A program made the translations under genes and the position numbers. The notes under the pieces were generated by a model, which did not search any database, had not been told where the DNA came from, and saw only the letters and a list, made by a program, of their open reading frames with translations. A stretch of 64,000 nucleotides of DNA from Naegleria gruberi (taxonomy: Eukaryota), in NCBI GenBank assembly GCA_000004985.1, contig GG738879.1; one strand, written 5' to 3'. This document shows, one piece after another, positions 1 through 64,000 of this stretch; position 1 is the first letter of the stretch, and each line of letters starts with the position of its first letter.

Positions 1-511
1 CCAATATTATAATGTCAATGTCATTTGCTTTTGGATGGAGATCATTTAGAAGTCTTGGAATTGTACATGCTAGTGCATTGATGTACAGTTTATTTATTTG
101 TATTGGTGTCGGAATGTATGGTGGTGAAGGAATTGAATGTAAGTTACAACTAGTCAATTAGCTCATTTTATTCAAATTAATCAAATTTTCAATATTTGAA
201 TTAATTTCTATATAGCCGTCAACAAATTCCATTTCTTGGTTGCCTATTCTCCATATATAACATTCCCAGTTATTGTCATTGCTAGATTGTGGCACAATTC
301 TCCAAATGTCTTCTCACGGGAACACATTGCAAAGAAGAATTGGGTTGAAAAGGCACTTGCCATGATGTGGGCTTGTCATATTTTCTTCTTTGTTACATTC
401 TGTTATCATTGGTTGTTGATTAACACACCATATGTTTTACCAAACTTTCCAAAATTCCCACTCGTTGGTGATTATCTTATGGAACTTGCCAAATTGGAAG
501 GTCTTCATTAA
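1..511 (+). CDS. 3' part of a multi-pass membrane protein gene whose 5' end lies off the window. Exons 1..138 and 216..511, intron 139..215 (GTAAGT...TATAG).
   Basis: An open frame runs from the window edge. The donor is tgaat|GTAAGT and the acceptor is tatag|CC, and the frame is kept across the junction. The C-terminal segments are hydrophobic (…WACHIFFFVTFCYHWLLINTPYVLPNF…). No family could be assigned by eye. Confidence 0.45.
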
Positions 512-752
512 TTTTCTTTTGATAATTCATTCAAAGTTTTATTATTATTATTTATTGTACCACTATAGCTGACAAGTGAGTCTACTAGAAATAAACATTT
601 CTCCTATTCGTGTTTTAATTTCATGTGTTTGAACAGTTTCAACTACTAACTAATTACTTGTTTAGCATCAAAGCTAAAATAGATATATTTGGATGTGGTG
701 CATGTTAGAAACATTATATTTTCTAAAGACTATCGAATAGAAATTAATTTCG

Positions 753-3700
753 ATGAAAGTTTCAGTGAAGATGGTTCATATGGAACATGACAATATGAGT
801 TCAAAATCACTTGTCGAAACGATTGTTGGGAATCAAAATAATAGCAGACCTAGAAAAAAAATGCTATCCACTAATTGCCACTATTTCTCGCTGAAAGTGG
901 TTTTGCTATCACTGTTCATTGTTGTTTTAACACTTTCGAATAACTTTGATTTCGTCTCTGGTGAAACTTTCAATGTTTATTCGTGGGGTTTAAATCTAGA
1001 CGGACAAACAGGATTAGATTATCCAACACCAAACGGATTTACCTTTTCCTATTACACTCCTGTGGTTAACAATTACATGACTTCTATTTTATTCCAAAAT
1101 TCGAATGCACTCTACGAAAGTATCTACAACATCCCAACAAAACCATCCGAAATACAAATTTCACTCAACTCTATTATTCCAGGTCTACAGTTCAACATGT
1201 ATTGGCTAACTTTTACCAATTCGTCATCAGGCGAATCTGTTGATCAATTATTTTCGTGTGGAGACAATTCGAATAGTTGTGCTGGACTAAGAGGACCAAA
1301 GTTTACAACAGAATTACAAGTTTTATATGAATATTCATACATTTCTTTTAGAAGAGTTACAGAAGGAACCATTCCAAACAAGAGACTTCATTCTGTTGAT
1401 TGTATGGGTTCATGTATTGCTTGTACGAAAGATGGCTTTGTTTATACGAAACCAGTGAATCAATATTTTTGGAATTCTGTTGAAATTCCATCTGGTTTGA
1501 TAGATTCTCTTGGATTTAATGTTTCTAACAAGTGTGAAAAGGTTTCCATTGGTGGCACAACTTCAGATACATTTTTTGTAATGACACAATCAGGACATGT
1601 ATTCTCGTGGGGTGATTACAATTATGGAATGAGAGGCTATGAAGATTTAGAAAATTCTGGAGCTTCCCCATATCTTGTTTCGTCTATTTTCGGTGCCTAT
1701 GAAATTGGAGCTCTTAAAAATTATGATAATCCAGTTCCTGCTGGATTGGGAGTTTTGGCATTTCTGAACGAAACTGGATTGTTCGTTATTGGAAAGAATA
1801 GGTATGTGAAATATTCAATGAATATTGTGTATAACATTACATTAACATAGTTATGGATTATTTGGAATTCCACCTGATGACCTAATCAAATTAGTTCCAT
1901 ACATGTCAATTGACAGAGTAGCCATTGGTTCAAGACTTTTGAAAATATTTTTTGGTTATGCCACAATTTTGGCAACAACTGATAATGGAAGTGTTTATGC
2001 ATTTGGAGGAAATAATTATGGACAAGTCAATGCAGATCTTACAGCATTTATTGATGATGTGAGGCAACTATATGGTGGACAAGCTACTGATTGTTCTTGT
2101 TCACGTCATGCTTGTGCTTGTAGAGTTGGTGTTAATATTGTGACCTGGGGAGATATGTCAGAAAGGGGAAGGATAGTAGGTAATGATTTTGATGTTCTTA
2201 GTTTTGGAGAAAGTATTTCTAAATTTGGTTTATTGGATAGAGGAGGTTTTGCTATTTCAGATAGTAATAAGTTCTATTCTTGGGGAAGCAATGATAATGG
2301 TTTCTTATGTTTGGGAGACAAGTTTATCCAAACAAAACCCAAGTTACTATTCACTGCCAATTACAATTTGAAGCAATTGGTGAGTGGAGACTCTTGTTCC
2401 TATTCTCTTGGAGAAAGTGGTGGAAATGCTGTTGTAAACATGTGGGGAAAGTGTACTAATGGTTTAGAATTTGGATTGACTCCTATTGGTTTAACATCTT
2501 TCTATAATTTGACATCTTTGGATAAGAGTGTCAATTTGCTAGATTTGAAATATTCTCAAATGTCCATGTATAGTTTGCATGCTGCTTTCCTTTCAGAAAC
2601 TCCAAGAAAAACTTACACAATTGGATCAGCAGCTGACCACAGATTGGGAACTGAAGATTTAATTGATAGAAATGCCCTTTTCAATGTTGACACCCAAACC
2701 TTCCTCAATGATGAGATTATCCAAGTTTCTGCTGGTTTCGACCATACTCTTTACTTTACAAAGAATGGTTATTTAATGGGTTCTGGTAGTAATGAGTTTA
2801 AACAATTGGACTCAAGCAGTATTACTAATTTCACTTTGGTGAATATTAGTACCTCTGTTATCGAACAAGCTGGTGAACGAATTGTTCAAGTGGCTGCTGG
2901 AAAAAAGACAACCTTTGTCTTGACAGATGCTGGTAATGTTTGGGGAAAGGGATTGAACGACCAACAGCAAATTTATAATATGGTGTTTAGTCCACTGACA
3001 GAATTTGAGAAACTTGTAAAACCTGGTTCCCTCAATTTTACCAGATTGGCTGTTGGTAATGCTGCAATTATGTGTGAAAATGGAGGAAATGCATTTCAAT
3101 TTATCAATGGTGGTATGACTGCTAGGTTACTCTATCCAGACAAGTGTCAGGATGTGTTTGCCAAAGATGACATTTATTACATTATTACAACAAATGGAAG
3201 GGTGTATTCTGTTGGATCTAATGAATATAATCAAATAGATACTGGATATGGATTGGATGCTACAACAACCATTCCAAACATGATCTTTTCTCCTTCAAAA
3301 ATTGGTGGAATACCCAAAATGATATCTATTGGAAATGGATTTACAAGCGTGGGAGTTTTAGTTCCATCATTCACTTGCAATGGAAAGAATTTCAGTAACT
3401 CAACAGTTTGTAATGGAAGAGGATTTTGCTATGCACAAGATCAGTGCAGTTGTGAAACCAGTGGTTGGACAGGGTCAGATTGTCAAATACCGATTTGCCC
3501 AAACACTGAAAGTGGTCTACCATGTGATGGAAAAGGAACATGCATTGGTCCAAACGAATGCAAATGCAATACAGGATATTATGGAAGTAGATGTGAAACC
3601 TATTATTGCTTTGGAATTCAGCAGTTTTCATTTGGAAACTCTGCATTAAAACCATGCAACAATAGAGGTACCTGCATTGCACCAGACACTTGTCAATGTA

Positions 3701-3879
3701 CTGATCCTAATTATTATGGAGATGCTTGTCAATTCAAAAAATGCTTTTCTGATAATGGAGCTAACTCAAAGAGGAATACATTTGCAGATCGATTGTGTAA
3801 TGATATTAATGTGCAAATGTTGGATATTCCAAAGCCAAAATCAACTGGAGATATGAGTGGTCAACCTATTATCACATAA
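753..3879 (+). CDS. Type-II membrane protein with RCC1-like beta-propeller repeats followed by tandem tenascin-type EGF-like repeats. Exons 753..1801 and 1851..3879, intron 1802..1850.
   Basis: The ATG is at 753 and a signal-anchor VVLLSLFIVVLTL lies near residue 50. RCC1 repeat motifs recur (VYSWGLNLDGQTG, VFSWGDYNYG, VYAFGGNNYGQV, YSWGSNDNGFLCLGDK, VYSVGSNEYNQI). The C-terminal Cys-rich repeats follow a CxxGxxGxxC(Q/E)xxxC EGF pattern. Donor AATAG|GTATGT and acceptor ACATAG| conserve the frame. Confidence 0.7.
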
Positions 3880-4135
3880 TTTAATTTGAAATTCATTACA
3901 ATTTGGATAATTACTTTCAAAAATAATAAATTGTACTAGCTGGCAAGTATATCTACTGGAAATAAACACCTTGTTTGCACTTTTCTCATTAGCATTCCTT
4001 TCAAAATCCTCAAATCCTTACAACCATTCTACTCCTTCTCATTTCTCTCAATAAAAAAACAAATAAAAATTGCTTGCCCAAAGGAATAAGAGTTTTATTT
4101 TTAGATTCTTATTGAAATTTTAATACAACAAAAAA

Positions 4136-5131
4136 ATGACCAACGTACAACAAGTCTTGCCAGTTTATCAACAATTCAAGGATGCCTTTGATAGGAATGA
4201 ATTGGAAAAGGCCGTGCAATTAGTGGCCCAATTAAAGGTTAGTATTTATAATAGAATGGAAGGAATATTCATGATTTTATGTTATTCTTGTGCTGATCAA
4301 TGTGTTTGGAATGATATTTTGATCATTTGATGGATGTTTAATAATGATGATAATTGCTCACAACATACAACATTGACCAATATTTACAACAAAATGAATA
4401 TTATTAATTCCATATAATAGAAACTCCTTGTTCAATTACCATCATTCCTTTCTATAACAGCTGGTTTACTCAATGACATTGTTCTCAACGAAGAAACAAC
4501 ACAAGAATTCCTTGTCATTAGAGAAGTTCTCGAACACGCTGTTATTTTAAGTGCCAAGACAAAAGATTTGGAATCATTTGAAAGAAATGTTAAACAAGTT
4601 AAAGCTTACTATGCCAATCAATTACCAGGAGTTCCAAAGAGTGCTCGTGAAGAATTAATTCTCGGATTGAATTTGTTGAGATTATTGGCACAAAATAGTA
4701 TTGCCGAATTTCATACTGAATTGGAATTAATCCCTATCGATCTTCACAAGAAGAGCATGTACATTAAGCACGCCATCCAAATGGAATTATTCTTGATGGA
4801 AGGTTCATATACAAAATTGAGAAGCCTCCGAGACAAGGCTCCTGCACCAGAATATAGCTTATTTATGGACTTGATGATTGATACCATCAGAAAGGAAATT
4901 GCCGATTGTACAGAACTCTCCTATGAAAGAATTAGTTTGTCTGGCTTGCAAAAACTCTTGCTCTTCCAAAATGAACAAGAAGCTAGAAATTTCTCCTCTT
5001 CCAGAATGTCTTGGTCGATTGAAAATGACGAAGTTGTATTTGAAAAGACTGCTGAAACAAAGAAGGATACCAGTAGAGATATCATTACCAGAACCCTTTT
5101 CTATGCAAAGGACATGGAAAGAATTGTATAA
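4136..5131 (+). CDS. RPN12: 26S proteasome regulatory (lid) subunit RPN12/PSMD8. Exons 4136..4237 and 4421..5131, intron 4238..4420.
   Basis: The spliced protein aligns along its whole length with PSMD8 (…SFERNVKQVKAYY…LLAQNSIAEFHTELELIP…YIKH…LMEGSYTKL…DTIRKEIADC…). The donor is AAG|GTTAGT. The AATAG acceptor at 4420 keeps the frame, whereas the alternative AG at 4460 does not. Confidence 0.85.
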
Positions 5132-5282
5132 AATATTATAAGAACTATCTCTTTAGTAAATTAATGTAATGTCTTTGTAAAACATTTCTCATTTTAATAA
5201 TAATAAAATAATAAAAAATTATAATTTAGAATTTTCAATTATTTTAATTAAGATCAAAATATGTTTATTTTAACTATGTTAA

Positions 5283-6683
5283 TTACTTTGAAAAATAAGC
5301 GGCATTGTACAATTGATCATACTCCAGAACACATCCAGATTTTCGTTTCTTGGTCCAAGTTGCAGTGTCAAAGAAAAAGTAGGTTCCCTTTTCAGCTTTG
5401 GCATTTTGTTGGAAATCATTTACACTTTGATCTCTAATGAGCCACAATTGAGTTGGTTTGTGATATTTCCATCCTCTCTTTGACAGCTCTCTTGCAGCTA
5501 CAATTTGTAGCACATCACGTGGCATTGTGTAAAAGATATACAGCAGTGTTTCTTCTGTGAATTTGTCAACATGGAAGTCTTGTAACTGCACAGTAACCTT
5601 ATAACATTCTGGTAATTTGTAATCAGGTATAACATTTGATGGAGGAACCTCAGCAAAGGGAGAAGCAAAATTCTGATACAAAAACTCCGAAGCATTCAAG
5701 TTTAATCCTAGAGAGGTAAGATCCAATCCAAGAGCAAGAGCAGTCAAATCCGAATCTTTAGAAGCAAATGTATTGCTCAAACCTAACAGACCAAACTTAT
5801 CATCAGCAGTAGCAGTACGTTGTTGAATTGGTTGTTGTTGTTGTAAAGCTTGTTGTTGTTGAATTTGATAATACCTTTGTTCATATAGTAAAAACTCTTG
5901 TAAATGTTGTTCTATAGCGGAATTATCATAACCATTTTGTTGAGCAATATTTCTAACTTGTATCAGAGCTGCTTGTCTTTGTTGAGGATTAGCATTCAAA
6001 ACATTTCTGAAAATGTTATGTTGAGGGAGTGGAGGAAGTTTTTGGTTCATTGATGGATATTGACCGAATTGTTGTTGTCCATTAATCATTGACAAGATGG
6101 ATTCCGAAGGTCTATAGGAATCTCCTGTTGATGATGAAAGCAAATTTGATCCATTAGCGTTTGGTGTTGTCGATCTGTGAATCAATTGTTGTGTTGGAGA
6201 TACACTTGTTGGTGGATATTTGTTTGTATTACCAACATTTGATGATACATTGTTTTGATTTCCTTGATTTTGGAAAATACCTTGGTTATTCATTTGGTTA
6301 TTCATACCCGTTGATCCTCTAATGATATTATTATTAACTCCTTGTTGTGTACCTGTCATTGTATTCATGTTCATTCCACGGAAGGCATTACCATTTTGTC
6401 CCAAACCAGATGAAGCCATAAAACCCATTGGTGCTTGTTGATTTAAATTTCTACCCATCATATTATTTGCTCCAATAGAATTCATACCAACACCATTATT
6501 ATTTAATGATGACCCAAATTGTTGTTGTTGTCCTAATCCATTTTGGGTCAGTGCATTCAAATAACCATTCACTTGCATTGATGATCCTCCTGATGATGGT
6601 ACATTCATTAAATTATTAGTATTACCCAGGTTTTGATTTAATCCTTGAGAGGCAGAACTAGCATACGACGATGTATTTTTCAT
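5283..6683 (-). CDS. CCR4-NOT complex subunit 2/3/5 family protein (CNOT2-like). A long N/Q/G-rich low-complexity N-terminus precedes the C-terminal NOT2_3_5 domain.
   Basis: The C-terminal region (…LLYIFYTMPRDVLQIVAARELSKRGWKYHKPTQLWL…GTYFFFDTATW…VLEYDQLY) matches the conserved NOT-box of CNOT2/NOT3/NOT5. The first true ATG is MKNTSSY near 6683, and the track start further upstream is non-ATG. Confidence 0.75.
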   Translation of the reverse strand: MKNTSSYASSASQGLNQNLGNTNNLMNVPSSGGSSMQVNGYLNALTQNGLGQQQQFGSSLNNNGVGMNSIGANNMMGRNLNQQAPMGFMASSGLGQNGNAFRGMNMNTMTGTQQGVNNNIIRGSTGMNNQMNNQGIFQNQGNQNNVSSNVGNTNKYPPTSVSPTQQLIHRSTTPNANGSNLLSSSTGDSYRPSESILSMINGQQQFGQYPSMNQKLPPLPQHNIFRNVLNANPQQRQAALIQVRNIAQQNGYDNSAIEQHLQEFLLYEQRYYQIQQQQALQQQQPIQQRTATADDKFGLLGLSNTFASKDSDLTALALGLDLTSLGLNLNASEFLYQNFASPFAEVPPSNVIPDYKLPECYKVTVQLQDFHVDKFTEETLLYIFYTMPRDVLQIVAARELSKRGWKYHKPTQLWLIRDQSVNDFQQNAKAEKGTYFFFDTATWTKKRKSGCVLEYDQLYNAAYFSK

Positions 6684-6955
6684 TTTTTTTAAAATGTATT
6701 TTTTTAAAGTTATAAAAATGAAAAAAAGTAAAAATAGCAAGAAATATCGAGAAAATGATAAATTGTCAATTTACGAAAGAATTACTTGGTCGACTAACAA
6801 GAATTATTCACTAATGAGAGGGAAACATTGTCGAGTCTCTTTTTATTGCATTTAAATGGCACACTTCTCATTGAACTCACTTTCAAAATTTCAAATTATC
6901 AAAATTTGTGAATCTCACACATTGCTTTCAAAAAGGTGGAGCAAAATTTGGGTTT

Positions 6956-7483
6956 TTACCACTTCTTGTAGAGATCAACTCTTCTCTTGTGGTTTCTTCT
7001 CTTACCACCTCTTCTCTTATGATTCTTTCTGAACTTTTTACCATAGGTATCAATTCTCTTCTTGTGGAATCTTCTCTTACCATGTCTCTTACCGTGTCTC
7101 TTGTTCTTTCTGAACTTTTTACCATAGGTATCGATTCTCTTTCTCTTATAAATATCAATTCTCTTCTTGTTGTGTCTTCTCTTTCCGTATCTCTTACCAT
7201 GTCTTCTCTTATTAACTCTTTTACCATAAGTATCAAACTTCTTCTTGTAAATATCGACTCTTCTCTTCTTATGGTTACGTCTTCTCTTCTTTCCATAGGA
7301 ATCAATGTACTTGTGAGGTCTTCTCTTGTGGAGGTGTCTCTTCTTGTGCTTTCTTACTCTTGGAATATAGGTTGAGAGAGTGGAAACACTTTGAGTTTCT
7401 TCTTCACCACGAACATTTCTAATGGTGAGAGCGAGGATTGTCAATGTTAAGGCAATCAATAGAATGGAAACTATTCTTTTCAT
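6956..7483 (-). CDS. Secreted, extremely basic tandem-repeat protein (K/R/H-rich units such as IDTYGKKFRKNKRHGKRHGKRRFHKKR). Function unknown.
   Basis: ATG at 7483. The N-terminal signal peptide is MKRIVSILLIALTLTILALT, followed by a short acidic stretch and then about seven degenerate repeats built on (I/V/F)D(T/S/I/L)YGKK. The repeats are also visible at the DNA level. Confidence 0.55.
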   Translation of the reverse strand: MKRIVSILLIALTLTILALTIRNVRGEEETQSVSTLSTYIPRVRKHKKRHLHKRRPHKYIDSYGKKRRRNHKKRRVDIYKKKFDTYGKRVNKRRHGKRYGKRRHNKKRIDIYKRKRIDTYGKKFRKNKRHGKRHGKRRFHKKRIDTYGKKFRKNHKRRGGKRRNHKRRVDLYKKW

Positions 7484-7773
7484 TCTTGTTTTTTTTTCTT
7501 GTTGAATGATTGGAAGGAAGAGAGGGAATGAGTGAGATTTATAGTTCTTTGGGTGGGTAATGTGAAATGGTTGATCGACTTTTATGGAAAGAATGAAACT
7601 TGTCTACTTTCCATAAATGAAACATTTTTGACTTTGGAAAACTAACAAGAGAAAGAACTGTGTGGGTAATGACCGAGTTTAATGATCATCACTTTTGGGA
7701 TTTTCAGTATAAATAGGGCATTCCTTATTCGAATCAATTGAGAAGATTCTTCAAAATATTCAAATGTTGTGTT

Positions 7774-10091
7774 CTATCCAAAAACAATGTACATGACGCA
7801 CAACAGACCAATCAAAATCACAGAAAGTGCAACATTCAATACGTGATCAAAGTGATTCTTAATAGTTTCCTTAAATGATGTTTGTTGATTGTAAAACTCT
7901 CTTGCTGATTTCCATAATTGAGAATAATTCAACGTCAAATTTTCAGTCTTTTCAGGAGTGGATGATCCAGTTATATAAGAAATCAAGAATAAACAAATAA
8001 TACTCAACAATGCCATACAAGCACTAAAATGCAAAAAGTTTGATCTGATAAATATTTGTACTAAAGTTCTAGACCAATCTGGAAGTTTGTAAATATCAAA
8101 TGCATTACTATTGAACATGGCTTCCAAGAATAATCTCGATAATCCAATAGTATTTCCCAAAATTAAAGTGAATAAACTTCCATAATGGTTTGGTGTCTTT
8201 GAGAGAATTCCCATCAAGAAAATGACAGCAATTGGAGCTGCCAAATAGCCCATAACTTTGTGAGTGTAAATGTAAAGTTGTTTGGAGAGGACTTGAACGA
8301 CTGGAATGAAACCAAGACCAACTACTGTAACAACAGCACCTGCAATCTTACCAACAATGACATATTCGGTATTTCTGTTTGGTAGTTCAGAAGTTGAATC
8401 TTCGGCAGCTTCTCTTGGAGTTGATGGAGAATCATTCATTGGATCCAATTCTCCCAAATCAGAAACTGAAGCAGATGGTTTAGTTTCATCCAATTGAATT
8501 TCAATTTCTTCTTCAATTCTTGGTTCATTCTTTTCTTCAATGACTTCGATATTAGATTCAGCATTCAATTTAACATTTTCAGCCAATTTCTTTCTATCAA
8601 AATACTCTCTCACTACTCTATACAAATCCATTGTAAACAAAGTACTCGATGAGTGGAAAATACTTGCTAAACTACTCATCAAGGCAGCCAAAATGGCAGC
8701 AATAATTAAACCCTTAACACCAACAGGAACCAACTTGTCAATTAAAAGAATGTAAGCCACATTAGGATCCTTTTCAACTTGAGGAATCAAAACTCTGGCA
8801 ATCATTCCAGGAATAACCATTAAAAAGAATGGTAAAAATTTGAGGAAAGCTGCCAAGATACATCCTCGAATGGCATTAGCAAGATCTTTGGCAGCAAGTG
8901 CTCTTTGTACAATGGATTGATCTGTACACCAATACCTATTATTATTATTAAAAAATAAGAATATTCAATTATTACAATAAAAATTGTAAAATTTCAATAA
9001 ATTCAAAACATACCACATTGAAGTCCAAGACATTCCCAAAAAGACTCCAGTCACTGGGAAATCATGATGCCAAGGGGGTTGAAACAAGTGTAACATACTG
9101 TCTGGGAGTTGTTCTTTCAGATGTGAATAGCCACCAACTTGAACCATTCCTTGTGCATAAACTAACAAGGCACCAATAACTAAAACACCAGTTTGCAAAA
9201 CTTCAGTATAAATAACTGCACTCAATCCTCCCAAAACTGTATAAATACCTGTTGCTACGACCACTGCTGCAGCAGAAACCCAAATATTCCATCCTAAAAG
9301 TCTATTCGAAACCATTTCCAATAATTCTCAATAAATTCCACAACAATTTCAATTACTTACACTTGGAAAACCACAACACCAGCATAAATAGAAACACTAA
9401 TCTTTGTCATGACATACATTACCAAAGATAACAAACTCAAATACATTCTGGAAGTTCTATCAAATCTCTTTTCAATAAATTCAGGTAATGTATAAACTTT
9501 AGTTTTCAAATAGAATGGAATAAACAACCATCCCAACACTAAAATCCAAACAGGTGAATACAATTCTGCCATGCCAACTGCCAATCCAATTGAAGCTCCA
9601 CTCGATGACAGTCCAATAATATGTTCTGCTCCAATATTTGAGGCAAATAATGAACAAGCAATAGCAATGGCTCCAATATTACCATTGGCAAGGAAAAAGT
9701 CTTTGGAACTCTTCTTTTCTTCCTCTTGTTTTGTGTTATCTTCCTTGTTTTCAACAGACACCACTACTCCTTCGGAATTGTTTTGATCCAAAGCAGTACT
9801 AGAGCCACTAATACTTGTGGCCACATCATAGAGAGAATCCTTGGAAGGAATTGGTTGCATGGCCACATCACCATACGGATCATGTTCCTTTAAATGTTGT
9901 GGTATTTGCTGCTGATTAGACTTGAATTTAGATTGCAACCACCGATAGACTCTTTTGATATATGACCACAATGAAGAGTGCAATCCAACAATAATAACCA
10001 ATATAAAGTAAATGACAATCACGGCAATATCCAATGGTTGAAGAGGTGAAGCACCCGATGATGTAGATGATGATGATGAACTTGTTGACAT
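7774..10091 (-). CDS. Sodium:solute symporter of the SLC5/SSF family. Exons 10091..9362, 9301..9014 and 8934..7774, introns 9361..9302 and 9013..8935.
   Basis: Exon contents align with SGLT/SSF landmarks (FFLANGNIG…, …GLSAVIYTEVLQT…, …SMWYWCTDQSIVQRALAAKD…GCILAAFLKFLPFFLMVIPGMIARVL). The junctions CAAGT|GTAAGT…GAATAG|A and TGTG|GTATGT…AATAG|G restore the conserved WYWCTDQ motif in frame. Confidence 0.8.
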
Positions 10092-10437
10092 TCTTTTATT
10101 TAAATTGATGTATTTCAACAAGATATTATTATTACACTACTACTTTCAATATATTGTGTAGTTTTGAAGAGAGAGAATGTGTGATGATGAAATGTTGCTT
10201 CCTCTCTCGGGGTTTTGAAGGAGTGAACAAGGAGGATCCAATAGGTGGTCTGATGTAGCTCCTTTCTTTTGTGTTAGTACTTCCGTTCCATCCATCAAAA
10301 TTGTTTGGATTTTCCAACTTCAAGTAATAATGGATTCTCACAGAGAAAACACTTCATCAAAATTATGAAAGAAGGTATTCCACATTTCGTCATCTTGTGT
10401 TGTTTCACCCTTTCTCTCTGATGTTGGATAACAGTTT

Positions 10438-11520
10438 TTACAATAAAGTTGTTTGTAAATAGTAGGAATCAATTTGTTGGAGAATGGAGAGGAAACTTGA
10501 TGAAAACAATTCAAATTCTCTATCTGTGATACATGTCTTTTCGGAGGAATAGGAGGCCTTTTCTAAGAATTTCAAATATCTTTCACAATCTTCCTGTGAA
10601 AAACCAACTCTATCTCGAATATATTCAATGATTTGACGAGTGGTAATTCCCAATTGATTACAAGGTAAATCACAACTTAAACCAGCTGCTTGTTCAATGA
10701 TTATGATTGAATGTTGAATGAATTGTTTGTAAGAAATTGGTTGAGTTTCTAATAGAGATTTACGTTCTTGAAGGAGAGCTTCATTGTCTCTTCTATTGTG
10801 AATGGTTGTGTATTCGTCGAGTCCATCATCATCAATGAATGACTGACTTGTTTTAAGGTGACTTTCCATAGCATCTGTTCTTCGTTTTGGTGTTAGAATT
10901 TGACTGGAAGAATTTGGTATCGCTTTGGGTTTTGGTGAATCTTGATTGCTTGTGGATTCTTCTGCTTTCCAATGCCATGAGTTTTTCAGATTGGCAGTGG
11001 TTGCTTGTTGGGTTGGTGTTCTAAAGTTGGGCATTGTGGCAGGAGAGCTAGGACTCGATAAGGCATATCTTGATTGAGTGTAAATTGAATCGAAACCATC
11101 AACTTGATGATGTTTCATATCTACTGCACTAAGTGTATTAATCACCTTTTCCTGAATGCCCCAAACGTACTTTGAAAACGATTGAGTCATTTCATATTCC
11201 TTCTTTGATCCGAAGGTTTTCCTTGGAGCATCCTTCTTTGAAGATGCTAGCTGCTTATTCATCATCATCTTTTGATTTTGAATCATCATTTGAATGTGAT
11301 TGGTTTTTCCGACCTTTGCAATCTTAATTCCTCTATGGAGTCTTCTCTTACACAGCACAATGATAATGAAGAATAGACCAATCAGTACAATGAAGGGAAC
11401 TACAATTAATACTACACCTGTTGTGTCGACCACCGAAATTGTTGTTTCTGTTGTTGCTGTTGTTTCTAGAGTAGTTTCATGTTGAAGAGTTTCATCATGT
11501 TCAAGTAAAATTGCTTCCAT
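10438..11520 (-). CDS. Single-pass membrane protein with a T-rich N-terminal ectodomain and an S-rich cytosolic tail. Function unknown.
   Basis: ATG at 11520. One strong TM helix (VVLIVVPFIVLIGLFFIIIVL) is followed by a KRR stop-transfer. Codon usage is coding-like throughout. I recognised no domain. Confidence 0.45.
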   Translation of the reverse strand: MEAILLEHDETLQHETTLETTATTETTISVVDTTGVVLIVVPFIVLIGLFFIIIVLCKRRLHRGIKIAKVGKTNHIQMMIQNQKMMMNKQLASSKKDAPRKTFGSKKEYEMTQSFSKYVWGIQEKVINTLSAVDMKHHQVDGFDSIYTQSRYALSSPSSPATMPNFRTPTQQATTANLKNSWHWKAEESTSNQDSPKPKAIPNSSSQILTPKRRTDAMESHLKTSQSFIDDDGLDEYTTIHNRRDNEALLQERKSLLETQPISYKQFIQHSIIIIEQAAGLSCDLPCNQLGITTRQIIEYIRDRVGFSQEDCERYLKFLEKASYSSEKTCITDREFELFSSSFLSILQQIDSYYLQTTLL

Positions 11521-11687
11521 CTTAATATTTGAAATTAATTGTGATGATATATAGTATTAAATTAATACATGATTAAGATGATGATGAGATCGAGAGAGGG
11601 GTGAGATGTGAGTAAATAGTTGTGAAATTATTTTTTATCTTTTAAAAGTAAGATGATCTATAGATTATTTCGATTTATGGAATTGAT

Positions 11688-13940
11688 TTAAAGGGAGGCC
11701 ATATCATTATAGAATGCTCTAGTGAGAGAAATGGCTGGATTAATTGAAGATGGGGATGATGCAAGTTGGACGGCGGAAGGATCTGTAACTCTGTAGAAAG
11801 TATAGTTTGAGGAGGTATTCTTATTGGAGGAGGCATCAACAATGAGTTTCAATTCGTGTAATTCTCTCTTGAAATTTTGATAATAGCCATTGAGTGAGGT
11901 AGCCAACATGAATAATTTCAATTTGGCATCGAATAACAAGTATTCCTTTGTGCATGAGAAATAGGTTTGTAAGTATTGGAGATAGGCAAAGGCCAAACCA
12001 CGTGACTTGTTTTCTTCAAAGACACGAGTGAGTTTGTCCTTATGAATGGCCTTAATAGCATATTGAGCGAAAATGATAAAGTAATTGACTGGAACACCTA
12101 AATCCATTTGAATACTTCTCAGTAAATCGTTACATTTCAACAAAAGCAAAACCTTACGATCGAGATCTCCCAAAACCTTAGCAATGTCCATAAAGTGCTT
12201 TTGACTGTATGCTAAGAGCTTATTCTTAGATTGTTTACGTTGATCTTCTTCTTGTTGATGTACAGTGTAGAGATTTTCATCAGCATCGTGAGCTCTGGCT
12301 GTCAGAATAACTTTGAGTAATTCAGAGAAGAGTGGACCATCTCCCTTTCTATCGGCAAGACCCAACTTTTTAGAGACAGTATTGAGCTCTTCTTCATTGT
12401 AGTCAACAATAGCTTTCCACAATCTACAGTACAAAATCTTGAAATCATTATCGAGTTGATGATAGAGGCCATGATCAATAATGACTAATTGTATAGCATT
12501 ATTCCACGAATCCTTCTTTCTACTAACAATAATATTACCAGGGTGAGGGTCAGCATGGACAAATCCCTTAGAGAAGATTTGTTCACTGAAGGCATGGGAG
12601 AGGAGATAGCTGATATAACCTACATCAATATCGAGCCCCTTCTCCTTCATGGAATGAATATCTGTAACCTTGAATCCTTCAACAAATTCAATGGTGAGAA
12701 CCTTATCAGTACAGTGAGTCCAATAAACAAATGGAGTTCTGACATGATCTTTGAGTCTTGGTACAGTTTCCAATTTTTTGCCTAACAAGTAGCAATTCTT
12801 TGCTTCATTTAAAAAGTTCAATTCAAATGGTAAATTCATCTCAAATTCATTACAAATCCATTGAAGTTTAGTGTCTTTGAATGCAAATTCAGCTGCAGCA
12901 ATAAGTCTTTTCAAAAGTTTGGAATCTGCAGATAAACTTCCTTCCAAATCTGGATATTGAACTTTGAGGGCAACCTTTTTACCAGAGCCTTTCAAATAGG
13001 CAACATGAACTTGAGCTAAAGAACCAGCAGCTATTGGCTTTGATTCAATTTTAGAAAAGTATTCTTCATAGAGTGGATCAATAGCACCCTTTTCTAAAGT
13101 CTTGACACCTGTCAATTGTTCTCTGATAAATGATTCAATTATAGACCATGGTCTTGTTGGTGCCTTGTCTTGGCATGGCTTGAATCCATCAGTAAATTCT
13201 GGTGGTAAAACTTGATTTAATGAGGCAATATGTTGGCCAGCCTTGATGAAAACACCACCATTGGCCAAACATAATTGAACAAGTCTTTGAGCACTTCTTT
13301 TGTGAACTTCACTCTTGTGTTCCATAACTTGGTCCTCTGTGACACCTTCAACATTATTCATTGTGTTAAAATTCATCTTATAGTCCACAACAACAATACC
13401 GAGGGCAACAAATGATCTGATAATTTTGATGACAGATTCGATTTGATGTGGCATTGTAAAATGATATTGATAGAATGGTTGAGTGTGAGGAATATTTGAT
13501 GATTCTCCTTCGTCAACATCACTCAACTCTTCATCAAGGAAAATAATATCCTTCACACTATAACCAATGAGAAGAATAGTAAAAGTAGAGAAGGCAATCC
13601 ATACATAACCAACACGACGCACAGTTGGACTGAGTAATTGCTTCTTTTCTGTATGAGATGAAGAGTGTTTTTGATCAAAATTTTGTTTTTGATTGAATTT
13701 CCTAGATGTTGTTGAGTAATTTCTTCTTATTTCTGATTGAACAGAGGAGAGGAAGGCTTGTTTGTTGGACAAGAAACCATGTTGATTCTTTCCTTCCATC
13801 ATTAATAATCGATTATCAACTCCAATCACATTACTATTAATATTCCGTGTTGAATTGGTGAGTGAACAAGCCGATTGCTTCACCCTCGTCAACAGGTGTT
13901 GTTTGTGTTGAGAGAAAAGCAGCGAAGAGGACTTGAACAT
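11688..13940 (-). CDS. ABC1/UbiB-family atypical protein kinase (ADCK-like, probably mitochondrial).
   Basis: ABC1 kinase hallmarks are present: …KAGQHIASLNQVLPPEF…, …AAGSLAQVHVAYLKGSGKKVALKVQYP…, …FVHADPHPGNIIV…. The N-terminus is basic and S-rich, consistent with a mitochondrial presequence. Single exon. Confidence 0.8.
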   Translation of the reverse strand: MFKSSSLLFSQHKQHLLTRVKQSACSLTNSTRNINSNVIGVDNRLLMMEGKNQHGFLSNKQAFLSSVQSEIRRNYSTTSRKFNQKQNFDQKHSSSHTEKKQLLSPTVRRVGYVWIAFSTFTILLIGYSVKDIIFLDEELSDVDEGESSNIPHTQPFYQYHFTMPHQIESVIKIIRSFVALGIVVVDYKMNFNTMNNVEGVTEDQVMEHKSEVHKRSAQRLVQLCLANGGVFIKAGQHIASLNQVLPPEFTDGFKPCQDKAPTRPWSIIESFIREQLTGVKTLEKGAIDPLYEEYFSKIESKPIAAGSLAQVHVAYLKGSGKKVALKVQYPDLEGSLSADSKLLKRLIAAAEFAFKDTKLQWICNEFEMNLPFELNFLNEAKNCYLLGKKLETVPRLKDHVRTPFVYWTHCTDKVLTIEFVEGFKVTDIHSMKEKGLDIDVGYISYLLSHAFSEQIFSKGFVHADPHPGNIIVSRKKDSWNNAIQLVIIDHGLYHQLDNDFKILYCRLWKAIVDYNEEELNTVSKKLGLADRKGDGPLFSELLKVILTARAHDADENLYTVHQQEEDQRKQSKNKLLAYSQKHFMDIAKVLGDLDRKVLLLLKCNDLLRSIQMDLGVPVNYFIIFAQYAIKAIHKDKLTRVFEENKSRGLAFAYLQYLQTYFSCTKEYLLFDAKLKLFMLATSLNGYYQNFKRELHELKLIVDASSNKNTSSNYTFYRVTDPSAVQLASSPSSINPAISLTRAFYNDMASL

Positions 13941-14112
13941 TTTTTTAAGTGAATTTTATTGTGTTGCACATAGTGCGCTGCAGTAGGAACAAGTTCCCGA
14001 CAAGACCGAAACGCAGGGGTTTTTTCGCTTACTTTTATTGTAGACATTATTTGGAAGAGATTGAGCAACCACAAAGCTGTACAGGTGAGATTTTAGTTTT
14101 TATACAAGATGT

Positions 14113-17100
14113 TTAAGGCCTGATAGATTGTCTTGCCTTATCTAAAACATCCTTCTTAATCTTTGGATAATTTGGATGTTTCAATAGAACTTTGTGACAA
14201 ATATCAATGGCTTCAATGTTTCTCTTTGCTTTGAGAAGATTGAAAGCCAATTTGTATCCAACGTTTGGAGAAGATTCATTTGAAAGGAGCCATGCCTTGT
14301 CGTAGGAAGCAGCGGCTTCTTGGAATTGACCTTCCTTCTCGTAAATAAGACCGTTAAGTTCCCATGCCTTAGAGCAAGACTTATTAATTTCCAGAACCTT
14401 CTTTATAAGTTCCTGAGCTACATCGGTTTTGCTACTTGCAATATTAATCTCTGCAAGGAGAAGCCAACCTCTTTCAAAATCATCTTCCCATCCAGTTTTA
14501 ACTTCCATCTTGGAGATTCTCTTTAACATTTGTCTAGCCTTAGCTGTTTGCTTACTCCTTTCAAAAGCATAAGAAATAGCAACTAGAGCAGGAACATAAT
14601 CAGTCTCAACTGATAGAATGTCACCAAATGCAGGAATGGCCTTTTCAATTTCTTCCTTTGATTTACATTTAGCAATTTTAAGATAACCTTGGAGGGTCTT
14701 CTTCTTCATTGTTGATGTGTTCACAGTGGTGAGCTCTTCCAATAATCTCTCTGCAGCAGCGAGACTTTCTGAACGATTTTCGCTCGATAATCTCTTTGGC
14801 GCATTTTCATCGAGAGATTCTGTTGTGGTTTCTGGACTGAGGTAAGTTTCAATCATTAGAACTGTAGCACTTTCTCCCCATTCACCACTCTTACGAGCTC
14901 TGTTAAACCAAACAAGTGATTCTCTTGCATTGTTTCTGTACAAATGATAAATACCATTACAATAATTGTATCCAGGATCATATTCTTCCTTTGGTGAGAA
15001 GTTCTTGGCATTGATCAAGAATTGTTCAGCTTGTTCCAATCGACCAGCTCTTCTCAATAGAGTGATTAATTTCACCAAAGCTTTGTAGTTATTTGGCTTG
15101 TTTTGAAGGAATGCTTGGAAGTGTTCGATAGCATCTTCAAATTTGTTATTTCTGAACATGATATCAGCCATCATAATTGTAGCTTGTTCGTGAGCCTTAT
15201 TCAGTCTCAACAAACTAGTGCAATAGCTGTGACAGCTCTCGATATCATTATCCTTCAATGACAACTCAGCTAGGGCAAGCATACTCTTCTCGTGAGTTTC
15301 ATCGTATTGAAGACCTTCTCTGAAAAGAGCCATAGCTTTCTTGGTATCAGATCTCAAATGATATTCTCCCAATTCATAGCAAATCTTGGCAGTAATTTGT
15401 TTTTCTGAATAGAGAGTATCTTGTTGAGAGTTTTGTAATCTGGAAAGAATTTTAACTTGCATAGACTTTGCTTGCTCGAGATCTGTCATGGCAACTTTAA
15501 GATCACCCATCTTGCTGTGAACTTTGGACAACAACAAATAAATCTTAACATACATGGCCATACCACTAATGTGATTAAGTCTCTTATTATCAAGAACACC
15601 AATCGATTCCATTAGGACAGCTTCGGATTCTCTTGATTTTCTCAATTTCAAATATAATTGAGCAGTTTCATATCTTGCATCAGTGTTATTTGGATCCATC
15701 TCAATAGCATCCTTATAACAAGAGATGGCCTCATCGTAATTGTGCACAAGAACAAATGACTTTGCAATCTTATTTCTCAAAGCAAGATTCTTCTGATCAA
15801 GACTGAGAGCCTCTTGGTATGCTTCAATGGCTTTTTCTGGTTCTTGGATCTTCATGTAAGCATCACCAAGGCACAAATATCCAGATGCTGATTTGGTTGC
15901 CTTCTCAACTAGTTCTTCGTAACACTTGGCATAGGCTCTCTTATCGTTTCTGTTGAGGTAAATTCTAGCAATTTCAGATTTGGCCAACATGAAATAACCA
16001 GAATCTGCTGGAACAGATTGAAGGATTGAAATAGCGCTTTCAAAATCATTTCTGCTAATTGAAAGTCTTGCATTTGCAATAATGATACGACCTTCTTGTT
16101 CTGTTCTTTGGAACTTTTCGAGGGCCTGTTCAATGTACTTGGCAGCTTCAACATATTCGTTTCTTCTGGAGTGAATAGAGGAGAGTTCAAGGAAAATTGA
16201 AACCAATTCATCGTCACTGATCTTTCTTTGAGTGATTTCAGTTTTGAGAATTCTTTCAAGGTTTTGAATGGCATCTTTTGTTTCTCCCTTTGCTGCTAAA
16301 ACCTTGGCCTTCAAGAGGTTGTAGTCACATTGCTTGGTTACTGAGAAATCATAACTGATAGCTCTTTCAAGTTCTGTTGTGGCGAGAGCATAGTTTTCTT
16401 GGTGGTGGGCAATTTGGGCCAACAAGATGTGGGCTTGCGAACTCTTATTGTCAAATTGTAAAACTCTGGATAAAATTCTTTGGGATGATTCAAAATCTCT
16501 CATAACAAACTTGGTCTTGGCCAAGAGTAATTGAGGAAGGATGAGACCAGAAACTTCTGCAGTAAGGAATGTCAAAATTCTTGAAGCAAGAACCAATTCT
16601 TCAGTTGGAGGATCAGTTGGATTTAAAGGCTCACTTGGACTCAGTCTCATCAATTCATTTACAACTTCAAGAATGAATTGCGCATTGAGAGCAGCATAGT
16701 ATTCCAAGCCCTTCTTCTTGACTCTAATTTCCTTCTCGTGTAGTGAGAATACATCATTGAGAGATTTGGTAAAGTTTTCCGAATTCTTGTTACATCTTTG
16801 CTCGTATAAAGCTCCCAAGAATAAGAGTTCAGCTCTGCTTTCTGTTGTATCTTCTTGTACTTCATCTTCGTCGTCTTCCATCAATTCAATATCTCCAAGG
16901 AAATCCTTGTATTGAGTTGCGATTTCCTTCTTATTTTGAAGAATGAAACACTTATATAACCCCTTATTAGCTTCAATACTACTTTCATTGAGTTCCAATG
17001 CCTTTCTGAATGAGGTTTCCGAATTGATAAAATCTCTCATAGTCAATTGAATATAACCTTGAAGAATGAAATAGTCTGCCTCAATAGGATTTGCCTTCTT

Positions 17101-18165
17101 TGCCAAATTCAATAAATCGAGACATCTCTTCAGCAGTTCTTCCCTTCCTTCTGTCAGTGAGTAGAAGGTCTTAGCCAAAGTGAAGCATAATTTATCATTC
17201 TTGGATTCCTTCTTTGTAATTGATTTGAATAATTCGTTAAACTGGTTCACAAGATCCTCATATTGCGATCCTTTAACAAAATAGAATAATAAATTAATAT
17301 ACATGGCATCAACGTTGGAAGGATCTTGTTTTTGAATTCTCAGAGCTGTATCCCTGCATTGGTTCCAATCATCAATTTGCATTAATAATCCACATTTTTC
17401 AGTCAGAGCAGGAACGAAGTTTGGAAAACTTAAACTGACTTGACTGCAAATATCAATAGCCTGTTGAATCTTGTTTTGTTTTTCAGCATTGTAAACTTTT
17501 CCCATAAGAGCATCCACATTTTTAGGATCAAATTTAATACAAGCATCAAACAATTGTTCACAATCCACAAGTTCAATTTCCTCATCCATAACAGTCACCC
17601 AAGCTTTTACAGTATCCAAATTAGAGTAAGGGTCACGATATCTATCATCAATCTATTCATCATTTAACTTGGTTGGAATTAAAAATCAACTTACATCTTC
17701 CAATAAACTTCTTGCCTCATCAAATTCACTCATGTGCAAATACAACATGGCTGCTTGAAGTTTGGCAGAGTTTTGAGCTGATCCTTTTTCCATTTCAACA
17801 AAAGTCTTTAAATTTTCAATTTCTTGTTCATCTTGGTGAGCTGATTGTTCGTGAGCAAAAATCAAACCAATATACGCAGCTAATTGTACCTCCTTTCTTT
17901 CCTTAATCGTGTTGTATCCCTTTATTGCTTCAGTTAAATTTCCTTGCATACAATGACTATAAGAGTGCCACAATCTAATCACTGGATCTTCTCCTCTCGT
18001 GAGAAAAGTCTCACACATTTCCGTGATACTAGAGAAATACTTTTTCCTACAATTATAATTAATATATCCCTGAAGTTCTCCGACACTTGTGATTGTACTC
18101 CCCTTCAGAGCAGAGAGTGTTGTATTACCTTGCATGGCGCCCATACCAACAGATTGCCTCATCAT
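14113..18165 (-). CDS. IFT139: Intraflagellar transport protein 139 (IFT-A subunit TTC21B/THM1), a TPR-rich protein. Exons 18165..17695 and 17653..14113, with a 41-nt intron at 17694..17654.
   Basis: The N-terminus (…INYNCRKKYF…DPVIRLWHSYSHCMQG…AIKGYNTIK…LIFAHEQS…) and C-terminus (…NVGYKLAFNLLKAKRNIEAIDICHKVLLKHPNYPKIKKDVLDKARQSIRP) align closely with human TTC21B. The donor GAT|GTAAGT and acceptor GAATAG|ATT keep the frame and give …LLEDIDDRYRDPYSNLDTVKAW…. Confidence 0.9.
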
Positions 18166-18373
18166 TTTTTTTTAGCTTTAATTGTTCTGTCTTGGTTCAA
18201 AAATTGTACTTGGGTTTTGTATACTGATTTGGCGGGAAAATCTGCTATTGTTGAATACACTCATTTATTCAATTAACAACATTAGAGATTGGTCAAGAAA
18301 ATGCACCAATTCATATTATCATACACAATCTTAAAGTGGTCTAAGAATGTCTGAGAAAATCAATAAGTTTATT

Positions 18374-18616
18374 CTAAAAGTCACTTCTTTTGAGTGGTGT
18401 TGGATCCTTCTTATCTTTCATTTGGTCAAAGGAACCTCCACCGAATAAATCTTCCTTCTTTCCTCTTTCTCCCAAATCAGATTGATAAACATCACCAATG
18501 GATTTATCTTCTTGGCTGCCTAGATTTGAATTCGATTGCAATTGTTGTTGCTTATCCTTCTTGTTTTTCGAATAATCTTGAGTGTTTTCCTTAACCCTGA
18601 GTTCGGATGGATTCAT
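18374..18616 (-). CDS. Small hydrophilic K/D/Q-rich protein (80 aa), hypothetical.
   Basis: ATG at 18616. Codon usage matches neighbouring genes and no homology was recognised. It may be a genuine small ORF or may be non-coding. Confidence 0.3.
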   Translation of the reverse strand: MNPSELRVKENTQDYSKNKKDKQQQLQSNSNLGSQEDKSIGDVYQSDLGERGKKEDLFGGGSFDQMKDKKDPTPLKRSDF

Positions 18617-18742
18617 CTTTTTTGATTTGTTCTAAATCATTCGAAACTGGTTATCACATTATTAATAGATTATAAACAATTTGAGTATTCTTCCAAAAAC
18701 AAAGTCTATAATTGTCCATTTCCATTCCAAACAATACTTTAT

Positions 18743-20329
18743 TTAAAAAGTATAGGAATCAGATTGAGAAATTTCTGAAGCAAGATAGGATTGGCGATTG
18801 AAGGCTGAATCAGAAACAGAGAATTCTTTAGTTTCTGGATTGTAACCTGTGGCCAACACGTAATGTTCAGTCTTCTTTCCTTGTGGCTTTTTCAATTTCA
18901 AAATAACCAATCTTCCACTACAGACATTTTTGGCAGCAATACCAATGATATCGGTTGTTCTTCCAGAATATCTCACTCCAAATTTACCAATTGAGGACCA
19001 AACAAAGAGATTTCCACTTGCATATCCCTTATTATCCTTCAACCATTGATTTAAATCTCTTGGATTCATATTTGACTTTCCAATACCATTCAAACCAGCA
19101 GCAATGGCATTAAGCAAACAACCTGCTTGACAAATTGTCTTACTTGATGATCCGAGAGAAATACTTCCCCATTGAGAATCACATTGTTTAAAAACTGGGA
19201 ACTGGGATGGTGTATATCCTGGATTACAAGTACTGGTTTGAGAAGTTGGTGGATTCTCAGTTGGTGTGGTTGGTGTTTCAGGTTGAGTTGGTGTATTTGG
19301 TGTTTCTGGTGTAGTTGGAGTTTTTGGAGTTTCAATAGTGTTCTTAATTTTTTTGTAAGTATTCTTAACCTTCTTGACAGTATTCTTGACCTTATTAACA
19401 GTGTTAGTGACCTTAGTGACAGTATTCTTAACCTTCTTGAATGTATCCTTAACCTTTGAGAAGAAACTCTTCTTCTTTTTCTTCTTCTTTTCTTGAACTG
19501 GTGGTTGAGGAGTGACTGGTGTAACAGGAGGTGTACTTGGTGTTTCTGGAGTGACTGGAACAGTAGGAACAGTTGGTGTTTCAGGTTGAGTTGGTGTAAC
19601 AGGAGTAACAGGTGTAGTTGGTGGAGTTACTGGAACAGTTGGTGTTTCTGGTTGCTTTGGAGTTTCTGGAACAGTTGGTGGTGTAGTTGGAGTTTCAGGT
19701 TGAGTTGGAGTGGTTGGAGTTTCTGGTTGTTGAGATGGTTGTTGTGGACGAATTGGAGTTGGTGGTTGTCTATTGACAATAACTCTTCTTCTTCCTCTTC
19801 TTCTTTCCTCTGGCACTTCCAATTCGAAACTAATGTTCACATTTTGTGGTTGTTTGGAATTAGCAGCAGCAGCGGCACTTGAAGCAGCAGCACTAGCAGC
19901 AACAGGTTGTTGAACTACAATAGTTTGTGGTTGTTGAATGACAGGTTGTGGAACATTGACAACTATTTCTCTACCTGGAAAGGTGCATTTTGATGAGCAT
20001 GATGAAGAACATTTAGATTTCCTTGTTTCCTTCTTCTTTCCAACAATCTTGACAATGATTTTATCCTTTCTCTTGTTGTTTTTTCTTTTTGATTTTTTAC
20101 ATTTCTTCTTGTTTCCAATAGTTTTAATGACAATCTTTCTCTCAGAAGAATGACGTTTCTTTCTTGATGAAGTTGATGATGCAAACAAATCATCGGTTAA
20201 GTAAACTTGTTGAATAGAATCATCATCATCATTGGTAGAAATTCTGACTCTCCTTCCGGAAGAAGAAGCCAAAACAACACTCAACAATAAACAAATCAAC
20301 AATGTACCCAACAAGAGTGAAATCTTCAT
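18743..20329 (-). CDS. Secreted mucin-like protein. It has a signal peptide, a basic K-rich region, Pro/Thr-rich PETPT(T/V)P repeats, KVKNTV repeats, and a C-terminal papain-fold (CHAP/C39-like) putative amidase or peptidase domain.
   Basis: ATG at 20329 with signal peptide MKISLLLGTLLICLLLSVVLA. The low-complexity middle is encoded by DNA-level repeats. The last ~170 aa are globular, with candidate nucleophile Cys (…KTICQAGCLLNAIAAGLNG…) and candidate His (…TEHYVLATGYN…) spaced as in CHAP/C39-type domains. Confidence 0.55.
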   Translation of the reverse strand: MKISLLLGTLLICLLLSVVLASSSGRRVRISTNDDDDSIQQVYLTDDLFASSTSSRKKRHSSERKIVIKTIGNKKKCKKSKRKNNKRKDKIIVKIVGKKKETRKSKCSSSCSSKCTFPGREIVVNVPQPVIQQPQTIVVQQPVAASAAASSAAAAANSKQPQNVNISFELEVPEERRRGRRRVIVNRQPPTPIRPQQPSQQPETPTTPTQPETPTTPPTVPETPKQPETPTVPVTPPTTPVTPVTPTQPETPTVPTVPVTPETPSTPPVTPVTPQPPVQEKKKKKKKSFFSKVKDTFKKVKNTVTKVTNTVNKVKNTVKKVKNTYKKIKNTIETPKTPTTPETPNTPTQPETPTTPTENPPTSQTSTCNPGYTPSQFPVFKQCDSQWGSISLGSSSKTICQAGCLLNAIAAGLNGIGKSNMNPRDLNQWLKDNKGYASGNLFVWSSIGKFGVRYSGRTTDIIGIAAKNVCSGRLVILKLKKPQGKKTEHYVLATGYNPETKEFSVSDSAFNRQSYLASEISQSDSYTF

Positions 20330-20818
20330 GTTGTTTTAATTTTTTCAAGATGAGGGAGTGAAATATGAAGGATAGCATTGTGAACAGAGTGACTCGATCT
20401 GAAAGAATATCAGGAAGGTCATGTCGAATCGTTTAATTTTGGAATACAAAATTGGAAGGTTAAAAAGTCAATGAGTATTATCATCACCACAGAATTTCTC
20501 ATTTTCCTCCATAACTTTACTTTAAATATCAATATTGATATTTGCAAAATTGATTTATCATCACAATCATAGTGATGGTATTAATGTGCTATTATTATCT
20601 TCAACAGCGGGTTGAACATCACAATGATGATCGGTGCAAGTTCATATTGCAGAATAATCAAAACACAAAAAATTATCTAGAAAATTCTCTCTCGTGCAGG
20701 AACAATCGCAATAGCAGCACCCTGGTAGTGAATATTATAAATAATTAATTTGTTCTTGTTGTATTAATAATATAGTAAAATAGTAATATAAATATAATTG
20801 TAAAATTAGCTGATCATC

Positions 20819-22217
20819 ATGAGTGACTTGGATAATATGTTTGGAGACTTGGAAATTGATGACTCAAACATTCCTGAACCTCCTCAAGTTGTTGAAGGGG
20901 AAAAGAAGGAAAAGAAACTTGTCTATAAGGATATGAATGCTCAGGGTATGAAGCAAATATTCGACAGAGAGGAATATAGTGATTTTAGAGTAATTCTACA
21001 ACAAACAGGAAAGACTGTCTATGTATATAAGGGTATTTTAGCAGCTAGAAGTGAATTCTTCAAGGCGATCACTGAAGGAGGGTTCTCTGAAAAAACTGAC
21101 AATGAATTAGTGGTGGATGATGAAAGTGAGGAAAAGGCTCTCCTTCCACTTCTTGAATTTTGTTATACAGGTGAAATTTCCATCCCAGAACACGAAGTTC
21201 TTGCATACTACTTTATTTCTGACAAGTATCAAGTTTTGTCTTTGAAATCAAAATGTTCCGATTTCTTAGTTGGTAATTTGAAACCAGAAAATGCTGTAGA
21301 AAACTTTGTAGAATATTACACTGCAGCAGAGAGAACAGCTGGAATTGCAGATGAGTTGACAGAAAAAATCATCAAGAGAAGTGTTTTGTACATTCTTAAA
21401 AACTTTTCTGTAATTTGTAAAAGTCCAGAAAAGAGACAAATCATGTTAAATATGGATTTTGAAATGTTGAACAGATGGTTGTCACCTTCTATTGAAGCAA
21501 AGGAATTGAGAGGTATCAATAGTGATCCATCTACTTTTTTGAGATTCATGTTGGAATGGGTTTCTCAAGATATTTCCACCAGAGGATCACATCTTCCTGA
21601 ATTAGTTCAAATGGAAAAGAAGGTTGAATACGGAACTGTTTCAATCTTGAGAGATGATGGTGCTGAACTTCAATCCATTTATGGAGAACCAGAATTTATT
21701 TATGAAACATCTGCAACTGAGATTTCTGGAGCCAAAATTACCAAAAAGACAGCCAACTATTCAAGCATTTATGTCAATACAATGTTGGGCTATGGATCAT
21801 CAACAGCTGTTATTAGATGGAAGGTCAAGATTGTGACATTCAATTCTTGGATTGGTATTGGTGTTGCTATGAGAGATGGTAAGTGTCAATAATTATTTTT
21901 GATGATTTAACTTTATTCTAGTTGTTGAAAAGAAGAAGCTCACATTCTCACCATATGATAAGCATGGTACTTATATGCTTAGTCAAAATGGTTATATTTG
22001 GAATCAATTCATGAAGGGATCTACTAAATATGAATCAGTTGGTTGCAGCTTTACAGTTGGTGATGTTGTGATTCTTGAATTGGTTTGCGCAAAGAAGGAA
22101 TTGAACTTTTACAAGAATGATACAACAAACAAGCTTGCATCCTTTTCGAATATCAAACTCCCAGTTTATCCAAGCTTTATGCTTTGTGGTACAGAATGCA
22201 TTGAGTTCAGTACGTAG
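20819..22217 (+). CDS. BTB/POZ-domain protein with a C-terminal SPRY (B30.2-like) domain. Exons 20819..21878 and 21922..22217, with a 43-nt intron at 21879..21921.
   Basis: BTB core (…YSDFRVILQQTGKTVYVYKGILAARSEFFKAI…LLEFCYTGEI…). SPRY signatures RWKVKIVTFNSWIGIGVA and …GCSFTVGDVVILEL…LNFYKNDT…LPVYPSFML… are split by the intron. The donor G|GTAAGT and acceptor TTCTAG| are in frame. Confidence 0.7.
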
Positions 22218-22399
22218 TTTTTTTGTAATATTTTCAATTTTAACAATTCAATTTTAATTTTAAATATTTTCATACTATATTATATTAGATTGGGATCTCG
22301 AAGAGAGTGAATTTTAATTCATAAACAATTATTGCTGTTAAAAGAAAACTTCAATAAAATGTAATAATATTATTTATTTAAAAAATATTAAAATAAAAA

Positions 22400-22711
22400 A
22401 TGATAACATCAACAGTGAAGAATCCAAACCGTTCCCAAATCCTCATCCTCTACAGAAAATTGCTCCGAACTGGCTATCAATGGCCAAGATGGGAAACATC
22501 AGCCGATAATGCTTTCATGGGAGATTATATTTTGGATAAAACAAAAAGAGAATTTAGAAAAAACATCTCAGCAGTAGAAACTGGACCACTCATGGAAAAG
22601 GCTAGAAAGGAATTGAGATTTTTACACACTCTCCAAGCCGACTATTTCAAGAAACAATTTGTGTTGAAGAGAAATTATGCCGAAGCTGCTGAAGAAATCA
22701 AGCATGATTAA
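22400..22711 (+). CDS. LYR-motif (Complex1_LYR) family small protein, a probable mitochondrial assembly factor.
   Basis: A 103-aa basic protein with the family's L-Y-R/K signature (…ILILYRKLLRTGYQWPRW…REFRKN…). Confidence 0.55.
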   Translation: MITSTVKNPNRSQILILYRKLLRTGYQWPRWETSADNAFMGDYILDKTKREFRKNISAVETGPLMEKARKELRFLHTLQADYFKKQFVLKRNYAEAAEEIKHD

Positions 22712-22906
22712 ATTATATTTTGAACATTTTTAGAGTTGTAGAATAGGAACACACAATATTGGATTTGTTCTATTAGTAATTATATAGTATTTGATGACAA
22801 AACAAATTTCGTTGAATATTTATATATTTCGGATTGGACTAACCAATTACATTGGAATTTTTGATTTGAATAAAATCATCATTTAGGAATTTAATAAGTT
22901 TGAAAA

Positions 22907-25088
22907 TTATTGATTGTCAACCTTGATGAATAATTCCTTCAATTGGTCTTCTTCAACTTCTCCTGGAGCTTGTGTCATGATTTCATTTCCAGAACTAGAT
23001 TTAGGGAAAGCAATAACATCTCTGAGAGTCTTGGCCTTATCTTCACCACACAACAAACAAATCAATCTATCAAAACCTAAAGCCAAACCACCATGAGGAG
23101 GAGCACCATAACTCAAAGCTTCAATAAGGTGACCAAATCTGACCATAGTTCTCTCTTCTCCGAGTTCCAAAACCTTTTCCAAAACATACTTTTGCATGTC
23201 AGCTTGATGGATACGAATAGAACCACCACCCAATTCAACACCATTCAAAACACAATCGTAGTGTTGACCACGAACCTTCAAAATGTCATTAACATCATCA
23301 CTGTACAAGAGCGGAATATCTTCAGCATGTGGAGCAGTGAATGGATGGTGCATTGCGGAGAGACCTCGTGATGTGTGTAAGTGAGCTTGACCATGTTGAT
23401 CTTTGGCTCTTTCGAAAAGTTGGAAATCAATAACCCACAAGAAACGATACTTTTCTTCAATGGTATTGAATTGATAGATACCTTGTTCGGTCATGTACTT
23501 GGCACATTGTTCTCTAACTCTACCCAATCCCTTAACAGTAGTTTCCCATTCCTTATCAACAGAGAGAATCAACATATCACCTTCCTTAAGATCCAATTGT
23601 TCTCTCAATTTAGCTTGTTGTTGTTCAGTGAGCTTTCCATTCAAGAATGGTTCTTCAGGCTTACCAATCTTGGTGGAAATGATGAGACGAGTCTTTTCAA
23701 CACTCTTGGCCTTTTCAGTGAATTGGTCAATGATCTTTCTAGTCATTGTAGCACCAATTTGTTTAGCCTTAAGGGCATAAACGAAACCAGCATCAGCAAC
23801 AGTTTGATTGACAATTTCAATTTGAGATTTTTCATTCTTGAAAATTTCAGTAACATTCTTAAACTTTAAATCTTCATATCTCAAATCTGGCTTGTCACTT
23901 CCGTACATCTAATTATAATGAATATTATAAGATGATGATTATTTGAAAAACTTACATCCATAGCATCTCTATATTTCATTTGTTGGAATGGAGTCTTGAT
24001 ATCAATTCCTAAAATATCCTTCCACAACATTTTGATGAAATTTTCAATGAGAGCATAAATATCCTTTTGAGTGAGGAAAGACATTTCAAGATCGATTTGG
24101 GTGAATTCTGGTTGTCTGTCCATTCTTCCTGATTCATCTCTGTAACATCTGGCAATTTGGAAATATCTATCCATACCACCAACCATGAGAAGTTGTTTGT
24201 ATTGTTGTGGACTTTGAGTGAGAGCATAGAATTTACCCTTTTGCCTTGTTGGAACCAAGAATTCCCTGGCACCTTCTGGTGTTGATTTAAAGAGAGTTGG
24301 TGTTTCAATTTCCAAAAATCTATTCATTTCACCAAAGTATTTTCTAGTGATGGCAAGGGCCTTTGATCTAATTGACAAATTTTCAACCAATTGTCTTCTT
24401 CTCAAATCCAAATATCTATACTTGAGTCTGATTTCTTCTTCAGCATTAACCAATTGCAATGGCAAGGTCTTGGCCTTATTGAGAAGTAACAATTCAGTAG
24501 CTTCAATTTCATAGGCGCCAGTCTTCATGTTTGGATTCATCATCTCCGATGGACGTTTAGAGACAACACCACTCACAAAAACTACACTTTCATTCTTGAT
24601 TTCATTATCCTTCAAATATTCAATCACTAATTTTCACATTTTCACACCAATGATGACACACAAATAAACAATTTACAACAGATTCTAAAAAACCTACATT
24701 CTTTCTTCTTCAACATGACTTGAACAACTCCACTCACGTCACGCACAGTAACAAAAACACATTCATTTTGATTGATAATACGAATATTTTCCACCCATCC
24801 ATTCAACTTGACTTGTTTTCCAACAAGTTCATCACCAACAACTTCTCCACAATATTGATTTCTTTGATATGATTCTCCAAATGCAATTGTTTGATTCTCC
24901 GAACGAGCCTTGATAGATGAAGAAAAATTCATCATACATTCCTTGTTATTATTAAATGATGATAATGATTGATTGTTCTTCAATGTAGAGAGATTTGTAA
25001 TTCCGGAAAAAACAGCCTTTGAATTTCTCTTTAAAAGATTCCTAGCTGAGGAGGCGGAGAGCAAAGCTTTGGTTTGGTTGCGAAGCAT
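22907..25088 (-). CDS. DARS2: Aspartyl-tRNA synthetase of the bacterial/mitochondrial type. Exons 25088..24699, 24626..23956 and 23908..22907, introns 24698..24627 and 23955..23909.
   Basis: Exon 1 has a basic presequence and the anticodon-binding OB fold (RNQYCGEV…KLNGWVENIR…). Exon 2 has class II motif 1/2 (…LKYRYLDLRRRQ…ETPTLFKSTPEGAREFLVP…YFQIARCYRDE…). Exon 3 has …YRDAMD|MYGSDKPDLR… with the bacterial-type GGGSIRIH and motif 3 ALGFDRL. Both junctions are in frame, and the YGSDKPDLR motif is restored across intron 2. Confidence 0.88.
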
Positions 25089-25139
25089 TTTTTTTCAATT
25101 TTGTTTTTTTAAATTCTCTCGCTAGGACCTTTTTTGGTT

Positions 25140-25283
25140 AATTCTACGATTTACTTTTATAATATTTATAATAATACAGTATTTAATATTTATAATTACA
25201 TTTAATATTTATATTTAATACATATAATAATATTTAATATTAATAATAATACAGTATTTAATATTTAAAAAATTGTAAAATAT
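25140..25283. repeat. AT-only low-complexity microsatellite-like tract built on the units (tatttaata) and (aatattta). It lies between the trpB 3' end and the AspRS 5' end.
   Basis: Direct reading shows repeated 'cagtatttaatatttat…atttaatatttatatttaata…atatttaatattaataataatacagtatttaatattt'. Confidence 0.6.
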
Positions 25284-26588
25284 TTAAAGAGTTAAAGGAT
25301 AATCAAATTCACCCTTCTTAATCATATCGTACACTTGTTCTACATCCTTATCACCACGTCCACTCAAATTGACCACAACAATATCATCATCCTTCAATTG
25401 ATTATTCTTGGCCATCTCAACCACATAGGCAAGAGCATGTGAACTTTCCAATGCAGGAATAATTCCCTCAGATTTTGACAATAACATGAATGCTTCCAAT
25501 ACTTGTTTCTTTGAAACTGTATAATATTCACATCTTCCAATTGATTTCAGATAGGAGTGAATTGAACCAACAGATGGATAGTCAAGACCAGCAGCAACTG
25601 AGTATGTTTTCTTTGGTTCTCCATTCTCATCGAGTAAACAGAGTGATTTAAAACCGTGGAGAATGTATGGAACACCTTCAGTGAGAGTTGGAGCTTCAAT
25701 TGGTTCAATGCCAAGTAATCTGACTTTTTCATCTTCACCCTTTCTGAGATAGTGAGAGAATGCACCAATGGCATTGGATCCACCACCAACACAAGCAATT
25801 ACCATGGTTGGGAGTTTGTTTTCTGCTTGGAGAATTTGTTGTCTTGATTCTTCTGAAATGACTGATTGGAAATGCTTGACCATATTTGGGAATGGACATG
25901 GTCCAACTGCAGAACCAAGTAAATAGAAAGTGTTTTCATAATTTTGAACCAAATCACCCAATGCTTCATCAACAGCATCTCTCAATCTTCCTTGTCCTTT
26001 TGTTACAGGAATAACCTTAGCTCCCAACATTTGCATTCTGAAAACATTCAAAGATTGTCTCCTACAATCCTCAGCTCCCATGTAAATGACACATTCTATA
26101 TTGCCGAATAAAGCACAGACCGCAGCCACAGCAGATCCATGTTGTCCTGCACCTGTCTCTGCAATAATTCTCTTTGCTCCCATACGTTTTGCTAGGAGAA
26201 TTTGTCCAATGCAATTATTAATTTTGTGAGAGCCCAAGTGAGCTGTATCTTCACGTTTGAGATAAATTTTGGCATTGGTTCCCAATTGCTTGGCAAAATT
26301 ACGAGCAGGAGAAAGTGGAGTTGGACGACCTACGAAATCACGAAGTAAATCTCTAAATTCCTTATTGAACTCTTCATCATCCTTATATTTCAAAAATTCA
26401 TCACGTAATCTCTCCAAAACCTTTTGCAATTGTGGAGGAACATGACAACCACCAAATTGGCATGATTCATCTTTAGTAATTCCATAAATTCCATTCATTT
26501 CATCATAATCATCAGCAATTATGCAATTTGGAACTGATCCATTCTTGGAAATTTGAACATCAACTTGTGAATTGGCAGTGGCAGACAT
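25284..26588 (-). CDS. trpB: Tryptophan synthase beta chain (PLP-dependent, TrpB). It stands alone, with no fused TrpA.
   Basis: HLGSHKINN (PLP-lysine motif), GAGQHG, GGGSNAIG and a C-terminal …LSGRGDKDV… are all present. Single exon with ATG at 26588. No alpha-chain-like sequence is fused or adjacent. Confidence 0.88.
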   Translation of the reverse strand: MSATANSQVDVQISKNGSVPNCIIADDYDEMNGIYGITKDESCQFGGCHVPPQLQKVLERLRDEFLKYKDDEEFNKEFRDLLRDFVGRPTPLSPARNFAKQLGTNAKIYLKREDTAHLGSHKINNCIGQILLAKRMGAKRIIAETGAGQHGSAVAAVCALFGNIECVIYMGAEDCRRQSLNVFRMQMLGAKVIPVTKGQGRLRDAVDEALGDLVQNYENTFYLLGSAVGPCPFPNMVKHFQSVISEESRQQILQAENKLPTMVIACVGGGSNAIGAFSHYLRKGEDEKVRLLGIEPIEAPTLTEGVPYILHGFKSLCLLDENGEPKKTYSVAAGLDYPSVGSIHSYLKSIGRCEYYTVSKKQVLEAFMLLSKSEGIIPALESSHALAYVVEMAKNNQLKDDDIVVVNLSGRGDKDVEQVYDMIKKGEFDYPLTL

Positions 26589-27356
26589 TTTATATAGTAG
26601 TAGTAGTAATGAGTTGTTTTTTTACAAATTGTTCTGATAAAAAGTGTATCTCTTAGTGGGAGAATTAAAATGCACGACAATAAGAAATTGAATCTTCTTT
26701 GAAAAAATCTAATATGGAAAGAATCATTATTTTGATGACCATACAAGATGATTGTGTGATGTGAAAATAGATGATTCTCTACTGTTGAATGCATGACAAC
26801 TTACTTTCGCTGTTTTTTTTAAATTGTGTTTTTATCCACAATGCTCTTTTACTGTTTCTTTAAATATTCACACACACGAACACGACAATAATTACGAGAG
26901 ATAAAATCAAATACCACTATTACAATGAGAAGAATAGCATCAGTGAGAAAATGATGATGCATTTCACACTAAACAATTCTCCGTGAAATTGCAGCATGTT
27001 ACTGATCAGGGGAAGAGTGTTTACAAAAAGATCTTCATTCTTAGAGGAATTTTTTAAACTCCTCAACTATTTGACTGTGTGGGAGTTTTTAGCTGATATT
27101 TTTCCTCTCGATAAAAATTGGAATGCTTTCCATAATTGGTTGAAATACTAGAATTGTGGCGTATGGTATTGAGGTAATTGTGGCGTTTTTAAACTCCTTT
27201 TGACCTCCTTACTTAGAGGAAATAAAGATTTTAATTTTTACAAATGGAGTTTGCTTATATATACAATAGTAAATTCATTTCTGCTGGTTATACAACTGGA
27301 GCAAGCAACTGGAGAAGAAAACGGTACTTTTCAAATCATGTTGAAAAGAATAAAAA

Positions 27357-27474
27357 GACTACAGCACCACAGGTTCCCAAGTTGTCTCCAACCTCAGTAC
27401 TGATGTGGCTCGACGATGCTTAACTTCTCAAATCGGACGGGATGAGGTGCATTCATCGTGATATGGCCGTAGCC
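27357..27474 (-). rRNA. 5S ribosomal RNA gene, copy 1.
   Basis: The reverse complement reads GGCTACGGCCATATCACG…CCGTCCGATTTGAGAAGTTAAGCATCG…CATCAGTACTGAGGTTGGAGACAACTTGGGAACCTGTGGTGCTGTAGTC. This contains the conserved 5S blocks (GAUCUCGGAAGCUAAGC-like, AGUACU, GGGAA…GGUGCUGUAG). The 5' and 3' ends can pair as helix I. A T-run Pol III terminator follows immediately downstream on the minus strand. Confidence 0.85.
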
Positions 27475-27784
27475 ATCTACAACCTCAAAAATATTATGAT
27501 CAACAGTAGCCATTCGATATCTTACTTCATAAATTTATTGATTTCGTTCGTTTAATGGATGTGTGTCAACTGGTTCTTATTAGCAATTGAGATGGTATTA
27601 TTGCTAATAAGAATCATACATCTAATCATGGCAGAATACTTTTCAAGTTCAGTAGCTTTCCAATGATTGAATTTCTCAGTAAGAGCATTGAAATCACCAC
27701 AATTATCAAATGAAGGACAGTATAATAGAAAGCTAGGAATCAGAATAGAATTGAGCTAATGAGCTGTCAATCAAGTATAAAAAA

Positions 27785-28525
27785 ATGAATAATTTGGCAG
27801 GTGATGAGTTTTTTAACATCACAAACTTTCTTTTACTTCCTGAAATTCATAATTTGCAACTTTGTTGTAAATCTTTTTATGATTTGATTCAAAATTCCGA
27901 CTTCTTGTGGAAAGAACAATTGGAATACTATTTCCGATATTCTTTGATTAGAGGTTTAGTTTTCTCTAGCCGATTGTGGTTTGGGGAGGAAAGCAATCCG
28001 AAAATAATAATGAAGATTTTAATATCTAATATTCCAAAGTGTAATTACAATGAGAGTAATACTGCAGAGTTTTCATACTCCATGTCATTATTCGAAAGTG
28101 GAGGAAATTTACATAATTCAGCCGAATTAATAATTTTATGTACAGTGCTTCGAGTTTTGAATATCAAACAGTTGGATCATGTCGTTCTCTACAAACAGAC
28201 ACTTTCATTGGAAACTATTGAAACTATTTCCATTCCATTAACTCAGTTTAGTTTCTTTTTATTGAACTCATGGAATTATTTACCTTATTTATTTAATAAT
28301 TCGAATGATGAACAGAAAGTTGTTTATGGAATAGGTCATGAAGGAAAAGTTACCTGTTACTATTCGAAACTAATTCATCATTTACCTTGGATTGAAGATA
28401 ATAGAGTGGAATGGCATTCATCCAACACTGCTGAAATACTTCCTGATTTAAAAAATCAATTAACAATAATTTCAACAATGATTGACAAGGAAGAAAAAAC
28501 AGTATTTACAACGCTTTATAAATGA
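27785..28525 (+). CDS. Hypothetical protein with an N-terminal F-box-like motif.
   Basis: ATG at 27785. …ITNFLLLPEIHNLQLCCKSFYDLIQNSDFLWKE… resembles an F-box. The rest is uncharacterised. Single exon. Confidence 0.5.
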   Translation: MNNLAGDEFFNITNFLLLPEIHNLQLCCKSFYDLIQNSDFLWKEQLEYYFRYSLIRGLVFSSRLWFGEESNPKIIMKILISNIPKCNYNESNTAEFSYSMSLFESGGNLHNSAELIILCTVLRVLNIKQLDHVVLYKQTLSLETIETISIPLTQFSFFLLNSWNYLPYLFNNSNDEQKVVYGIGHEGKVTCYYSKLIHHLPWIEDNRVEWHSSNTAEILPDLKNQLTIISTMIDKEEKTVFTTLYK

Positions 28526-28770
28526 ATTATATTTAAATATGAAATATAATCAAGTGGCTTGAGGTGTTGTAATTCATTGGTTTTTTGATTATTTGAGAAA
28601 TACTTAAATTTTTGCTGACTTTACAACAGAGACTTTCTATTTCTTTAAATTTAGAATTTGAACCTTTTATTTGAATCTGCAAGTTTGCACATTTATCACG
28701 TTTCCAAAATTATTCAATTATCTTATTCAATCTAATCAACCAAAACTTAACAATACAAAAAAAAAATAGA

Positions 28771-29811
28771 ATGATATTAATTTTAGATTCTCATCTTAAT
28801 CTCGGTCCATTAAATACATTACTATCCAATACCTTCAAGGAAACTTCACAACAATCAATAATTGAGAGCAAGAGAATACAAGATAGATTCATCAAACAGT
28901 TTAGAAATTTTACTAAATATTTTAAACAATTCAACTCTATTGATTTATTATTCCAAGCAATAGTTGACAGGTCACTTGAAAAAAGATTTCCTTTCCCTCA
29001 CGATTTTTACCCAATCATTAATTCGATTCTTCCAATTCCAAACATGTTTTATTGTAATAATTATTATCAGGAATGTGTACGGATTGATTTTATGCAATTT
29101 TTCTATTATACGAAAACAACAAAATTTGTTGAATTCCTTCAGGTGAAGGAAAATAATTTGAAAGAAGCTTTTGAGATGGTGGTTGGGTTTAGATCAAAGG
29201 ATGTTATTGACTGTTGTAATCAAACAGAATTTCATGAGTTAGTAAAGATTGCATGTGAAATTTATCCGAATGTGCCAGAACTGCTTTCGAATAGAATTCT
29301 CAATGATGAAGCAATATTTTGGTTGTTGTGTTCAAACAGTGAGATTCTAATGGATGTTGGAGATGAACAATATTCAACAATAATGAATTTCCTTGAGGAA
29401 CATGTTTCAACTATTTGTAAATTTATTGGAGATTGTGACAGCTTATCATTTGATTATGCTTGGATTGATTATGAACCAGAATGTCATTATTATAGTGCCA
29501 AAAGAGTATTAGATATTTTCATTAAAATACTTATCAGATGTGAAGAAAGAAATCCAATACTCGAGCTTGAACAAATTCAAAGAGAATTCAATTCCAGATT
29601 TGACAGAATTATGGGTATTGATAAGGAAAAGAGAGATGATGAATACCATTATGTTTTTGGTATGGGTCCAAGACCAAAGTATGATAGTGATGATTATATG
29701 GATGAAAGTGAAGACGAAATTGAGGAAGAAACAGAAGATGAAATGGAAGATGAATACCAAGATGAGAGTGAAGACTATTTAGAGGATAAATACGATATTA
29801 AACTTGTGTAG
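28771..29811 (+). CDS. Hypothetical protein with a strongly acidic D/E-rich C-terminal tail.
   Basis: ATG at 28771. A 346-aa frame with coding-like codon usage. No domain recognised. Confidence 0.45.
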   Translation: MILILDSHLNLGPLNTLLSNTFKETSQQSIIESKRIQDRFIKQFRNFTKYFKQFNSIDLLFQAIVDRSLEKRFPFPHDFYPIINSILPIPNMFYCNNYYQECVRIDFMQFFYYTKTTKFVEFLQVKENNLKEAFEMVVGFRSKDVIDCCNQTEFHELVKIACEIYPNVPELLSNRILNDEAIFWLLCSNSEILMDVGDEQYSTIMNFLEEHVSTICKFIGDCDSLSFDYAWIDYEPECHYYSAKRVLDIFIKILIRCEERNPILELEQIQREFNSRFDRIMGIDKEKRDDEYHYVFGMGPRPKYDSDDYMDESEDEIEEETEDEMEDEYQDESEDYLEDKYDIKLV

Positions 29812-30332
29812 TAAATAGAATAAGAATAATTGTTCCTTAGTATCGTTCCTTAATTAAGTGAGGTGGCAAAAAATCCTCAACAATATCATAGTGATTCACA
29901 TTACTACATTATCACAAATGTTCGGAAAGAGGGAGGACCACAATATTAATCAGCTTCAACCTAACCATGAAGAGAGGAGCTACGATGCATCTGAAGTAAA
30001 AATTGGAGATAGTGGTGTTTTGCTAGTGATACGTTGAAACAAGACAAAGAAATTGCAAAAAAAGTAATTAAGCAAAATCATTGGGCAATTGACATGGTAG
30101 ATCAACGCACTCTAGCTGAGATAATTCATTAAGACAATTTCTTGGATGACTTGTCAAAACAAAACGGTATTGATTACTCCCATTTGAAACCAGAATATCC
30201 AAAAATTGATCACAGTGCCTACTCAAATTATCAATAAGTTTTCTGGGTTTCCAGTGAGATTCCGAGTAGGTAAGGAAGAAAGGAATGTTTTTTGGAGAAA
30301 TTTGAACTGTAAAATTATTGTAAAGATGAAAA

Positions 30333-30450
30333 GACTACAGCACCACAGGTTCCCAAGTTGTCTCCAACCTTAGCACTGATGTGGCTCGACGATGCTTAAC
30401 TTCTCAAATCGGACGGGATGAGGTGCATTCATCGTGATATGGCCGTAGTC
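30333..30450 (-). rRNA. 5S ribosomal RNA gene, copy 2, a variant.
   Basis: It matches copy 1 at 115 of 118 positions. The differences are at the 5' end (GACTACGG… versus GGCTACGG…) and in the AGUACU block (GTGCTAAG versus GTACTGAG). A T-run terminator lies downstream on the minus strand. Flanking DNA is unrelated to copy 1. Confidence 0.8.
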
Positions 30451-31135
30451 ATATATTTTCTTTAATTGTGAAATATAATTGTATCTGTAGTTTTTCGACA
30501 ACAGACACATGTCCTGTACAACAATGAAATTGAGCATTGCCTATGACAAGTAAATGCATGGATGTGAGCTTCAAAATATGAAAGTTACATTTTCCAAAAA
30601 TATAAATAGATAGCAAGTGGGTTGAACGATTGAAATTGTCTCTTGTTCAATTAAAAAAAAGAAACCTACTGCAATGAATACACTAGCTATTATGATTATA
30701 GATTTATTGAGCCCTCTTGTACTTTTACTAATCAATTAATAGTTGAGAATAGAGTTTAAGAGGGCTGACAATTATTTCTCTCACTCAGTATTTGCAGAAT
30801 TGTAAATCCACAGCACTCCTAATATCAAGAACAAAACCACAATTATATGATAGTAGATTGAATCAATTCAGTTTTAAATAAATCTCTGTTGTACAATTCA
30901 CTTAATATTAAACTATTCTCATAAATCAAAGTACTCTAAATACTGGAGCACGCTTCACTTCTTAAACAATCAACAATAATGAAAAGAGTTTCTATATAAT
31001 CAACTGAACTACTGCCTCAAACACATTCTGGACAATAGGCAACTTCAGTTCTGAACAATAATCAGATCTGTCTTCTGGATATTTAATTTTCTTCTTTTTT
31101 TATTTACAAATTTAGGATAATTTACAAGTATTAGT

Positions 31136-31432
31136 TTACATCTTTTTCGATTTGGTAATCTTCTTAGTTGTGGTGGTTGATTGTTTAGCTCTCTTTTCAA
31201 TTGAATTTTTCGAAGATCTTTTCACTGAAATTTGTTTACCATTTAAATTTGCATGATGATAATCAATATCATTACGATGTCTTGTTCCACTTATAATATT
31301 TGAAGTATCAATATCAAATAATGGTAATCTTTTAGATAAATCTACTGGTTTAGATCTTGACCATTCTGTTTTTGTTGGAATTCTATCTTCGGAAGATGAA
31401 GAAGTATTTGATGAAGTATTTCTAGCTGGCAT
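31136..31432 (-). CDS. Small basic S/T/N-rich protein, member of a local paralogous pair.
   Basis: ATG at 31432. The protein …DIDTSNIISGTRHRNDIDYHHANLNGKQISVKRSSKNS… resembles the protein of the plus-strand ORF at 32029 (…NIVGGTRKRNSIDYKTLNSIGSETSKTSKS…). Confidence 0.35.
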   Translation of the reverse strand: MPARNTSSNTSSSSEDRIPTKTEWSRSKPVDLSKRLPLFDIDTSNIISGTRHRNDIDYHHANLNGKQISVKRSSKNSIEKRAKQSTTTTKKITKSKKM

Positions 31433-31590
31433 TTTGCTGTTAGTTTTTGTTATTTAGTTATTTTGTTTTGTTGTGGAAATATCATTATCGATACCAGTTG
31501 ATCTATTTATTTCCATGATGATTTCCACTAATTTTGTGATTCCGATTTTTAGTGGATTTTCCACTCATCACAAGAAGTTGAATTTTTCTA

Positions 31591-32028
31591 TTAATATTTT
31601 GATGAAAGGAAATTTCATGAAAATCAACAACAAAAGAAAATAACAAAACAACATGTTCTAGGCGATTTATTTCGCTTAAATTTTAGGCGAAATTTATCTA
31701 GGCGAATAAAATCTGCATGCTTGGGTCATGCGAAATTTATCCTTATGGTCATAACTTCCATAAATATTGAATATGTTGAGAAAAGGTGTTTATCATTCTA
31801 CTTTTCCAATGTTGGAGGTATGAACAACAAGGTCAAAACCATCGTCACAAGTCATATTTTATATGGTGTTAAAGATTGGACTCTTTCTACCTGATTCAAT
31901 AAGATANNNNNNNNNNNNNNNNNNNNNNNNNNNNNNNNNNNNNNNNNNNNNNNNNNATTAATATTTTGATGAAAGGAAATTTAATGAAAATCAACAACAA
32001 AAGAAAATAACAAAATAACAATAAGAAA
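31591..32028 (+). repeat. Direct duplication of a ~65-70 bp leader/promoter segment (ttaatattttgatgaaaggaaatttcatgaaaatcaacaacaaaagaaaataacaaaa…) on both sides of the gap.
   Basis: Copy A is at 31591..31655 and ends in ATGTTCTAG. Copy B is at 31957..32028 and runs into the ATG of the 32029 gene. The copies are about 95% identical by eye. Confidence 0.7.
31907..31956. other. Assembly gap (run of 50 N).
   Basis: A literal run of 50 'n' characters. Nearly identical sequence (31591..31655 versus 31957..32028) lies on either side, which suggests a collapsed local duplication. Confidence 0.95.
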
Positions 32029-32244
32029 ATGGTCTCAACAAGAAGAAATATGTATAATTCCTCCAATAACACTTCACAATTTAATTCCGAAATTTCTCTG
32101 GATAATATTGTGGGTGGAACAAGAAAAAGAAATTCAATTGATTACAAAACATTGAATTCTATTGGAAGTGAAACAAGTAAAACTTCCAAATCTCAATCAC
32201 ATAATACTTTAGAAATGAGAAACAAACAATTCAAAATGTGGTAA
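32029..32244 (+). CDS. Small basic S/T/N-rich protein, paralogous to 31136..31432.
   Basis: ATG at 32029, immediately after duplicated leader copy B. It shares the …GGTRKRNSIDY… motif with the minus-strand paralog. Confidence 0.35.
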   Translation: MVSTRRNMYNSSNNTSQFNSEISLDNIVGGTRKRNSIDYKTLNSIGSETSKTSKSQSHNTLEMRNKQFKMW

Positions 32245-32700
32245 TCTCCATTTTACTCAAATTTTGTAAAACCTAGGCAATCATTGTAAATAAATTGTAA
32301 AATAGTAACTGGAAAGAACAATGCCAATCAATTTTTCAATCAAAAAAATTGCCAAGAAATGAAAAGTATCATGTGAAAAATATTTGGTCAATCGAGAAAA
32401 ATAGAAACCTTTCAAAAATTCACCAAGTTCAACAATAGTTTAACAATACATCATAGTAGTTTCGGATCATCATCATTTTCTTCCAATTTTAATATAAATT
32501 TTGATGAAATAACTGTTGAAAAAGATGATGATAATCCATCTGCTCTCTATTTGCACAGTTTAGTCTTGTTGGATTATTCGAATATTATTAACGAAAATAT
32601 CAATGATTTACTCTTGTCGGCATCAGAGAGTGGATTCCAATTAATTGGCCATACTTAGAGGAAAATAGAAATATATAAACATTTCCAAATTTGTAGTGAA

Positions 32701-33780
32701 TTATTCATCTTGTGCAATAAGTGAAATATCACAAAGCTTCGAATTGTTGGCTATTCTCCAAAGAACTGGTTTCCATTCTCTTCCACTTTCTCTCAAACAT
32801 TTAGAAATGAATGGAAACCTAGATTTCACTCCACTGAAAATCAAATCCTTAATCCCATTAACCTCCTCCTTATTTAGCAAATTAACAATGTGATACTCTG
32901 TTTCGTGTTCCTCAAAAAATTCACTCATCATTGAATTAATGACCATTCTTTCGTTTTCATTTGAGATTCGTTTCAATTCTTCCCTCATTTCATGATTCTT
33001 CAAATTTTCATAAACAACTCCTCGTTTCAGTTTTGATTGCAAAATATCTGGTTTGGTGAATAGGACTATTATTCTACAATTTGGATTAAACTTTTGAAAT
33101 CTTTTACAAGCAGTAACAGTATAATTGAACTTTCGTTTTTCATATTCTAATTCAGTGTAGGGATTATCAAAATCTGAAAGTCCATAAAAAAAGAATAGGA
33201 AATGGACATTGTCAAAACAGGCGAATACTTTCTTCCATTCATTTCTGGATCCTCCAATTTCTATCATTTTGTATTTAAAGGAGTGATCAATTATTGGATT
33301 CGAATATAAAAAATCATGAACAATAAAACCTGTAGTCCTTTGCGAAGCATAAATTAAAGGATTTTCCAAACGATTATCAAAATTTCCATTCAATAAGTGT
33401 TCCATAAATAAGGTTAAATTTTCAAGTCTCCAAACATTGAAATACTTTTCCAATAAGATTCGTCTCATTTCGTCATGTTTCCAAATCCGTGTAAGCATCT
33501 CCCTAGGTCTTGGAATTCTATCAAATTGATTCAAATTCTTCAATCTTGCAAATTCTTCATCCATTGAACAAAACTCATCAAAATCTTCCATTCGTGATAA
33601 CAGAACATTACAACAAGCATCAATTTGATTCTCATCACGAATTGTTTCATTGATGAGTTGTCTGCTGAATGTACTTGCTCCGGATCCGGGAAAGAGCCAA
33701 ATGTTTAGTTCTTGTGTTTTGGAAGAGGTTGAACTTTCGTCAAGTTTCTTCTCAGTGTTTCTGCTTTGCTTTGAACCCAT
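32701..33780 (-). CDS. Heterotrimeric G-protein alpha-subunit-like protein with degenerate nucleotide-binding motifs (putative pseudo-GTPase). It carries an N-terminal MGxxxS myristoylation consensus.
   Basis: It is collinear with Gα. The P-loop region is WLFPGSGASTFSRQL, where Gα has GAGESGKST. The helical-domain motif is RIWKHDEMR. Switch I is SQRTTGFIV. Switch II is EIGGSRNEWKKVFACF, where Gα has DVGGQRSERKKW with the catalytic Gln. The G4 motif is TKPD where Gα has NKxD. It begins MGSKQS. Confidence 0.65.
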   Translation of the reverse strand: MGSKQSRNTEKKLDESSTSSKTQELNIWLFPGSGASTFSRQLINETIRDENQIDACCNVLLSRMEDFDEFCSMDEEFARLKNLNQFDRIPRPREMLTRIWKHDEMRRILLEKYFNVWRLENLTLFMEHLLNGNFDNRLENPLIYASQRTTGFIVHDFLYSNPIIDHSFKYKMIEIGGSRNEWKKVFACFDNVHFLFFFYGLSDFDNPYTELEYEKRKFNYTVTACKRFQKFNPNCRIIVLFTKPDILQSKLKRGVVYENLKNHEMREELKRISNENERMVINSMMSEFFEEHETEYHIVNLLNKEEVNGIKDLIFSGVKSRFPFISKCLRESGREWKPVLWRIANNSKLCDISLIAQDE

Positions 33781-33913
33781 TTTTTTCTTTAGAAATTCAA
33801 CAAGTTCATTAGCTGATCGTCATCATTTAACATTTATCCTAAACTATTCTTCTTCTTTATTCGAATGAATACTTGAACTCAATGTAGTTGACCAAAAATT
33901 AATCCCAAAAAAA

Positions 33914-35101
33914 ATGAGTAAACGATCAAGAACCCTTTCACGCGGATGTGAAGAAAATTTCCCCACAGAACCCAATCACAAGAAAATTTGCCCAATTTTT
34001 CATCAAATATTTTCGGATGATTCAATTTTTGAAATTCTTTCATTCATTGATCATGAGAAGGAAGGCAAATTTATTTTGATGAATTGTGCGTTGATTGCAA
34101 AGCAGTGGATGAATGTCATTTTGGAACGTTCTAGGTTGTCACTTGCCATTGAAATTGGAAATTTTAGTGAAATTGTGTCGTGTCGATTTTTACAAAATAT
34201 TGTCAAGTTTAGAGTGAGTATTGATAGAGATGAAAGTGATGGGAATTTTCAGGTTTTTGAAATGATGAAGCATTTGACTCATTTGGATATTCGAAATAAT
34301 GGTATTGGATATGAAGGTGCACAGTCAATTGGTAAAGTGATGCAGTTGACTAGACTTTGCATTGCTGGAAATAATATTGGAGAAAAGGGAGCAAAATCTA
34401 TAAGCCAATTGACACAATTGACCACTCTTGATGTATCATTTAATCAATTATGTGATTATGGAACTAAATTTATAAGTCAATTGTCTCGATTGACTGATCT
34501 CAATATTCGTGGAAATAGAATTACTGACAAGGGAGCTATTTTTCTGTCAGATTTAAAAGAATTGAGGTTTCTCAACATTAGCTCTAATACAATTCTCCTT
34601 GAGGGAATCAAATCCCTCACTAATTTAAAACAATTAACTCAACTCGATATCAGTTACAATAACATTTTACCTTCATATGCCCAAACAATTAGTGAAATGG
34701 ATCAATTGACCAATCTTAACTTGAGTTATAATGATTATGGTTGGGGAAGCGATAGCAATGGTGTGAGATATATATGTGAAATGAAAAATTTGAAAACTCT
34801 GACTTTCGGAGGTATCTGTATCCGACAATACATTTTCAACTACATCAAGGAAATGAAACAATTGGCTTGCCTTAATATAAGAAGTAGCTATATTGGCTCT
34901 TCTTCTGCCAAGTTGATATCAAGCATGAATCAATTGACAGAACTAGATATTAGCTATAATGAAATTGGTGATGTTGGAGCGAAACATATTAGTGAAATGG
35001 ACCAATTGACTTCTCTTAACGTTGAAGGTTGTAGAATTAATTCTGAAGGAACTGAATATCTTAAACAAATGAAACAATTAACATATCTCAACATTTCTTA
35101 G
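33914..35101 (+). CDS. F-box-like plus leucine-rich-repeat (ribonuclease-inhibitor-type LRR) protein.
   Basis: An N-terminal F-box-like stretch (…IFHQIFSDDSIFEILSFIDHEKEG…) is followed by about 10 LRRs of the form LTxLxIxxNxIGxEGAKxISQLxQLTxL. Confidence 0.7.
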   Translation: MSKRSRTLSRGCEENFPTEPNHKKICPIFHQIFSDDSIFEILSFIDHEKEGKFILMNCALIAKQWMNVILERSRLSLAIEIGNFSEIVSCRFLQNIVKFRVSIDRDESDGNFQVFEMMKHLTHLDIRNNGIGYEGAQSIGKVMQLTRLCIAGNNIGEKGAKSISQLTQLTTLDVSFNQLCDYGTKFISQLSRLTDLNIRGNRITDKGAIFLSDLKELRFLNISSNTILLEGIKSLTNLKQLTQLDISYNNILPSYAQTISEMDQLTNLNLSYNDYGWGSDSNGVRYICEMKNLKTLTFGGICIRQYIFNYIKEMKQLACLNIRSSYIGSSSAKLISSMNQLTELDISYNEIGDVGAKHISEMDQLTSLNVEGCRINSEGTEYLKQMKQLTYLNIS

Positions 35102-35269
35102 ACACACACAAATTAAATAAACAAAAATCAACTTGTCAAAATTTTATTAAAACAAGAAAAATTTTATTGATAATTGACAGGGAAGTAGTTCCGTATTTCT
35201 GATCAGTGTGTTACAAATGGATAAATTGTTTTGATGAACAAGCAACATTATCCAAAACTCTGATAACTA

Positions 35270-37069
35270 TTACTGAACTTTCCTTTGTTCCCCACCTCTC
35301 TTTATAATTTGATCAAGTTGGATTTGATGTTTCCAACATGGCATATAGTACAAGTGGTCAAAAAGTGGATTTACAGCGGCTGAATTTGATGTGGCAGGAG
35401 AAGATGGTGAACTGGATTGTAATTGTATGCTAGCTCTAGGTGTAAACATTCCATCGGTTGAATTGAAATTGGTTTTGGAATTTTCTCTCTTCTTCTTTAA
35501 TTGATACTTCCAGTTCTTTGAACATTTGTTAATTGGATATCCAATATCTTCTCTAGACAAAACATCTTCAGTTGATGTGACACTATCTGTATGTGTTTGA
35601 CCTGATGAAATATTTTTAAGTGAGAGCGATGATAATGAGCTGGCATTTCTCATCTCTTCCTCGAAAGCAATAGGATCCCATGTTAATAAATCAGGCTTCT
35701 TCTTTTTCATTGATTCCACAACAAAGTTATATTGTAAAACTTCTTGTGCACTCATGGTAATAATAGGTGTATCACAAGCACTTTGTTCATCAAACAATGG
35801 ATTGAATAAAAAGTTGGTATAGTAAATATCTGGCCCTTCCTTTTTGAGATCATCAATAGAAGAATTATCAAACATTGGATCCTCAGTTGCAACAGAAACG
35901 CTACCTCCATACCAAGTGGCGATTTCCAATGGACGAAGTGGTCTAATAACATCAGATCCTCTATCCATCTTTTTATCCATCATTAATTGTTCGGGTGTGA
36001 GTAATTTCAATCTGTTGCCCAAATCTTTAACAACACTCTTAACACCCTTTTGTTCTGGAATATCGTTCATACTCTTAGAAGCTTGATGTGGAGAACCAGT
36101 TGTTGCAGTAGTTCCTGTGTTTACAATAGTACTATGACTTTTGGCAGCCGTAACAAGTTTTGAACCGAATTCAGAGTTTGTTGAATTGATATTCTTATTC
36201 TCTGGTGTTGTTGTTGTTGTTGTACCATTGGTGGTGACTGCTGATGAGGTTGAAGTGGTTGTTGAAGTGTTAGTAGTAGTAATTGCATCACTAGTCTTTT
36301 CCTCTGGCTTATTAATACTTCTAACTCTACGTTTTGGAGTAGTTGGTGCTTCAGTGGTTGTTGGAGTAGTAGCTGTTGTTGTTGTTGTCGTATTCCTCTG
36401 TAACCATCTATCTGCAACATTAGTTCTTGGAGTAGTTGGAGTGTTAGTAGCAGTAGTACTTGTGGTAGTAGTGGTAGTAGTCGTAGTATTATTATTATTC
36501 ACTTCATTGCTTGATGTTGTTGAAGCTCCATTTGTGTTATTATTATTATTATTACTCGATATATTATTGTTATTAATAGTAGTAGAATTATTTTCATCTG
36601 GTGCAGTAGTAGTATTATTATTATTATCATTGGAAGGAGTTGATACAGGTACAGCAGCCTCGCCAACAGGACGTTTCACAATCACTCTCCTCACAACTAC
36701 CTTCTTGGCTCCTGTTGTTGTTGTTCCATTGGTGGTGGAGGTTGTCGAATTGGCACTCTCCGTTGATGAGGAGACATCGGGTGTATTATTGCTTTCTGTC
36801 GATGATGATGTTTGTTGTTGATCTACTGTAGAGGTAGAAGATGCGTTGTTGTTATCAAAAGTGGTGCCGTTGTGCGTTGTTGAGTTATTGTTGTTGGTGG
36901 TGGTAGTGGAAGCAGATTTTGATGAGAGCACACGAACAACACGAGAAGGACGGATTGGAGGTGAGGCAGTCGAGTTGTTGCCTCCAACAGTTGGAGAGTC
37001 GACAGAGTTGTTGTTGCCTCCTGTTGTTGTTACATTGCTCACCTTTCTGACAATGGTTGGAGTGGACAT
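35270..37069 (-). CDS. Large S/T/N-rich low-complexity (mucin-like or disordered) protein with a short globular C-terminal region.
   Basis: ATG at 37069. A 599-aa frame dominated by T, S and N runs. Codon periodicity is retained. The antisense plus-strand ORFs are V/L-rich artefacts. Confidence 0.5.
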   Translation of the reverse strand: MSTPTIVRKVSNVTTTGGNNNSVDSPTVGGNNSTASPPIRPSRVVRVLSSKSASTTTTNNNNSTTHNGTTFDNNNASSTSTVDQQQTSSSTESNNTPDVSSSTESANSTTSTTNGTTTTGAKKVVVRRVIVKRPVGEAAVPVSTPSNDNNNNTTTAPDENNSTTINNNNISSNNNNNNTNGASTTSSNEVNNNNTTTTTTTTTSTTATNTPTTPRTNVADRWLQRNTTTTTTATTPTTTEAPTTPKRRVRSINKPEEKTSDAITTTNTSTTTSTSSAVTTNGTTTTTTPENKNINSTNSEFGSKLVTAAKSHSTIVNTGTTATTGSPHQASKSMNDIPEQKGVKSVVKDLGNRLKLLTPEQLMMDKKMDRGSDVIRPLRPLEIATWYGGSVSVATEDPMFDNSSIDDLKKEGPDIYYTNFLFNPLFDEQSACDTPIITMSAQEVLQYNFVVESMKKKKPDLLTWDPIAFEEEMRNASSLSSLSLKNISSGQTHTDSVTSTEDVLSREDIGYPINKCSKNWKYQLKKKRENSKTNFNSTDGMFTPRASIQLQSSSPSSPATSNSAAVNPLFDHLYYMPCWKHQIQLDQIIKRGGEQRKVQ

Positions 37070-37762
37070 GATGGTATACAGAGTGATCCAGTTTGAATTG
37101 TAGATTTGGGTGATGAAAATACTCTCTTTTGGTTTGGTTATTTAATAGTGAGAGAGAGGATATTGTGGTGGAAGTGGTATTTGGTGTTGTTGGGTAGGAG
37201 TTTCAATGAGCGAATTTTTTTTAAAAGTGGCAACTGACAAGTTGAATGCAAGCCAGAAACAAAAGCCTTTTCGAATTAAAAAAGTCGGGAACCGGATTGA
37301 TCACAGTGTTGTTGAAAGGCTATTGAAAATAAGTGTTGATTCTCATAATAATTGTTATCTGATCGCGTACAGAATTTAAAAGAGTCTGAAAGATGGTGGA
37401 AAAATTTTATACAAAATTCGAAATATTCACCTCAATGGTGTGATATGATTGTTGTGTTTGTATTTTGTTCAGTTTTTTGGGAAGATTGATCAACTGTTCC
37501 ACTGCACGTTGGTTATAATTATTAGTGTCGTATTTTCGCGCCAATTCTTAAAATGCATAGTACAAACATTTTTGGGTTTATTTTCGCTCATTTGAAAAAA
37601 CATCAGAACGCATCAAGGAAACTTGGTTTGTGTTCATCAAATAATACCTCACCTCAATAATTTTTATGACAATTGATAAAATTGAGGACAATGATATCGG
37701 AATGAATTTATTCTCCTATTAATTGAGGACAAAGTTATTGGAATGAATTGTTTCAAATTTAT

Positions 37763-39300
37763 TTAAATTGAGGTACCAACAACATAACCCACTTTTTCAT
37801 CAATTGATTTAACTCTCACTCTGACTTCCTTGGTAAAGTTAGCACCCTTCAAGAGAGCAGTATTGACTGCATTGGATTCACTTGAGAAATCTTTTGGTCC
37901 ATAATTATTGGTTAAGGTGCCTTTTGGTAATAATCCCATGCTGACAAAACATGTGGCAACCAATTCGGAACAGAACAATTCTGATTCATCATTGGTTTCA
38001 TTGGATTTGAAAACAACACTGACCAATTGCTTACGAGAGGTTTCGTAAATGGCATCTCTAATCTTGATTAAGTGTTCATCCAATTCAGGGAATCTCTCCT
38101 CGTTTGATTCATCAATTGGTCTGATTGGATATTGTGGTAATTGTAATTGTCTGACAACGAGAATGTCATTGACAGAACCATTCATTACATTGTTGACCCA
38201 TTGTCTTAAACCCACCAATTGAGAACCACCACCAAGTTTTCCATCCAAATTAGAAGTGTCAGATTCGACAATGTAGACAGATTCTCTATCACTTGCAGCA
38301 TCAGTCCAGAGACCATACTTTTTGAGGACTTGTTCAGAAGGATTTCTCAACACGAAGGAAATGTGAGACCAAGTGGAGGCATAGGCTAATTGAATGGCCT
38401 TTGAGAAAGCTTCACGACCAGATGACAAGATAATATCACCTGTTCTAAGTTGGTCATATAATTCTTCCAAATAGACAACTCCAAAGAGTCTGTCTAATCT
38501 TTGAGATTCCTCAGTTGTAATGGTTCCAGTGGCAATTGACTTTAATGATCTACCACGATGATCAAATGAGGTAACAGTACCTCTCTCATCAGTGTAATCA
38601 TCGAGGAAATTTTCCAACTTGGCTTGTGGAATACCCAATGACTGTTCTCCTTCCTTAACAAAACCAGTCTTGATATTAAAATCTACAGCAGTGATACCAA
38701 CTTTGATGCTACCCTTTGGAACTCCTTGTAATTTCAATTCCATATCAAATGTATCTCCTTGAATCAAGTAGAGAACTGACAAGCTGACAGCTGCATAACC
38801 CATCTTTCTGTCTTTGAATGCTCTGTTGTGGTCATAGAGCTTGAAGATAACCAAGATCTCTTCAGCTGTAATATCATCAACAATAAATTCAAAAGTTTCA
38901 TTCCAAAGAGGATTGAGAGTATTTTCCAATCTAGTTGAAGTTTTTGTTTGCTTTTCAATGGTAATTTCACAATAAGGATCAGAGAGATCTAAATGAATTG
39001 TGAAAAATGTTAAACATATGAATTGTAGAATTATTAAATGAGATGTGAAATGTCATCATGATGAATATACTTACCAGTGCTAGACCATAAGGAAGTGTCA
39101 GCATTGATGAGATCCTTTCCTTCGTACAAATGAACTTTAACAGTAGAAGGTTTCACACAAGAAATGGTGTCATCTCTCTTGAAAACAGATTTGATTTGCT
39201 TGTTTGTGGAAATAATTTGGCTAGAAGAAGCAGCACCTTCTTCGATATTGGTAGTAGTAACAGCATCAACAACTGAAGTGGTATTTGGTTCAGCAGACAT
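37763..39300 (-). CDS. C2-domain protein fused to a C-terminal YiiX/YaeF-like permuted papain-fold amidase (Peptidase C92/DUF830-like) domain. Exons 39300..39075 and 38988..37763, intron 39074..38989.
   Basis: The C2 domain is split by the intron (…VKVHLYEGKDLINADTSLWSSTG|DLSDPYCEITIEK…NPLWNETFEFIVDD…). The C-terminal domain has the C92 landmarks RTGDIILSSGREAFSKAIQLAYASTWSHISFVL and FCSELVATCF, where E. coli YiiX has YCSELV. The donor CTG|GTAAGT and acceptor CATTTAG|AT are in frame. Confidence 0.7.
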
Positions 39301-39629
39301 CTTGTTTAAACAATTTTTTATATTGTAATAATAATTTAACTGTGAAAATAATGTTGATTTAAATGAAAGACATGTCACTGACATGTCATGTGAAACAAAA
39401 TAGACAGAAGGTGACTCTTTGGAAGCCAACTTGAAAAAATCCATTTCTGATTTAAAAACCACTTTTGATTTGAGTGGTTGACGTATTTCTCGTGGTATGG
39501 CTTTGTCCTACTTGATCAGTTAATGATAAGCTGAAGACAAGTGATGTATTACACTTATTAAACATTCGACAATCAGATTTTCTCATAGATTTTACGCGAC
39601 GGCAGGGTGAAAATCAACACACAAACAAA

Positions 39630-42002
39630 ATGAAAAGACTATCACCCCTTCTCTGTTTGGTGTTTGTTATTGTCTGGGTCAATTCAGCTCTTGCAAATAG
39701 TTCTTCTTCTTTCCTTTTATTCGAAACTAGCATGAATGTAAAGCAGCTTAATGCATTAAAATCGGATGTTGTTTCTCACGGTTATGATTATTTGACCATG
39801 TTCATATGGAAGAGCAGCATAAACAAGTTTGATTGGTCATCATCAGAAGAGCAATATAACTTTACTACTTTATACCAACATTCGGCTGATTTCTCCTACT
39901 TGGAGCAGAGATTATCAAACAATATGCTTGCTCAGGTGAAACGTGTGGTTTCGTCGACGAGGTCCAAATCACTCCAATCCGTGATCCCATTGGGAGTAAA
40001 ATCTCTGACACAATCGTCTTCAAGCTCCACCTTTTCCATTGGTATTGATTCTGCAGTTTCTGATGAATTTTCTAATTTTGCCTCTTTCAACAATGTTAGA
40101 GTTGATGCCAACTCTTTACTATTTTCAATGAATTTGCAAATGTGTAGATTAACAAATGTCTATGAAGATTATGATGTCATGATTACAACAATGAGTCAAT
40201 TTGTTAATAATATTAGGTATTATAGAGAGGGAAGTGGAAAGAAAAAGTCAGCTTCTGAATATATCAATACTAGTGACTTTTATATTGTACCACTTGTCCC
40301 ATTCTCAGTGGTGGTCAACTCTGATTCAATTCAATCGATAAGTGTTCATTCAGTTTCTAGTAATCCAATATCAGGAAGTGATCAACTTGAAAAATTGAAG
40401 AATTCTGGACAGGCCCTCTATGTCATTAATAATGAAAAGGAATGTTTCAGTAATCAACTTTATTTTGGAGATCAATCGGATAAGAATTCTTTATTGATGT
40501 TGACAAGAATGGGACAATTAACAAGTAGAGATCAATCTTATTTAAATACGAAATTTGGAAGTTCTATAATTTCATACAATACATCATTGTACAATTCTCT
40601 GATGGATACTTTACAAAAAGATTACAAAAATATTAGAAATGGATGGACTATGAACGAAACTATTTCATCACTTTTGACATCATCTTGTCATCCTTGTTCA
40701 ACAACCTATTGTATTACTTTTAATGATAATGATTATTGGATTATTCCTCATTTTGTCATTTGTATTTTATACTTTAGTTATTTGTTTTTATCAAGATATT
40801 TCAAGAGGCCTGCAATTTCTAGAAGATTACTCGTGCCAATAATTCCTTTCCTCGAATGTGTTATTTCTGAAATTGCTTTTATGAACTTTTGGGATCCAAT
40901 CTGTAATAGAATATTTTGGTACATTTGTATGTTTGTCAATTGCTTCTCTGCTCTTCTCTACGTTTTTACCTTTGTTAGATTTTACTATTTGAAGAATTTG
41001 CACTTTTTCATGACGAGGGTGCAGAAGGAATCTCACATCAAGTTATTGAAATATCTTGGAAGTGCTTCCTTTGGACTCTGGGTAACACCACTGGCCAGTT
41101 TTATCATTACTCTATTGTTGACAGCTCATGGTTTGCCAATGTTTGCAATTCCTACCTATTCTGTCCATGAGGAGAGTATAATTTTTTATGTGGTGGTCGT
41201 TTTGTGTGCTGGTGCTATTGTTCTAATTGTGGACGTTATTGTGAATAGAAAGTATATTAAGGCAAAGGGAATTAGAAGTTTTCTACTCTTTGATGATCCA
41301 TTTTACTTGAGAATTGATATGATAGCTGTGGTATGTGCCTTAGTTGCCATCATTGTCTATATTATACTCAAGTTGGCTGCCACAGATGCTTTATCACCAG
41401 CAGTTATTGGAATTCCAAGATTTGTTGCCAATGTTTTTGTAATTTTGTTCTGTGGAGGCAATGCCTTAATTGGTGAAACTTGGAAAGATATCAAATATAG
41501 AAAGCAAAATAAGGATTTGAATGAGAATGATGAAAACTTAAATCGTTCAGTACTTCTTCAAACATATTTACAAAATGCCGATTTTCATGAATTATTCAAA
41601 CATTATTGTGAAAAAGAATTTTCTGGTGAGAATATGAATCTTTTCGATGAATTGGAGAAATTGAGATCTAATGGAAATAAGGAACTCAAATTGGAAATAA
41701 TCGCCAGGATTGAAAGAGATTTCATTCATCCCCAATCCAGATACAGTGTCAATATTAGTGCTGAGGCAAATAATAATTTCTATGGACTACTCAAGACAGT
41801 GAAAAACAAAAATAGTGACAATGTCAGTGTCACCTCAGGAACCAGTAATGGAGATAGTGTTAAGGTTGAGCAAATGGTGAAAATTCTCTCTGACGACATT
41901 TCCACCAACATGTACGATACCTTTACAAGATTTTGCAGGAGTAACGAATATGTCAAGTGGAAACATGTTTACGATCTTCAAAAGGCACAGGACAGATTCT
42001 AA
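39630..42002 (+). CDS. Seven-transmembrane receptor with a C-terminal RGS domain (7TM-RGS, AtRGS1-like architecture) and a large N-terminal ectodomain with a signal peptide.
   Basis: Signal peptide MKRLSPLLCLVFVIVWVNSALA. An ectodomain of about 340 aa is followed by seven hydrophobic helices between roughly residues 370 and 610. The C-terminal RGS box is …FHELFKHYCEKEFSGENMNLFDELEKLR…IIARIERDFIHPQSRYSVNIS…MYDTFTRFCRSNEYVKW…. Confidence 0.75.
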   Translation: MKRLSPLLCLVFVIVWVNSALANSSSSFLLFETSMNVKQLNALKSDVVSHGYDYLTMFIWKSSINKFDWSSSEEQYNFTTLYQHSADFSYLEQRLSNNMLAQVKRVVSSTRSKSLQSVIPLGVKSLTQSSSSSTFSIGIDSAVSDEFSNFASFNNVRVDANSLLFSMNLQMCRLTNVYEDYDVMITTMSQFVNNIRYYREGSGKKKSASEYINTSDFYIVPLVPFSVVVNSDSIQSISVHSVSSNPISGSDQLEKLKNSGQALYVINNEKECFSNQLYFGDQSDKNSLLMLTRMGQLTSRDQSYLNTKFGSSIISYNTSLYNSLMDTLQKDYKNIRNGWTMNETISSLLTSSCHPCSTTYCITFNDNDYWIIPHFVICILYFSYLFLSRYFKRPAISRRLLVPIIPFLECVISEIAFMNFWDPICNRIFWYICMFVNCFSALLYVFTFVRFYYLKNLHFFMTRVQKESHIKLLKYLGSASFGLWVTPLASFIITLLLTAHGLPMFAIPTYSVHEESIIFYVVVVLCAGAIVLIVDVIVNRKYIKAKGIRSFLLFDDPFYLRIDMIAVVCALVAIIVYIILKLAATDALSPAVIGIPRFVANVFVILFCGGNALIGETWKDIKYRKQNKDLNENDENLNRSVLLQTYLQNADFHELFKHYCEKEFSGENMNLFDELEKLRSNGNKELKLEIIARIERDFIHPQSRYSVNISAEANNNFYGLLKTVKNKNSDNVSVTSGTSNGDSVKVEQMVKILSDDISTNMYDTFTRFCRSNEYVKWKHVYDLQKAQDRF

Positions 42003-42091
42003 ACAAATCGTACGTCCATAAGGATGTACTATTATTTAAATTATTATTTTTTAATAATATAATACTTTACAATTTTACAAGTTTGAAAAAA

Positions 42092-43765
42092 ATGTTTCAA
42101 GATGATCATCTTTATGATACGAAGGTGATCATTGAATTGGATTCCAATTATAAATCACATCATTTACAATTTAAATATTCACTCTTTAATGAAGCACTAA
42201 AGGTTAACCATCCGATATTGTCCCACACCTTCTTTGGTAATGATTTTATTTCGCACTCGAATGTTCAAAGGCTTTTATCTTCATCATCAGAGGATTGGAG
42301 GTACATTCCGAATGCCATGTCATCTAATAGGGAATTTGTTTTACAAACTGTTCAGATTTATCCAAATTCTCTCGAGTTTGCTTCTTCCGAAATGAAACAA
42401 GAGAAGCAAGTTATTTTGAAGGCCATTGAAACTGAGTGGAAAGAGAAGGAATCTCGTCCAAGAAGAGAATCTACAGAATTTACGTTATCGAGAATGAGTG
42501 AAAGTTTTCTGGTTCTTAGAATGGCAAGTCTTCTGCTACATAACGACAGAGAATTCTGTTTGGATGCGAACAAGTATTGTAATTATGTACTTTCTGTATT
42601 AGAAGTTAATAGAGATTTGGTATTGGATTGTGTGAAAACAAATGGAAAATCACTTGCAAGTGCTTCACATTTTGAAAAAACATACTTGATGGATTTGGAG
42701 ATAGTTACGGAAGCTCTCAAAGAAAACTTATCTGCATTGGAAAATGTTTTTCATGAATCGATTATTTACAGGGATGGATTTATTGATAAATTGAGGGAAA
42801 TTTACAAGTATAGGGAGTTGGAGAATCGAGAAAATTTACTGAATGCTGTTAGAGAAAATGGATTCTTCTTAATGTTGGCCAATGACGATCTCAAGAACGA
42901 TAGAGAAATTGTACTGGCTGCTGTTGAGCAAAATGGATGGTCCATTCGATTTGCAAACAAAAGATTCACAAAAGATAAGGAAATTATCAAAGTAGCACTG
43001 GATAATGATTGGAAGTCTCCTGTCATCTTTAGGGATTACAGAGCTTTTATGTATGTTGACAAATCAATTATGAGTGATAAGGAATTCATCCTCGAAATTC
43101 TTCCAAAACATTCAATTCTAGCATATGTGGATAAGGAACTGCTACAAGATAGATCTTTCGTTTTAAAAGCTGCCCAATCAAACCCACTTTCCTTCAAGTT
43201 CTTTCCGAAATATTTTCAAAACGATAGAGAAATATTTATTGCAGCGCTTAATCACCCTCCTCAAAAGACAACTTATTATAATCAAATTATATGTTCCCAC
43301 AGAGGAGATTCACTTGTTTCGAATGAAATATTGGGTATGGTTAATGATAAGTTTCGATCAGATAAGGAATTGGTATTGTGTGCTTTGAAATTATCTGGAT
43401 ATAACTTGAAATATGCTAGCGAGTCTCTAAAGGAAGATGTAGAAATTATTGATGCAGCTCTTTCTCATTCACCCTTGTCAATAATGTATGCCGGTGATTC
43501 AATTTGTGGAAATGAGGATTTTATTTTACAAATTGTTAAGAAATATGGAGTACTACCAAGAAACTCTGAATACGATAGGAGTTTTGCCCTTAAAGCTGTG
43601 TCTGTGAATGGTCTAGCATTGAAATATTTCAAGGTTTGGAAAACAGACAAGGAAGTAATCATTAAGGCAGTTCAACAAAATTACAAAGCAATAGAATTTT
43701 CTCCTAGGTTTTGGGAAGATCCAGATGTGATAAGAGAGGCATTGCGGAATTTCTATTCGAAATAA
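42092..43765 (+). CDS. DUF4116-repeat protein.
   Basis: The true ATG is at 42092. The track start at 41957 is non-ATG and overlaps the upstream gene. The protein consists of many ~30-aa repeats of the DUF4116 type (NDREIVLAAVEQNGWSIRFANKRFTKDKEIIKVALDND; SDKELVLCALKLSGYNLKYASESLKEDVEIIDAAL; KTDKEVIIKAVQQNYKAIEFSP…). Confidence 0.7.
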   Translation: MFQDDHLYDTKVIIELDSNYKSHHLQFKYSLFNEALKVNHPILSHTFFGNDFISHSNVQRLLSSSSEDWRYIPNAMSSNREFVLQTVQIYPNSLEFASSEMKQEKQVILKAIETEWKEKESRPRRESTEFTLSRMSESFLVLRMASLLLHNDREFCLDANKYCNYVLSVLEVNRDLVLDCVKTNGKSLASASHFEKTYLMDLEIVTEALKENLSALENVFHESIIYRDGFIDKLREIYKYRELENRENLLNAVRENGFFLMLANDDLKNDREIVLAAVEQNGWSIRFANKRFTKDKEIIKVALDNDWKSPVIFRDYRAFMYVDKSIMSDKEFILEILPKHSILAYVDKELLQDRSFVLKAAQSNPLSFKFFPKYFQNDREIFIAALNHPPQKTTYYNQIICSHRGDSLVSNEILGMVNDKFRSDKELVLCALKLSGYNLKYASESLKEDVEIIDAALSHSPLSIMYAGDSICGNEDFILQIVKKYGVLPRNSEYDRSFALKAVSVNGLALKYFKVWKTDKEVIIKAVQQNYKAIEFSPRFWEDPDVIREALRNFYSK

Positions 43766-43808
43766 TCACAACCTCAATCCATGAACCCATCCAGGATTCT
43801 TTATGAAT

Positions 43809-44479
43809 TTACTTGAATTTACTCACACACATGACACAAGTTTGTTTTTCAGTTGGCCTTGTTTCACACCATTTCAACCAACAGTTCTGATGAATGAACT
43901 TCCTACATGTCACACATTGAAGCAGCTCACTCGGATCATCTTTATATTACGAATGAATAATCTCTGAGATCGCCAGTAGTTGTACAACTTACCCATTTCT
44001 TGAAAACAAACAACACAGTCATCAACTTCATTCATCACTCCCTTAGTAGCAACAACAGAAAGTGATTGAAATTGTTCTACCAAACCATCATCGTCTTCTT
44101 CGTCCTCTTCTTCACTTTCATCCTCTTCCTCATCACTGTAATATTGTTGTCTATTTGATTCTTGATTTCTTCTTCTACTTGTTTGTAATCTCTCCATATA
44201 TTCTGAATAATCATTCATGACCGAATACTGTTCTCAATTCATATCATCACGATCAATTAATAATCAACCAACATATTTATTTAATATACAAATACTTACC
44301 ATATGTTTACATTGTCTTTTCCTGAATCGATGATCGGGACATGAACACGACACAGGATGACCATCACCACTGAATTGAATATAATACTCTTTACCTGAAT
44401 CGAGACTGTAAACTTGATAATATTGTGGATTTCTGCAAAGAATTTGGACACATGAAAAAGAAGACATTTTTTTGATCAT
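43809..44479 (-). CDS. SWIM zinc-finger protein with an acidic linker and a C-terminal RING/PHD-type zinc finger (ZSWIM2-like). Exons 44479..44300, 44227..43993 and 43939..43809.
   Basis: SWIM motif …CSCPDHRFRKRQCKHM|gtaagt. Exon 2 is acidic (…DEEEDESEEEDEEDDD…DDCVVCFQEMG|gtaagt). Exon 3 is …DDPSELLQCVTCRKFIHQNCWLKWCETRPTEKQTCVMCVSKFK* and supplies the remaining Cys/His ligands. All junctions are in frame. Confidence 0.65.
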
Positions 44480-44578
44480 TGGAAATTGACAACAAACAAG
44501 AATTGTTGTAAATATTCAATTATAATTGTATTAAATTATAATATTAAATATTTAATTATTATTTAATTATTAAAAAAA

Positions 44579-45235
44579 ATGTCGACAGGTAAACTTGTGC
44601 TTTTCATTCTCTCTGGCATTTTCCTCTCTGGATTTGCCATGTATTTCAACATGACCGAACAAGATTGGACACAATTAGTACCAACCGTAATTTTATCACA
44701 AATTAATCATCAACAATATTCAACAATCGGATCAAACTCTGATCAATTATTATTATCGGGAAAATCCTTGTATGATTTCTCTGTTTTAAATGTTGATGGA
44801 GAGGAAGTTTCAATGAAGAATTATTCTGGAAAAGTCTTGTTGATTGTTAATACTGCTAGTTATTGTGGTTTTACTCCACAATTGGGATCTCTTCAGAGAT
44901 TGTATGAAAGATTTAAATCGAGAGGGTTTGAAGTATTGGCTTTCCCTTGTAATCAATTCGGAGCACAGGAGCCAGGAAATAAGCAAGAAGTTTGTTCATT
45001 TGCTGCTGAAAAGTACAATGTTTCGTTCACTATATTTGATAAGGTTAAAGTGAATGGAAAGGATGCTGTGCCATTATTTAAATTCTTGAAGAGTCAATCT
45101 AAAGGATTTTTAACTAGTGATGTAAAGTGGAATTTCACCAAGTTCCTCGTGGACAGAAGTGGAAAGGTTGTTGGAAGATATTCACCAATTACTGATCCAG
45201 AATCAATTGCACCAATTATTGAAAAATTGTTCTAA
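44579..45235 (+). CDS. Glutathione peroxidase family protein (Cys-type, non-selenocysteine) with an N-terminal membrane anchor or signal.
   Basis: GPx signatures …LIVNTASYCGFTPQ…, …LAFPCNQFGAQEPG…, …WNFTKFLVDRSGKVVGRY…. The N-terminal hydrophobic segment is LVLFILSGIFLSGFAMYF. Confidence 0.85.
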   Translation: MSTGKLVLFILSGIFLSGFAMYFNMTEQDWTQLVPTVILSQINHQQYSTIGSNSDQLLLSGKSLYDFSVLNVDGEEVSMKNYSGKVLLIVNTASYCGFTPQLGSLQRLYERFKSRGFEVLAFPCNQFGAQEPGNKQEVCSFAAEKYNVSFTIFDKVKVNGKDAVPLFKFLKSQSKGFLTSDVKWNFTKFLVDRSGKVVGRYSPITDPESIAPIIEKLF

Positions 45236-45325
45236 AGATTTTCACATTATTTAATTTATTATTATTACTAAAAGAAATAAAATCCAGTGAATGGGTTTTA
45301 TTATAACAGATGCATCTATATAACA

Positions 45326-48300
45326 TTACATGGTTTTGAGGAGTGGAGAGGATGAAAGAGAACTCAATGAGGAAGAATATGTCGATTGATCAAAAATTGA
45401 ATCACTATGTTGTCTTGGAGTGAGTGGAAGTGGTGATTGGCCAGTAATAGTTGATCTTCTACCTGCATTTTGTTCAATATGATGTAACAAGCATGAAAAG
45501 AATTTTTCCTTATCTTGGAATGTACCAATACAGAGCTCTTGTTCTTCTGGTCTGAAAATAACATCATCGACCAAATTTTCATCCCTCGAAATAATTGGGA
45601 ATGGATTATAGTACATTAAATCATTTTTCACAACCAAACACTTTTTAGAAATCCAACAAGATCGCAAATTATCTGCCACTATAGCTGGGTCCATATCATC
45701 ATAAATGAATTCCCATAACCAAGCTACCATTGGATCGTTTTCCATCATTTGATTAACAGATAACAAATCATTTCCATTGCTTGGTTTCTTATAGAGTACG
45801 TAATCATTGTGAAGAATCTTTGTTCCAACAAATAAACTATTCAGCTCATTCTCATCCATGAGAGTTCTGACACAATCCAATGAAGGTAAAAATTCATAAG
45901 TTCCGTAAAGAATATTCTCCAATTCTGTTGAAATGTTTAACAACATTAATCTCATCACCGATTGTCTTATGAGTTGAATCTTGTTATCTTCCGAAACGTT
46001 GGTCGACATGATTTTAGCCAACTCCTCATCGTGACTCAAATGGAATTCCTCAAGAATTTCCTCTGGAATGAGTTCTGACAATTTCTTAGAGCCATCTTGC
46101 CTCTTTTCAACAACATGCTTCAGGGCCAAATATTGACTTCCAAAATCTGCAAAATCAGTAAATTGAATTGGCAATCCCAACAGGGTTTTCAAAATGACAT
46201 GTGTTGGGAAAAAGTCCTCAATAAATAGATATGGCTGAATTATTATAAAGGCCAATAATCTTCCCAAACCTTTGTAAACTTCAGTCATGTGTTTACAACC
46301 AACTCTTTCCACTATCAAATTTGGTAATTCATCAAATGGTTTTGGATGTAATTTGTAAGTATGCTTAGTTGTTTTCACAGTGGTAAAGAAAATTTTGAAT
46401 AGATCCTGAATGTGAATGGCCAATCTTCTGGAGGATGAAGAGCTAACTTGAACATTTCTCAATCGTTCAATAGAATCTGGTTTACAAAAATCAGCCAACA
46501 ATGGAATATAGCTGTCATAGTTCAAGACAGTCAATTTGGCTTCTCCCATTTTCAAAGATACTTCTCGAATGTACATGAATTTCTTATGGAGAGAAGTTCC
46601 TTTTCTGGATTGTAGAACTTCTTGATTTAAAAGTTCGAGAGCATGTTTAGATTTTGCTACGAGCTCTGTATCGTGACATGTTACTTGATGTGAAATATTG
46701 AGAACAAAGTTGAATCTCATTTCAGGAACCTTACTCGAATTACTATAAACTTGTTGAATGAAATTAATTTTAGCTTCCATGGATTCCATTTCTGCCAACT
46801 CCTTAAAATGATTCTGAATTATTTGAGCTACTTTAACTGGATTTCTCATTTCTAATACTTTCTTTGTTGTAATGGTATAGTAAAGGTCAGAGAAGTTGGA
46901 ATTACAATACTTTTGAGGAAGGATAGCTTCAGTTGGTGGTGAAGACATGTCCACTGAAATGGCAGATGAAAGAATGGAGGGAACAATTAGAATAGGTTTC
47001 TTTGAACTTTCTAATAATGACTTTCTCAAAATCAAATTCTTAATGTACAACTTTTTGTAACAACTATACATTACAGTAAAGGTGGTAATCAAATCAGTTC
47101 CAAACTGATTGGTATGAGTCCTATCAAGAACTAGATTTTGTAAAAATGTAACTCCAAGAATCTTTTGTTGATATTGTGAAATTGGTTTCGTTTTCTGATC
47201 GTGCAAGTTGTAGAGCCAAACTTCCATTCTTGCTTGCATTGAATTCCAACCAATCAGATAAATATAACCATTCTTACTGACTGGAATTTCAACATACTTG
47301 TTGGTGGATCCACTCTGAGAAGTGGAATTGCTGGAATCCTTGGCAGAGAGAGCAGTTGAATAACCTCTATCTCTTCTTGATTTTGAAGGTGATTTTCCAG
47401 CCAAATTGCTTGGTGATGAATTCAAATTCTGATCAAAACTCTCTGGAACCTGATGCAGGAAGAATTGATTAATATTGAAATGTACTCGAAAATCAGCTGG
47501 ATGTTTTGCCTTACCAGTCAAACTAAAGATTGAAATGTCATTGGAATGTGAAACGAAAAAGAATCTCGTTCTAATAGTGTCCTTTCTAAATGAAGTGGTA
47601 ACAACTTTTGTGCAGGGAGAATCAAATTCCTTCATGAAAATCAATTCACCTCCAGAAATTGTCCAAATCTTTACAAAACAATCATTAGAGGCAGTAATTA
47701 AAAGCATTTGATCTGTAATTGGCTCCTTGATATGATAATTCACCTTAGTATAGTCAACCTCTACAAATGTTGAAGCAGCACCACTTGTTACTGTGCTACT
47801 ACTGCCACCACCAGCACCACTACTGCTGTTACTATTCGCAACGGATGAACTCTGACTTGTCATTGAAGAGGTTGATTGTTGTGAAGCAGTAACATTCAAA
47901 GATGAAGCAGCCATACCAGAATTTCCACCACCACCACTACTGCTACTACTACTAATTAATAAACTATTCGTATGTGCACTACTCTTATTCAATTCATAAC
48001 ATTCCATCACTTCTTTAGAATTTAACAATCCAATATAATTAATTTGTCTGAAATGTCTTGGTGTATAATTTCTATTAAATGATTCATTAGGTATTAGAGC
48101 AGTGCCGACCCATTTTCCCAATTTCGAATATTGTTTCTGAATGGAATACATGTTAAATTCACCATTCCTCAAACCAACACAAACATTTCCAGCAATATTC
48201 ATATCATTTGAATTATTTGTACATTCAAATGCAAATATACAAGTAACAACTTGATTACACTTAATTTTAAACATTGGTTTCTCATTGTGAATATAAAATA

Positions 48301-48856
48301 AAGTCAACATCATGTCATCTGTTGAAACAAATAAAAATTCATTAAATAAATGTTGTGTAATTATAAGAGAAGGTAATTTTTCATACATGAAATCCAATTG
48401 AATTGATTTTGAAAAATCTTCAATTTCTGGTAAACTTGAATTTGATGTTAAACTTGATGAAGGTAAATCAATTTGAACACTTGATCTATTTTTTGAATGA
48501 TTTATCATCCATCTACATGATATTCCATCCATTCCTGATGTATAGATGGTATTGTTCTTATGTCGATTGTCAATAGAAATTGATGAAATTTTGTTAGTGT
48601 GTTTTTTGGATTTTGACATTTTAGTGAAAATATCGAAATAACTATTTGGTGAATAGTGTGCAGAGTCGGATGTTGTTTCTGATGAAGTAGGTGTTGATCC
48701 ATCAGTTTGGGTATTGTTATTTGATTCGTTTCGTTTAGTTTCTAATAATCCTTCATCACTTTCTATTGAATATCTCTTTGAATTCTTTTCATATTCTTCC
48801 ATTACATCGAGAACATCATCATCAGTAGCTGATGAAGTAAATATTCTTCTGATCAT
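45326..48856 (-). CDS. Large (1176 aa) uncharacterised protein with S-rich low-complexity inserts and possible WD-like blades in the N-terminal half.
   Basis: ATG at 48856. A single uninterrupted frame with coding codon usage. WD-like fragments occur (…ITASNDCFVKIWTISGGELIF…). I recognised no confident family. Confidence 0.55.
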   Translation of the reverse strand: MIRRIFTSSATDDDVLDVMEEYEKNSKRYSIESDEGLLETKRNESNNNTQTDGSTPTSSETTSDSAHYSPNSYFDIFTKMSKSKKHTNKISSISIDNRHKNNTIYTSGMDGISCRWMINHSKNRSSVQIDLPSSSLTSNSSLPEIEDFSKSIQLDFMYEKLPSLIITQHLFNEFLFVSTDDMMLTLFYIHNEKPMFKIKCNQVVTCIFAFECTNNSNDMNIAGNVCVGLRNGEFNMYSIQKQYSKLGKWVGTALIPNESFNRNYTPRHFRQINYIGLLNSKEVMECYELNKSSAHTNSLLISSSSSSGGGGNSGMAASSLNVTASQQSTSSMTSQSSSVANSNSSSGAGGGSSSTVTSGAASTFVEVDYTKVNYHIKEPITDQMLLITASNDCFVKIWTISGGELIFMKEFDSPCTKVVTTSFRKDTIRTRFFFVSHSNDISIFSLTGKAKHPADFRVHFNINQFFLHQVPESFDQNLNSSPSNLAGKSPSKSRRDRGYSTALSAKDSSNSTSQSGSTNKYVEIPVSKNGYIYLIGWNSMQARMEVWLYNLHDQKTKPISQYQQKILGVTFLQNLVLDRTHTNQFGTDLITTFTVMYSCYKKLYIKNLILRKSLLESSKKPILIVPSILSSAISVDMSSPPTEAILPQKYCNSNFSDLYYTITTKKVLEMRNPVKVAQIIQNHFKELAEMESMEAKINFIQQVYSNSSKVPEMRFNFVLNISHQVTCHDTELVAKSKHALELLNQEVLQSRKGTSLHKKFMYIREVSLKMGEAKLTVLNYDSYIPLLADFCKPDSIERLRNVQVSSSSSRRLAIHIQDLFKIFFTTVKTTKHTYKLHPKPFDELPNLIVERVGCKHMTEVYKGLGRLLAFIIIQPYLFIEDFFPTHVILKTLLGLPIQFTDFADFGSQYLALKHVVEKRQDGSKKLSELIPEEILEEFHLSHDEELAKIMSTNVSEDNKIQLIRQSVMRLMLLNISTELENILYGTYEFLPSLDCVRTLMDENELNSLFVGTKILHNDYVLYKKPSNGNDLLSVNQMMENDPMVAWLWEFIYDDMDPAIVADNLRSCWISKKCLVVKNDLMYYNPFPIISRDENLVDDVIFRPEEQELCIGTFQDKEKFFSCLLHHIEQNAGRRSTITGQSPLPLTPRQHSDSIFDQSTYSSSLSSLSSSPLLKTM

Positions 48857-49424
48857 TTTTTAAACAAAATAATTATTCGAAACTACTTGAAAGATGAAGA
48901 TAATAACAAGTAGACGAAATTTGAATAGCGAGAGCAGCAAGCCGAATAGCCCTTTGATGACTTTTTTTTTACAGTAGTTTTATTCTATTCGAAAGGTGAA
49001 GGCAGACCTGACGACAAGCTCATACTCCTCAAATTTAGAAAGTGTATATTAGCATTTTACAATGTGATATTCGGTGTTTGTTCTCATTGTATTATTGAGA
49101 AATCTTGTGCCTCTTAAATGGGCGCCAATTGTTATTAGAAACGAAATACGAAATTTAAAATAAAATCTTTTTGAATTACAAGTTTCAATTTTTACAAACA
49201 AACAATACATTTTCAACAATAATCAACACGTTATGTATCATTGTAAAGTGTTAAATTTGTAAAATTAGAAAATTTCATACACCTCAAAAAGGCCTCGATC
49301 AAATATTTCCAAATTTGTATTCAATCCAAAATTAGTCCCACATTTAAAAACAATCACTTTTTATTGAAAACACTCAAAAAAAAACAACTTTACACCTCTT
49401 CCATTTAACTACCAACATACAAAA

Positions 49425-50247
49425 ATGCTCAGATTACGAGTTGCCTTTAAAAATCATCGTTTAATTGTTCCAATTCAAAACCCAAAGATTTTGATCAGTG
49501 ATTTGATTAAAGACTTGGAAGTCAAGTTTTCCTCACACTTACTTTCCGAATATCAATTGAATAATAAGGAAGAGAAGGAGAAACATATCAAGATTTATGA
49601 TTTAATAACTGAACCTCATCAACAACAACAACAACATCAACACAATGGTTTGGATCTTTCAAAGGAATATTTGTTTAGTAAGGAAGATATTGTTGAGAAT
49701 GTAATGAGAGATGGTGATTATGTGAGAGCTGTTGATTTGAATTCTTGGATTGATTATCAAGGTTTGTTTTCTTCAATAATTTTAAACTAAATTCAATTAA
49801 ATATGAATGATCACTTTCTAATAATAATCATTTCAATGACGTGATGAAATAGTTTCTCACTTTTGTGATAGAAAGAGAGCTTGGATTCATCTTGAAAAAG
49901 ATAACATTTTTGGTGAGATTGGATACCACAAGAAGAATAAGGTCTATTGTTTGTTCGGATCTAATTCACAAAAACAATATTTTGAATTTTCAATTGAAGA
50001 TTTAAAGGCAATGAGTGAAAAGAAATCTCATGAAATTGGAATTGCCAAAGATTTCAGAGGCCTGTGGTATGTGTGTGCCAAGTTTGAATTACCAACAAGT
50101 GATGAACTCAAAGATGATAAGAAAATGTTGTGTGAAATGAGTATTCACTTAAAACCAAGCTCTGAAGAAGAAAAGGTCTACATTCACCAAGTGAGTGTTC
50201 ATGAAAAGAATGGTCACTTGTTGAAGGGTCCTTCTAGGTTCTTTTAA
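49425..50247 (+). CDS. Hypothetical protein with a poly-Q tract. Exons 49425..49761 and 49853..50247, intron 49762..49852.
   Basis: The donor CAAG|GTTTGT and acceptor AAATAG|TT keep the frame and give …NSWIDYQVSHFCDRKRAWIHLEKDNIFGEIGYHKK…. No domain recognised. Confidence 0.45.
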
Positions 50248-50437
50248 TTCTTTTTTGTAAATAAATTGAGAAAATCTAAATTCTAGCTGATGAAATTTAA
50301 TCCTTTCAGAATTGGAAAATAAGCTGCTATTTCTGTACTTTCAGTTTTAGCAATTTTCAATTTACCCTTTTCTTTCAAAATTGGATAAAATTTTTCTTGT
50401 TGACCGAAAGTTCTTACAATTTCCAACATGAAAAAAA

Positions 50438-51647
50438 ATGAACTCAAAATCACGAGCAAAAGCTGCAGGAAATTATCAGAGCACAACGTTGACTTCGTTC
50501 GGACCTGCTAGAAAGATACAGGAAATTATTTCTCACATTCTGACCGATACAATGCTTTCCCCACTCGAAGATAAATTCAAATTGGAAGTTAGAGAATCTA
50601 ATAATTCAACACCACAGATTATTCCTTTCGGAAAGAGAGGAACCGTTTCGAACAAGAATCATATCAGTCGAGTGTTTTTTGAGCAACATGTGGTGTGGGA
50701 AAAATCAGTGCAGAATGATGCTGTGAGTGATGCTGCTTCGATGGCTCTATTGATCATGTTGAATAGTGGACAAATTACAATACCCACACATCCGAATACG
50801 ATTGTGGATGCTCATCAGGCAGAAGATCCAGTGGCACTCTCTGCATTTGTTAAACAATTTTTAATTGATGGATATTTGGTGATTGAGGCAAGTGCACTCA
50901 AGACGACTAGTGCAACATTCCACAAATCCATGTTCGAGTTGGGACGTTCTGTGAGGAATCATCTCACTACTAAGGTACCACAAATTGCTCATGTATTTTC
51001 TGATATGACTTTGAAGAGAGTATTGACTAGATTGGTCGGTATTGATTATAGAACTTTGGATACTACTCATATGCATTTATCTCAGAGAGGAAGAGCTGAT
51101 CAACATTTTCATAAGGATGATTTCGAGGATTATGAACGTCCGTCGGTTGAACCTTCCAAACATTTGGATGAAATAATGGCCATGTATTATCCACAAGGTA
51201 GGTCAATAATTTTTATTGCAAATTATTAATTTGACTTGTTGAAAATTAGATACAATTTTGGAGATGGGACCAACAAGTATTAGAAGAGGAACTCAATACA
51301 CATGCTACTCTACCGATTATGTCCCAGATCGTTTTGTCTTTAAGGATCAACCAGATGAAAATGAAGTAAGATTGTGTTGCAAAGCAGGAAGTATCGTACT
51401 GTTACATTATGAAATTGTTCACAGAAGAATGAAAAATACTCTCACAGATAGATTCATGATGAAATTCCAATTTAGAAGAAGAAATGCCCCAACTGAAAAG
51501 TCATGGTGTTATGACATTGAGAAGGAAGAGTATGCAAACTTGCCAAGTCCCAATTATGAACAAGTTCCACTATTGGAAACAAACTTTGATCCGAGTGTAG
51601 AACAATATGCAAGAGAAATATGGAAATATTTACATTATCAGAAATAA
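50438..51647 (+). CDS. Phytanoyl-CoA dioxygenase (PhyH) family Fe(II)/2-oxoglutarate oxygenase. Exons 50438..51197 and 51250..51647, with a 52-nt intron at 51198..51249.
   Basis: The HxD motif (…ADQHFHKDDFEDY…) and a distal His (…GSIVLLHYEIVHRR…) fit the 2-His-1-carboxylate facial triad of PhyH enzymes. The donor CAAG|GTAGGT and acceptor AATTAG|AT are in frame. Confidence 0.65.
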
Positions 51648-52054
51648 TAACATTACTCATTCTTGGATTCTTATAAGAATTGGGGCAACCGTGGATTCGG
51701 ATTTAACTTTTGAGTTAATTGGGAAAACAAGCATAAATCAACAATGTATGGAGTAAAGAACGTGAACTAATGAACTAGTTACATATTATGCAAAATAATT
51801 ATTGTCGAATTTTCTTCGATTCAATAGCCTTATTTCAATCCCACTCAAGCAATCTATTTCAAATACTCATCCAATCTTTGTTGTATCCCATCAACCCACA
51901 TCATCGTACTTTCTCCATGGAATCTACCTAAAAAATACTAAGCACGTGTACATTCCCGACTTCAAGTTATTTACAGTAGTGACTGAAGAACCTACAACAA
52001 ATATTCTTTTCAATAAATAAAAACGTTAATCTACAGCACACATCTCCCCCGCTC

Positions 52055-53461
52055 ATGACAAGGAACTTTAAAAAAATGAGCCTATTCGGTAGTAAGCAAG
52101 CCTCAGCTGAGGTTGAAAATATCAAAGTGTTGCCGCCTCTCCCTCAAAAGACGAGGAGTCCTCTGAGTCCTGAAGATCCGGATACTGATGTTCATTTGAT
52201 TATTTGTATAGCAGGAATGGGTGCTAGAAAGGGACATTTTCTGAGTGATTCACTTCTCTCGCAATTCGGAAAGTGGTTTGATATCAACAAGTGCCAATCT
52301 GCAATGAGGGATACAATGCAAACAGCTATTCAAAATTATGGTACTGAACAGATAAAGAAGAAGCCTCCAAAGATTGTAGTAAAATCTATTGATTATTGTT
52401 CGGTAGTAAGAGAAGAGGGAGGTTATAATGACAAGTTGGGAAGAGTTTCTATGAAATCGGGAGCAGCTCTATTGAGAATGATTGCCAATGAAAGTATGAT
52501 TGATGTGCTAATGTATAATAGTGAAAAGATTAAGAAGCAAATTCTTAGTGTAGGTTTTTCTCTGAGTTTTCTTAAAATTAATTCCTTTTTATTACGCAAA
52601 CTGTCACAAATTAATACAATAATGATTGAAAATAGGAATCTGTGAAACAAATCAATGACATTTTTGAAGAAATGGAAGGAATACCATTGAAATCTATTTC
52701 CCTAGTGGGTCACTCTCTAGGATCTGTTGTAGCTTTTGATTTGCTTCATCAAAACCAAGAATCTGGAAAGACCTTGTTGAAGATGCAACCAAATTTTTGT
52801 TTCCTTGTTGGATCACCACTTGGATTATTCTTGACAATGGATTTCCAAACTGAAAAGAAGCAAATGGAATCTTTCAATTATGTGAACCCAGCTACAGGAA
52901 AGAGACAATTATTGAAGGAGGTGCCAATCTTTCACTTGTACCATCCATACGATCCTGTTGCTTATAGATTGGATCCTCACTTGGATCCTGCATTTTCAAA
53001 TTATGATCCATTTGAACGTAAGTTGAATTAATAGTTAAACAATTTCTCAATAATTTAAAGTGGAGTTCTTTGTAAGAAGATCAAAGGGTTCAAGTCTTCC
53101 TGTTGTACAAATAACCAATGCTGTAGGTTTTATAATTTTTAAAATTCTATAAGTGTATTAATTAATGTTCCAGTTCAATTCTGTTTTAACTACTTTAGGC
53201 GTAAACAAAAAACCAGATGAAAATTATAAGAGATTAGTTAGATTATATGAAATGTAAGTAACACTTATTGAGGGAATTGTCTTAATGATTTTCAACAACA
53301 GTGTGGATCATGCTCTTCCAGTCATGTCAGAAGTTGTTGTAAATGAATATTTGAATGCTGGTGATGTTCACTTGAAATATTGGTCGAACACTGAAGTGAA
53401 TTGTTTCATTCTGGAAAAGATTGGAGTTTTGAAAGTTGAGAAACAAAAACAATCAGCTTAA
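52055..53461 (+). CDS. DDHD-domain phospholipase (PA-PLA1/DDHD-like). Five exons: 52055..52549, 52636..53017, 53061..53126, 53199..53253 and 53302..53461. The small middle exons are tentative.
   Basis: Lipase motif LVGHSLGSVVAFDLL. DDHD-family blocks …FHLYHPYDPVAYRLDP… and a C-terminal …VDHALP…HLKYWSNTEVNCFILEKI…. The junctions AGT|GTAGGT…AATAG|GAA and GAAC|GTAAGT are clear. Exons 3-5 were chosen to maintain frame and are less certain. Confidence 0.6.
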
Positions 53462-53511
53462 TATAAAAATAATTTAAATTCTTGTATATTATTTACTTTG
53501 ATTCTAATAAT

Positions 53512-54498
53512 TTAGAAGAGAGCGAGCATCAACATCATGATCAAAGCAGCTCCGAATGTGAAAACAGTTGAAGCACTGCTCTTACAGACACTCTTAAAGT
53601 TTGAACATCTTTGAGTTGCAGGTGGAACATATCCGTCAGTAGAAAGTGACAAACTACCATCAGAATTCTTTGTATATGTCTGTTGTTTTGGAATATTTCA
53701 ATTATTCATTTGATTTCAATCACATGTTAATGAAATTAAGGTTAATAATGAAATATTAAACATACAGTTTCTTCATAAGTATAATCACCACATGGTCCAC
53801 TATAATAATAAGAATTCTTGAAAGTATCAACAGCCTTGGTACCAGTAATGACAATATTTGAACAACTGTGGAAAGCAGTTTGACAAATAGTTGAAGTATT
53901 GGTAGAAGATGGAGGATATGAACAACATGTACCCATTGATTTGGTTTGAACGTTGAACATGGCAAGAGAACACTTTGGACAATTAATATCTGGAATGGTG
54001 ACAGTAATTGAATAGTTGAATGAAGTCTTATTGACAACATCATTGGTGGCGTGTGGAATGTGATCCAAGAGAACGTACTTATTGTAATCATCATCACCTC
54101 CAATACTCAAAGCAAGTCTATATGGAGAACCATCATGACTATTTTCCTATAAATATTTCATGACATTTAATCTTCCTTACTATTAAACACTTACAGTTGG
54201 ATACAAAGTACCCTATAAATAGTTGTAGTAGTTGAAGTTGAAGTATAACAAATATTTCATTATAATCATCCCACACAATTAACTATTTACTTACTTGGAA
54301 TTGAACAGTGAGTTTACCTGGAGCAATAGTGGTAATAGGTTGTCCATCACCAAAGAATTGAACACCACCACATGGATAGGTATATAAATCATTGGCAGAG
54401 GTTCTTGGAGGTGGATAGACAAGTCTGGTGTGAGCAAGGGCTCCAGTAACGAGGCATACAGCCATCACCAAGAAGGTACAGAGAAGAATCTTTTGCAT
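53512..54498 (-). CDS. Secreted GPI-anchor-type protein with an LPMO-like N-terminal histidine (putative copper-dependent auxiliary-activity or copper-binding protein). Exons 54498..54295, a possible micro-exon 54212..54195, 54146..53766 and 53679..53512.
   Basis: Signal peptide MQKILLCTFLVMAVCLVTGALA. The predicted mature N-terminus HTRLVYPPPR fits the LPMO H-x-x-(L/V/M)-x-x-P-x-x-R start. There is a second His cluster (…LLDHIPHATND…), several Cys pairs, and a C-terminal S-rich stretch with a hydrophobic tail (…SASTVFTFGAALIMMLMLALF*) typical of GPI signals. Junctions CAA|GTAAGT, ACT|GTATGT and CAACAG|ACA are in frame. Confidence 0.55.
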
Positions 54499-55363
54499 TT
54501 TGTTTTTTAGTTTTCAGAAAATTCAAACATTCTCTTTGGAGTTTTTAAGAGTTTTTTGAAGAGCATGATTCACACCTTTCATGTTCTAAATTAGGGTATT
54601 TATCCATTGAACGAACACTCGCTTAGATGAACACTCTTAGAGATCTGTTGTTTGATGAGGACATAATTGGGGTTTTGAGTTGGCTTACTGCATCATGTGG
54701 TGAAATACATTGCAATTAGCCGAAAGCCAAAGGAAAATATTATAAATATATATAAATATTATATTGCTTACTAATTGCTATTGTGTGGTTGGTTTTGTGT
54801 GGAAAGAAGAAACCGTTTTGTGATCAAAGAACATGTTGCATTGTTTAACATATTGTGTCCACAAAATATCTACTCATGTGTGGGAACCAAGAAGTAATAA
54901 GGCAGGAATCAGTGCACCTATTACTCAAAACAAGAAGCAAATTGATAGGGTTTTGATTGGGTGCGAAATATTTTGATTGGATTTTGATTGAATGCAGAAA
55001 GCTTTGTTGATAGGTGATGTCCAAGAATGGTCTTTCTATTTTATTGGTGGAAATTTGTTCTTTTATGGAGTTTTGAATGCAGGCTATTGGTAAGGGAGAA
55101 TTTGTTGATGAGATAGATATTTTTCAAATGAATTATTGGTGAATTATTTACAGAATATTTAGAATGTTGTTAGGTTGTGTGGAAGGATAAATATTAACTG
55201 TAATACGATGTTGAAGCCTTAATGAGTTGGAATGATTTTAAGGAAAATATCGAGATGTAACCTTCATACCAAAAATCGATAAATAATGTTGAGTAATAAG
55301 AATACATCACTCACTGAAAAAACCAAAGATGTTTTATATTTATTTTACAGAGACAAAAAGGTG

Positions 55364-55434
55364 TAGGAAGACAGGGAATCGAACCCTGATCTTAGGAACC
55401 ACAATCCCATGTTCTACCACTGAACTATCTCCCT
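55364..55434 (-). tRNA. tRNA-His (anticodon GTG).
   Basis: The minus-strand sequence AGGGAGA-TA-GTTC-AGTGGTA-GAAC-A-TGGGA-TTGTGGT-TCCTA-AGAT-CAGGG-TTCGATT-CCCTG-TCTTCCT-A folds as a 71-nt cloverleaf. It has a 7-bp acceptor stem, GTG at positions 34-36, a TTCGATT T-loop and an A discriminator. A T5 terminator follows. Confidence 0.85.
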
Positions 55435-55680
55435 TCATGTGAAGACAATTACAAACTAAATTAATCAAACCCTCTTTGATTCAAGATGGTGTAAAAAACC
55501 TTGTCATCTTTAGACAGAGCTTTGCCAATAAATGACATAAGGATCCCAAGAATGCTTTACAATATAATATGAACTAGTACTTGAGAATCCCTTGGTGTGA
55601 TCTTTTATTATTATTGGTTGAATGGAATAATGTCTTGGAATTAGATTCGATTCAAGCCAAAAAAATTGTCGAATTTTAAC

Positions 55681-57064
55681 ATGTTATTCGCTGCCCTGTA
55701 TTTTCTCCTGTATCTTTGCTGTTTAATATTTGGAGCCTATTGTGTATCTGAAGGAGGTGATATTCTCGGATCAATCTATGATGCCTCTATCATTGGTGGT
55801 ATTGTTATTTCCACCTTGAATACATTACCAGAGACTATTTTCTTCATCACTGCTCTCTCCTCCAATCAACCAACCTTTGCTTTGGGTGCTATTAGTGGTA
55901 GTGTCATTGTTGTGTGCACCATTGCTGTTGGATTGTGTATTATTATAGGATCAAAGGCTAAGGAAGCTAAATCTATGAAACGATCATCGGTTTCCTTGAC
56001 TGAGAGTGCATCAAACTCTTCTCATAGTCAACAACACCAACATCAACATCAACACGGAAGAATTAATTTATTTTCCAAAGTTAAACAACAAGCTAGATTT
56101 TTGAGTTATAGTTTAGTCTTTGTAATTTCAACTCTTTTATTCGGATTCCAAACATGGATTGGGTAAGTTTTAGTAATTTATTAGTAATTATTTAAATATT
56201 GTTTTAATTACATTTAATATTATTATTATTATAATAATATATTTACTATTAATTTAATTAATTTAATATAATTTTGCAACTATGAATATAGTATCGGAGG
56301 ATGTATATCATTTGCTGCTTTTATTCTCTTTACTTTATTCAACAAATCTCAAGATGGAAAAACAGCTCCTGAACATCATTTGAGCGAATCCAGTGATGAA
56401 GAGGAAGAAGAGCATGAACCTGCTTGGAAGGGTGGTCTCTATTTAGCCCTCGGAGGAGCAATGATCTATCTCTTCTCTGATCCATTCATTCAAAGTGTTG
56501 TTGTCATTGGTGAATCATTGAATATTACACCATTGACTCTTGCATTCTTCTTTGCTCCAATTGCTAGGTAAGTTTTAGTGATTGTTGCTGTGCTAATTAC
56601 AATTTAATTATTATTAGTGAAGCACCTGAGATTTTGGAAAGTATTTCGTTATCTAGACAAGGAAAGACTCAAAATATTAATATTGCTTTCAGTAATCTTG
56701 TTGGTGGTACAATCTCAAAGACTACTTTATTGACAGGTGTATGTTTATTATTATTGAATTATTTATTTAATTATTGAAATTATTTACTGAAATATTGAAT
56801 TTCCCTGATGAATCATTGTAATGATAGATTTTAAGTTTGTATGGTGTTCAAAGAGGATTTGAATGGATTAGTCCAGCCTACACTGTCAGTACCTTGTTAT
56901 TATTGATTTGTGCTGCTTCTGTTGCTTCATTTGGTTATTCTGCCAACCATACAGCAACAAGTGGTTATGCATTGATTGCTCTTTTCATTGCTAGTGGATG
57001 TGTTCAATTTTTCACTGCTTTAGCATATGGAACAACTGCTGTTATTGTTCCTCCAGTCGAGTAA
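55681..57064 (+). CDS. Cation/Ca2+ exchanger (CaCA superfamily, Na_Ca_ex-type membrane protein). Exons 55681..56162, 56292..56577, 56628..56738 and 56828..57064.
   Basis: The true ATG is at 55681. The alpha-1-like repeat is …GDILGSIYDASIIGGIVISTLNTLPETIFFITAL…. The alpha-2-like repeat is restored across a 50-nt intron (…FFFAPIA|SEAPEILESIS…). Multiple TM helices. All four exons join in frame using GTAAGT or GTATGT donors. Confidence 0.65.
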
Positions 57065-57196
57065 ATTTTGAAAAACAAATTCTAATATATTACAATTATT
57101 TATTATAATTTACAAGTAGTTACAGTTGACATTTCTGTGCCAACAACATGGATTTAAACATTTATATTGATAATTTATTGAACTATCAATATTTGT

Positions 57197-57592
57197 TTAA
57201 AGACCAAGATTGGATCTAATTCCAGCAATGAGTTCTTCTTGTTTTTGCTTCATAATCTTCTTGGCATCTTTTTGGTTCAATTGTCCTCTGAGTCTACTTT
57301 CCAATTTTTGCTTCAAACTATTAACGTCCTTCTTAATTTGATTAGCTTCCTTTGGATGTTCTTTAGCAACCTTTTCAATTTTATTAGCAACAACCTTTAC
57401 AAGTGGTTTGACAACAAATTCATGAAGTTCAGCAACTTGATCCTTTGTAGTGACACCAATTGGAAGAGTTTCAATTTTAGCTCCACTCTTTTCCAAGACG
57501 TTATCAACAACTTGAGAAGAGTAGACGCAACCAACAAGGAGACACAATAATAAACCTACAATGAAGAGGTTACTGAGAGAGTGTTTGTACAT
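57197..57592 (-). CDS. Small secreted K/E-rich helical protein (131 aa) with a signal peptide.
   Basis: ATG at 57592. N-terminal signal MYKHSLSNLFIVGLLLCLLVGCVYS. The remainder is charged with coiled-coil-like heptads. Confidence 0.45.
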   Translation of the reverse strand: MYKHSLSNLFIVGLLLCLLVGCVYSSQVVDNVLEKSGAKIETLPIGVTTKDQVAELHEFVVKPLVKVVANKIEKVAKEHPKEANQIKKDVNSLKQKLESRLRGQLNQKDAKKIMKQKQEELIAGIRSNLGL

Positions 57593-57943
57593 TTTTTTAT
57601 AGTTTTTGTTATCGTTCTATTCTTGCTGTTACGGCACTTGAATATGGTTGTCGTTGTTTGGAAATGTTGATGTTGGCCTAAAAATGGGAGAAAGGTTTCG
57701 AACAGTCGGAAATACAAATTGTTCAAAGATGCTCAAAAGAAGAATCTAAATGGCACATAGGGAAGGTAATAGCTGTGCTTGGTAAAGGTTATTTGTAAAA
57801 CATGAAGTCTAAGGTTAATAATAAAACCATCTATTTGAATTTTTCATTGTAAACTTGCAAATTTCAGAGTTTCATTAATTCAAATCCAAATTCCAATACC
57901 TTCAAAAATATTCTTTCAATTTATTACAAAGAGAGAGATATCT

Positions 57944-59204
57944 TTATTCATGATAATTGAAATAAACTCCCTTCAACCATCTCTCACCCTTAAACGAAGT
58001 TCTTGCATGAAACATTTTTTGATTATTGTAAAATATAAAATCTCCCTTCTCCAATCTAAAATAGAATTGATTCTTTCTATCTCTCACAATATTGGTAAAC
58101 TTGTTATAGGCCTTGTAAAACTCGGGAAGATAATCAAAATCAAAAACATGTGGAGCATAGGTAAAGTAGCTGAATCTCAATTGTTTGATTTCCTTTCCGT
58201 CTTGACTCAATTCAATAATTGGCTTGTACAAGATACTTTCGAATTTTTGTTGTTTTCTGTGAAATTTCACTGGAAATTCACTCAAAATCTTGAAGGCAAG
58301 AGGATCAATCTGTTTCAGATACCAAGCTGCTTGGACAGAGTTGACCACATAATTATCACCTCCTTCTGTGGCTGGAATGATACAGTGCAGGAGTTGGAGC
58401 TCTGGTGGATTCTCAATGAATGGTTGATCTGTGTGCAGGTCAACTGGGGCATCTGTGTAACCAAGTTGATCGTTGTTTTGGTTGGTGGTATTGTCAACTC
58501 TCAAATCTTCAAGTCTTCCAAAGTGTGTTGGAATAACTGAGAGATGAGGAGAGAATGCATCGCTTTACATTGTAAATTTTACTAAAATTCCAAAAATTCG
58601 AAACCTACATGATTAGTTCAGTATCGATTTCTATTCCTCTCACCAATACAGCACAGTCCCTTTTCAATCTTTCCAAAACATCAGAAACGAAACTCTCTGG
58701 AATTGATTCTTGTAAAGTAGCATATTTCGAATAGTGCACTTCAATTAAACTCAAGTCATGATCTGGCACCTTAACCTTCTCTATTCTATTTCTTCCATAG
58801 GCATACCTTTGAAGGAAACTCTCCTTATACTCTGTAACATGTCCATCCTGCCACTCTATTCTCAACACTGCTTCACTAGGATTAGTTTCTTCATCATTCG
58901 AAACGAAAGTATCCACAAAAGTCTTGTCATGTTCTGGCAACTCTTTCAACAGAAATACCTGAACAGAAGCTGGTTCAATAGCAAGATCCACTTGTGAGGA
59001 ATCAATAATTCTCTCCAATGTTTTTGCATGTCTTGATTTTGGCACGTGATTACAATTGTGTCGAAGCCAAAAGTAATGGAAATCAGAATAATCTGATGAA
59101 GGATTTGAGAAGTGAACTCGAAGAAATGGAAGATGATCAGCCTCTGAAGATACTTGGTTTTGATCAAGAGCAAGATCTTTTGATGGGAATTGAGTCAAGT
59201 GCAT
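57944..59204 (-). CDS. Gamma-butyrobetaine/trimethyllysine dioxygenase family (TauD/TfdA-type Fe(II)/2OG oxygenase with an N-terminal DUF971/GBBH-like domain). Exons 59204..58609 and 58562..57944, with a 46-nt intron.
   Basis: N-terminal domain (…LRVHFSNPSSDYSDFHYFWLRHNCNHV…). Catalytic domain with …VDLHTDQPF… (HxD) and a C-terminal …NQKMFHARTSFKG…. The true ATG is MHLTQ at 59204. The track start upstream is TTG. The donor AT|GTAGGT and acceptor GTAAAG|C keep the frame. Confidence 0.8.
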
Positions 59205-59756
59205 TGTTTGCTTTTTTTTCAATCTTGATTCGTAAAAGGATGGAAACAGAAGTGAAAAGGTTTGAAATTCAGATTGTGAAAAATGTGGAATTTCCAAGCA
59301 TTTCTTTTTAAAAGCAAAACAAGAATGTTTCGAATTTTCATTATTGTAATCCAAATGTCATTTTGTAAAATCTTCGATCATCCAAGTCAACTACTGTTTT
59401 TAAAGCTGTGAAAAATCAATTTCCCTTATTCCCCTCTATTCTATGTAGGAAGATTTGACCACATGATCTTCCATTACTTTCAGCGGCGAATATTAACTCA
59501 ACACTAAAATTCCATCATGATGAAGAGCTCTGAGGTGGAGTGGAAGGATAATCCATTATTATTATTATTGAACCATCAAATCAAAGTGGCCACTCACCAA
59601 GCAGCTGCTTACCTTCTCATCAACATATTTTCCTCCTGAGGAGGTTGTGCATATCTTCCTTCTCAATAAAAACAACCAGTCCGTCCGAGAGAACTGATCA
59701 CAATATGGTTGATCATCAGGGCAAGCAATTTGCAAAATGTCTTTGAAAAAAACAAA

Positions 59757-60425
59757 ATGATGAGAATTAGTAGCATTGCATTCCTTTTACTTTCAACATG
59801 TTTAATTGTTGCTGTTGGTTGTGCATTTGGACAACAACCAAAGAGTACACCAGTTTGGCCAGGTACATTCCGACAAACCTTTACTGAAACTACACAACTA
59901 TTCAAATTCATGTCACCTTTTGTTACCAATGGTACTTATTATTATGATGTAACCAATCAGAGACAACGTATTGATAGATTGGATGGAAGTCATGATAGAT
60001 ATTGTGGTTCAGTTCACTTTGACAAGTCCACTCCATGTGTCCATTTAGTTGTTAAAGAAAAGAGATATCTAGTTTTCCCAGAATTGAAATCATGTTGTAT
60101 GTGTTGTACTGCAGAGAATGGATGTGGTGTCTTGAAGACTAATTGGCTTTTCAATTCCACCTATATTGGACAAACTACATATAATGGATATCCAGTTCAT
60201 CAATGGGATAAGAAGGGTTTACAAAACAATTACTATTATGAAATGATTGCAAATAATGTACCAGTTGCCATTGATCAACAACCTAATGATTTGATGGTCT
60301 TTGATCCAAAATCATATTCAACTACTCCACTTCCTGATTCTCTCTTTGCTGTACCAAGTTATTGTACTGATGATAGTGGAAAGGATCATTCTTGTCCATT
60401 CTTCTCTATCTGTACTATTGCTTAA
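59757..60425 (+). CDS. Secreted cysteine-rich protein of unknown function.
   Basis: The ATG at 59757 gives the signal peptide MMRISSIAFLLLSTCLIVAVGCAFG. There are about 14 Cys, including a CCMCC cluster. No family recognised. Confidence 0.5.
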   Translation: MMRISSIAFLLLSTCLIVAVGCAFGQQPKSTPVWPGTFRQTFTETTQLFKFMSPFVTNGTYYYDVTNQRQRIDRLDGSHDRYCGSVHFDKSTPCVHLVVKEKRYLVFPELKSCCMCCTAENGCGVLKTNWLFNSTYIGQTTYNGYPVHQWDKKGLQNNYYYEMIANNVPVAIDQQPNDLMVFDPKSYSTTPLPDSLFAVPSYCTDDSGKDHSCPFFSICTIA

Positions 60426-60741
60426 ATAAATATTACATTGAATAAAAAGCAGTTCAATGAATAATAATTATTTTAATAATACAATTTCATCAATTAGCTT
60501 GCAATGATGACACCACAGAAGAAATAAACTTGGAAAGATTACAATTTAAAATATTTAAAAAAAATATCGTCATCATGATGATCAATGGAAGGAGATCATT
60601 CCAATAATCCTTTACATACACAATTATGATCAATAATTAGGAATTAACAAAAGGAATATATCCTAAAGGGAACAATTAACAAGGAATATCAGCAAGTTTA
60701 AAAGCAAGACATTAGGAAAAGAATGAAAGATAAAACAGAAT

Positions 60742-60814
60742 CGCCCACCGTGGGGGTCGAACCCACGACCACAAGGTTAAGAGCCTTGCGCTCTACCGAC
60801 TGAGCTAGACGGGC
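60742..60814 (-). tRNA. tRNA-Lys (anticodon CTT).
   Basis: The minus-strand sequence GCCCGTC-TA-GCTC-AGTCGGTA-GAGC-G-CAAGG-CTCTTAA-CCTTG-TGGTC-GTGGG-TTCGACC-CCCAC-GGTGGGC-G is a 73-nt cloverleaf. It is near-identical in architecture to metazoan tRNA-Lys-CUU. A T-run follows. Confidence 0.9.
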
Positions 60815-61307
60815 TACATATCACACTCTAAAAATCTCAATAAAAAATTATTGAGCTTTAATGATTCTCATTATCTTGGTATTCTTTGTGTTTGGTTATA
60901 ACCGTGATTTAATAATAGAATATTAAATAATCAAAGAAATTTTCCTTAATTTATTCATGTCAGATGACATGCTGCTATTTCGCTCTCTCGGTTAGTTCAG
61001 AGTGGATTCTTCATCGTTACAATATCAACCTCGTCCAATCAGCAGGCGAGTGTACGGCTTTATTATTGGCCAAGAAACAACGCCTCCCTGGTGCGGTTGC
61101 TTTATTGGTAATCAAAACGCGAGTAAACACAACGCTCAATGTTTTTCTGCAGAATTTTAATTGAAAACCGTCTCAAAAAAATCAAAGCTAGTCTCCTTCT
61201 CGGCCGCTTTACTTTCTTGACGTTTCCGTTTATCGACAACATCATTACTTCTTGCTATTTTGAAAAGCTTCCACTTTTCAAGTACATCATCTGATAAAAG
61301 TTACTTT

Positions 61308-61457
61308 ATGCAATTTGCTGAACAGCAACCTATAAAAGAAAACCGTAGGCAAAACAAAGAATTATTGTTTATCTTAAAAAGCAATGTAAGTACCACACTT
61401 ATTGTTTGTGGTATATATATGATTTCTGTTTTTTATGTTGCTCCGAATATCATGTGA
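61308..61457 (+). promoter_or_regulatory. Candidate upstream ORF in the SAMDC 5' leader (MQFAEQQPIKENRRQNKELLFILKSN…). It may be spliced via a leader intron at 61386..61497.
   Basis: An ATG at 61308 opens a short frame. A GTAAGT lies at 61386 and a pyrimidine-rich …TCTCTCTAG| at 61497. If spliced, the uORF ends 7 codons into the next exon. SAMDC genes in many eukaryotes carry regulatory uORFs. Confidence 0.3.
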
Positions 61458-61578
61458 TGATGAAATAACGGTTTTGGAATATATTTATCTCTCTAGGCCA
61501 TCCTCCACCCATCCTAGCACTGAATGCGACCATTGTCAAGAATCTGTTGCTGCTGAAGTAGAACATGTCGCTCAAGAA

Positions 61579-62820
61579 ATGACCCACGTTAATGGTAAAC
61601 CAATTCTTGTTAACTATGCCGAAAAGCATGTTAAACACGTTGATTGTGAATGTTGTGCTGAAGCTGGATTCGAAGGTCCAGAGAAGAGATTAGAATTAGA
61701 TTTCCGTCCTATTGCTAGTGACTTGCCAATTTATCAACAATATAAGGATAAGCATAGAGATGGTTCTGAAGAAGATGACATTTCAAACTTCTACAACTTG
61801 ATGAACGTTACTGATGAAACTTGGCAATCCATGTTGGACTTGGCTTGTTGTAGAATTCTTTCCAAGAAGACTAACGAACATTTTGTTTCTTATGTTTTGA
61901 GTGAATCTAGCTTGTTTGTTTTTAAGAGAAAACTTGTCATCAAGACTTGTGGTACCACCACATTGTTGGGTATTTTGAAGAAGTTGAAGGAAATTGCTGC
62001 CACTCAAGGTTTGGAAGCTGAATTGGTTATTTTCAGTAGAAAGAATTATGTCTTCCCACATAGACAACCACATTACCACTCCTCTTTCGAAGAAGAATTG
62101 AAATACTTGACTGATGATTTCCCAGGTGGTGAAGGCCACGTTGTCGGTTCAGTATTGTCTGACCATTGGTATATTTACATTTGTGATATGCAAGGTGTTG
62201 ATGATCAAATTACAAAGGATCCTGACCAAACATTGGAAGTTTTGATGCACGATTTGGATCCTGCTGTTATGAGACAATTTATGGAAGAAGCTAGAAAGGA
62301 AAGAGCTCCTGGTGTTACTATCGAACAACAATCTGGTATTGATAAATTGTTGCCAGGTTCCGAAATTGATTCCTTCGAATTTGATCCATGTGGTTACAGT
62401 ATGAACGGTTTATTGGGTAAGACTTATTGGACTATTCACATTACTCCAGAAGATAGCTGCTCATTTGTCAGCTTTGAAACTAATGTTAAGACATCCAAGA
62501 TTGAAAATTACTCTGAACTCATTGAAAGAGTTATTCATACTTTCAGACCAGGTCGTTTCACTGTTACTTTGTTTGCTGATGACCACTGGGATATTCAACA
62601 TGAACTCCACAGAACTCCAAGCAAGCAATGTTTGTCAGACGAACACACCACTCTCTTGGACCAAGAATCCTTCCAAATCCACAATTCCAACTTGATGAAG
62701 ACTTACAGTGCTTTCACTAATTTGGCTCTCGGTGATGAATACAAATTGAAGAGTAAGACTTTCTACGAATTCACTGGTGGTTACAATTTGACTTTCACTA
62801 ACTTTGCCAAGATTAAGTAA
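61579..62820 (+). CDS. AMD1: S-adenosylmethionine decarboxylase proenzyme.
   Basis: FEGPEKRLELDF (the N-terminal signature of SAMDC) and the autoprocessing site …YVLSESSLFVF… are present, with collinear similarity throughout. The true ATG is at 61579 (MTHVNGKP…). The track start at 61435 is non-ATG. Confidence 0.85.
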   Translation: MTHVNGKPILVNYAEKHVKHVDCECCAEAGFEGPEKRLELDFRPIASDLPIYQQYKDKHRDGSEEDDISNFYNLMNVTDETWQSMLDLACCRILSKKTNEHFVSYVLSESSLFVFKRKLVIKTCGTTTLLGILKKLKEIAATQGLEAELVIFSRKNYVFPHRQPHYHSSFEEELKYLTDDFPGGEGHVVGSVLSDHWYIYICDMQGVDDQITKDPDQTLEVLMHDLDPAVMRQFMEEARKERAPGVTIEQQSGIDKLLPGSEIDSFEFDPCGYSMNGLLGKTYWTIHITPEDSCSFVSFETNVKTSKIENYSELIERVIHTFRPGRFTVTLFADDHWDIQHELHRTPSKQCLSDEHTTLLDQESFQIHNSNLMKTYSAFTNLALGDEYKLKSKTFYEFTGGYNLTFTNFAKIK

Positions 62821-63046
62821 GTGAGATAAAATTTGGCAACTATTGTTGTTTTTGCTAAGATTTCATCTCTCTTGCACTGTTATTCAGTGTTGCGCGTGCC
62901 ATAAACCCTCATCACTTATGTGATGACAAGCTCAACAATAAAAACAAGTTTTCTTAAATTATATTTGATAAACTTGATATCGCGCTCAGTGAGATCATTT
63001 GAATTCATTAGAACGGCATTATCTTTTATTATTTATGGCAAGGTCC

Positions 63047-64000
63047 TTATTCACTAGTTTTGGTTTTGTACTCTTTAAGTAGATCGTAACTATCTGATTT
63101 TAAATTTACAGCTACATGTACAGTGGCAAGTTCAAATAATTCCTCAATAATTGCCATCTCCGATGAACCAGAAACATCTTCTGTTTTCCATTTAGAAAAC
63201 AGATTCTTCCACTGAGCCAAAACCTCACATAATTTTTCTTCTGCAAACTTCTTCAATCCAAATAACATGTACAAATCACTGACAACAAAGCATTCAATCA
63301 ATGCCTCACTAGGTATTGGATTTCTTTCAAATACAGAGGTTCCACTGTACATGTATTGATTAATAATCCAAAGGGTTGTTGCGGAAATATCTTGAACAAC
63401 GAATTCATCCATATTGGTAGAATTATTATGAGATAATGATTCATATTCCAAAACCTTTCGTAAATATTCACTTCTGCATGCTAAAATACATCTGTGAGAA
63501 GGAATTCCACTTTCTTCCTTAATTGTGGTTAAAACTTTGTTATAGTGTACATTCTTACTAGATGCAATTGCTTCATCCACAATATTTCCATAGGATTGTA
63601 ATTGAATGTCGTAATGTTGATCTAAATTCAAGTGCTGATTTGAAAAGTATGCCTTAAAATCAGCATTAATGGGGGAAATTGTCTTATTGTAAGATAATGA
63701 TCTGATGTATGCCTTCTTATAATTCTCAAATTGGTTTTGTGAACCGTATGAACCTCGCACGTGGAGGGTGAATAATATCTTGTCAGTATCGTCAAATAGG
63801 CAAGAATATGCTTGAGAAACACTTGAACTGAGCCCAGAGTTCTTATATTGAGGTACAATAAGGCGAAGGGATTTTTTGGTTTCTTCATTATGAATAAAAA
63901 TACTGAATGAGTGTAAAGAGTCACACATTTCGTCTTCCTTCTTCTTGATTTCATTTTGTTGTTCTTGTATACCCAAACTGGAAGGTACTAATTCATTCAA
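63047..64000 (-). CDS. BTB/POZ (plus BACK-like) domain protein. This is the 3' part only, and the gene continues beyond the window end.
   Basis: The frame is open to the window edge. BTB core …HRCILACRSEYLRKVLEYES…DEFVVQDISATTLWIINQYMYSGT…. Confidence 0.55.
   Translation of the reverse strand: MNELVPSSLGIQEQQNEIKKKEDEMCDSLHSFSIFIHNEETKKSLRLIVPQYKNSGLSSSVSQAYSCLFDDTDKILFTLHVRGSYGSQNQFENYKKAYIRSLSYNKTISPINADFKAYFSNQHLNLDQHYDIQLQSYGNIVDEAIASSKNVHYNKVLTTIKEESGIPSHRCILACRSEYLRKVLEYESLSHNNSTNMDEFVVQDISATTLWIINQYMYSGTSVFERNPIPSEALIECFVVSDLYMLFGLKKFAEEKLCEVLAQWKNLFSKWKTEDVSGSSEMAIIEELFELATVHVAVNLKSDSYDLLKEYKTKTSE

What the first reader, a model, noticed from the sequence alone, without database searches (positions are those of the whole stretch)
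6956..7483. Secreted poly-cationic tandem-repeat protein, a possible multi-peptide precursor
A clear signal peptide is followed by an acidic spacer and about seven tandem units built on (I/V/F)D-x-YGKK…KR/RR. Each unit is extremely K/R/H-rich and bounded by dibasic sites. This resembles polyprotein precursors of cationic (antimicrobial or nucleic-acid-binding) peptides that are released by Kex2/furin-type cleavage. No homologue was recognisable by eye.
Basis: partly seen in the sequence, partly recalled or inferred. Interest (0 to 1): 0.55.

Follow-up and report, generated by a model that had tools for sequence, protein, structure and literature searches.

The report
Secreted hyper-basic repeat protein of Naegleria
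The ORF is a real, previously mis-annotated gene of the amoeba Naegleria gruberi, one of a small Naegleria-only family of secreted, unstructured, extremely positively charged repeat proteins; their function is untested, and they probably act as polycations rather than as a classic precursor of cationic peptides.

Summary
Window 6956..7483 (minus strand) encodes a 175-aa protein. It has a signal-peptide-like N-terminus, a short conserved EE…STLSTYI segment, and a 134-aa tail that is 46% K+R (54% with His, net about +59). The tail carries exactly seven [IVF]-D-x-Y cores, compared with 0.06 expected by chance.

The window is Naegleria gruberi NEG-M. The gene is real:
- It shows purifying selection (dN/dS 0.2-0.45).
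- It has no substitutions against a second strain, while the flanks differ.
- A TATA box and A-rich leader are conserved upstream.
- Its codon bias is strong.
- Four paralogues sit on other scaffolds.
- A syntenic orthologue with its own stop codon lies upstream of NOT2 in another Naegleria.

GenBank lacks it as a separate gene. The deposited model splices its first 131 codons onto the neighbouring CCR4-NOT subunit, which is an artefact.

No homologue was found outside Naegleria, and there was no Pfam, PDB or confident fold match.

The "precursor of cationic peptides" reading is only partly supported. Dibasic sites are so dense (42 in 149 aa) that cleavage would destroy cationic peptides, leaving short [IVF]DxY(G) cores. 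There is no amphipathic signal.

Best guess, at low confidence: a bulk secreted polycation that binds polyanions such as prey bacteria. The main rival is a Kex2-type precursor of small core peptides.

The parts
6956..7483 (-). Complete single-exon CDS (175 codons + TAA stop at 6956-6958) of a secreted hyper-basic repeat protein. It is the unannotated fifth N. gruberi member of a Naegleria-only family.
   Evidence: ORF. Homologues only in Naegleria. dN/dS 0.2-0.45 against paralogues. 0 differences in 528 nt against strain contig L001, while the flanks differ.
7406..7483 (-). Predicted signal peptide, aa 1-26 (MKRIVSILLIALTLTILALTIRNVRG). This is the most conserved part of the family.
   Evidence: Alignment A3: M1-L14 is almost invariant, and V at -3 with a small residue at -1 is kept in the paralogues. 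It is the only confident AF2 element, a helix with pLDDT 83-85. Differences from the paralogues in its codons are mainly synonymous, dN/dS 0.2-0.4. Weak hits to bacterial signal-peptide models only.
7361..7405 (-). Short acidic/uncharged N-terminal segment of the mature chain, aa 27-41 (EEETQSVSTLSTYIP). EE and STLS[TL]Y are conserved.
6959..7360 (-). Polybasic, disordered repeat region, aa 42-175. It holds seven [IVF]DxY cores at nt 7295-7306, 7247-7258, 7226-7237, 7148-7159, 7124-7135, 7043-7054 and 6968-6979. The last core is 3 residues from the C-terminus, as in every family member.
   Evidence: motif statistics. (pLDDT about 40-57). (conserved C-terminal [VIF]DxYK..).
7023..7141 (-). Most recent internal duplication: two copies of the IDTYGKKFRKN unit, 81 nt apart.
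   Evidence: the repeat finder family D3, 7023-7060 versus 7104-7141, 97% identical. TRF rows.
7537..7543 (-). TATA-box-like TATAAAT 54 nt upstream of the ATG, followed by an A/C-rich leader (…ACAAGAAAAAAAAACAAGA-ATG).
   Evidence: The same arrangement is found upstream of the homologues in L002, L004 (TATAAAT) and L003 (TTTAAAT).
6842..6955 (-). 3' UTR with three AATTTTG motifs (6942-6948, 6900-6906, 6884-6890) and an AATAAA (6842-6847) 109 nt after the stop.
   Evidence: The motif is also present 1-2 times in the first 40 nt or so of the 3' UTRs of L002, L004, L003 and L008.
6590..7092 (-). Pseudo-intron (503 nt, GT…AG) used by the deposited gene model to fuse codons 1-131 of this gene to the NOT2/3/5 gene. 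Its donor G|GTAAGA lies inside the codons for H-G-K-R.
   Evidence: Joining 7093..7483 to 5283..6589 reproduces the 565-aa GenBank protein P0012 exactly.

Best explanation
This is a genuine, independently transcribed N. gruberi gene. It is the largest member of a Naegleria-restricted multigene family of small proteins.

**Proposed route and action.**
1. The protein enters the secretory pathway through a cleaved signal peptide.
2. It consists otherwise of an intrinsically disordered, hydrophilic polycation of about 19 kDa and net about +59. Short [IVF]-D-x-Y(-G) cores are embedded in it, and the C-terminus is always …[VIF]DxYK[KRS]x.
3. The most likely mode of action is electrostatic. The mature chain, intact or only partly trimmed, is delivered to the outside or to the phagosomal/lysosomal lumen.
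4. There it binds polyanionic targets, most plausibly the envelopes and nucleic acids of ingested bacteria, in the manner of protamine- or histatin-type hydrophilic polycations.
5. The Tyr-containing cores would serve as the only sequence-specific contact or recognition points.

**Shown:** gene reality, family, composition, repeats, disorder and the mis-annotation.

**Inferred from sequence:** secretion and signal-peptide cleavage.

**Inferred without direct evidence:** polyanion or bacterial binding as the function.
For: **The gene is real.**
- dN/dS is 0.21-0.45 with near-saturated dS against the paralogues.
- There are 0 of 528 differences against a second strain, compared with 12 substitutions and an indel in about 730 nt of flanking intergenic DNA.
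- The TATA box and leader are conserved.
- AAG is used for 89% of Lys and AGA for 94% of Arg, against 56% and 71% in other window genes.

**It is a family.**
- Four N. gruberi paralogues lie on other scaffolds, and there are metagenomic Naegleria homologues.
- A syntenic orthologue with its own stop codon lies 250 nt upstream of NOT2 in L008.
- An HMM search of 1.84 billion proteins finds nothing else.

**Charge itself appears to be selected.**
- K+R is 42-48% in every member, although the number of cores ranges from 2 to 7.
- Window versus L008: 63 of 106 aligned positions are identical and 52 are basic in both.
- Differences between L002 and L004 keep the basic, hydrophilic character.

**It is disordered and not membrane-lytic.** AF2 pLDDT is 53.6. 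The hydrophobic moment is no greater than in shuffles, and 13% of residues are hydrophobic.

**Topology.** The flank after the hydrophobic core is acidic and the N-terminal flank is basic in all members, which favours translocation of the C-terminal part (charge-difference rule, established knowledge).
Against: - There is no expression, localisation or activity evidence. No paper in the library mentions the paralogue accessions.
- The signal peptide was not scored with a trained predictor. An 18-residue core could instead act as a signal anchor.
- A kexin/furin-like protease exists in the genus. A disordered chain with 28 KR/RR sites might therefore not survive the Golgi intact.
- The strict context [KR][KR]-ΦDxY-(G)-[KR][KR] of the only conserved motif looks like a processing unit.
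- There is no anionic pro-piece to neutralise +59, unlike most antimicrobial-peptide precursors.
- The family was not found in the N. fowleri or N. lovaniensis protein sets, nor at their syntenic locus. It is therefore not a general Naegleria requirement.
Confidence: 0.4

Rival explanations
1. Kex2-type repeat precursor whose products are the non-basic cores. A kexin-like convertase cuts at the KR/RR (and KK) sites and a carboxypeptidase trims the basic residues. About seven copies of 4-12-aa [IVF]DxY(G)-containing peptides are released, for example IDTYG, FDTYG, VDIY and IDTYGKKFRKN. They act as secreted signals or small effectors, and the polybasic stretches are spacers.
For: - Every mature Asp in all 8 family sequences lies in Φ-D-x-Y. 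It is nearly always preceded by two basic residues and followed by G-K-K, K-K-K or R-K-K.
- The digestion simulation gives seven core-containing peptides.
- Copy number varies between species (2-7), as in multi-copy peptide precursors (PMC5850478, found).
- Formally it passes the published KEP screen: signal peptide, at least 3 similar fragments between KR/KK/RR sites, and repeats covering at least 15% of the length (28/175 = 16%) (PMC6339444).
- An S08B kexin/furin homologue is listed for N. fowleri.
Against: - The polybasic character is kept at 42-48% even where only 2 cores remain (P0002/P0004), with about 70 aa of core-less basic sequence. That is unexpected for mere spacers.
- Many boundaries are KK or HKY rather than KR/RR.
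- The G-K-K 'amidation' look is probably irrelevant. A review states that excavates lack peptidylglycine amidating monooxygenase (PMC6529398; Naegleria is not named there).
- There is no peptidomic evidence.
Confidence: 0.25
2. One reading: a polyprotein that releases several cationic antimicrobial or nucleic-acid-binding peptides by Kex2/furin cleavage at the unit boundaries only.
For: - The architecture is signal peptide, then EE segment, then a repeated basic region.
- P1=Arg cleavage would give two copies of IDTYGKKFRKN(H), net +3.
- The family is rapidly evolving, multi-copy and lineage-restricted, as is typical of defence effectors.
Against: - Dibasic sites occur every 3-4 residues inside the units, so boundary-only cleavage has no sequence basis. 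There are 0 furin R-x-[KR]-R sites.
- The surviving peptides are 12 aa or shorter, weakly charged, and not conserved among paralogues.
- There is no amphipathicity.
- There are no intervening acidic pro-pieces.
Confidence: 0.08
3. Structural or adhesive polycation: a secreted Tyr/Gly/Lys/His-containing basic protein that complexes with a polyanionic partner (acidic glycan, phosphoprotein or polyphosphate). It would build or cement an extracellular layer such as the cyst wall, the pore plug or a substrate adhesive, possibly with Tyr cross-linking.
For: - The polycation is disordered, with regularly embedded Tyr next to Lys (YGKK, YKKK).
- Strong codon bias suggests bulk production.
- It resembles basic Y/G/K-rich marine cement proteins (from memory, not tested).
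Against: - Tyr is only 7% of residues.
- No partner gene is evident nearby.
- There are no stage-specific expression data.
- The family was not found in the protein sets of N. fowleri or N. lovaniensis. Those species also make cysts (own knowledge, not checked here).
Confidence: 0.12
4. The N-terminal hydrophobic segment is not cleaved. It anchors the protein as a type II membrane protein, so the polycation is displayed on the cell surface or the lumenal face instead of being soluble.
For: - The hydrophobic core is long (18 residues; mean Kyte-Doolittle about 2.8 by my arithmetic).
- It is unusually well conserved for a signal peptide.
- AF2 models residues 2-26 as one helix.
Against: - The -3/-1 small-residue pattern is conserved (V-x-G/A/C), and a polar, helix-breaking c-region (TSG, TGN, RNVRG) precedes it in all members.
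Confidence: 0.1
5. The deposited GenBank model is right: the ORF is exon 1 of the NOT2/3/5 gene, spliced from 7093 to 6589. Alternatively, the ORF is a compositional artefact or a non-secreted nucleolar/ribosomal basic protein.
For: - The deposited 565-aa protein P0012 uses a GT…AG junction with a good donor, G|GTAAGA.
- The antisense strand also has a long ORF, 6908-7375.
Against: - NOT2 orthologues of N. fowleri, N. lovaniensis and a third Naegleria are 457-468 aa. They start like the stand-alone window ORF 5283-6683 and lack the extension.
- The ORF continues for 44 codons past the 'donor' to the family's conserved C-terminus.
- The L008 orthologue has its own stop and a 250-nt spacer before NOT2.
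- The paralogues sit at other loci. For the one whose flanks were read (L003, the strain counterpart of P0001) no NOT2 gene is adjacent.
- A signal peptide on a cytosolic CCR4-NOT subunit makes no sense.
- There are no Pfam or NCBIfam ribosomal or nucleolar hits.
- The antisense ORF is expected from AAG/AGA-rich sense codons.
Confidence: 0.03

Closest known systems
Fungal KEX2-processed repeat proteins (KEPs: alpha-factor precursors, Ustilago Rep1, ustiloxin precursor UstA)
   Same: Both have a signal peptide and several copies of a short conserved core flanked by KR/KK/RR. Copy number varies between relatives. The protein passes the formal screen of PMC6339444, though only just (16% against a 15% coverage threshold).
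   Different: There is no homology, and this is an excavate, not a fungus. The spacers are long polybasic tracts that are themselves conserved in composition, rather than minimal cleavage sites. Processing has not been shown.
Hydrophilic polycationic antimicrobials: histatins and protamines (from memory)
   Same: Both are very rich in K/R/H with scattered Tyr/Gly/Phe, are disordered and lack Cys. Action by charge is plausible. The window copy and its L008 orthologue are also His-rich (8-11%).
   Different: There is no sequence relationship (Pfam, PDB and HMM searches were empty). It is much longer than a histatin. It is secreted through a signal peptide, unlike protamines. Activity is untested.
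Hydra arminins and similar taxonomically restricted antimicrobial-peptide families (from memory)
   Same: Both are orphan, lineage-restricted multigene families. Both have a signal peptide, a short anionic segment and a strongly cationic C-terminal part.
   Different: Arminins have a sizeable anionic pro-region and one cationic peptide of about 30 aa. Here there are 3 acidic residues against about 68 basic ones, plus a repeat architecture.
Naegleriapores (SAPLIP multi-peptide precursors of Naegleria)
   Same: They occur in the same genus. Several antimicrobial peptides are released from one secreted precursor (literature found).
   Different: Naegleriapores are saposin-like, Cys-rich and folded. 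This protein has no Cys and no fold.
Amidated neuropeptide and prohormone precursors (X-Gly-Lys-Arg/Lys units)
   Same: 9 of 10 Gly residues are followed by two basic residues, and Y-G-K-K recurs.
   Different: The amidating enzyme is reported absent from excavates (PMC6529398). Three of the seven cores lack the Gly.

Membership tests
KEX2-processed repeat protein / multi-copy peptide precursor | N-terminal signal peptide | tested here: inconclusive
   The n/h/c regions and the -3/-1 rule are readable and conserved. No trained predictor (SignalP) was available.
KEX2-processed repeat protein / multi-copy peptide precursor | At least 3 similar fragments delimited by KR/KK/RR, covering at least 15% of the protein (PMC6339444) | tested here: met
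   Seven ΦDxY(G) fragments result from dibasic digestion. Coverage is 28/175 = 16%, which is borderline (for the criteria).
KEX2-processed repeat protein / multi-copy peptide precursor | Kexin-type protease in the organism and released peptides detected | not testable with these tools
   An S08B kexin/furin homologue is listed for N. fowleri only (PMC8296547 supplementary file 13). The N. gruberi proteome could not be queried, and there are no peptidomics data.
Amidated peptide precursor | Gly-dibasic after each product, and PAM (PHM+PAL) in the organism | tested here: inconclusive
   The Gly-dibasic pattern is present. A review says excavates 'completely lack PAM', but Naegleria is not named there and was not searched here.
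Linear amphipathic alpha-helical cationic antimicrobial peptides | Amphipathic helix (high hydrophobic moment) and roughly 30-50% hydrophobic residues | tested here: not met
   In three of the four family proteins tested, the maximum and mean hydrophobic moment at 100° lie within shuffles. Only P0002's mean is high (7-11 of 2000 shuffles reach it), and its maximum is not. Hydrophobic fraction is 12-18%, and 13% for the window protein.
Histatin/protamine-like hydrophilic polycations | Homology to the family | tested here: not met
   There is no Pfam, NCBIfam or PDB hit, and the HMM search of 1.84 billion proteins found only Naegleria family members. The resemblance is compositional only.
Naegleriapore / saposin-like proteins | Saposin fold with six conserved Cys | tested here: not met
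   There are 0 Cys in the mature chain, no Pfam SapB hit and a disordered model.
CCR4-NOT subunit NOT2/3/5 (as in the deposited model) | The N-terminal extension is shared by orthologues and continuous with the NOT2 reading frame | tested here: not met
   The orthologues lack it. A stop codon and a 272-nt spacer separate the two ORFs. The orthologous arrangement in L008 has separate genes.
Ribosomal / nucleolar basic protein | Match to a known family and no secretory N-terminus | tested here: not met
   There is no family match. The hydrophobic N-terminus is conserved in the three complete N. gruberi paralogues and in the metagenomic homologues. The exceptions are P0007, whose N-terminus looks mis-modelled, and L008, which is cut at its N-terminus.

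The most novel reading that the evidence does not exclude
The family encodes multi-copy precursors of tiny secreted [IVF]-D-x-Y(-Gly) peptides, released by a kexin-like convertase. This would be an alpha-factor/KEP-style peptide-signalling system (pheromone, density or prey-related signal) in a heterolobosean amoeba, a lineage where no peptide signal is known to me (from memory, not checked here). The polybasic spacers would double as an antimicrobial or carrier by-product.
Probability: 0.2. Interest if true: 0.7.

Novelty: new variant of a known kind. Interest (0 to 1): 0.4.

Why it matters
**Immediate correction.** A GenBank/RefSeq gene model of the reference N. gruberi genome is chimeric: a secreted polybasic protein is fused to a CCR4-NOT subunit. 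As a result the largest member of this family is invisible in protein databases.

**Biology.** The family is an orphan, fast-changing, probably abundantly translated set of secreted polycations in a bacterivorous amoeba, and was not found in the protein sets of the pathogenic relative. If it is antimicrobial, it would be a second, structurally very different effector class beside the naegleriapores. If it is processed into ΦDxY peptides, it would extend Kex2-type repeat-peptide signalling far outside fungi and animals. Either possibility can be tested directly with synthetic peptides and mass spectrometry.

Tried and rejected
- **Family and structure searches.** Pfam, NCBIfam, PDB sequence search and Rfam on the region gave nothing beyond weak signal-peptide look-alikes and a chance lncRNA hit.
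- **Structure prediction.** AF2 with the family alignment gave a disordered model (pLDDT 53.6). I therefore ran no fold search.
- **Metagenome scan.** The JGI scan with family patterns found 600 pattern hits, none confirmed.
- **Other copies.** A six-frame HMM scan of the window and of the N. fowleri NOT2 locus found no further copy. The one weak hit (window 18746-20335, E = 3e-4) appears to be only another signal peptide, judging from the ORF's N-terminal sequence; the matched region was not inspected.
- **N. lovaniensis locus.** I inspected it only through its called genes and ORFs next to NOT2.
- **Paralogue DNA.** Exact-sequence look-ups of the N. gruberi paralogues returned no DNA. Paralogue DNA therefore came from metagenome contigs L002-L004 and L008.
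- **Literature.** No paper or held supplement mentions the paralogue accessions, so no expression evidence was obtained. One search on Naegleria plus kexin terms was uninformative.
- **Amphipathicity.** The amphipathic-helix and beta-periodicity tests were not above shuffles.
- **Amidation.** I considered the idea and downgraded it.
- **Shared duplicated segment.** I tested whether the paralogue locus L003 and the window share one, since both have an RCC1-like neighbour, and rejected it.
- **Short-range dN/dS (L002 versus L004).** 11 non-synonymous against 0 synonymous changes in the basic part. This is not significant and is partly one clustered event.
Full report

- **N-terminus.** The protein starts MKR-IVSILLIALTLTILALTI-RNVRG|EEE. 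This reads as a basic n-region, an 18-residue hydrophobic core and a polar c-region with Val at -3 and Gly at -1.
- **Composition after G26.** The 149-aa chain is 24% Lys, 21% Arg and 8% His. It has 7% acidic residues and no Cys. Its pI is 11.8 and its net charge about +59.
- **Repeats.** All seven Asp residues lie in [IVF]-D-x-Y cores (aa 60, 76, 83, 109, 117, 144, 169). Shuffles of the mature sequence average 0.06 such cores, and none of 100,000 reached seven.
- **Glycines.** Nine of ten Gly are followed by two basic residues (shuffle mean 2.1; 1 of 100,000 reached nine).
- **Regularity.** The array is degenerate, with cores 7-27 residues apart. At DNA level the only clean recent duplication is an 81-nt unit, 7023-7060 versus 7104-7141, 97% identical.
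- **The 'acidic spacer'.** It amounts to three Glu.

**2. Whose genome, and is it a gene?**

Four long window ORFs are identical to Naegleria gruberi proteins EFC42510, EFC42512, EFC42436 and EFC42514, all on a 384,281-bp scaffold. The window is therefore N. gruberi NEG-M, a bacterivorous amoeboflagellate.

The exact 175-aa protein is absent from NCBI and UniRef. It is encoded on a 2.5-kb metagenome contig (L001) from a closely related strain. L001 and the window show no difference in the 528-nt CDS. There are 12 substitutions and one indel in the roughly 730 nt of flanking intergenic DNA.

Evidence that the minus-strand frame is a functional coding sequence:
- Against paralogues and orthologues, Nei-Gojobori dN/dS is 0.21-0.45 with dS near saturation. 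In the signal-peptide codons the differences from the paralogues are mainly synonymous.
- A TATAAAT lies 54 nt upstream of the ATG (7537-7543), followed by an A/C-rich leader. The same arrangement precedes the homologues in L002, L004 and L003.
- Codon use is strongly skewed relative to 13 other window genes: AAG 89% versus 56%, AGA 94% versus 71%, GGT 82% versus 43%, and C-ending His/Asn/Phe codons. This is the direction usually seen in well-translated genes, and it avoids AAA runs. That reading is inference, because no Naegleria reference set was available.
- The long antisense ORF (6908-7375) is the expected by-product of AAG/AGA-rich codons.

**3. The family.**

A sequence search and then a profile search of 5.8 billion proteins, plus a full HMMER scan of 1.84 billion representatives, found only Naegleria sequences:
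- Four N. gruberi 'predicted proteins' on four other scaffolds: NAEGRDRAFT_71365, 71069, 68008 and 68479, of 110-133 aa.
- Metagenomic relatives P0002/P0004 and P0003.

Features shared by all:
- The nearly invariant start MKR[IF][VI]SILLIALTL.
- A V-x-(A/C/G) cleavage-type site followed by EE.
- The segment STLS[TL]Y.
- A polybasic body that is 42-48% K+R.
- [ILVF]DxY cores, numbering 2 to 7.
- A C-terminus …[VIF]DxYK[KRS]x, three residues after the last core.

A contig from another Naegleria species (L008; its NOT2 is 57% identical) carries a syntenic orthologue directly upstream of NOT2. That orthologue has seven Asp-containing cores plus one degenerate HTYGKR unit, is 11% His, and has its own stop codon and a 250-nt spacer.

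The N. fowleri and N. lovaniensis protein sets gave no hit, and their NOT2 loci carry a PhyH-like gene at the corresponding position. The N. fowleri locus was also negative in a six-frame HMM scan. Whole-genome absence was not tested.

**4. A mis-annotation explains why the protein looked new.**

The HMM scan returned a 565-aa GenBank N. gruberi protein, P0012. Its first 131 residues are this ORF and the rest is the neighbouring NOT2/3/5 homologue. Joining 7093..7483 to 5283..6589 reproduces it exactly. The 'intron' is 6590..7092, 503 nt, with its donor G|GTAAGA inside the codons for H-G-K-R.

The fusion is an artefact, for these reasons:
- NOT2 orthologues from three other Naegleria are 457-468 aa and align only with the stand-alone ORF 5283-6683.
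- This ORF runs on for 44 codons to the family's conserved C-terminus.
- L008 shows two separate genes.
- The paralogues lie at other loci. The one whose flanks could be read (L003) has no NOT2 gene beside it.

**5. What the protein is like.**

- AlphaFold2 with the family alignment gives pLDDT 53.6. Only the N-terminal helix is confident, so the basic body is disordered.
- There are no meaningful Pfam, NCBIfam or PDB matches, and no Rfam match.
- Helical and strand hydrophobic moments are not above shuffles, and only 13% of residues are hydrophobic.

It is therefore not an amphipathic, membrane-lytic peptide type.

**6. Testing the 'polyprotein of cationic peptides' idea.**

- The mature chain has 42 overlapping dibasic pairs.
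- Cutting at every one and trimming basic residues leaves only neutral or acidic pieces: EEETQSVSTLSTYIPRV, PHKYIDSYG, VDIY, FDTYG, IDIY, IDTYG (twice), VDLY and some di- or tri-peptides.
- Kex2-like specificity (P1 = Arg, 28 sites) leaves peptides of at most 20 aa. The repeat-derived ones are 12 aa or shorter, the most basic being IDTYGKKFRKN(H), net +3.
- There is no R-x-[KR]-R furin site.
- Nothing in the sequence would restrict cleavage to unit boundaries, and no acidic pro-pieces separate the units.

Two consistent readings remain.

*(A) The polycation itself is the product.* The constancy of charge favours this. K+R stays at 42-48% whether a member has 2 or 7 cores, including about 70 aa of core-less basic sequence in P0002/P0004. 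Substitutions keep basic character.

*(B) The non-basic cores are the product, in a KEP/alpha-factor-like arrangement.* Several points favour this:
- The only sequence-specific conserved element sits in the strict context [KR][KR]-ΦDxY-(G)-[KR][KR].
- Copy number varies.
- An S08B kexin/furin homologue is listed for N. fowleri (PMC8296547 supplementary file 13).
- A disordered chain with 28 KR/RR sites may not pass such an enzyme intact.
- The protein formally passes the published KEP screen, though barely: 16% repeat coverage against a 15% threshold (PMC6339444).

The Gly-Lys-Lys look of amidation sites is probably irrelevant. A review states that excavates lack the amidating enzyme (PMC6529398); Naegleria is not named there.

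**7. Verdict.**

- **High confidence.** This is a real, separately transcribed, mis-annotated gene. It belongs to a Naegleria-restricted multigene family and encodes a disordered hyper-basic repeat protein.
- **Moderate confidence.** It enters the secretory pathway through a cleaved signal peptide. A signal-anchor alternative remains.
- **Low confidence (about 0.4).** It works as a bulk polycation binding polyanions, most plausibly prey bacteria in or around the phagosome. This would be protamine- or histatin-like in principle but unrelated in sequence.
- **Main rival (about 0.25).** Kex2-type release of small ΦDxY(G) peptides.
- **Further rival.** A structural or cement role.

No expression, localisation or activity data could be found.

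I rate it a new variant of a known kind (secreted cationic repeat or peptide-precursor proteins), of moderate interest. Its concrete by-product is a correction to the reference annotation.

Noticed in passing
window 5283-7483 (minus strand): The deposited N. gruberi protein P0012 (565 aa) is a chimera. Exon 7093..7483 of the polybasic gene is spliced to 5283..6589 of the NOT2/3/5 gene across a 503-nt pseudo-intron. The stand-alone NOT2 ORF (5283-6683, 466 aa) matches the length and N-terminus of its orthologues.
   Followed up: yes
window 6884-6948 (minus strand); L002 541-557; L003 1600-1617; L008 about 428-435: The heptamer AATTTTG occurs three times within 70 nt of the window gene's 3' UTR. 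It occurs twice in the 3' UTRs of L002, L004 and L003 and once in L008. In the whole window it is not over-represented (46 found, 55 expected). It may be a shared post-transcriptional element of the family.
   Followed up: partly
L002 530-616 versus L004 550-636: The two closely related homologues have 100% identical 3' flanks (87 nt). Their 5' flanks are heavily diverged, and the CDS differences are almost all non-synonymous: 11 against 0 in the basic part, including a cluster changing NFHKL to KHQHK. This could be diversifying selection, gene conversion or a conserved 3' element; it is unresolved.
   Followed up: partly
L002 110-601; L004 127-621: The metagenome gene calls for P0002/P0004 read through the TAG stop after …VD[FL]YKKK and add 24 spurious residues. 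The real proteins are 139 and 140 aa.
   Followed up: yes
L004 1-17: The contig starts with CGACGCTCTTCCGATCT, which looks like the tail of an Illumina adapter left in the assembly (recognised from memory).
   Followed up: no
P0007 (NAEGRDRAFT_68479), residues 1-35: This paralogue's annotated N-terminus (MVMGFRHTQTQTQ…) lacks the family signal peptide. It is probably another faulty gene model or a truncated copy. Its DNA could not be fetched.
   Followed up: no
L005/L006 (N. fowleri) and L007 (N. lovaniensis), 6300-8000: In both species a PhyH-like gene occupies the position upstream of NOT2 where N. gruberi and the L008 species have the polybasic gene. The sodium:solute symporter lies about 6 kb away in the opposite orientation. 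The gene was therefore either gained in the gruberi-like lineage or lost or moved in the fowleri/lovaniensis lineage.
   Followed up: partly
window 6532: The second strain (L001) has a 6-nt in-frame insertion (two extra codons) in the Q/N-rich low-complexity part of the NOT2 gene.
   Followed up: no
window 18743-20329 (minus strand): A 528-aa ORF begins MKISLLLGTLLICLLLSVVLASSSGRR… followed by an Asp-rich stretch. It gave a weak hit (E = 3e-4) to the family HMM. From its sequence this looks like signal-peptide similarity only, but the matched region was not inspected. It is otherwise uncharacterised here.
   Followed up: no

Follow-up and report, generated by a model that had tools for sequence, protein, structure and literature searches.

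The window, i.e., the whole 64-kb stretch of Naegleria gruberi DNA analyzed here, carries on its minus strand the gene NAEGRDRAFT_50404, the 359-amino-acid product of which is identical over its full length (100% identity) to XP_002675255.1 / D2VKV9, labelled by NCBI as 'predicted protein [Naegleria gruberi]'. An LRR gene is transcribed divergently from it, and the spacer between these two head-to-head genes is presumably a bidirectional promoter. NAEGRDRAFT_69573, a gene coding for a 7TM-RGS protein, lies 5.8 kb away, with three genes in between (Table 1); a nearby 7TM-RGS receptor had been noticed in a sequence-only reading of the window. A tblastn search of the 64-kb window with the NAEGRDRAFT_50404 protein returned no further Gα paralogue. 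Neither the locus tags nor the accessions of the gene were mentioned in any paper found, and the literature search on heterotrimeric pseudoGTPases yielded nothing relevant.

Table 1. Features of NAEGRDRAFT_50404 and of its neighborhood (positions in the window)
Feature	Position	Strand	Remarks
NAEGRDRAFT_50404 CDS	32701..33780	minus	Single exon, complete, 359 codons; stop codon 32701-32703
C-terminal extension, SGVKSRFPFISKCL...KLCDISLIAQDE	32704..32835	minus	Clade-specific; FISxC[L] and LxDIxI motifs (alignments)
G5-equivalent strand, YHIVNLL	32875..32895	minus	In place of THFTCAT; clade signature YHIVN
G4, LFTKPDIL	33040..33063	minus	N269T; K270 and D272 kept, invariant in 15/15 sequences
Switch II (G3), EIGGSRNEWKKV	33226..33261	minus	D200E, Q204S, R208W, W211V; G202, G203, E207, K209, K210 kept
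Switch I (G2), IYASQRTTGFI	33322..33354	minus	R178S; T181, T182, G183 kept (alignments)
All-helical insertion domain	33376..33648	minus	Residues ~45-135; Trp100 in RIWKHDE; ~20 residues shorter than in Gαi1
P-loop (G1), LFPGSGAST	33670..33696	minus	Degenerate; gapless alignment to Gαi1 G40-T48 (HMMER)
N-terminus, MGSKQSR	33760..33780	minus	N-myristoylation consensus (PROSITE PS00008) at Gly2; no palmitoylation Cys
Intergenic spacer	33781..33913	.	133 bp, head-to-head, between NAEGRDRAFT_50404 and the LRR gene
LRR gene	33914..35101	plus	LRR domains; divergently transcribed
7TM-RGS gene	39630..42002	plus	Signal peptide, 7 hydrophobic segments, C-terminal RGS domain

The open reading frame is continuous and collinear with positions 4-325 of the Pfam G-alpha model, which rules out a missed intron or frameshift hiding canonical motifs. 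The NCBI gene model is the same as this reading frame, near the P-loop the alternative frames are interrupted by stops and lack GK[ST], and the P-loop DNA is identical in an independently sequenced metagenome contig (L001). A corrected gene model, or substitutions absent from all relatives, had been named as grounds for giving up the sequence-only reading. Neither was encountered: GK[S/T] appeared in no frame or model, and both the paralogue NAEGRDRAFT_65833 and contig L001 carried G-A-S-T, EIGGS and TKPD. Against this evidence, the likelihood that a gene-model or sequencing artefact masks a protein with GAGESGKST, DVGGQ and NKxD is practically nil.

Gα fold and degenerate GTPase motifs

The NAEGRDRAFT_50404 product is a heterotrimeric-type Gα by homology and fold. 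Residues 6-310 matched positions 4-325 of the 333 in the Pfam G-alpha model PF00503 (E 9e-19; 68.2 bits for a gathering score of 48.8 bits), i.e., nearly the full model length, in agreement with the collinearity to heterotrimeric Gα first noticed from the sequence alone. The AlphaFold2 model, of moderate confidence and built with 11 sequences as input (pLDDT 73, pTM 0.72), displayed a Ras-like core and six inserted helices (residues 51-62, 67-72, 75-82, 92-101, 103-112 and 119-130), so that residues 51-130 make up the all-helical insertion which, in Gα, separates G1 from G2. The best PDB matches of this model (E below about 1e-6) were Gα chains only, with E values around 1e-11 and TM scores of 0.5-0.6 (Foldseek), with N. 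fowleri Gα7 (6ne6) and also Entamoeba Gα1 (4fid) among the top ones. Within the helical domain, the equivalent of Gαi1 W131 was invariant in all 15 aligned sequences. The motif expected there, LW-x-D, actually reads IWKHD, and its Trp is the sole invariant residue.

Canonical Gα, as represented by human Gαi1, shares with this product the Ras-like domain and the inserted six-helix domain, an N-terminal lipidation consensus, and the residues W131, T181-T182-G183, G202-G203, K270 and D272, but identity between the two is only about 18%, and the Pfam score is about 386 bits in the former and 68 in the latter. Motifs were mapped by HMMER alignment to PDB Gα chains and by MAFFT alignments (one with 15 sequences), and residues in motifs are numbered according to Gαi1, the reference sequence of which was verified as identical to the PDB chains. 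The three strings on which the earlier reading relied, GSGASTFS, EIGGS and TKPD, were found at residues 32-39, 174-178 and 242-245 of the product.

The P-loop, L-F-P-G-S-G-A-S-T, departs from the G1 consensus of competent Gα, G-x-G-[ED]-S-G-K-[ST]. The gapless alignment gave the changes G40L, A41F, G42P, E43G and K46A, with S44, G45, S47 and T48 kept; the MAFFT alignments, unlike HMMER, placed a two-residue gap in the P-loop, and G40 and G42 had no glycine counterpart under either alignment. Since A35-S36-T37 of the product align with Gαi1 K46-S47-T48, the lysine alone is lost and the Ser/Thr is retained, where both had been reported missing. Switch I reads S-Q-R-T-T-G-F in place of R-x-x-T-x-G-I, with Arg178 replaced by Ser and Thr181 kept, and switch II reads E-I-G-G-S in place of D-x-x-G-Q, which bears out the loss of the catalytic Gln (Q204S). 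The switch II of NAEGRDRAFT_65833 is EIGGSRSEWKKA. TKPD is not a lesion, because it falls inside the general G4 consensus (N/T)KxD (PMC8584482) and is the norm in its clade; the string had been read correctly and its supposed degeneracy wrongly. At G5, V-N-L replaces (T/G)-(C/S)-A.

Compared with canonical Gα, the product therefore carries K46A, R178S, D200E, Q204S and W211V, VNL for TCA, and no α3 NRMxES motif; canonical proteins also have an N-terminal region 11-13 residues longer and an α5 tail free of the 44-residue extension that interrupts or replaces it in NAEGRDRAFT_50404. Several of these differences had been overlooked in the sequence-only reading, namely R178S, which removes the arginine finger, the switch II changes R208W and W211V, the change at G5, the missing α3 motif, the roughly 11-13 residues lacking ahead of the P-loop and the C-terminal extension. 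The absence of the arginine finger as well as of the Gln is the strongest evidence for a predicted loss of catalysis. The product thus shows what defines a pseudo-GTPase, a GTPase fold from which the catalytic residues are gone.

The MGSKQS N-terminus fits the PROSITE myristoylation consensus, as had been proposed, and N-terminal lipid modification of the product is probable from this motif. Only 33 residues precede GAST, vs 43-50 before GK[ST] in canonical Gα. Residues 1-20 had a pLDDT below 50 and no helix was predicted (AlphaFold2) where the Gβ-binding αN helix would be expected. In switch II, a surface of which binds Gβγ in heterotrimers, K209, K210, C214 and F215 are kept and W211 is changed to V. 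At the other end, the α5 tail through which receptors are normally coupled is either replaced or broken up by the extension of about 44 residues; the AlphaFold2 model shows there a short α5 (residues 304-315), a loop and a low-confidence helix (336-348).

Naegleria clade and selection on the gene

NAEGRDRAFT_50404 belongs to a clade of 17 sequences (99 of 100 neighbor-joining bootstraps), the named members of which all come from N. gruberi, N. lovaniensis or N. fowleri. This divergent Gα clade and its list of traits were defined in the present analysis: [TS]K[PAV]D at G4, YHIVN at G5, absence of the arginine finger, a VINSI motif and the FISxC...LxDIxI extension, all of which are displayed by NAEGRDRAFT_50404. 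MGxKxS/T N-termini recur in the members P0003 (NAEGRDRAFT_65833), P0004, P0007, P0008, P0011, P0154 and P0156. Arg occupied the arginine-finger position in none of the clade members, DVGGQ was kept by only one of them, P0004, and nearly all members lack the catalytic Gln. T182 was kept within the clade by the NAEGRDRAFT_50404/NAEGRDRAFT_65833 pair alone. Pfam scores graded from 386 bits in canonical Gα to 86-172 in the clade, 62-68 in this pair and 38 in P0033, down to no match in P0065.

The paralogue NAEGRDRAFT_65833 (70% identity) shares G-A-S-T, Ser at position 178, EIGGS and TKPD, and has W211A; the lesions therefore predate a duplication. The myristoylation consensus, the hydrophobic core, IPRPREMLTRIWKHDEMRRIL in the helical domain and the C-terminal FISKCL are identical in both paralogues, while the tripeptide ahead of the retained Gly45 is PGS in NAEGRDRAFT_50404 vs SKC in NAEGRDRAFT_65833. 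Besides the gene, the homologue search returned a single paralogue and a single environmental sequence, to which a profile search added few, and an exhaustive search of representative sequences gave 6 matches below 1e-10; the query aside, none of these exceeded 36% identity. In N. fowleri and N. lovaniensis, the homologue and exhaustive searches turned up no orthologue with more than about 50% identity, so that conservation is established within the N. gruberi lineage only. N. fowleri is represented in the clade by the relative P0013/P0154. Scans of JGI metagenomes for relatives found nothing.

Codon comparison of NAEGRDRAFT_50404 with the P0003-like half of contig L001, standing in for P0003 DNA, gave dN 0.205, dS 0.60 and ω 0.34 over 217 codons (bootstrap interval 0.23-0.54; 0 of 500 replicates at or above 1), a pairwise figure that averages both lineages, covers half of the gene and relies on an environmental contig that may be chimeric. 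This value argues against free decay. It is nevertheless relaxed for a Gα, and decay of one copy or the other is possible. A pseudoenzyme is recognized by purifying selection together with lesions common to relatives, and both were observed here, the former for a pairwise comparison over half the gene and with a possibly chimeric L001.

A young decaying duplicate, i.e., an incipient pseudogene in a 44-member Gα family that lost its motifs through relaxed selection and retained no function, would account for the high ω, for the continuum of erosion in the clade down to sub-threshold members (P0033 at 38 bits, P0065 without match), for the failure to find an orthologue in the other Naegleria species searched and for the absence of the locus from the literature found. 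Such duplicates would be at home in N. gruberi, for which about 44 Gα genes, some with deviant catalytic motifs, have been reported (Anantharaman, Abhiman, de Souza and Aravind 2011, Gene 475:63, as relayed in PMC8584482). Yet the gene has 359 stop-free codons at about 31% GC, the chance of which is around 1e-13 (an estimate from base composition alone), and ω is significantly below 1. The same lesions occur in NAEGRDRAFT_65833, likewise intact, so that both reading frames have remained uninterrupted after a duplication dated by a dS of about 0.6; the segments identical in the two paralogues, from the myristoylation consensus to FISKCL, and the intact allele in an independent environmental sample also speak against decay, which we regard as quite unlikely. 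The candidate pseudo-GTPase thus stands as a degenerate-motif Gα homologue, neither an annotation artefact nor a dead gene.

A putative non-cycling Gα adaptor

On balance, NAEGRDRAFT_50404 is probably an intact gene, maintained by selection, in a Gα subfamily that evolves fast and has named members from Naegleria only. Arg178 to Ser and Gln204 to Ser would have abolished GTP hydrolysis and cycling, guanine nucleotide would be bound weakly or not at all in vivo, and the protein, tethered to the membrane, probably serves the very large G-protein/RGS network of Naegleria as an adaptor or decoy that works independently of nucleotide. Among the roles that had been proposed from the sequence, a constitutive scaffold is the most compatible with the data, and a dominant regulator of Gβγ is weakened by the short, low-confidence N-terminal region and by W211V. 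The third, partnership with the nearby 7TM-RGS receptor, was drawn from proximity alone and could be chance. Given the 108 RGS-domain genes of the related N. fowleri, an RGS gene would be expected by chance in about 5% of cases up to four genes away in either direction and in about 20% anywhere in the window (rough estimate), and a functional link between the Gα-like and 7TM-RGS genes from proximity alone was judged not significant. As a class, RGS-domain proteins would be the most plausible partners, since the RGS-contact residues T182, G183, E207 and K210 are kept.

Ser47, Thr48 and Thr181 are Mg2+ and phosphate ligands, Gly203 senses the γ-phosphate, and K270 and D272 confer guanine specificity. 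As all of these are retained, residual or even tight GTP binding is possible, and the product could be a GTP-locked, always-on Gα that binds GTP·Mg2+ without hydrolysis. Its control would then lie in the level of expression, in lipidation or in phosphorylation, much as in Rnd, RhoH and similar GTPase-deficient small GTPases. All ligands of Mg2+, of the γ-phosphate and of guanine are kept bar the P-loop Lys, with K270 and D272 invariant in 15 of 15 sequences, and most clade relatives have GK[ST] but neither Arg nor Gln, so that binding without hydrolysis was probably the ancestral state of the clade. In the two paralogues, however, this Lys has become Ala and both P-loop glycines are gone; in P-loop NTPases, Lys to Ala substitutions usually cut nucleotide affinity severely. 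The divergence of PGS and SKC ahead of Gly45 further suggests relaxed constraint on phosphate binding, and D200E and VNL in place of the G5 TCA point in the same direction. Trp211 of switch II, which normally senses the conformational change driven by GTP and both reports and stabilizes the GTP conformation, is now V or A. We consider a GTP-locked protein possible but rather unlikely, and retain the nucleotide-independent adaptor as the preferred interpretation.

The best functional analogy for this proposed mechanism is found in the plant extra-large G proteins XLG1-3, atypical Gα subunits which likewise combine a Gα fold with eroded G-boxes. XLGs display very low GTPγS binding and a GTP-independent function, and bind Gβγ and RGS independently of nucleotide (PMC8584482); Gβγ or RGS binding by NAEGRDRAFT_50404 would be by analogy with them. 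The Naegleria protein does not belong to the XLG family, as it has no N-terminal extension and the named members of its clade are all from Naegleria. XLGs carry a long N-terminal extension, whereas NAEGRDRAFT_50404 has 359 amino acids, a short myristoylatable N-terminus and a clade-specific C-terminal extension, and the erosion of the two occurred separately. The GTPase-deficient small GTPases Rnd and RhoH also kept the fold, lost catalytic residues and are regulated outside the GTP/GDP cycle, but they belong to another GTPase family, and many keep the P-loop Lys and still bind GTP tightly, whereas NAEGRDRAFT_50404 has lost this Lys. Closer at hand, the lineage-specific Naegleria Gα expansion belongs to the same organism and family, N. 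fowleri Gα7 (6ne6) being among the top fold matches. N. fowleri Gα1-13 have been described (Bosch et al. 2022); those studied biochemically, Gα1-3 and 5-7, bind nucleotide or cycle it, and the switch II Trp is reported to be present in every N. fowleri Gα. NAEGRDRAFT_50404, in contrast, has lost this Trp together with the arginine finger, the Gln and the lysine of the P-loop.

As a broader conjecture, which we hold doubtful, the whole clade would be an independent, non-hydrolysing Gα-like family built around a new, conserved C-terminal module, FISxCL...LxDIxI, in which the NAEGRDRAFT_50404/NAEGRDRAFT_65833 pair would act as nucleotide-free, myristoylated decoys holding RGS or 7TM-RGS proteins at the membrane via the switch I surface T181-T182-G183, canonical in no other clade member, a protist parallel to XLG signalling.

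Deviation of catalytic motifs in Naegleria Gα was already known, as far as relayed in PMC8584482, the gene itself was already annotated as a predicted protein, and nothing in NAEGRDRAFT_50404 points to a new kind of mechanism. Naegleria has among the largest known G-protein/RGS repertoires. If NAEGRDRAFT_50404 does encode a working non-cycling Gα, it would be a second independent case, beside the XLGs, of the Gα fold used as a nucleotide-independent adaptor, and the series within its clade from the near-canonical P0004 to P0065, unrecognized by Pfam, would amount to a natural experiment in the dismantling of the GTPase switch.

Gene model and Gα fold of NAEGRDRAFT_50404

The Gα-like gene NAEGRDRAFT_50404 lay in a window of about 29-37% GC. 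Its translation from the window was 100% identical, over the full length, to EFC42511.1 / XP_002675255.1 / UniProt D2VKV9, titled 'predicted protein [Naegleria gruberi]' at NCBI; this places the window in the nuclear DNA of N. gruberi, and the ORF coincides with the public gene model. An artefact hiding canonical motifs, raised as a possible refutation in the sequence-only reading, was ruled out: near the P-loop, both alternative frames were broken by stops and lacked GK[ST], six-frame translation of window 32501-34000 gave no G-x4-GK[ST] or GK[ST]T, and an independently sequenced metagenome contig (L001; ENA ERZ929261, contig k127_185710) matched the P-loop DNA base for base.

Residues 6-310 aligned to positions 4-325 of 333 of the Pfam G-alpha model PF00503 (E 9e-19; 68.2 bits, for a gathering score of 48.8 bits), and 195 Gα chains were matched by phmmer among PDB sequences. 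The AlphaFold2 model, built from an 11-sequence alignment (pLDDT 73, pTM 0.72), displayed a Ras-like β/α core interrupted by six helices between residues 51 and 130, and the best of its Foldseek matches in the PDB (E 1e-11 to 1e-9) were Gα chains without exception, including N. fowleri Gα7 (6ne6) and Entamoeba Gα1 (4fid). NAEGRDRAFT_50404 is a Gα by homology and fold, the match being far above chance.

Features of the window discussed in the text
Feature	Position	Strand	Description
Sodium:solute symporter gene	7774-10121	-	split in two ORFs ~500 bp apart
TTC21/IFT139 homologue	14113-17619	-	full-length; intraflagellar transport complex A
AspRS-like gene	22907-24627	-	tRNA-synt_2 + GAD; split in two overlapping ORFs
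Assembly gap	31907-31956		50-N run, ~750 bp downstream of the 3' end of the Gα-like gene
Gα-like gene NAEGRDRAFT_50404	32701..33780	-	single uninterrupted 359-codon ORF; N-terminus MGSKQS
C-terminal module of NAEGRDRAFT_50404	32704-32835
LRR protein gene	33781-35101 (including spacer)		395 aa; LRR_6 + LRR_8 repeats; head-to-head with the Gα-like gene
7TM-RGS gene NAEGRDRAFT_69573	39630..42002	+	signal peptide; seven hydrophobic segments 370-616; RGS PF00615 at 647-775
DUF4116 protein gene	41957-43765	+	ten repeats, 264 bits; directly downstream of NAEGRDRAFT_69573

The neighbourhood was an ordinary eukaryotic mix (IFT139/TTC21, ABC1 kinase, NOT2/3/5, SSF symporter, BTB proteins, AspRS, PLP enzyme, glutathione peroxidase, SAM decarboxylase). 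The TTC21/IFT139 homologue fits the flagellate stage in the Naegleria life cycle. Splits in the AspRS-like and symporter genes presumably reflect introns, or a frameshift for the former. Only 133 bp separated the divergent start codons of the LRR and Gα-like genes, which suggests a shared bidirectional promoter. The mechanical ORF called for the DUF4116 gene begins before the RGS gene has ended, so its true start is probably further in.

Motif erosion in a Naegleria clade

Motifs were called from HMMER and MAFFT alignments on human Gαi1 (354/354 residues identical to PDB chains).

GTPase motifs of NAEGRDRAFT_50404, numbered on human Gαi1
Motif	Sequence	Changed	Kept
G1 / P-loop	LFPGSGAST	K46A, E43G, G40 and G42 lost	S44, G45, S47, T48
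Switch I	IYASQRTTGF	R178S (arginine finger lost)	T181, T182, G183
G3 / switch II	EIGGSRNEWKKV	D200E, Q204S, R208W, W211V	G202, G203, E207, K209, K210
G4	TKPD	N269T	K270, D272 (both invariant in 15/15 aligned sequences)
G5	YHIVNLL	TCA→VNL	none

The P-loop, switch II and G4 strings on which the protein had been called degenerate were all present, and the call itself stood, with some motif details misread. The P-loop had been described as without Lys or Ser/Thr; the Lys is lost, but S47 and T48 are kept. TKPD was rejected as a lesion, since it falls within the general (N/T)KxD consensus (PMC8584482) and is the norm in the clade. Loss of W211 and, most revealing of all, of the arginine finger had been overlooked. 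The α3 NRMxES motif was also absent, and only 33 residues preceded the P-loop (43-50 in canonical Gα), with no helix in the model (pLDDT ~35). The predicted myristoylation consensus was matched (PS00008), and an MGxKxS/T N-terminus recurred in the clade.

Established Gα enzymology assigns stabilisation of the transition state to Arg178 and Gln204 and binding of the β and γ phosphates to Lys46, with Trp211 as the reporter of the GTP conformation. With all four absent, the protein would be incapable of hydrolysing GTP to any meaningful extent per unit time, and switching appears unlikely.

When 5.8 billion proteins were searched by word index, three sequences matched, namely the query, an environmental protein (P0002, 78% identity) and the N. 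gruberi paralogue NAEGRDRAFT_65833 (P0003, 70% identity). The paralogue (FSKCGAST, ASTKTTG, EIGGSRSEWKKA, FTKPD, YHIVNLL) provided the relative sharing the substitutions that had been envisaged: it carried K46A, R178S, D200E and Q204S, with Ala at W211. The lesions are older than the duplication. HMMER, run exhaustively over 1.84 billion cluster representatives, gave 178 matches (6 below 1e-10), the closest, query itself aside, at 31-36% identity. The nearest ones shared with the query [TS]K[PAV]D at G4, YHIVN at G5, a VINSI motif, a C-terminal FISxC...LxDIxI extension and no Arg at 178.

Neighbour-joining placed the query in a 17-sequence clade (99/100 bootstraps), paired with its paralogue (100/100); named members came only from N. 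gruberi, N. lovaniensis and N. fowleri, the remainder being environmental sequences. Most members kept GK[ST] (P0004, P0007, P0009, P0010, P0011, P0154, P0155, P0156), P0008 read G-T-S-T in the P-loop, and DVGGQ was found in P0004 only. Two other N. gruberi members of the clade, encoded outside the window, NAEGRDRAFT_52181 (P0033) and NAEGRDRAFT_62775 (P0065), were more eroded than the query, without recognisable β1/P-loop; G3 was IENRGT in the former and not recognisable in the latter, whose G4 was THPD. Both retained YHI[VI]N, and a near version of the tail motif (YLSPCL) occurred in P0033 only. Pfam G-alpha scores fell along a gradient, from 386 bits for a canonical Gα (P0016) to 86-172 for clade members, 62-68 for the two paralogues and 38, below threshold, for P0033, with no hit for P0065.

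The query's shortened α5 was followed by about 44 extra residues with a conserved FISKCL motif. Throughout the Naegleria clade this module took the form [PT][FY]IS[PKND]C[LI] and then a helix ending L-x-D-I-x-I, after a shortened α5; it formed the C-termini of P0003-P0011, P0154 and P0156, and appears to be undescribed. Its final residues bear a loose likeness to the tail of canonical Gα (IKNNLKDCGLF vs IANNSKLCDISLI), so the module may have been inserted into α5 and not appended after it.

Selection, rival readings and candidate partners

DNA of the paralogue's gene was sought and none is on record; the window gene was compared with the P0003-like C-terminal half of L001 (217 codons). L001:1-1226, aligned to window 32701-33895, was a mosaic of both paralogues. 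Through the 5' flank and codons 1-140 its DNA matched the window gene at 97-100% identity; over codons 141-358 the identity was only 65-87% (20-codon blocks), yet the encoded protein was near-identical to NAEGRDRAFT_65833, and the 3' flank differed. The junction fell inside a stretch common to both paralogues (FMEHLLNGNFDN), and the mosaic is either an artefact of de Bruijn assembly (a chimera) or genuine, as a gene conversion or recombinant allele. The comparison gave dN 0.205, dS 0.60 and ω (dN/dS) 0.34 (NG86; 0.36 by YN00; codon bootstrap interval 0.23-0.54, 0/500 replicates at or above 1), a value relaxed for a Gα, averaged over two lineages and part of the gene, from a possibly chimeric contig.

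That relaxed ω would suit a decaying duplicate, a reading rendered improbable by the same estimate, with no replicate reaching 1, by the intact ORFs of both paralogues and the environmental-sample allele, and by the long stretches identical between the paralogues (IPRPREMLTRIWKHDEMRRIL, LFTKPDILQSKLKRG, VKSRFPFISKCLR), which together favour a maintained protein. A GTP-locked Gα could draw on the survival of S47, T48, T181, G203, K270 and D272, but seems doubtful with the P-loop Lys, both glycines and G5 gone. The three residues ahead of Gly45 differed between the paralogues, which suggests that constraint there has relaxed. Keeping the Gα fold and myristoylation consensus without arginine finger, catalytic Gln, P-loop Lys or switch II Trp, the protein would, on balance, be a nucleotide-poor, non-cycling adaptor, holding little nucleotide and running no GTPase cycle; plant extra-large Gα proteins (XLG) are its closest functional precedent.

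The nearby 7TM-RGS receptor gene put forward as a partner does exist. NAEGRDRAFT_69573, whose Ser-rich ectodomain spans about 350 residues, belongs to the large 7TM-RGS family of Naegleria known from N. fowleri (28 7TM-RGS and 80 other RGS genes), and three genes (LRR, unknown ORF, C2) separated it from the Gα-like gene. Gene neighbourhood is weak evidence in eukaryotes, and if ~100 of some 15,000 genes are RGS genes, one is estimated to occur by chance within four genes in ~5% of cases and within the window in ~20%. Within the clade, T182 with G183, key RGS contacts in the RGS4–Gαi1 structure, was kept by the two paralogues alone, and the pair also retained E207 and K210; this conservation would speak in favour of some RGS interaction. 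Sequestration of Gβγ appears less attractive, given the loss of W211 and a short αN region that the model leaves unstructured.

A literature search for the locus returned no paper naming NAEGRDRAFT_50404. Deviation of catalytic motifs in Naegleria Gα has already been reported, as relayed in a review (PMC8584482, citing Anantharaman et al. 2011), and the clade signature (no arginine finger, TKPD, YHIVN, FISxCL tail) may or may not have been described before. NAEGRDRAFT_50404 is a real example of this known phenomenon, correctly sensed in the sequence-only reading, and stands toward the degenerate end of an erosion of GTPase chemistry that runs across the whole family.

Follow-up and report, generated by a model that had tools for sequence, protein, structure and literature searches.

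The current definition of lytic polysaccharide monooxygenases (LPMOs) and of their non-catalytic relatives draws on fungi, bacteria, insects, oomycetes and viruses. Among these relatives the X325 proteins are fungal, and their site is defined by an Asp that acts as fourth equatorial ligand. A bacterial group is recorded as NCBIfam NF043005, 'SCE4755 family polysaccharide monooxygenase-like protein', a model for Bdellovibrionales and related proteins that has the status of a 'hypothetical equivalog' and carries no experimental function. In the AA15 enzyme TdAA15A, His1 and His91 form the histidine brace with Tyr184 in the axial position, which in insect AA15s is taken by Phe (PMC9156745).

Here we compare these systems with a gene of Naegleria gruberi, located in a window of 64,000 nucleotides (the whole stretch of contig GG738879.1 that was analysed). 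Its product, hereafter paralogue B, is very probably a histidine-brace member of the LPMO superfamily that is anchored at the cell surface. It belongs to a widespread and uncharacterised LPMO-like clade, tethered to membranes in most of its members, within which paralogue B is divergent.

Gene structure and annotation

The gene lies on the minus strand, begins with an ATG at 54498 and ends at 53512. Its four exons are arranged as follows.

53512..54498, minus strand: whole gene for the LPMO-like surface protein, four exons and three introns
54295..54498, minus strand: exon 1, residues 1-68
54195..54212, minus strand: exon 2, the 18-nt micro-exon, encoding GTLYPT, residues 69-74
53766..54146, minus strand: exon 3, residues 75-201, beta-sandwich core
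53512..53679, minus strand: exon 4, residues 202-256 and the stop codon (53512-53514)

The coding sequence of 771 nt specifies a protein of 256 amino acids, and the introns, of 82, 48 and 86 nt, carry GT...AG ends in all three cases. On the opposite, plus strand the locus holds short ORFs only, none longer than 37 aa. There is no nearby second copy, since a tblastn search of the window with the product matched its own locus alone. The other paralogue of the species, paralogue A (EFC38007 / NAEGRDRAFT_74224), lies on another scaffold and is 46% identical to paralogue B.

Nearby, three ORFs that consist of a single exon match EFC42514, EFC42512 and EFC42510 exactly. Among 5.8 billion clustered proteins, none was more than 63% identical to paralogue B; because the same collection includes the neighbouring N. 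gruberi proteins as well as paralogue A, the gene is probably without a model in the public annotation.

An orthologue of paralogue B, 54% identical over its full length, is carried by an environmental heterolobosean-like contig (L001). In this sequence the equivalent of the micro-exon segment, RGSVNPDEKSH, has the same length and is encoded within one continuous exon, which supports the 18-nt micro-exon mentioned in the earlier note. The comparison of the two orthologues gives a dN/dS of 0.35, with dS saturated. We conclude that the N. gruberi gene is intact and that purifying selection acts on it.

The best homologue of paralogue B is an N. lovaniensis protein (E = 4.7e-65); together with the single occurrence of the N-terminal motif in the window, this match rules out a chance ORF or motif. 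Bacterial contamination or an island of horizontal transfer was also ruled out by the spliceosomal introns and by a base composition like that of the surroundings.

Secretion, mature N-terminus and membrane anchor

The features at the two ends of the protein are predicted as follows.

54433..54498, minus strand: predicted signal peptide, residues 1-22 (MQKILLCTFLVMAVCLVTGALA), with the A-L-A cleavage motif, judged from family-wide -1/-3 statistics
54403..54432, minus strand: predicted mature N-terminus HTRLVYPPPR, starting at His23, judged from homologue conservation
53515..53580, minus strand: predicted GPI-type C-terminal signal SSAS-TVFTFGAALIMMLMLALF, residues 235-256, by the GPI rule

Residues 1-22 consist of a basic n-region (MQK), a hydrophobic core and an A-x-A site. 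Cleavage directly before the histidine was assessed with a rule based on the -1 and -3 residues of 123 full-length homologues, in which the median position of the conserved N-terminal His is 22. The residue at -1 is A, G, S or C in 122/123 of them, and that at -3 is small or aliphatic (V, A, S, I, C, T or G) in all 123. By this rule, His23 is predicted to be the first mature residue of paralogue B, released by cleavage after A-L-A, and the mature N-terminus HTRLVYPPPR advanced in the earlier note holds. The LPMO-type pattern H..[LVM]..P..R that the note had pointed out is indeed present, and the site at His23 is its single occurrence in the roughly 128,000 six-frame codons of the window; P29 and R32, which belong to it, are near-invariant in the homologues.

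At the other end, the protein terminates in ...CK-SSAS-TVFTFGAALIMMLMLALF, with S235-S238 as small omega candidates followed by 18-21 residues. The hydrophobic tail reaches the last residue and leaves no cytosolic tail. This C-terminus fits the GPI rule, so that the anchor suggested earlier stands as a rule-based prediction, and the L001 orthologue ends in a GPI-type pattern of the same kind. With about 10 residues between the conserved C-terminal extension of the domain and the omega site, the domain would sit against the membrane.

Membrane tethering appears from the sequences to be a trait of the family as a whole: of 188 members examined, 52 have a GPI-like hydrophobic end and 56 a transmembrane helix whose cytosolic tail is basic. 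Another 13, of greater length and with several domains, contain a transmembrane or hydrophobic segment. The remaining 61, many of them possibly fragments, have no hydrophobic segment.

The predicted copper site

Two segments of exon 3 supply the other residues expected around the metal.

54135..54137, minus strand: His78, predicted second brace histidine, aligning with TdAA15A His91 and ScLPMO10C His144
53868..53873, minus strand: Phe166-His167, placed by profile alignments; Phe166 is the axial Tyr/Phe position and His167 is conserved

Conservation was counted over 203 family members, and denominators below 203 give the members with a residue at the position concerned. The first brace position (His23) is His in 156/161 homologues and the second (His78) in 196/198, while the column of Phe166 holds Tyr in 184/188. 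All five histidines of paralogue B (23, 78, 103, 106 and 167) fall in family-conserved columns. Six of the ten cysteines of the mature protein (43, 130, 133, 149, 162 and 169) are conserved, in 80-98% of all 203 members and in 93-100% of those with a residue in the column. The second His cluster and the conserved cysteines noticed at the outset are thus borne out by the homologues.

His78 corresponds to the His of the family motif E-E-T-I-x-H-x-G-x-P-F-R and aligns with TdAA15A His91 and with ScLPMO10C chain position 110, which we take to be His144 in full-length numbering. Phe166, at the Y position of the motif Y-H-S-C-A-N-I, aligns with TdAA15A Tyr184, with ScLPMO10C (CelS2) chain Phe185 (= Phe219) and with AoAA13 Tyr224. 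The brace histidine and the axial Tyr/Phe are in register in the profile alignments with TdAA15A, CelS2, AoAA13 and an AA11, and the proposal of an LPMO-like histidine-brace protein is upheld by this agreement. As judged by alignment, paralogue B has both a second brace histidine and an axial residue of the Tyr/Phe type.

The profile searches against PDB sequences behind these alignments returned mostly LPMOs. With the bacterial-branch profile, TdAA15A was matched at E = 4.8e-5 and ScLPMO10C at 1.5e-3, and five of the seven matches at E <= 10 were LPMOs, the other two being leukocidins at E ~0.6. With the merged profile, TdAA15A was matched at E = 3.9e-4 and an AA11 at 2.3e-3, and all seven matches at E <= 10 were LPMOs. 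Marginal matches concerned AA16 (0.075), AA13 (0.48) and AA9 (0.43).

Fold

The fold was modelled on a 51%-identical N. lovaniensis paralogue, used as a stand-in for paralogue B, with an alignment of 74 sequences. The model has a mean pLDDT of 85 and a pTM of 0.77, with the domain at 90-98; the C-terminal extension of the domain, conserved at Y196 and E199, is modelled at high confidence. In fold comparison this model gave figures of 11.2 with TdAA15A, 11.2 with an AA11, 10.3 with LaX325, 9.6 with AA13, 8-9.6 with many AA10s, 8.0 with AA16 and 8.0 with AA9.

The top 23 matches are all LPMOs or LPMO-like proteins, which answers the question raised earlier of whether the fold is LPMO-like. Foldseek searches with the same model again found AA10, fusolin and X325 in the PDB, and in BFVD two unnamed viral proteins first, followed by GP37 and fusolin. 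The Ig/FnIII-like beta-sandwich common to AA9-AA11, AA13-AA17 and X325 is therefore predicted for the 51%-identical paralogue.

Comparison with named LPMO and LPMO-like families

Paralogue B resembles LPMOs and X325 in its predicted fold, brace, secretion and anchoring. The likeness to AA and X325 families suggested in the earlier note stands for fold and brace and stops at the level of sequence models, as paralogue B passes none of the curated Pfam thresholds (AA9, LPMO_10, BIM1-like). As a Pfam query it gave no match to LPMO_10, AA9 or PF20238 at E <= 10. It falls short of the gathering score of PF03067 LPMO_10 (AA10/AA15) and of that of PF20238 (X325/Bim1), set at 27 bits, a model against which one family member, P0107, scores 21.2. 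Nor does it show sequence-level membership of AA9 (PF03443), AA11, AA13 or AA16. By curated thresholds, then, paralogue B is placed outside AA9, AA10/AA15 and X325. A CSL zinc finger proposed by Pfam at E = 0.11 was dismissed as a chance match.

The sequence link to AA15 and AA10 reaches significance only through the bacterial branch. Against PDB sequences paralogue B alone gave no match at E <= 10, and a profile made of eukaryotic members alone gave only a non-significant match, to the AA16 N-terminus at E = 0.21.

Several features separate the family from AA15 (TdAA15A, PDB 5MSZ; insect LPMO15). Where AA15 has a W-x-Y-x-x-G-N region the family has NPMTDK, AA15 lacks the DHxPH motif described below, and the conserved C-terminal extension (Y196, E199) is additional in the family. 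The apical Ala of AA10/AA15 (Ala89 of TdAA15A), two residues before the second His, is replaced by Ile in the family (E-E-T-I-x-H) and by Asn76 in paralogue B (E-N-S-H).

With the AA11 and AA10 proteins (PDB 7P3U, 4OY7, fusolin and others) identity is 9-19%; L2-type surface loops and carbohydrate-binding modules are lacking here, and paralogue B is predicted to be membrane-anchored. X325/Bim1 (LaX325, PDB 6IBH) shares with paralogue B a predicted C-terminal GPI anchor, and the PDB profile searches gave no match to 6IBH at E <= 10. AA18 was dropped as a relative, AA18 being CelOCE, which is unrelated.

A widely distributed family

With a profile built from the first eight homologues, 1532 cluster representatives were retrieved at E <= 1e-3 and 797 at E <= 1e-10. 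The eukaryotic range covers Heterolobosea, Amoebozoa, Rhizaria, CRuMs and a sponge, with Oscarella lobularis (the sponge), Diphylleia rotans, the cercozoan Mataza, the foraminifer Bolivina and the amoebozoans Gocevia and Vermistella as named sources. Relatives of paralogue B are already flagged in databases by automatic names: the N. lovaniensis and N. fowleri members are called 'Chitin-binding type-4 domain-containing protein' in UniProt, and the bacterial branch is that of NF043005. In literature searches covering journals other than subscription ones, no published description of the family was found.

A comparison of the eukaryotic branch with the bacterial one by hhalign gives a probability of 100% (E = 5e-40). 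NF043005 matches paralogue B at E = 6.9e-12 with 45.6 bits, where the cutoff is 75, and the paralogues at about 1e-19; at the level of sequence, paralogue B is demonstrably homologous to NF043005 proteins yet outside the equivalog. The two have in common the motifs H-x-R...P-R, G-x-K-x-x-P-C-G, E-E-T-I-x-H-x-G, C-x-x-C-x-L-Q, M-T and Y-x-S-C-A-x-I. Unlike paralogue B, the bacterial proteins are about 180 aa long and have neither DHxPH nor the C-terminal extension.

A further match, P0199, bears the JGI name of the TIGR03382 family, which we take to be a myxobacterial sorting domain, and on the basis of this name myxobacteria are probably included in the family. Immediately ahead of the gene, and sharing 4 bp with it, three bacterial genomes have a conserved Cys-rich ORF of unknown nature, so that the two make up a two-gene operon; no copper or polysaccharide genes were found in these three neighbourhoods. 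Most bacterial members have precomputed Pfam matches to LPMO_10 and BIM1-like. Among 74 eukaryotic members, weak matches were obtained to BIM1-like for 17, to LPMO_10 for two (best E = 3.6e-4) and to AA9 for one.

Some members are fused to other domains. Fusions to redox partners are rare, with three among the Pfam-scanned family members: P0039 and P0087 combine the domain with DOMON and cytochrome b561, and P0123, from a Vermistella antarctica transcript, with GSDH, a PQQ-type glucose/sorbosone dehydrogenase. These modules resemble known electron donors of LPMOs, namely the CDH cytochrome, CYBDOM and AA12-type dehydrogenases, and the fusions therefore argue for repeated copper reduction. Hint autoprocessing modules occur in further members, and others have cytosolic GYF_2 or WW domains after a transmembrane segment.

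Features of the clade and of paralogue B

Two further positions distinguish the eukaryotic members and, among them, paralogue B.

54051..54065, minus strand: D102-H-I-P-H106, the DHxPH motif, conserved in eukaryotic members
53946..53948, minus strand: Gln141, where the family has the near-invariant Met of NPMTDK (Met in 185/197 homologues)

DHxPH is absent from the bacterial branch, from AA15 and from AA10. Over the 203 members its D is found in 153, its first H in 183, its P in 195 and its last H in 173, and the Asp102 position is N in 37. In the model four strands, 83-89, 98-104, 116-124 and 128-139, lie between His78 and Tyr166, two residues that must stand at the sandwich's copper end. Strand parity with these two residues would bring the H-x-P-H loop, after strand 98-104, and the NPMTDK Met loop, after strand 128-139, to the copper end. 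We infer in this way that DHxPH lies on the copper face of the fold, a placement by strand order and not a distance.

Three changes are found in paralogue B and its L001 orthologue only, namely Phe for the axial Tyr, Gln for the Met of NPMTDK, and an insertion of five residues directly before His78, which in paralogue B is encoded by the micro-exon. The spacing between the F66 and H78 columns is accordingly 12 residues in these two proteins alone, where 192/203 homologues have 7. The insertion displaces a Glu that is invariant in the merged alignment of 73 sequences. Since the site is remodelled by these changes (Tyr to Phe, Met to Gln and the +5 loop), paralogue B may differ from the main family in substrate or reactivity.

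Possible functions

A role in the oxidation of glycans can be outlined. Signal peptidase would free His23 as the N-terminus, and one copper ion would be held by the amino group and imidazole of His23 and by His78, with Phe166 beneath. A GPI anchor added near Ser235-Ser238 would hold the domain on the outside of the plasma membrane and, as a consequence, on the phagosome membrane too. The copper would be redox-active, cycling between Cu(II) and Cu(I) with an external or membrane electron donor, and would oxidise a glycan in LPMO fashion, whether at the cell surface or on prey that has been engulfed. Chitin-like beta-1,4 polymers would be a first guess as substrate, since AA15 and AA11, the closest relatives to have been characterised, act on chitin.

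We propose this activity tentatively, with a confidence that comes close to even. It is favoured because the significant sequence links lead only to the catalytic AA15, AA10 and AA11, because either Phe or Tyr is a normal axial residue of active enzymes, and because fusions to redox partners exist.

As the main alternative, the same surface domain might serve copper acquisition in the manner of Bim1/X325, capturing extracellular Cu(II) at the plasma membrane and passing it, possibly after reduction, to the Ctr importers of Naegleria with no oxidation of polysaccharide, a distinct possibility about which we are more doubtful. Such a hand-off has a plausible partner, as N. gruberi possesses functional plasma-membrane Ctr copper importers (PMC9035749); the parts of the copper-deprivation proteomics text and supplements that were searched do not contain the paralogue accessions, which counts against it (PMC9035749). 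The GPI anchor with almost no stalk recalls the non-catalytic fungal X325/Bim1, no carbohydrate-binding module occurs in the family, and the weak Pfam matches mentioned above lean towards BIM1-like, but all PF20238 matches of members are below the gathering score, paralogue B has none, and the significant sequence links are to catalytic AA15/AA10 and not to X325.

A near-invariant Met with extra His and Asp on the inferred copper face would suit a hand-off better than strong oxidants. This Met is, however, replaced by Gln in paralogue B, and Asp102 is not a universal fourth ligand, because the position is Asn in 37/203 members and the bacterial branch has no DHxPH. The fusion to a sugar dehydrogenase, too, is better suited to catalytic turnover.

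It is improbable that paralogue B is a non-enzymatic surface protein of LPMO fold (an adhesin, lectin or receptor for prey or matrix) in which copper is structural or absent. The beta-sandwich is Ig/FnIII-like, and some members look like receptors, with a transmembrane segment and cytosolic GYF_2 or WW domains, or with Hint. Paralogue B has moreover lost three near-invariant residues (Tyr166, Met141 and the Glu before His78). Against this, both brace histidines are retained and every His of the protein stands at a conserved position; His23 lies exactly after the cleavage site, where it would be selected only for coordination through the N-terminal amine. The substitutions are common to the L001 orthologue, at a dN/dS of 0.35, and an axial Phe is normal in active AA10 and insect AA15 (PMC9156745).

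The same pair of orthologues makes it very improbable that the gene is a decaying or unexpressed copy, which would explain its absence from the annotation: L001 has the same lineage-specific residues under that dN/dS. No transcript-derived sequence was found, and no protein more than 63% identical occurs in a collection that holds the neighbours and paralogue A, but an 18-nt micro-exon suffices to make gene prediction skip the gene or produce a broken model. Canonical splice sites join the four exons in an intact frame; neither the signal peptide nor the GPI signal is truncated, and no conserved Cys or His has been lost.

Going beyond glycan oxidation by paralogue B itself, the clade could form a new LPMO family, a candidate AA family for CAZy, although as a whole we find this rather unlikely. 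Its members would be copper oxidases anchored in the membrane and connected to trans-membrane or dehydrogenase electron donors, acting on prey, surface or cyst-wall glycans, with DHxPH in a novel copper site, and would be shared by several eukaryotic lineages and predatory bacteria. A literature search on the composition of the Naegleria cyst wall gave no usable data. If this were true, N. gruberi would possess, besides paralogue A, an unannotated paralogue whose site is remodelled. The pathogen N. fowleri has a homologue of paralogue A, FDP41_007507.

Conclusions

The annotation of N. gruberi gains a missing gene model, its 18-nt micro-exon included. The fold assignment in itself will not surprise specialists; the breadth of the family, the DHxPH motif, the redox fusions and the presence in Naegleria make it a worthwhile target. 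A large clade in phagotrophic protists, a sponge and predatory bacteria combines the predicted LPMO fold and brace with sequences that pass none of the curated models available for the characterised families (Pfam AA9, LPMO_10 and BIM1-like).

The characterisation of one member would tell whether free-living and pathogenic amoebae perform oxidative copper chemistry at their surface or scavenge copper in the manner of Bim1, and would also probe the effect of DHxPH on a histidine-brace site. A homologue is present in N. fowleri.

Genomic setting of the LPMO-like gene

Four other genes of the Naegleria gruberi window accompany the LPMO-like gene (53512-54498, minus strand):

52055-53461, plus strand, multi-exon DDHD-domain gene (phospholipase-type, GHSLGS motif)
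55363-55434, minus strand, tRNA-His(GTG), ~0.9 kb upstream of the start codon of the LPMO-like gene
60742-60814, minus strand, tRNA-Lys(CTT), farther along than tRNA-His(GTG)
61435-62820, plus strand, uninterrupted ORF of 461 aa

The DDHD-domain gene and the LPMO-like gene converge, with stop codons ~50 bp apart. The 461-aa product is found exactly in Logan/ENA assemblies and corresponds to the GenBank model EFC42444, an adenosylmethionine decarboxylase of 413 aa against the 461 aa of the ORF; its start or gene model may have been annotated differently.

In the protein collection searched, which contains the neighbours of the LPMO-like gene and its paralogue EFC38007 from another scaffold, no protein was more than 63% identical to the LPMO-like product, and the public set of N. 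gruberi proteins appears to lack this gene. Gene finders may have missed it because of its 18-nt micro-exon.

An orthologue was found on an environmental heterolobosean-like contig, with a different intron pattern:

L001:528-1483, environmental orthologue of the LPMO-like gene

Both genes carry the intron after EET/EYA. In the environmental orthologue, the equivalent of the micro-exon lacks flanking introns and an extra intron follows codon 38 (GLL|TYP). These patterns indicate intron gain or loss inside the lineage.

Relatives and partners across the family

A BFVD fold search with the model m45e5b293a398, built for the 51%-identical N. lovaniensis paralogue, returned as top viral matches two unnamed proteins, M1I575 and M1H9N6 (E = 3e-5 and 5e-5, with 18-21% identity over 220 aligned columns), ranking above GP37 and fusolin. 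Judging by their accession series, they may be chlorovirus proteins.

Within the family, several different modules are fused to the LPMO-like domain (members P0039, P0087, P0123, P0057, P0060, P0067, P0047, P0174, P0177, P0185 and P0069). They comprise DOMON plus cytochrome b561 (P0039, P0087), a GSDH dehydrogenase of the PQQ type (P0123, from a transcript of Vermistella antarctica), Hint autoprocessing modules, and a transmembrane segment followed by cytosolic GYF_2 or WW domains.

The SCE4755-family (NF043005) LPMO-like gene follows an ORF of 167-211 aa, with a 4-bp overlap, on three bacterial contigs that are unrelated to one another:

L002:5501-6004, upstream ORF
L003:5492-6004, upstream ORF
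L004:5369-6004, upstream ORF

The product of this ORF is rich in Cys, has a lipoprotein-like N-terminus and gave neither an NCBIfam nor a precomputed Pfam match. Together, the two genes look like a conserved two-gene operon.
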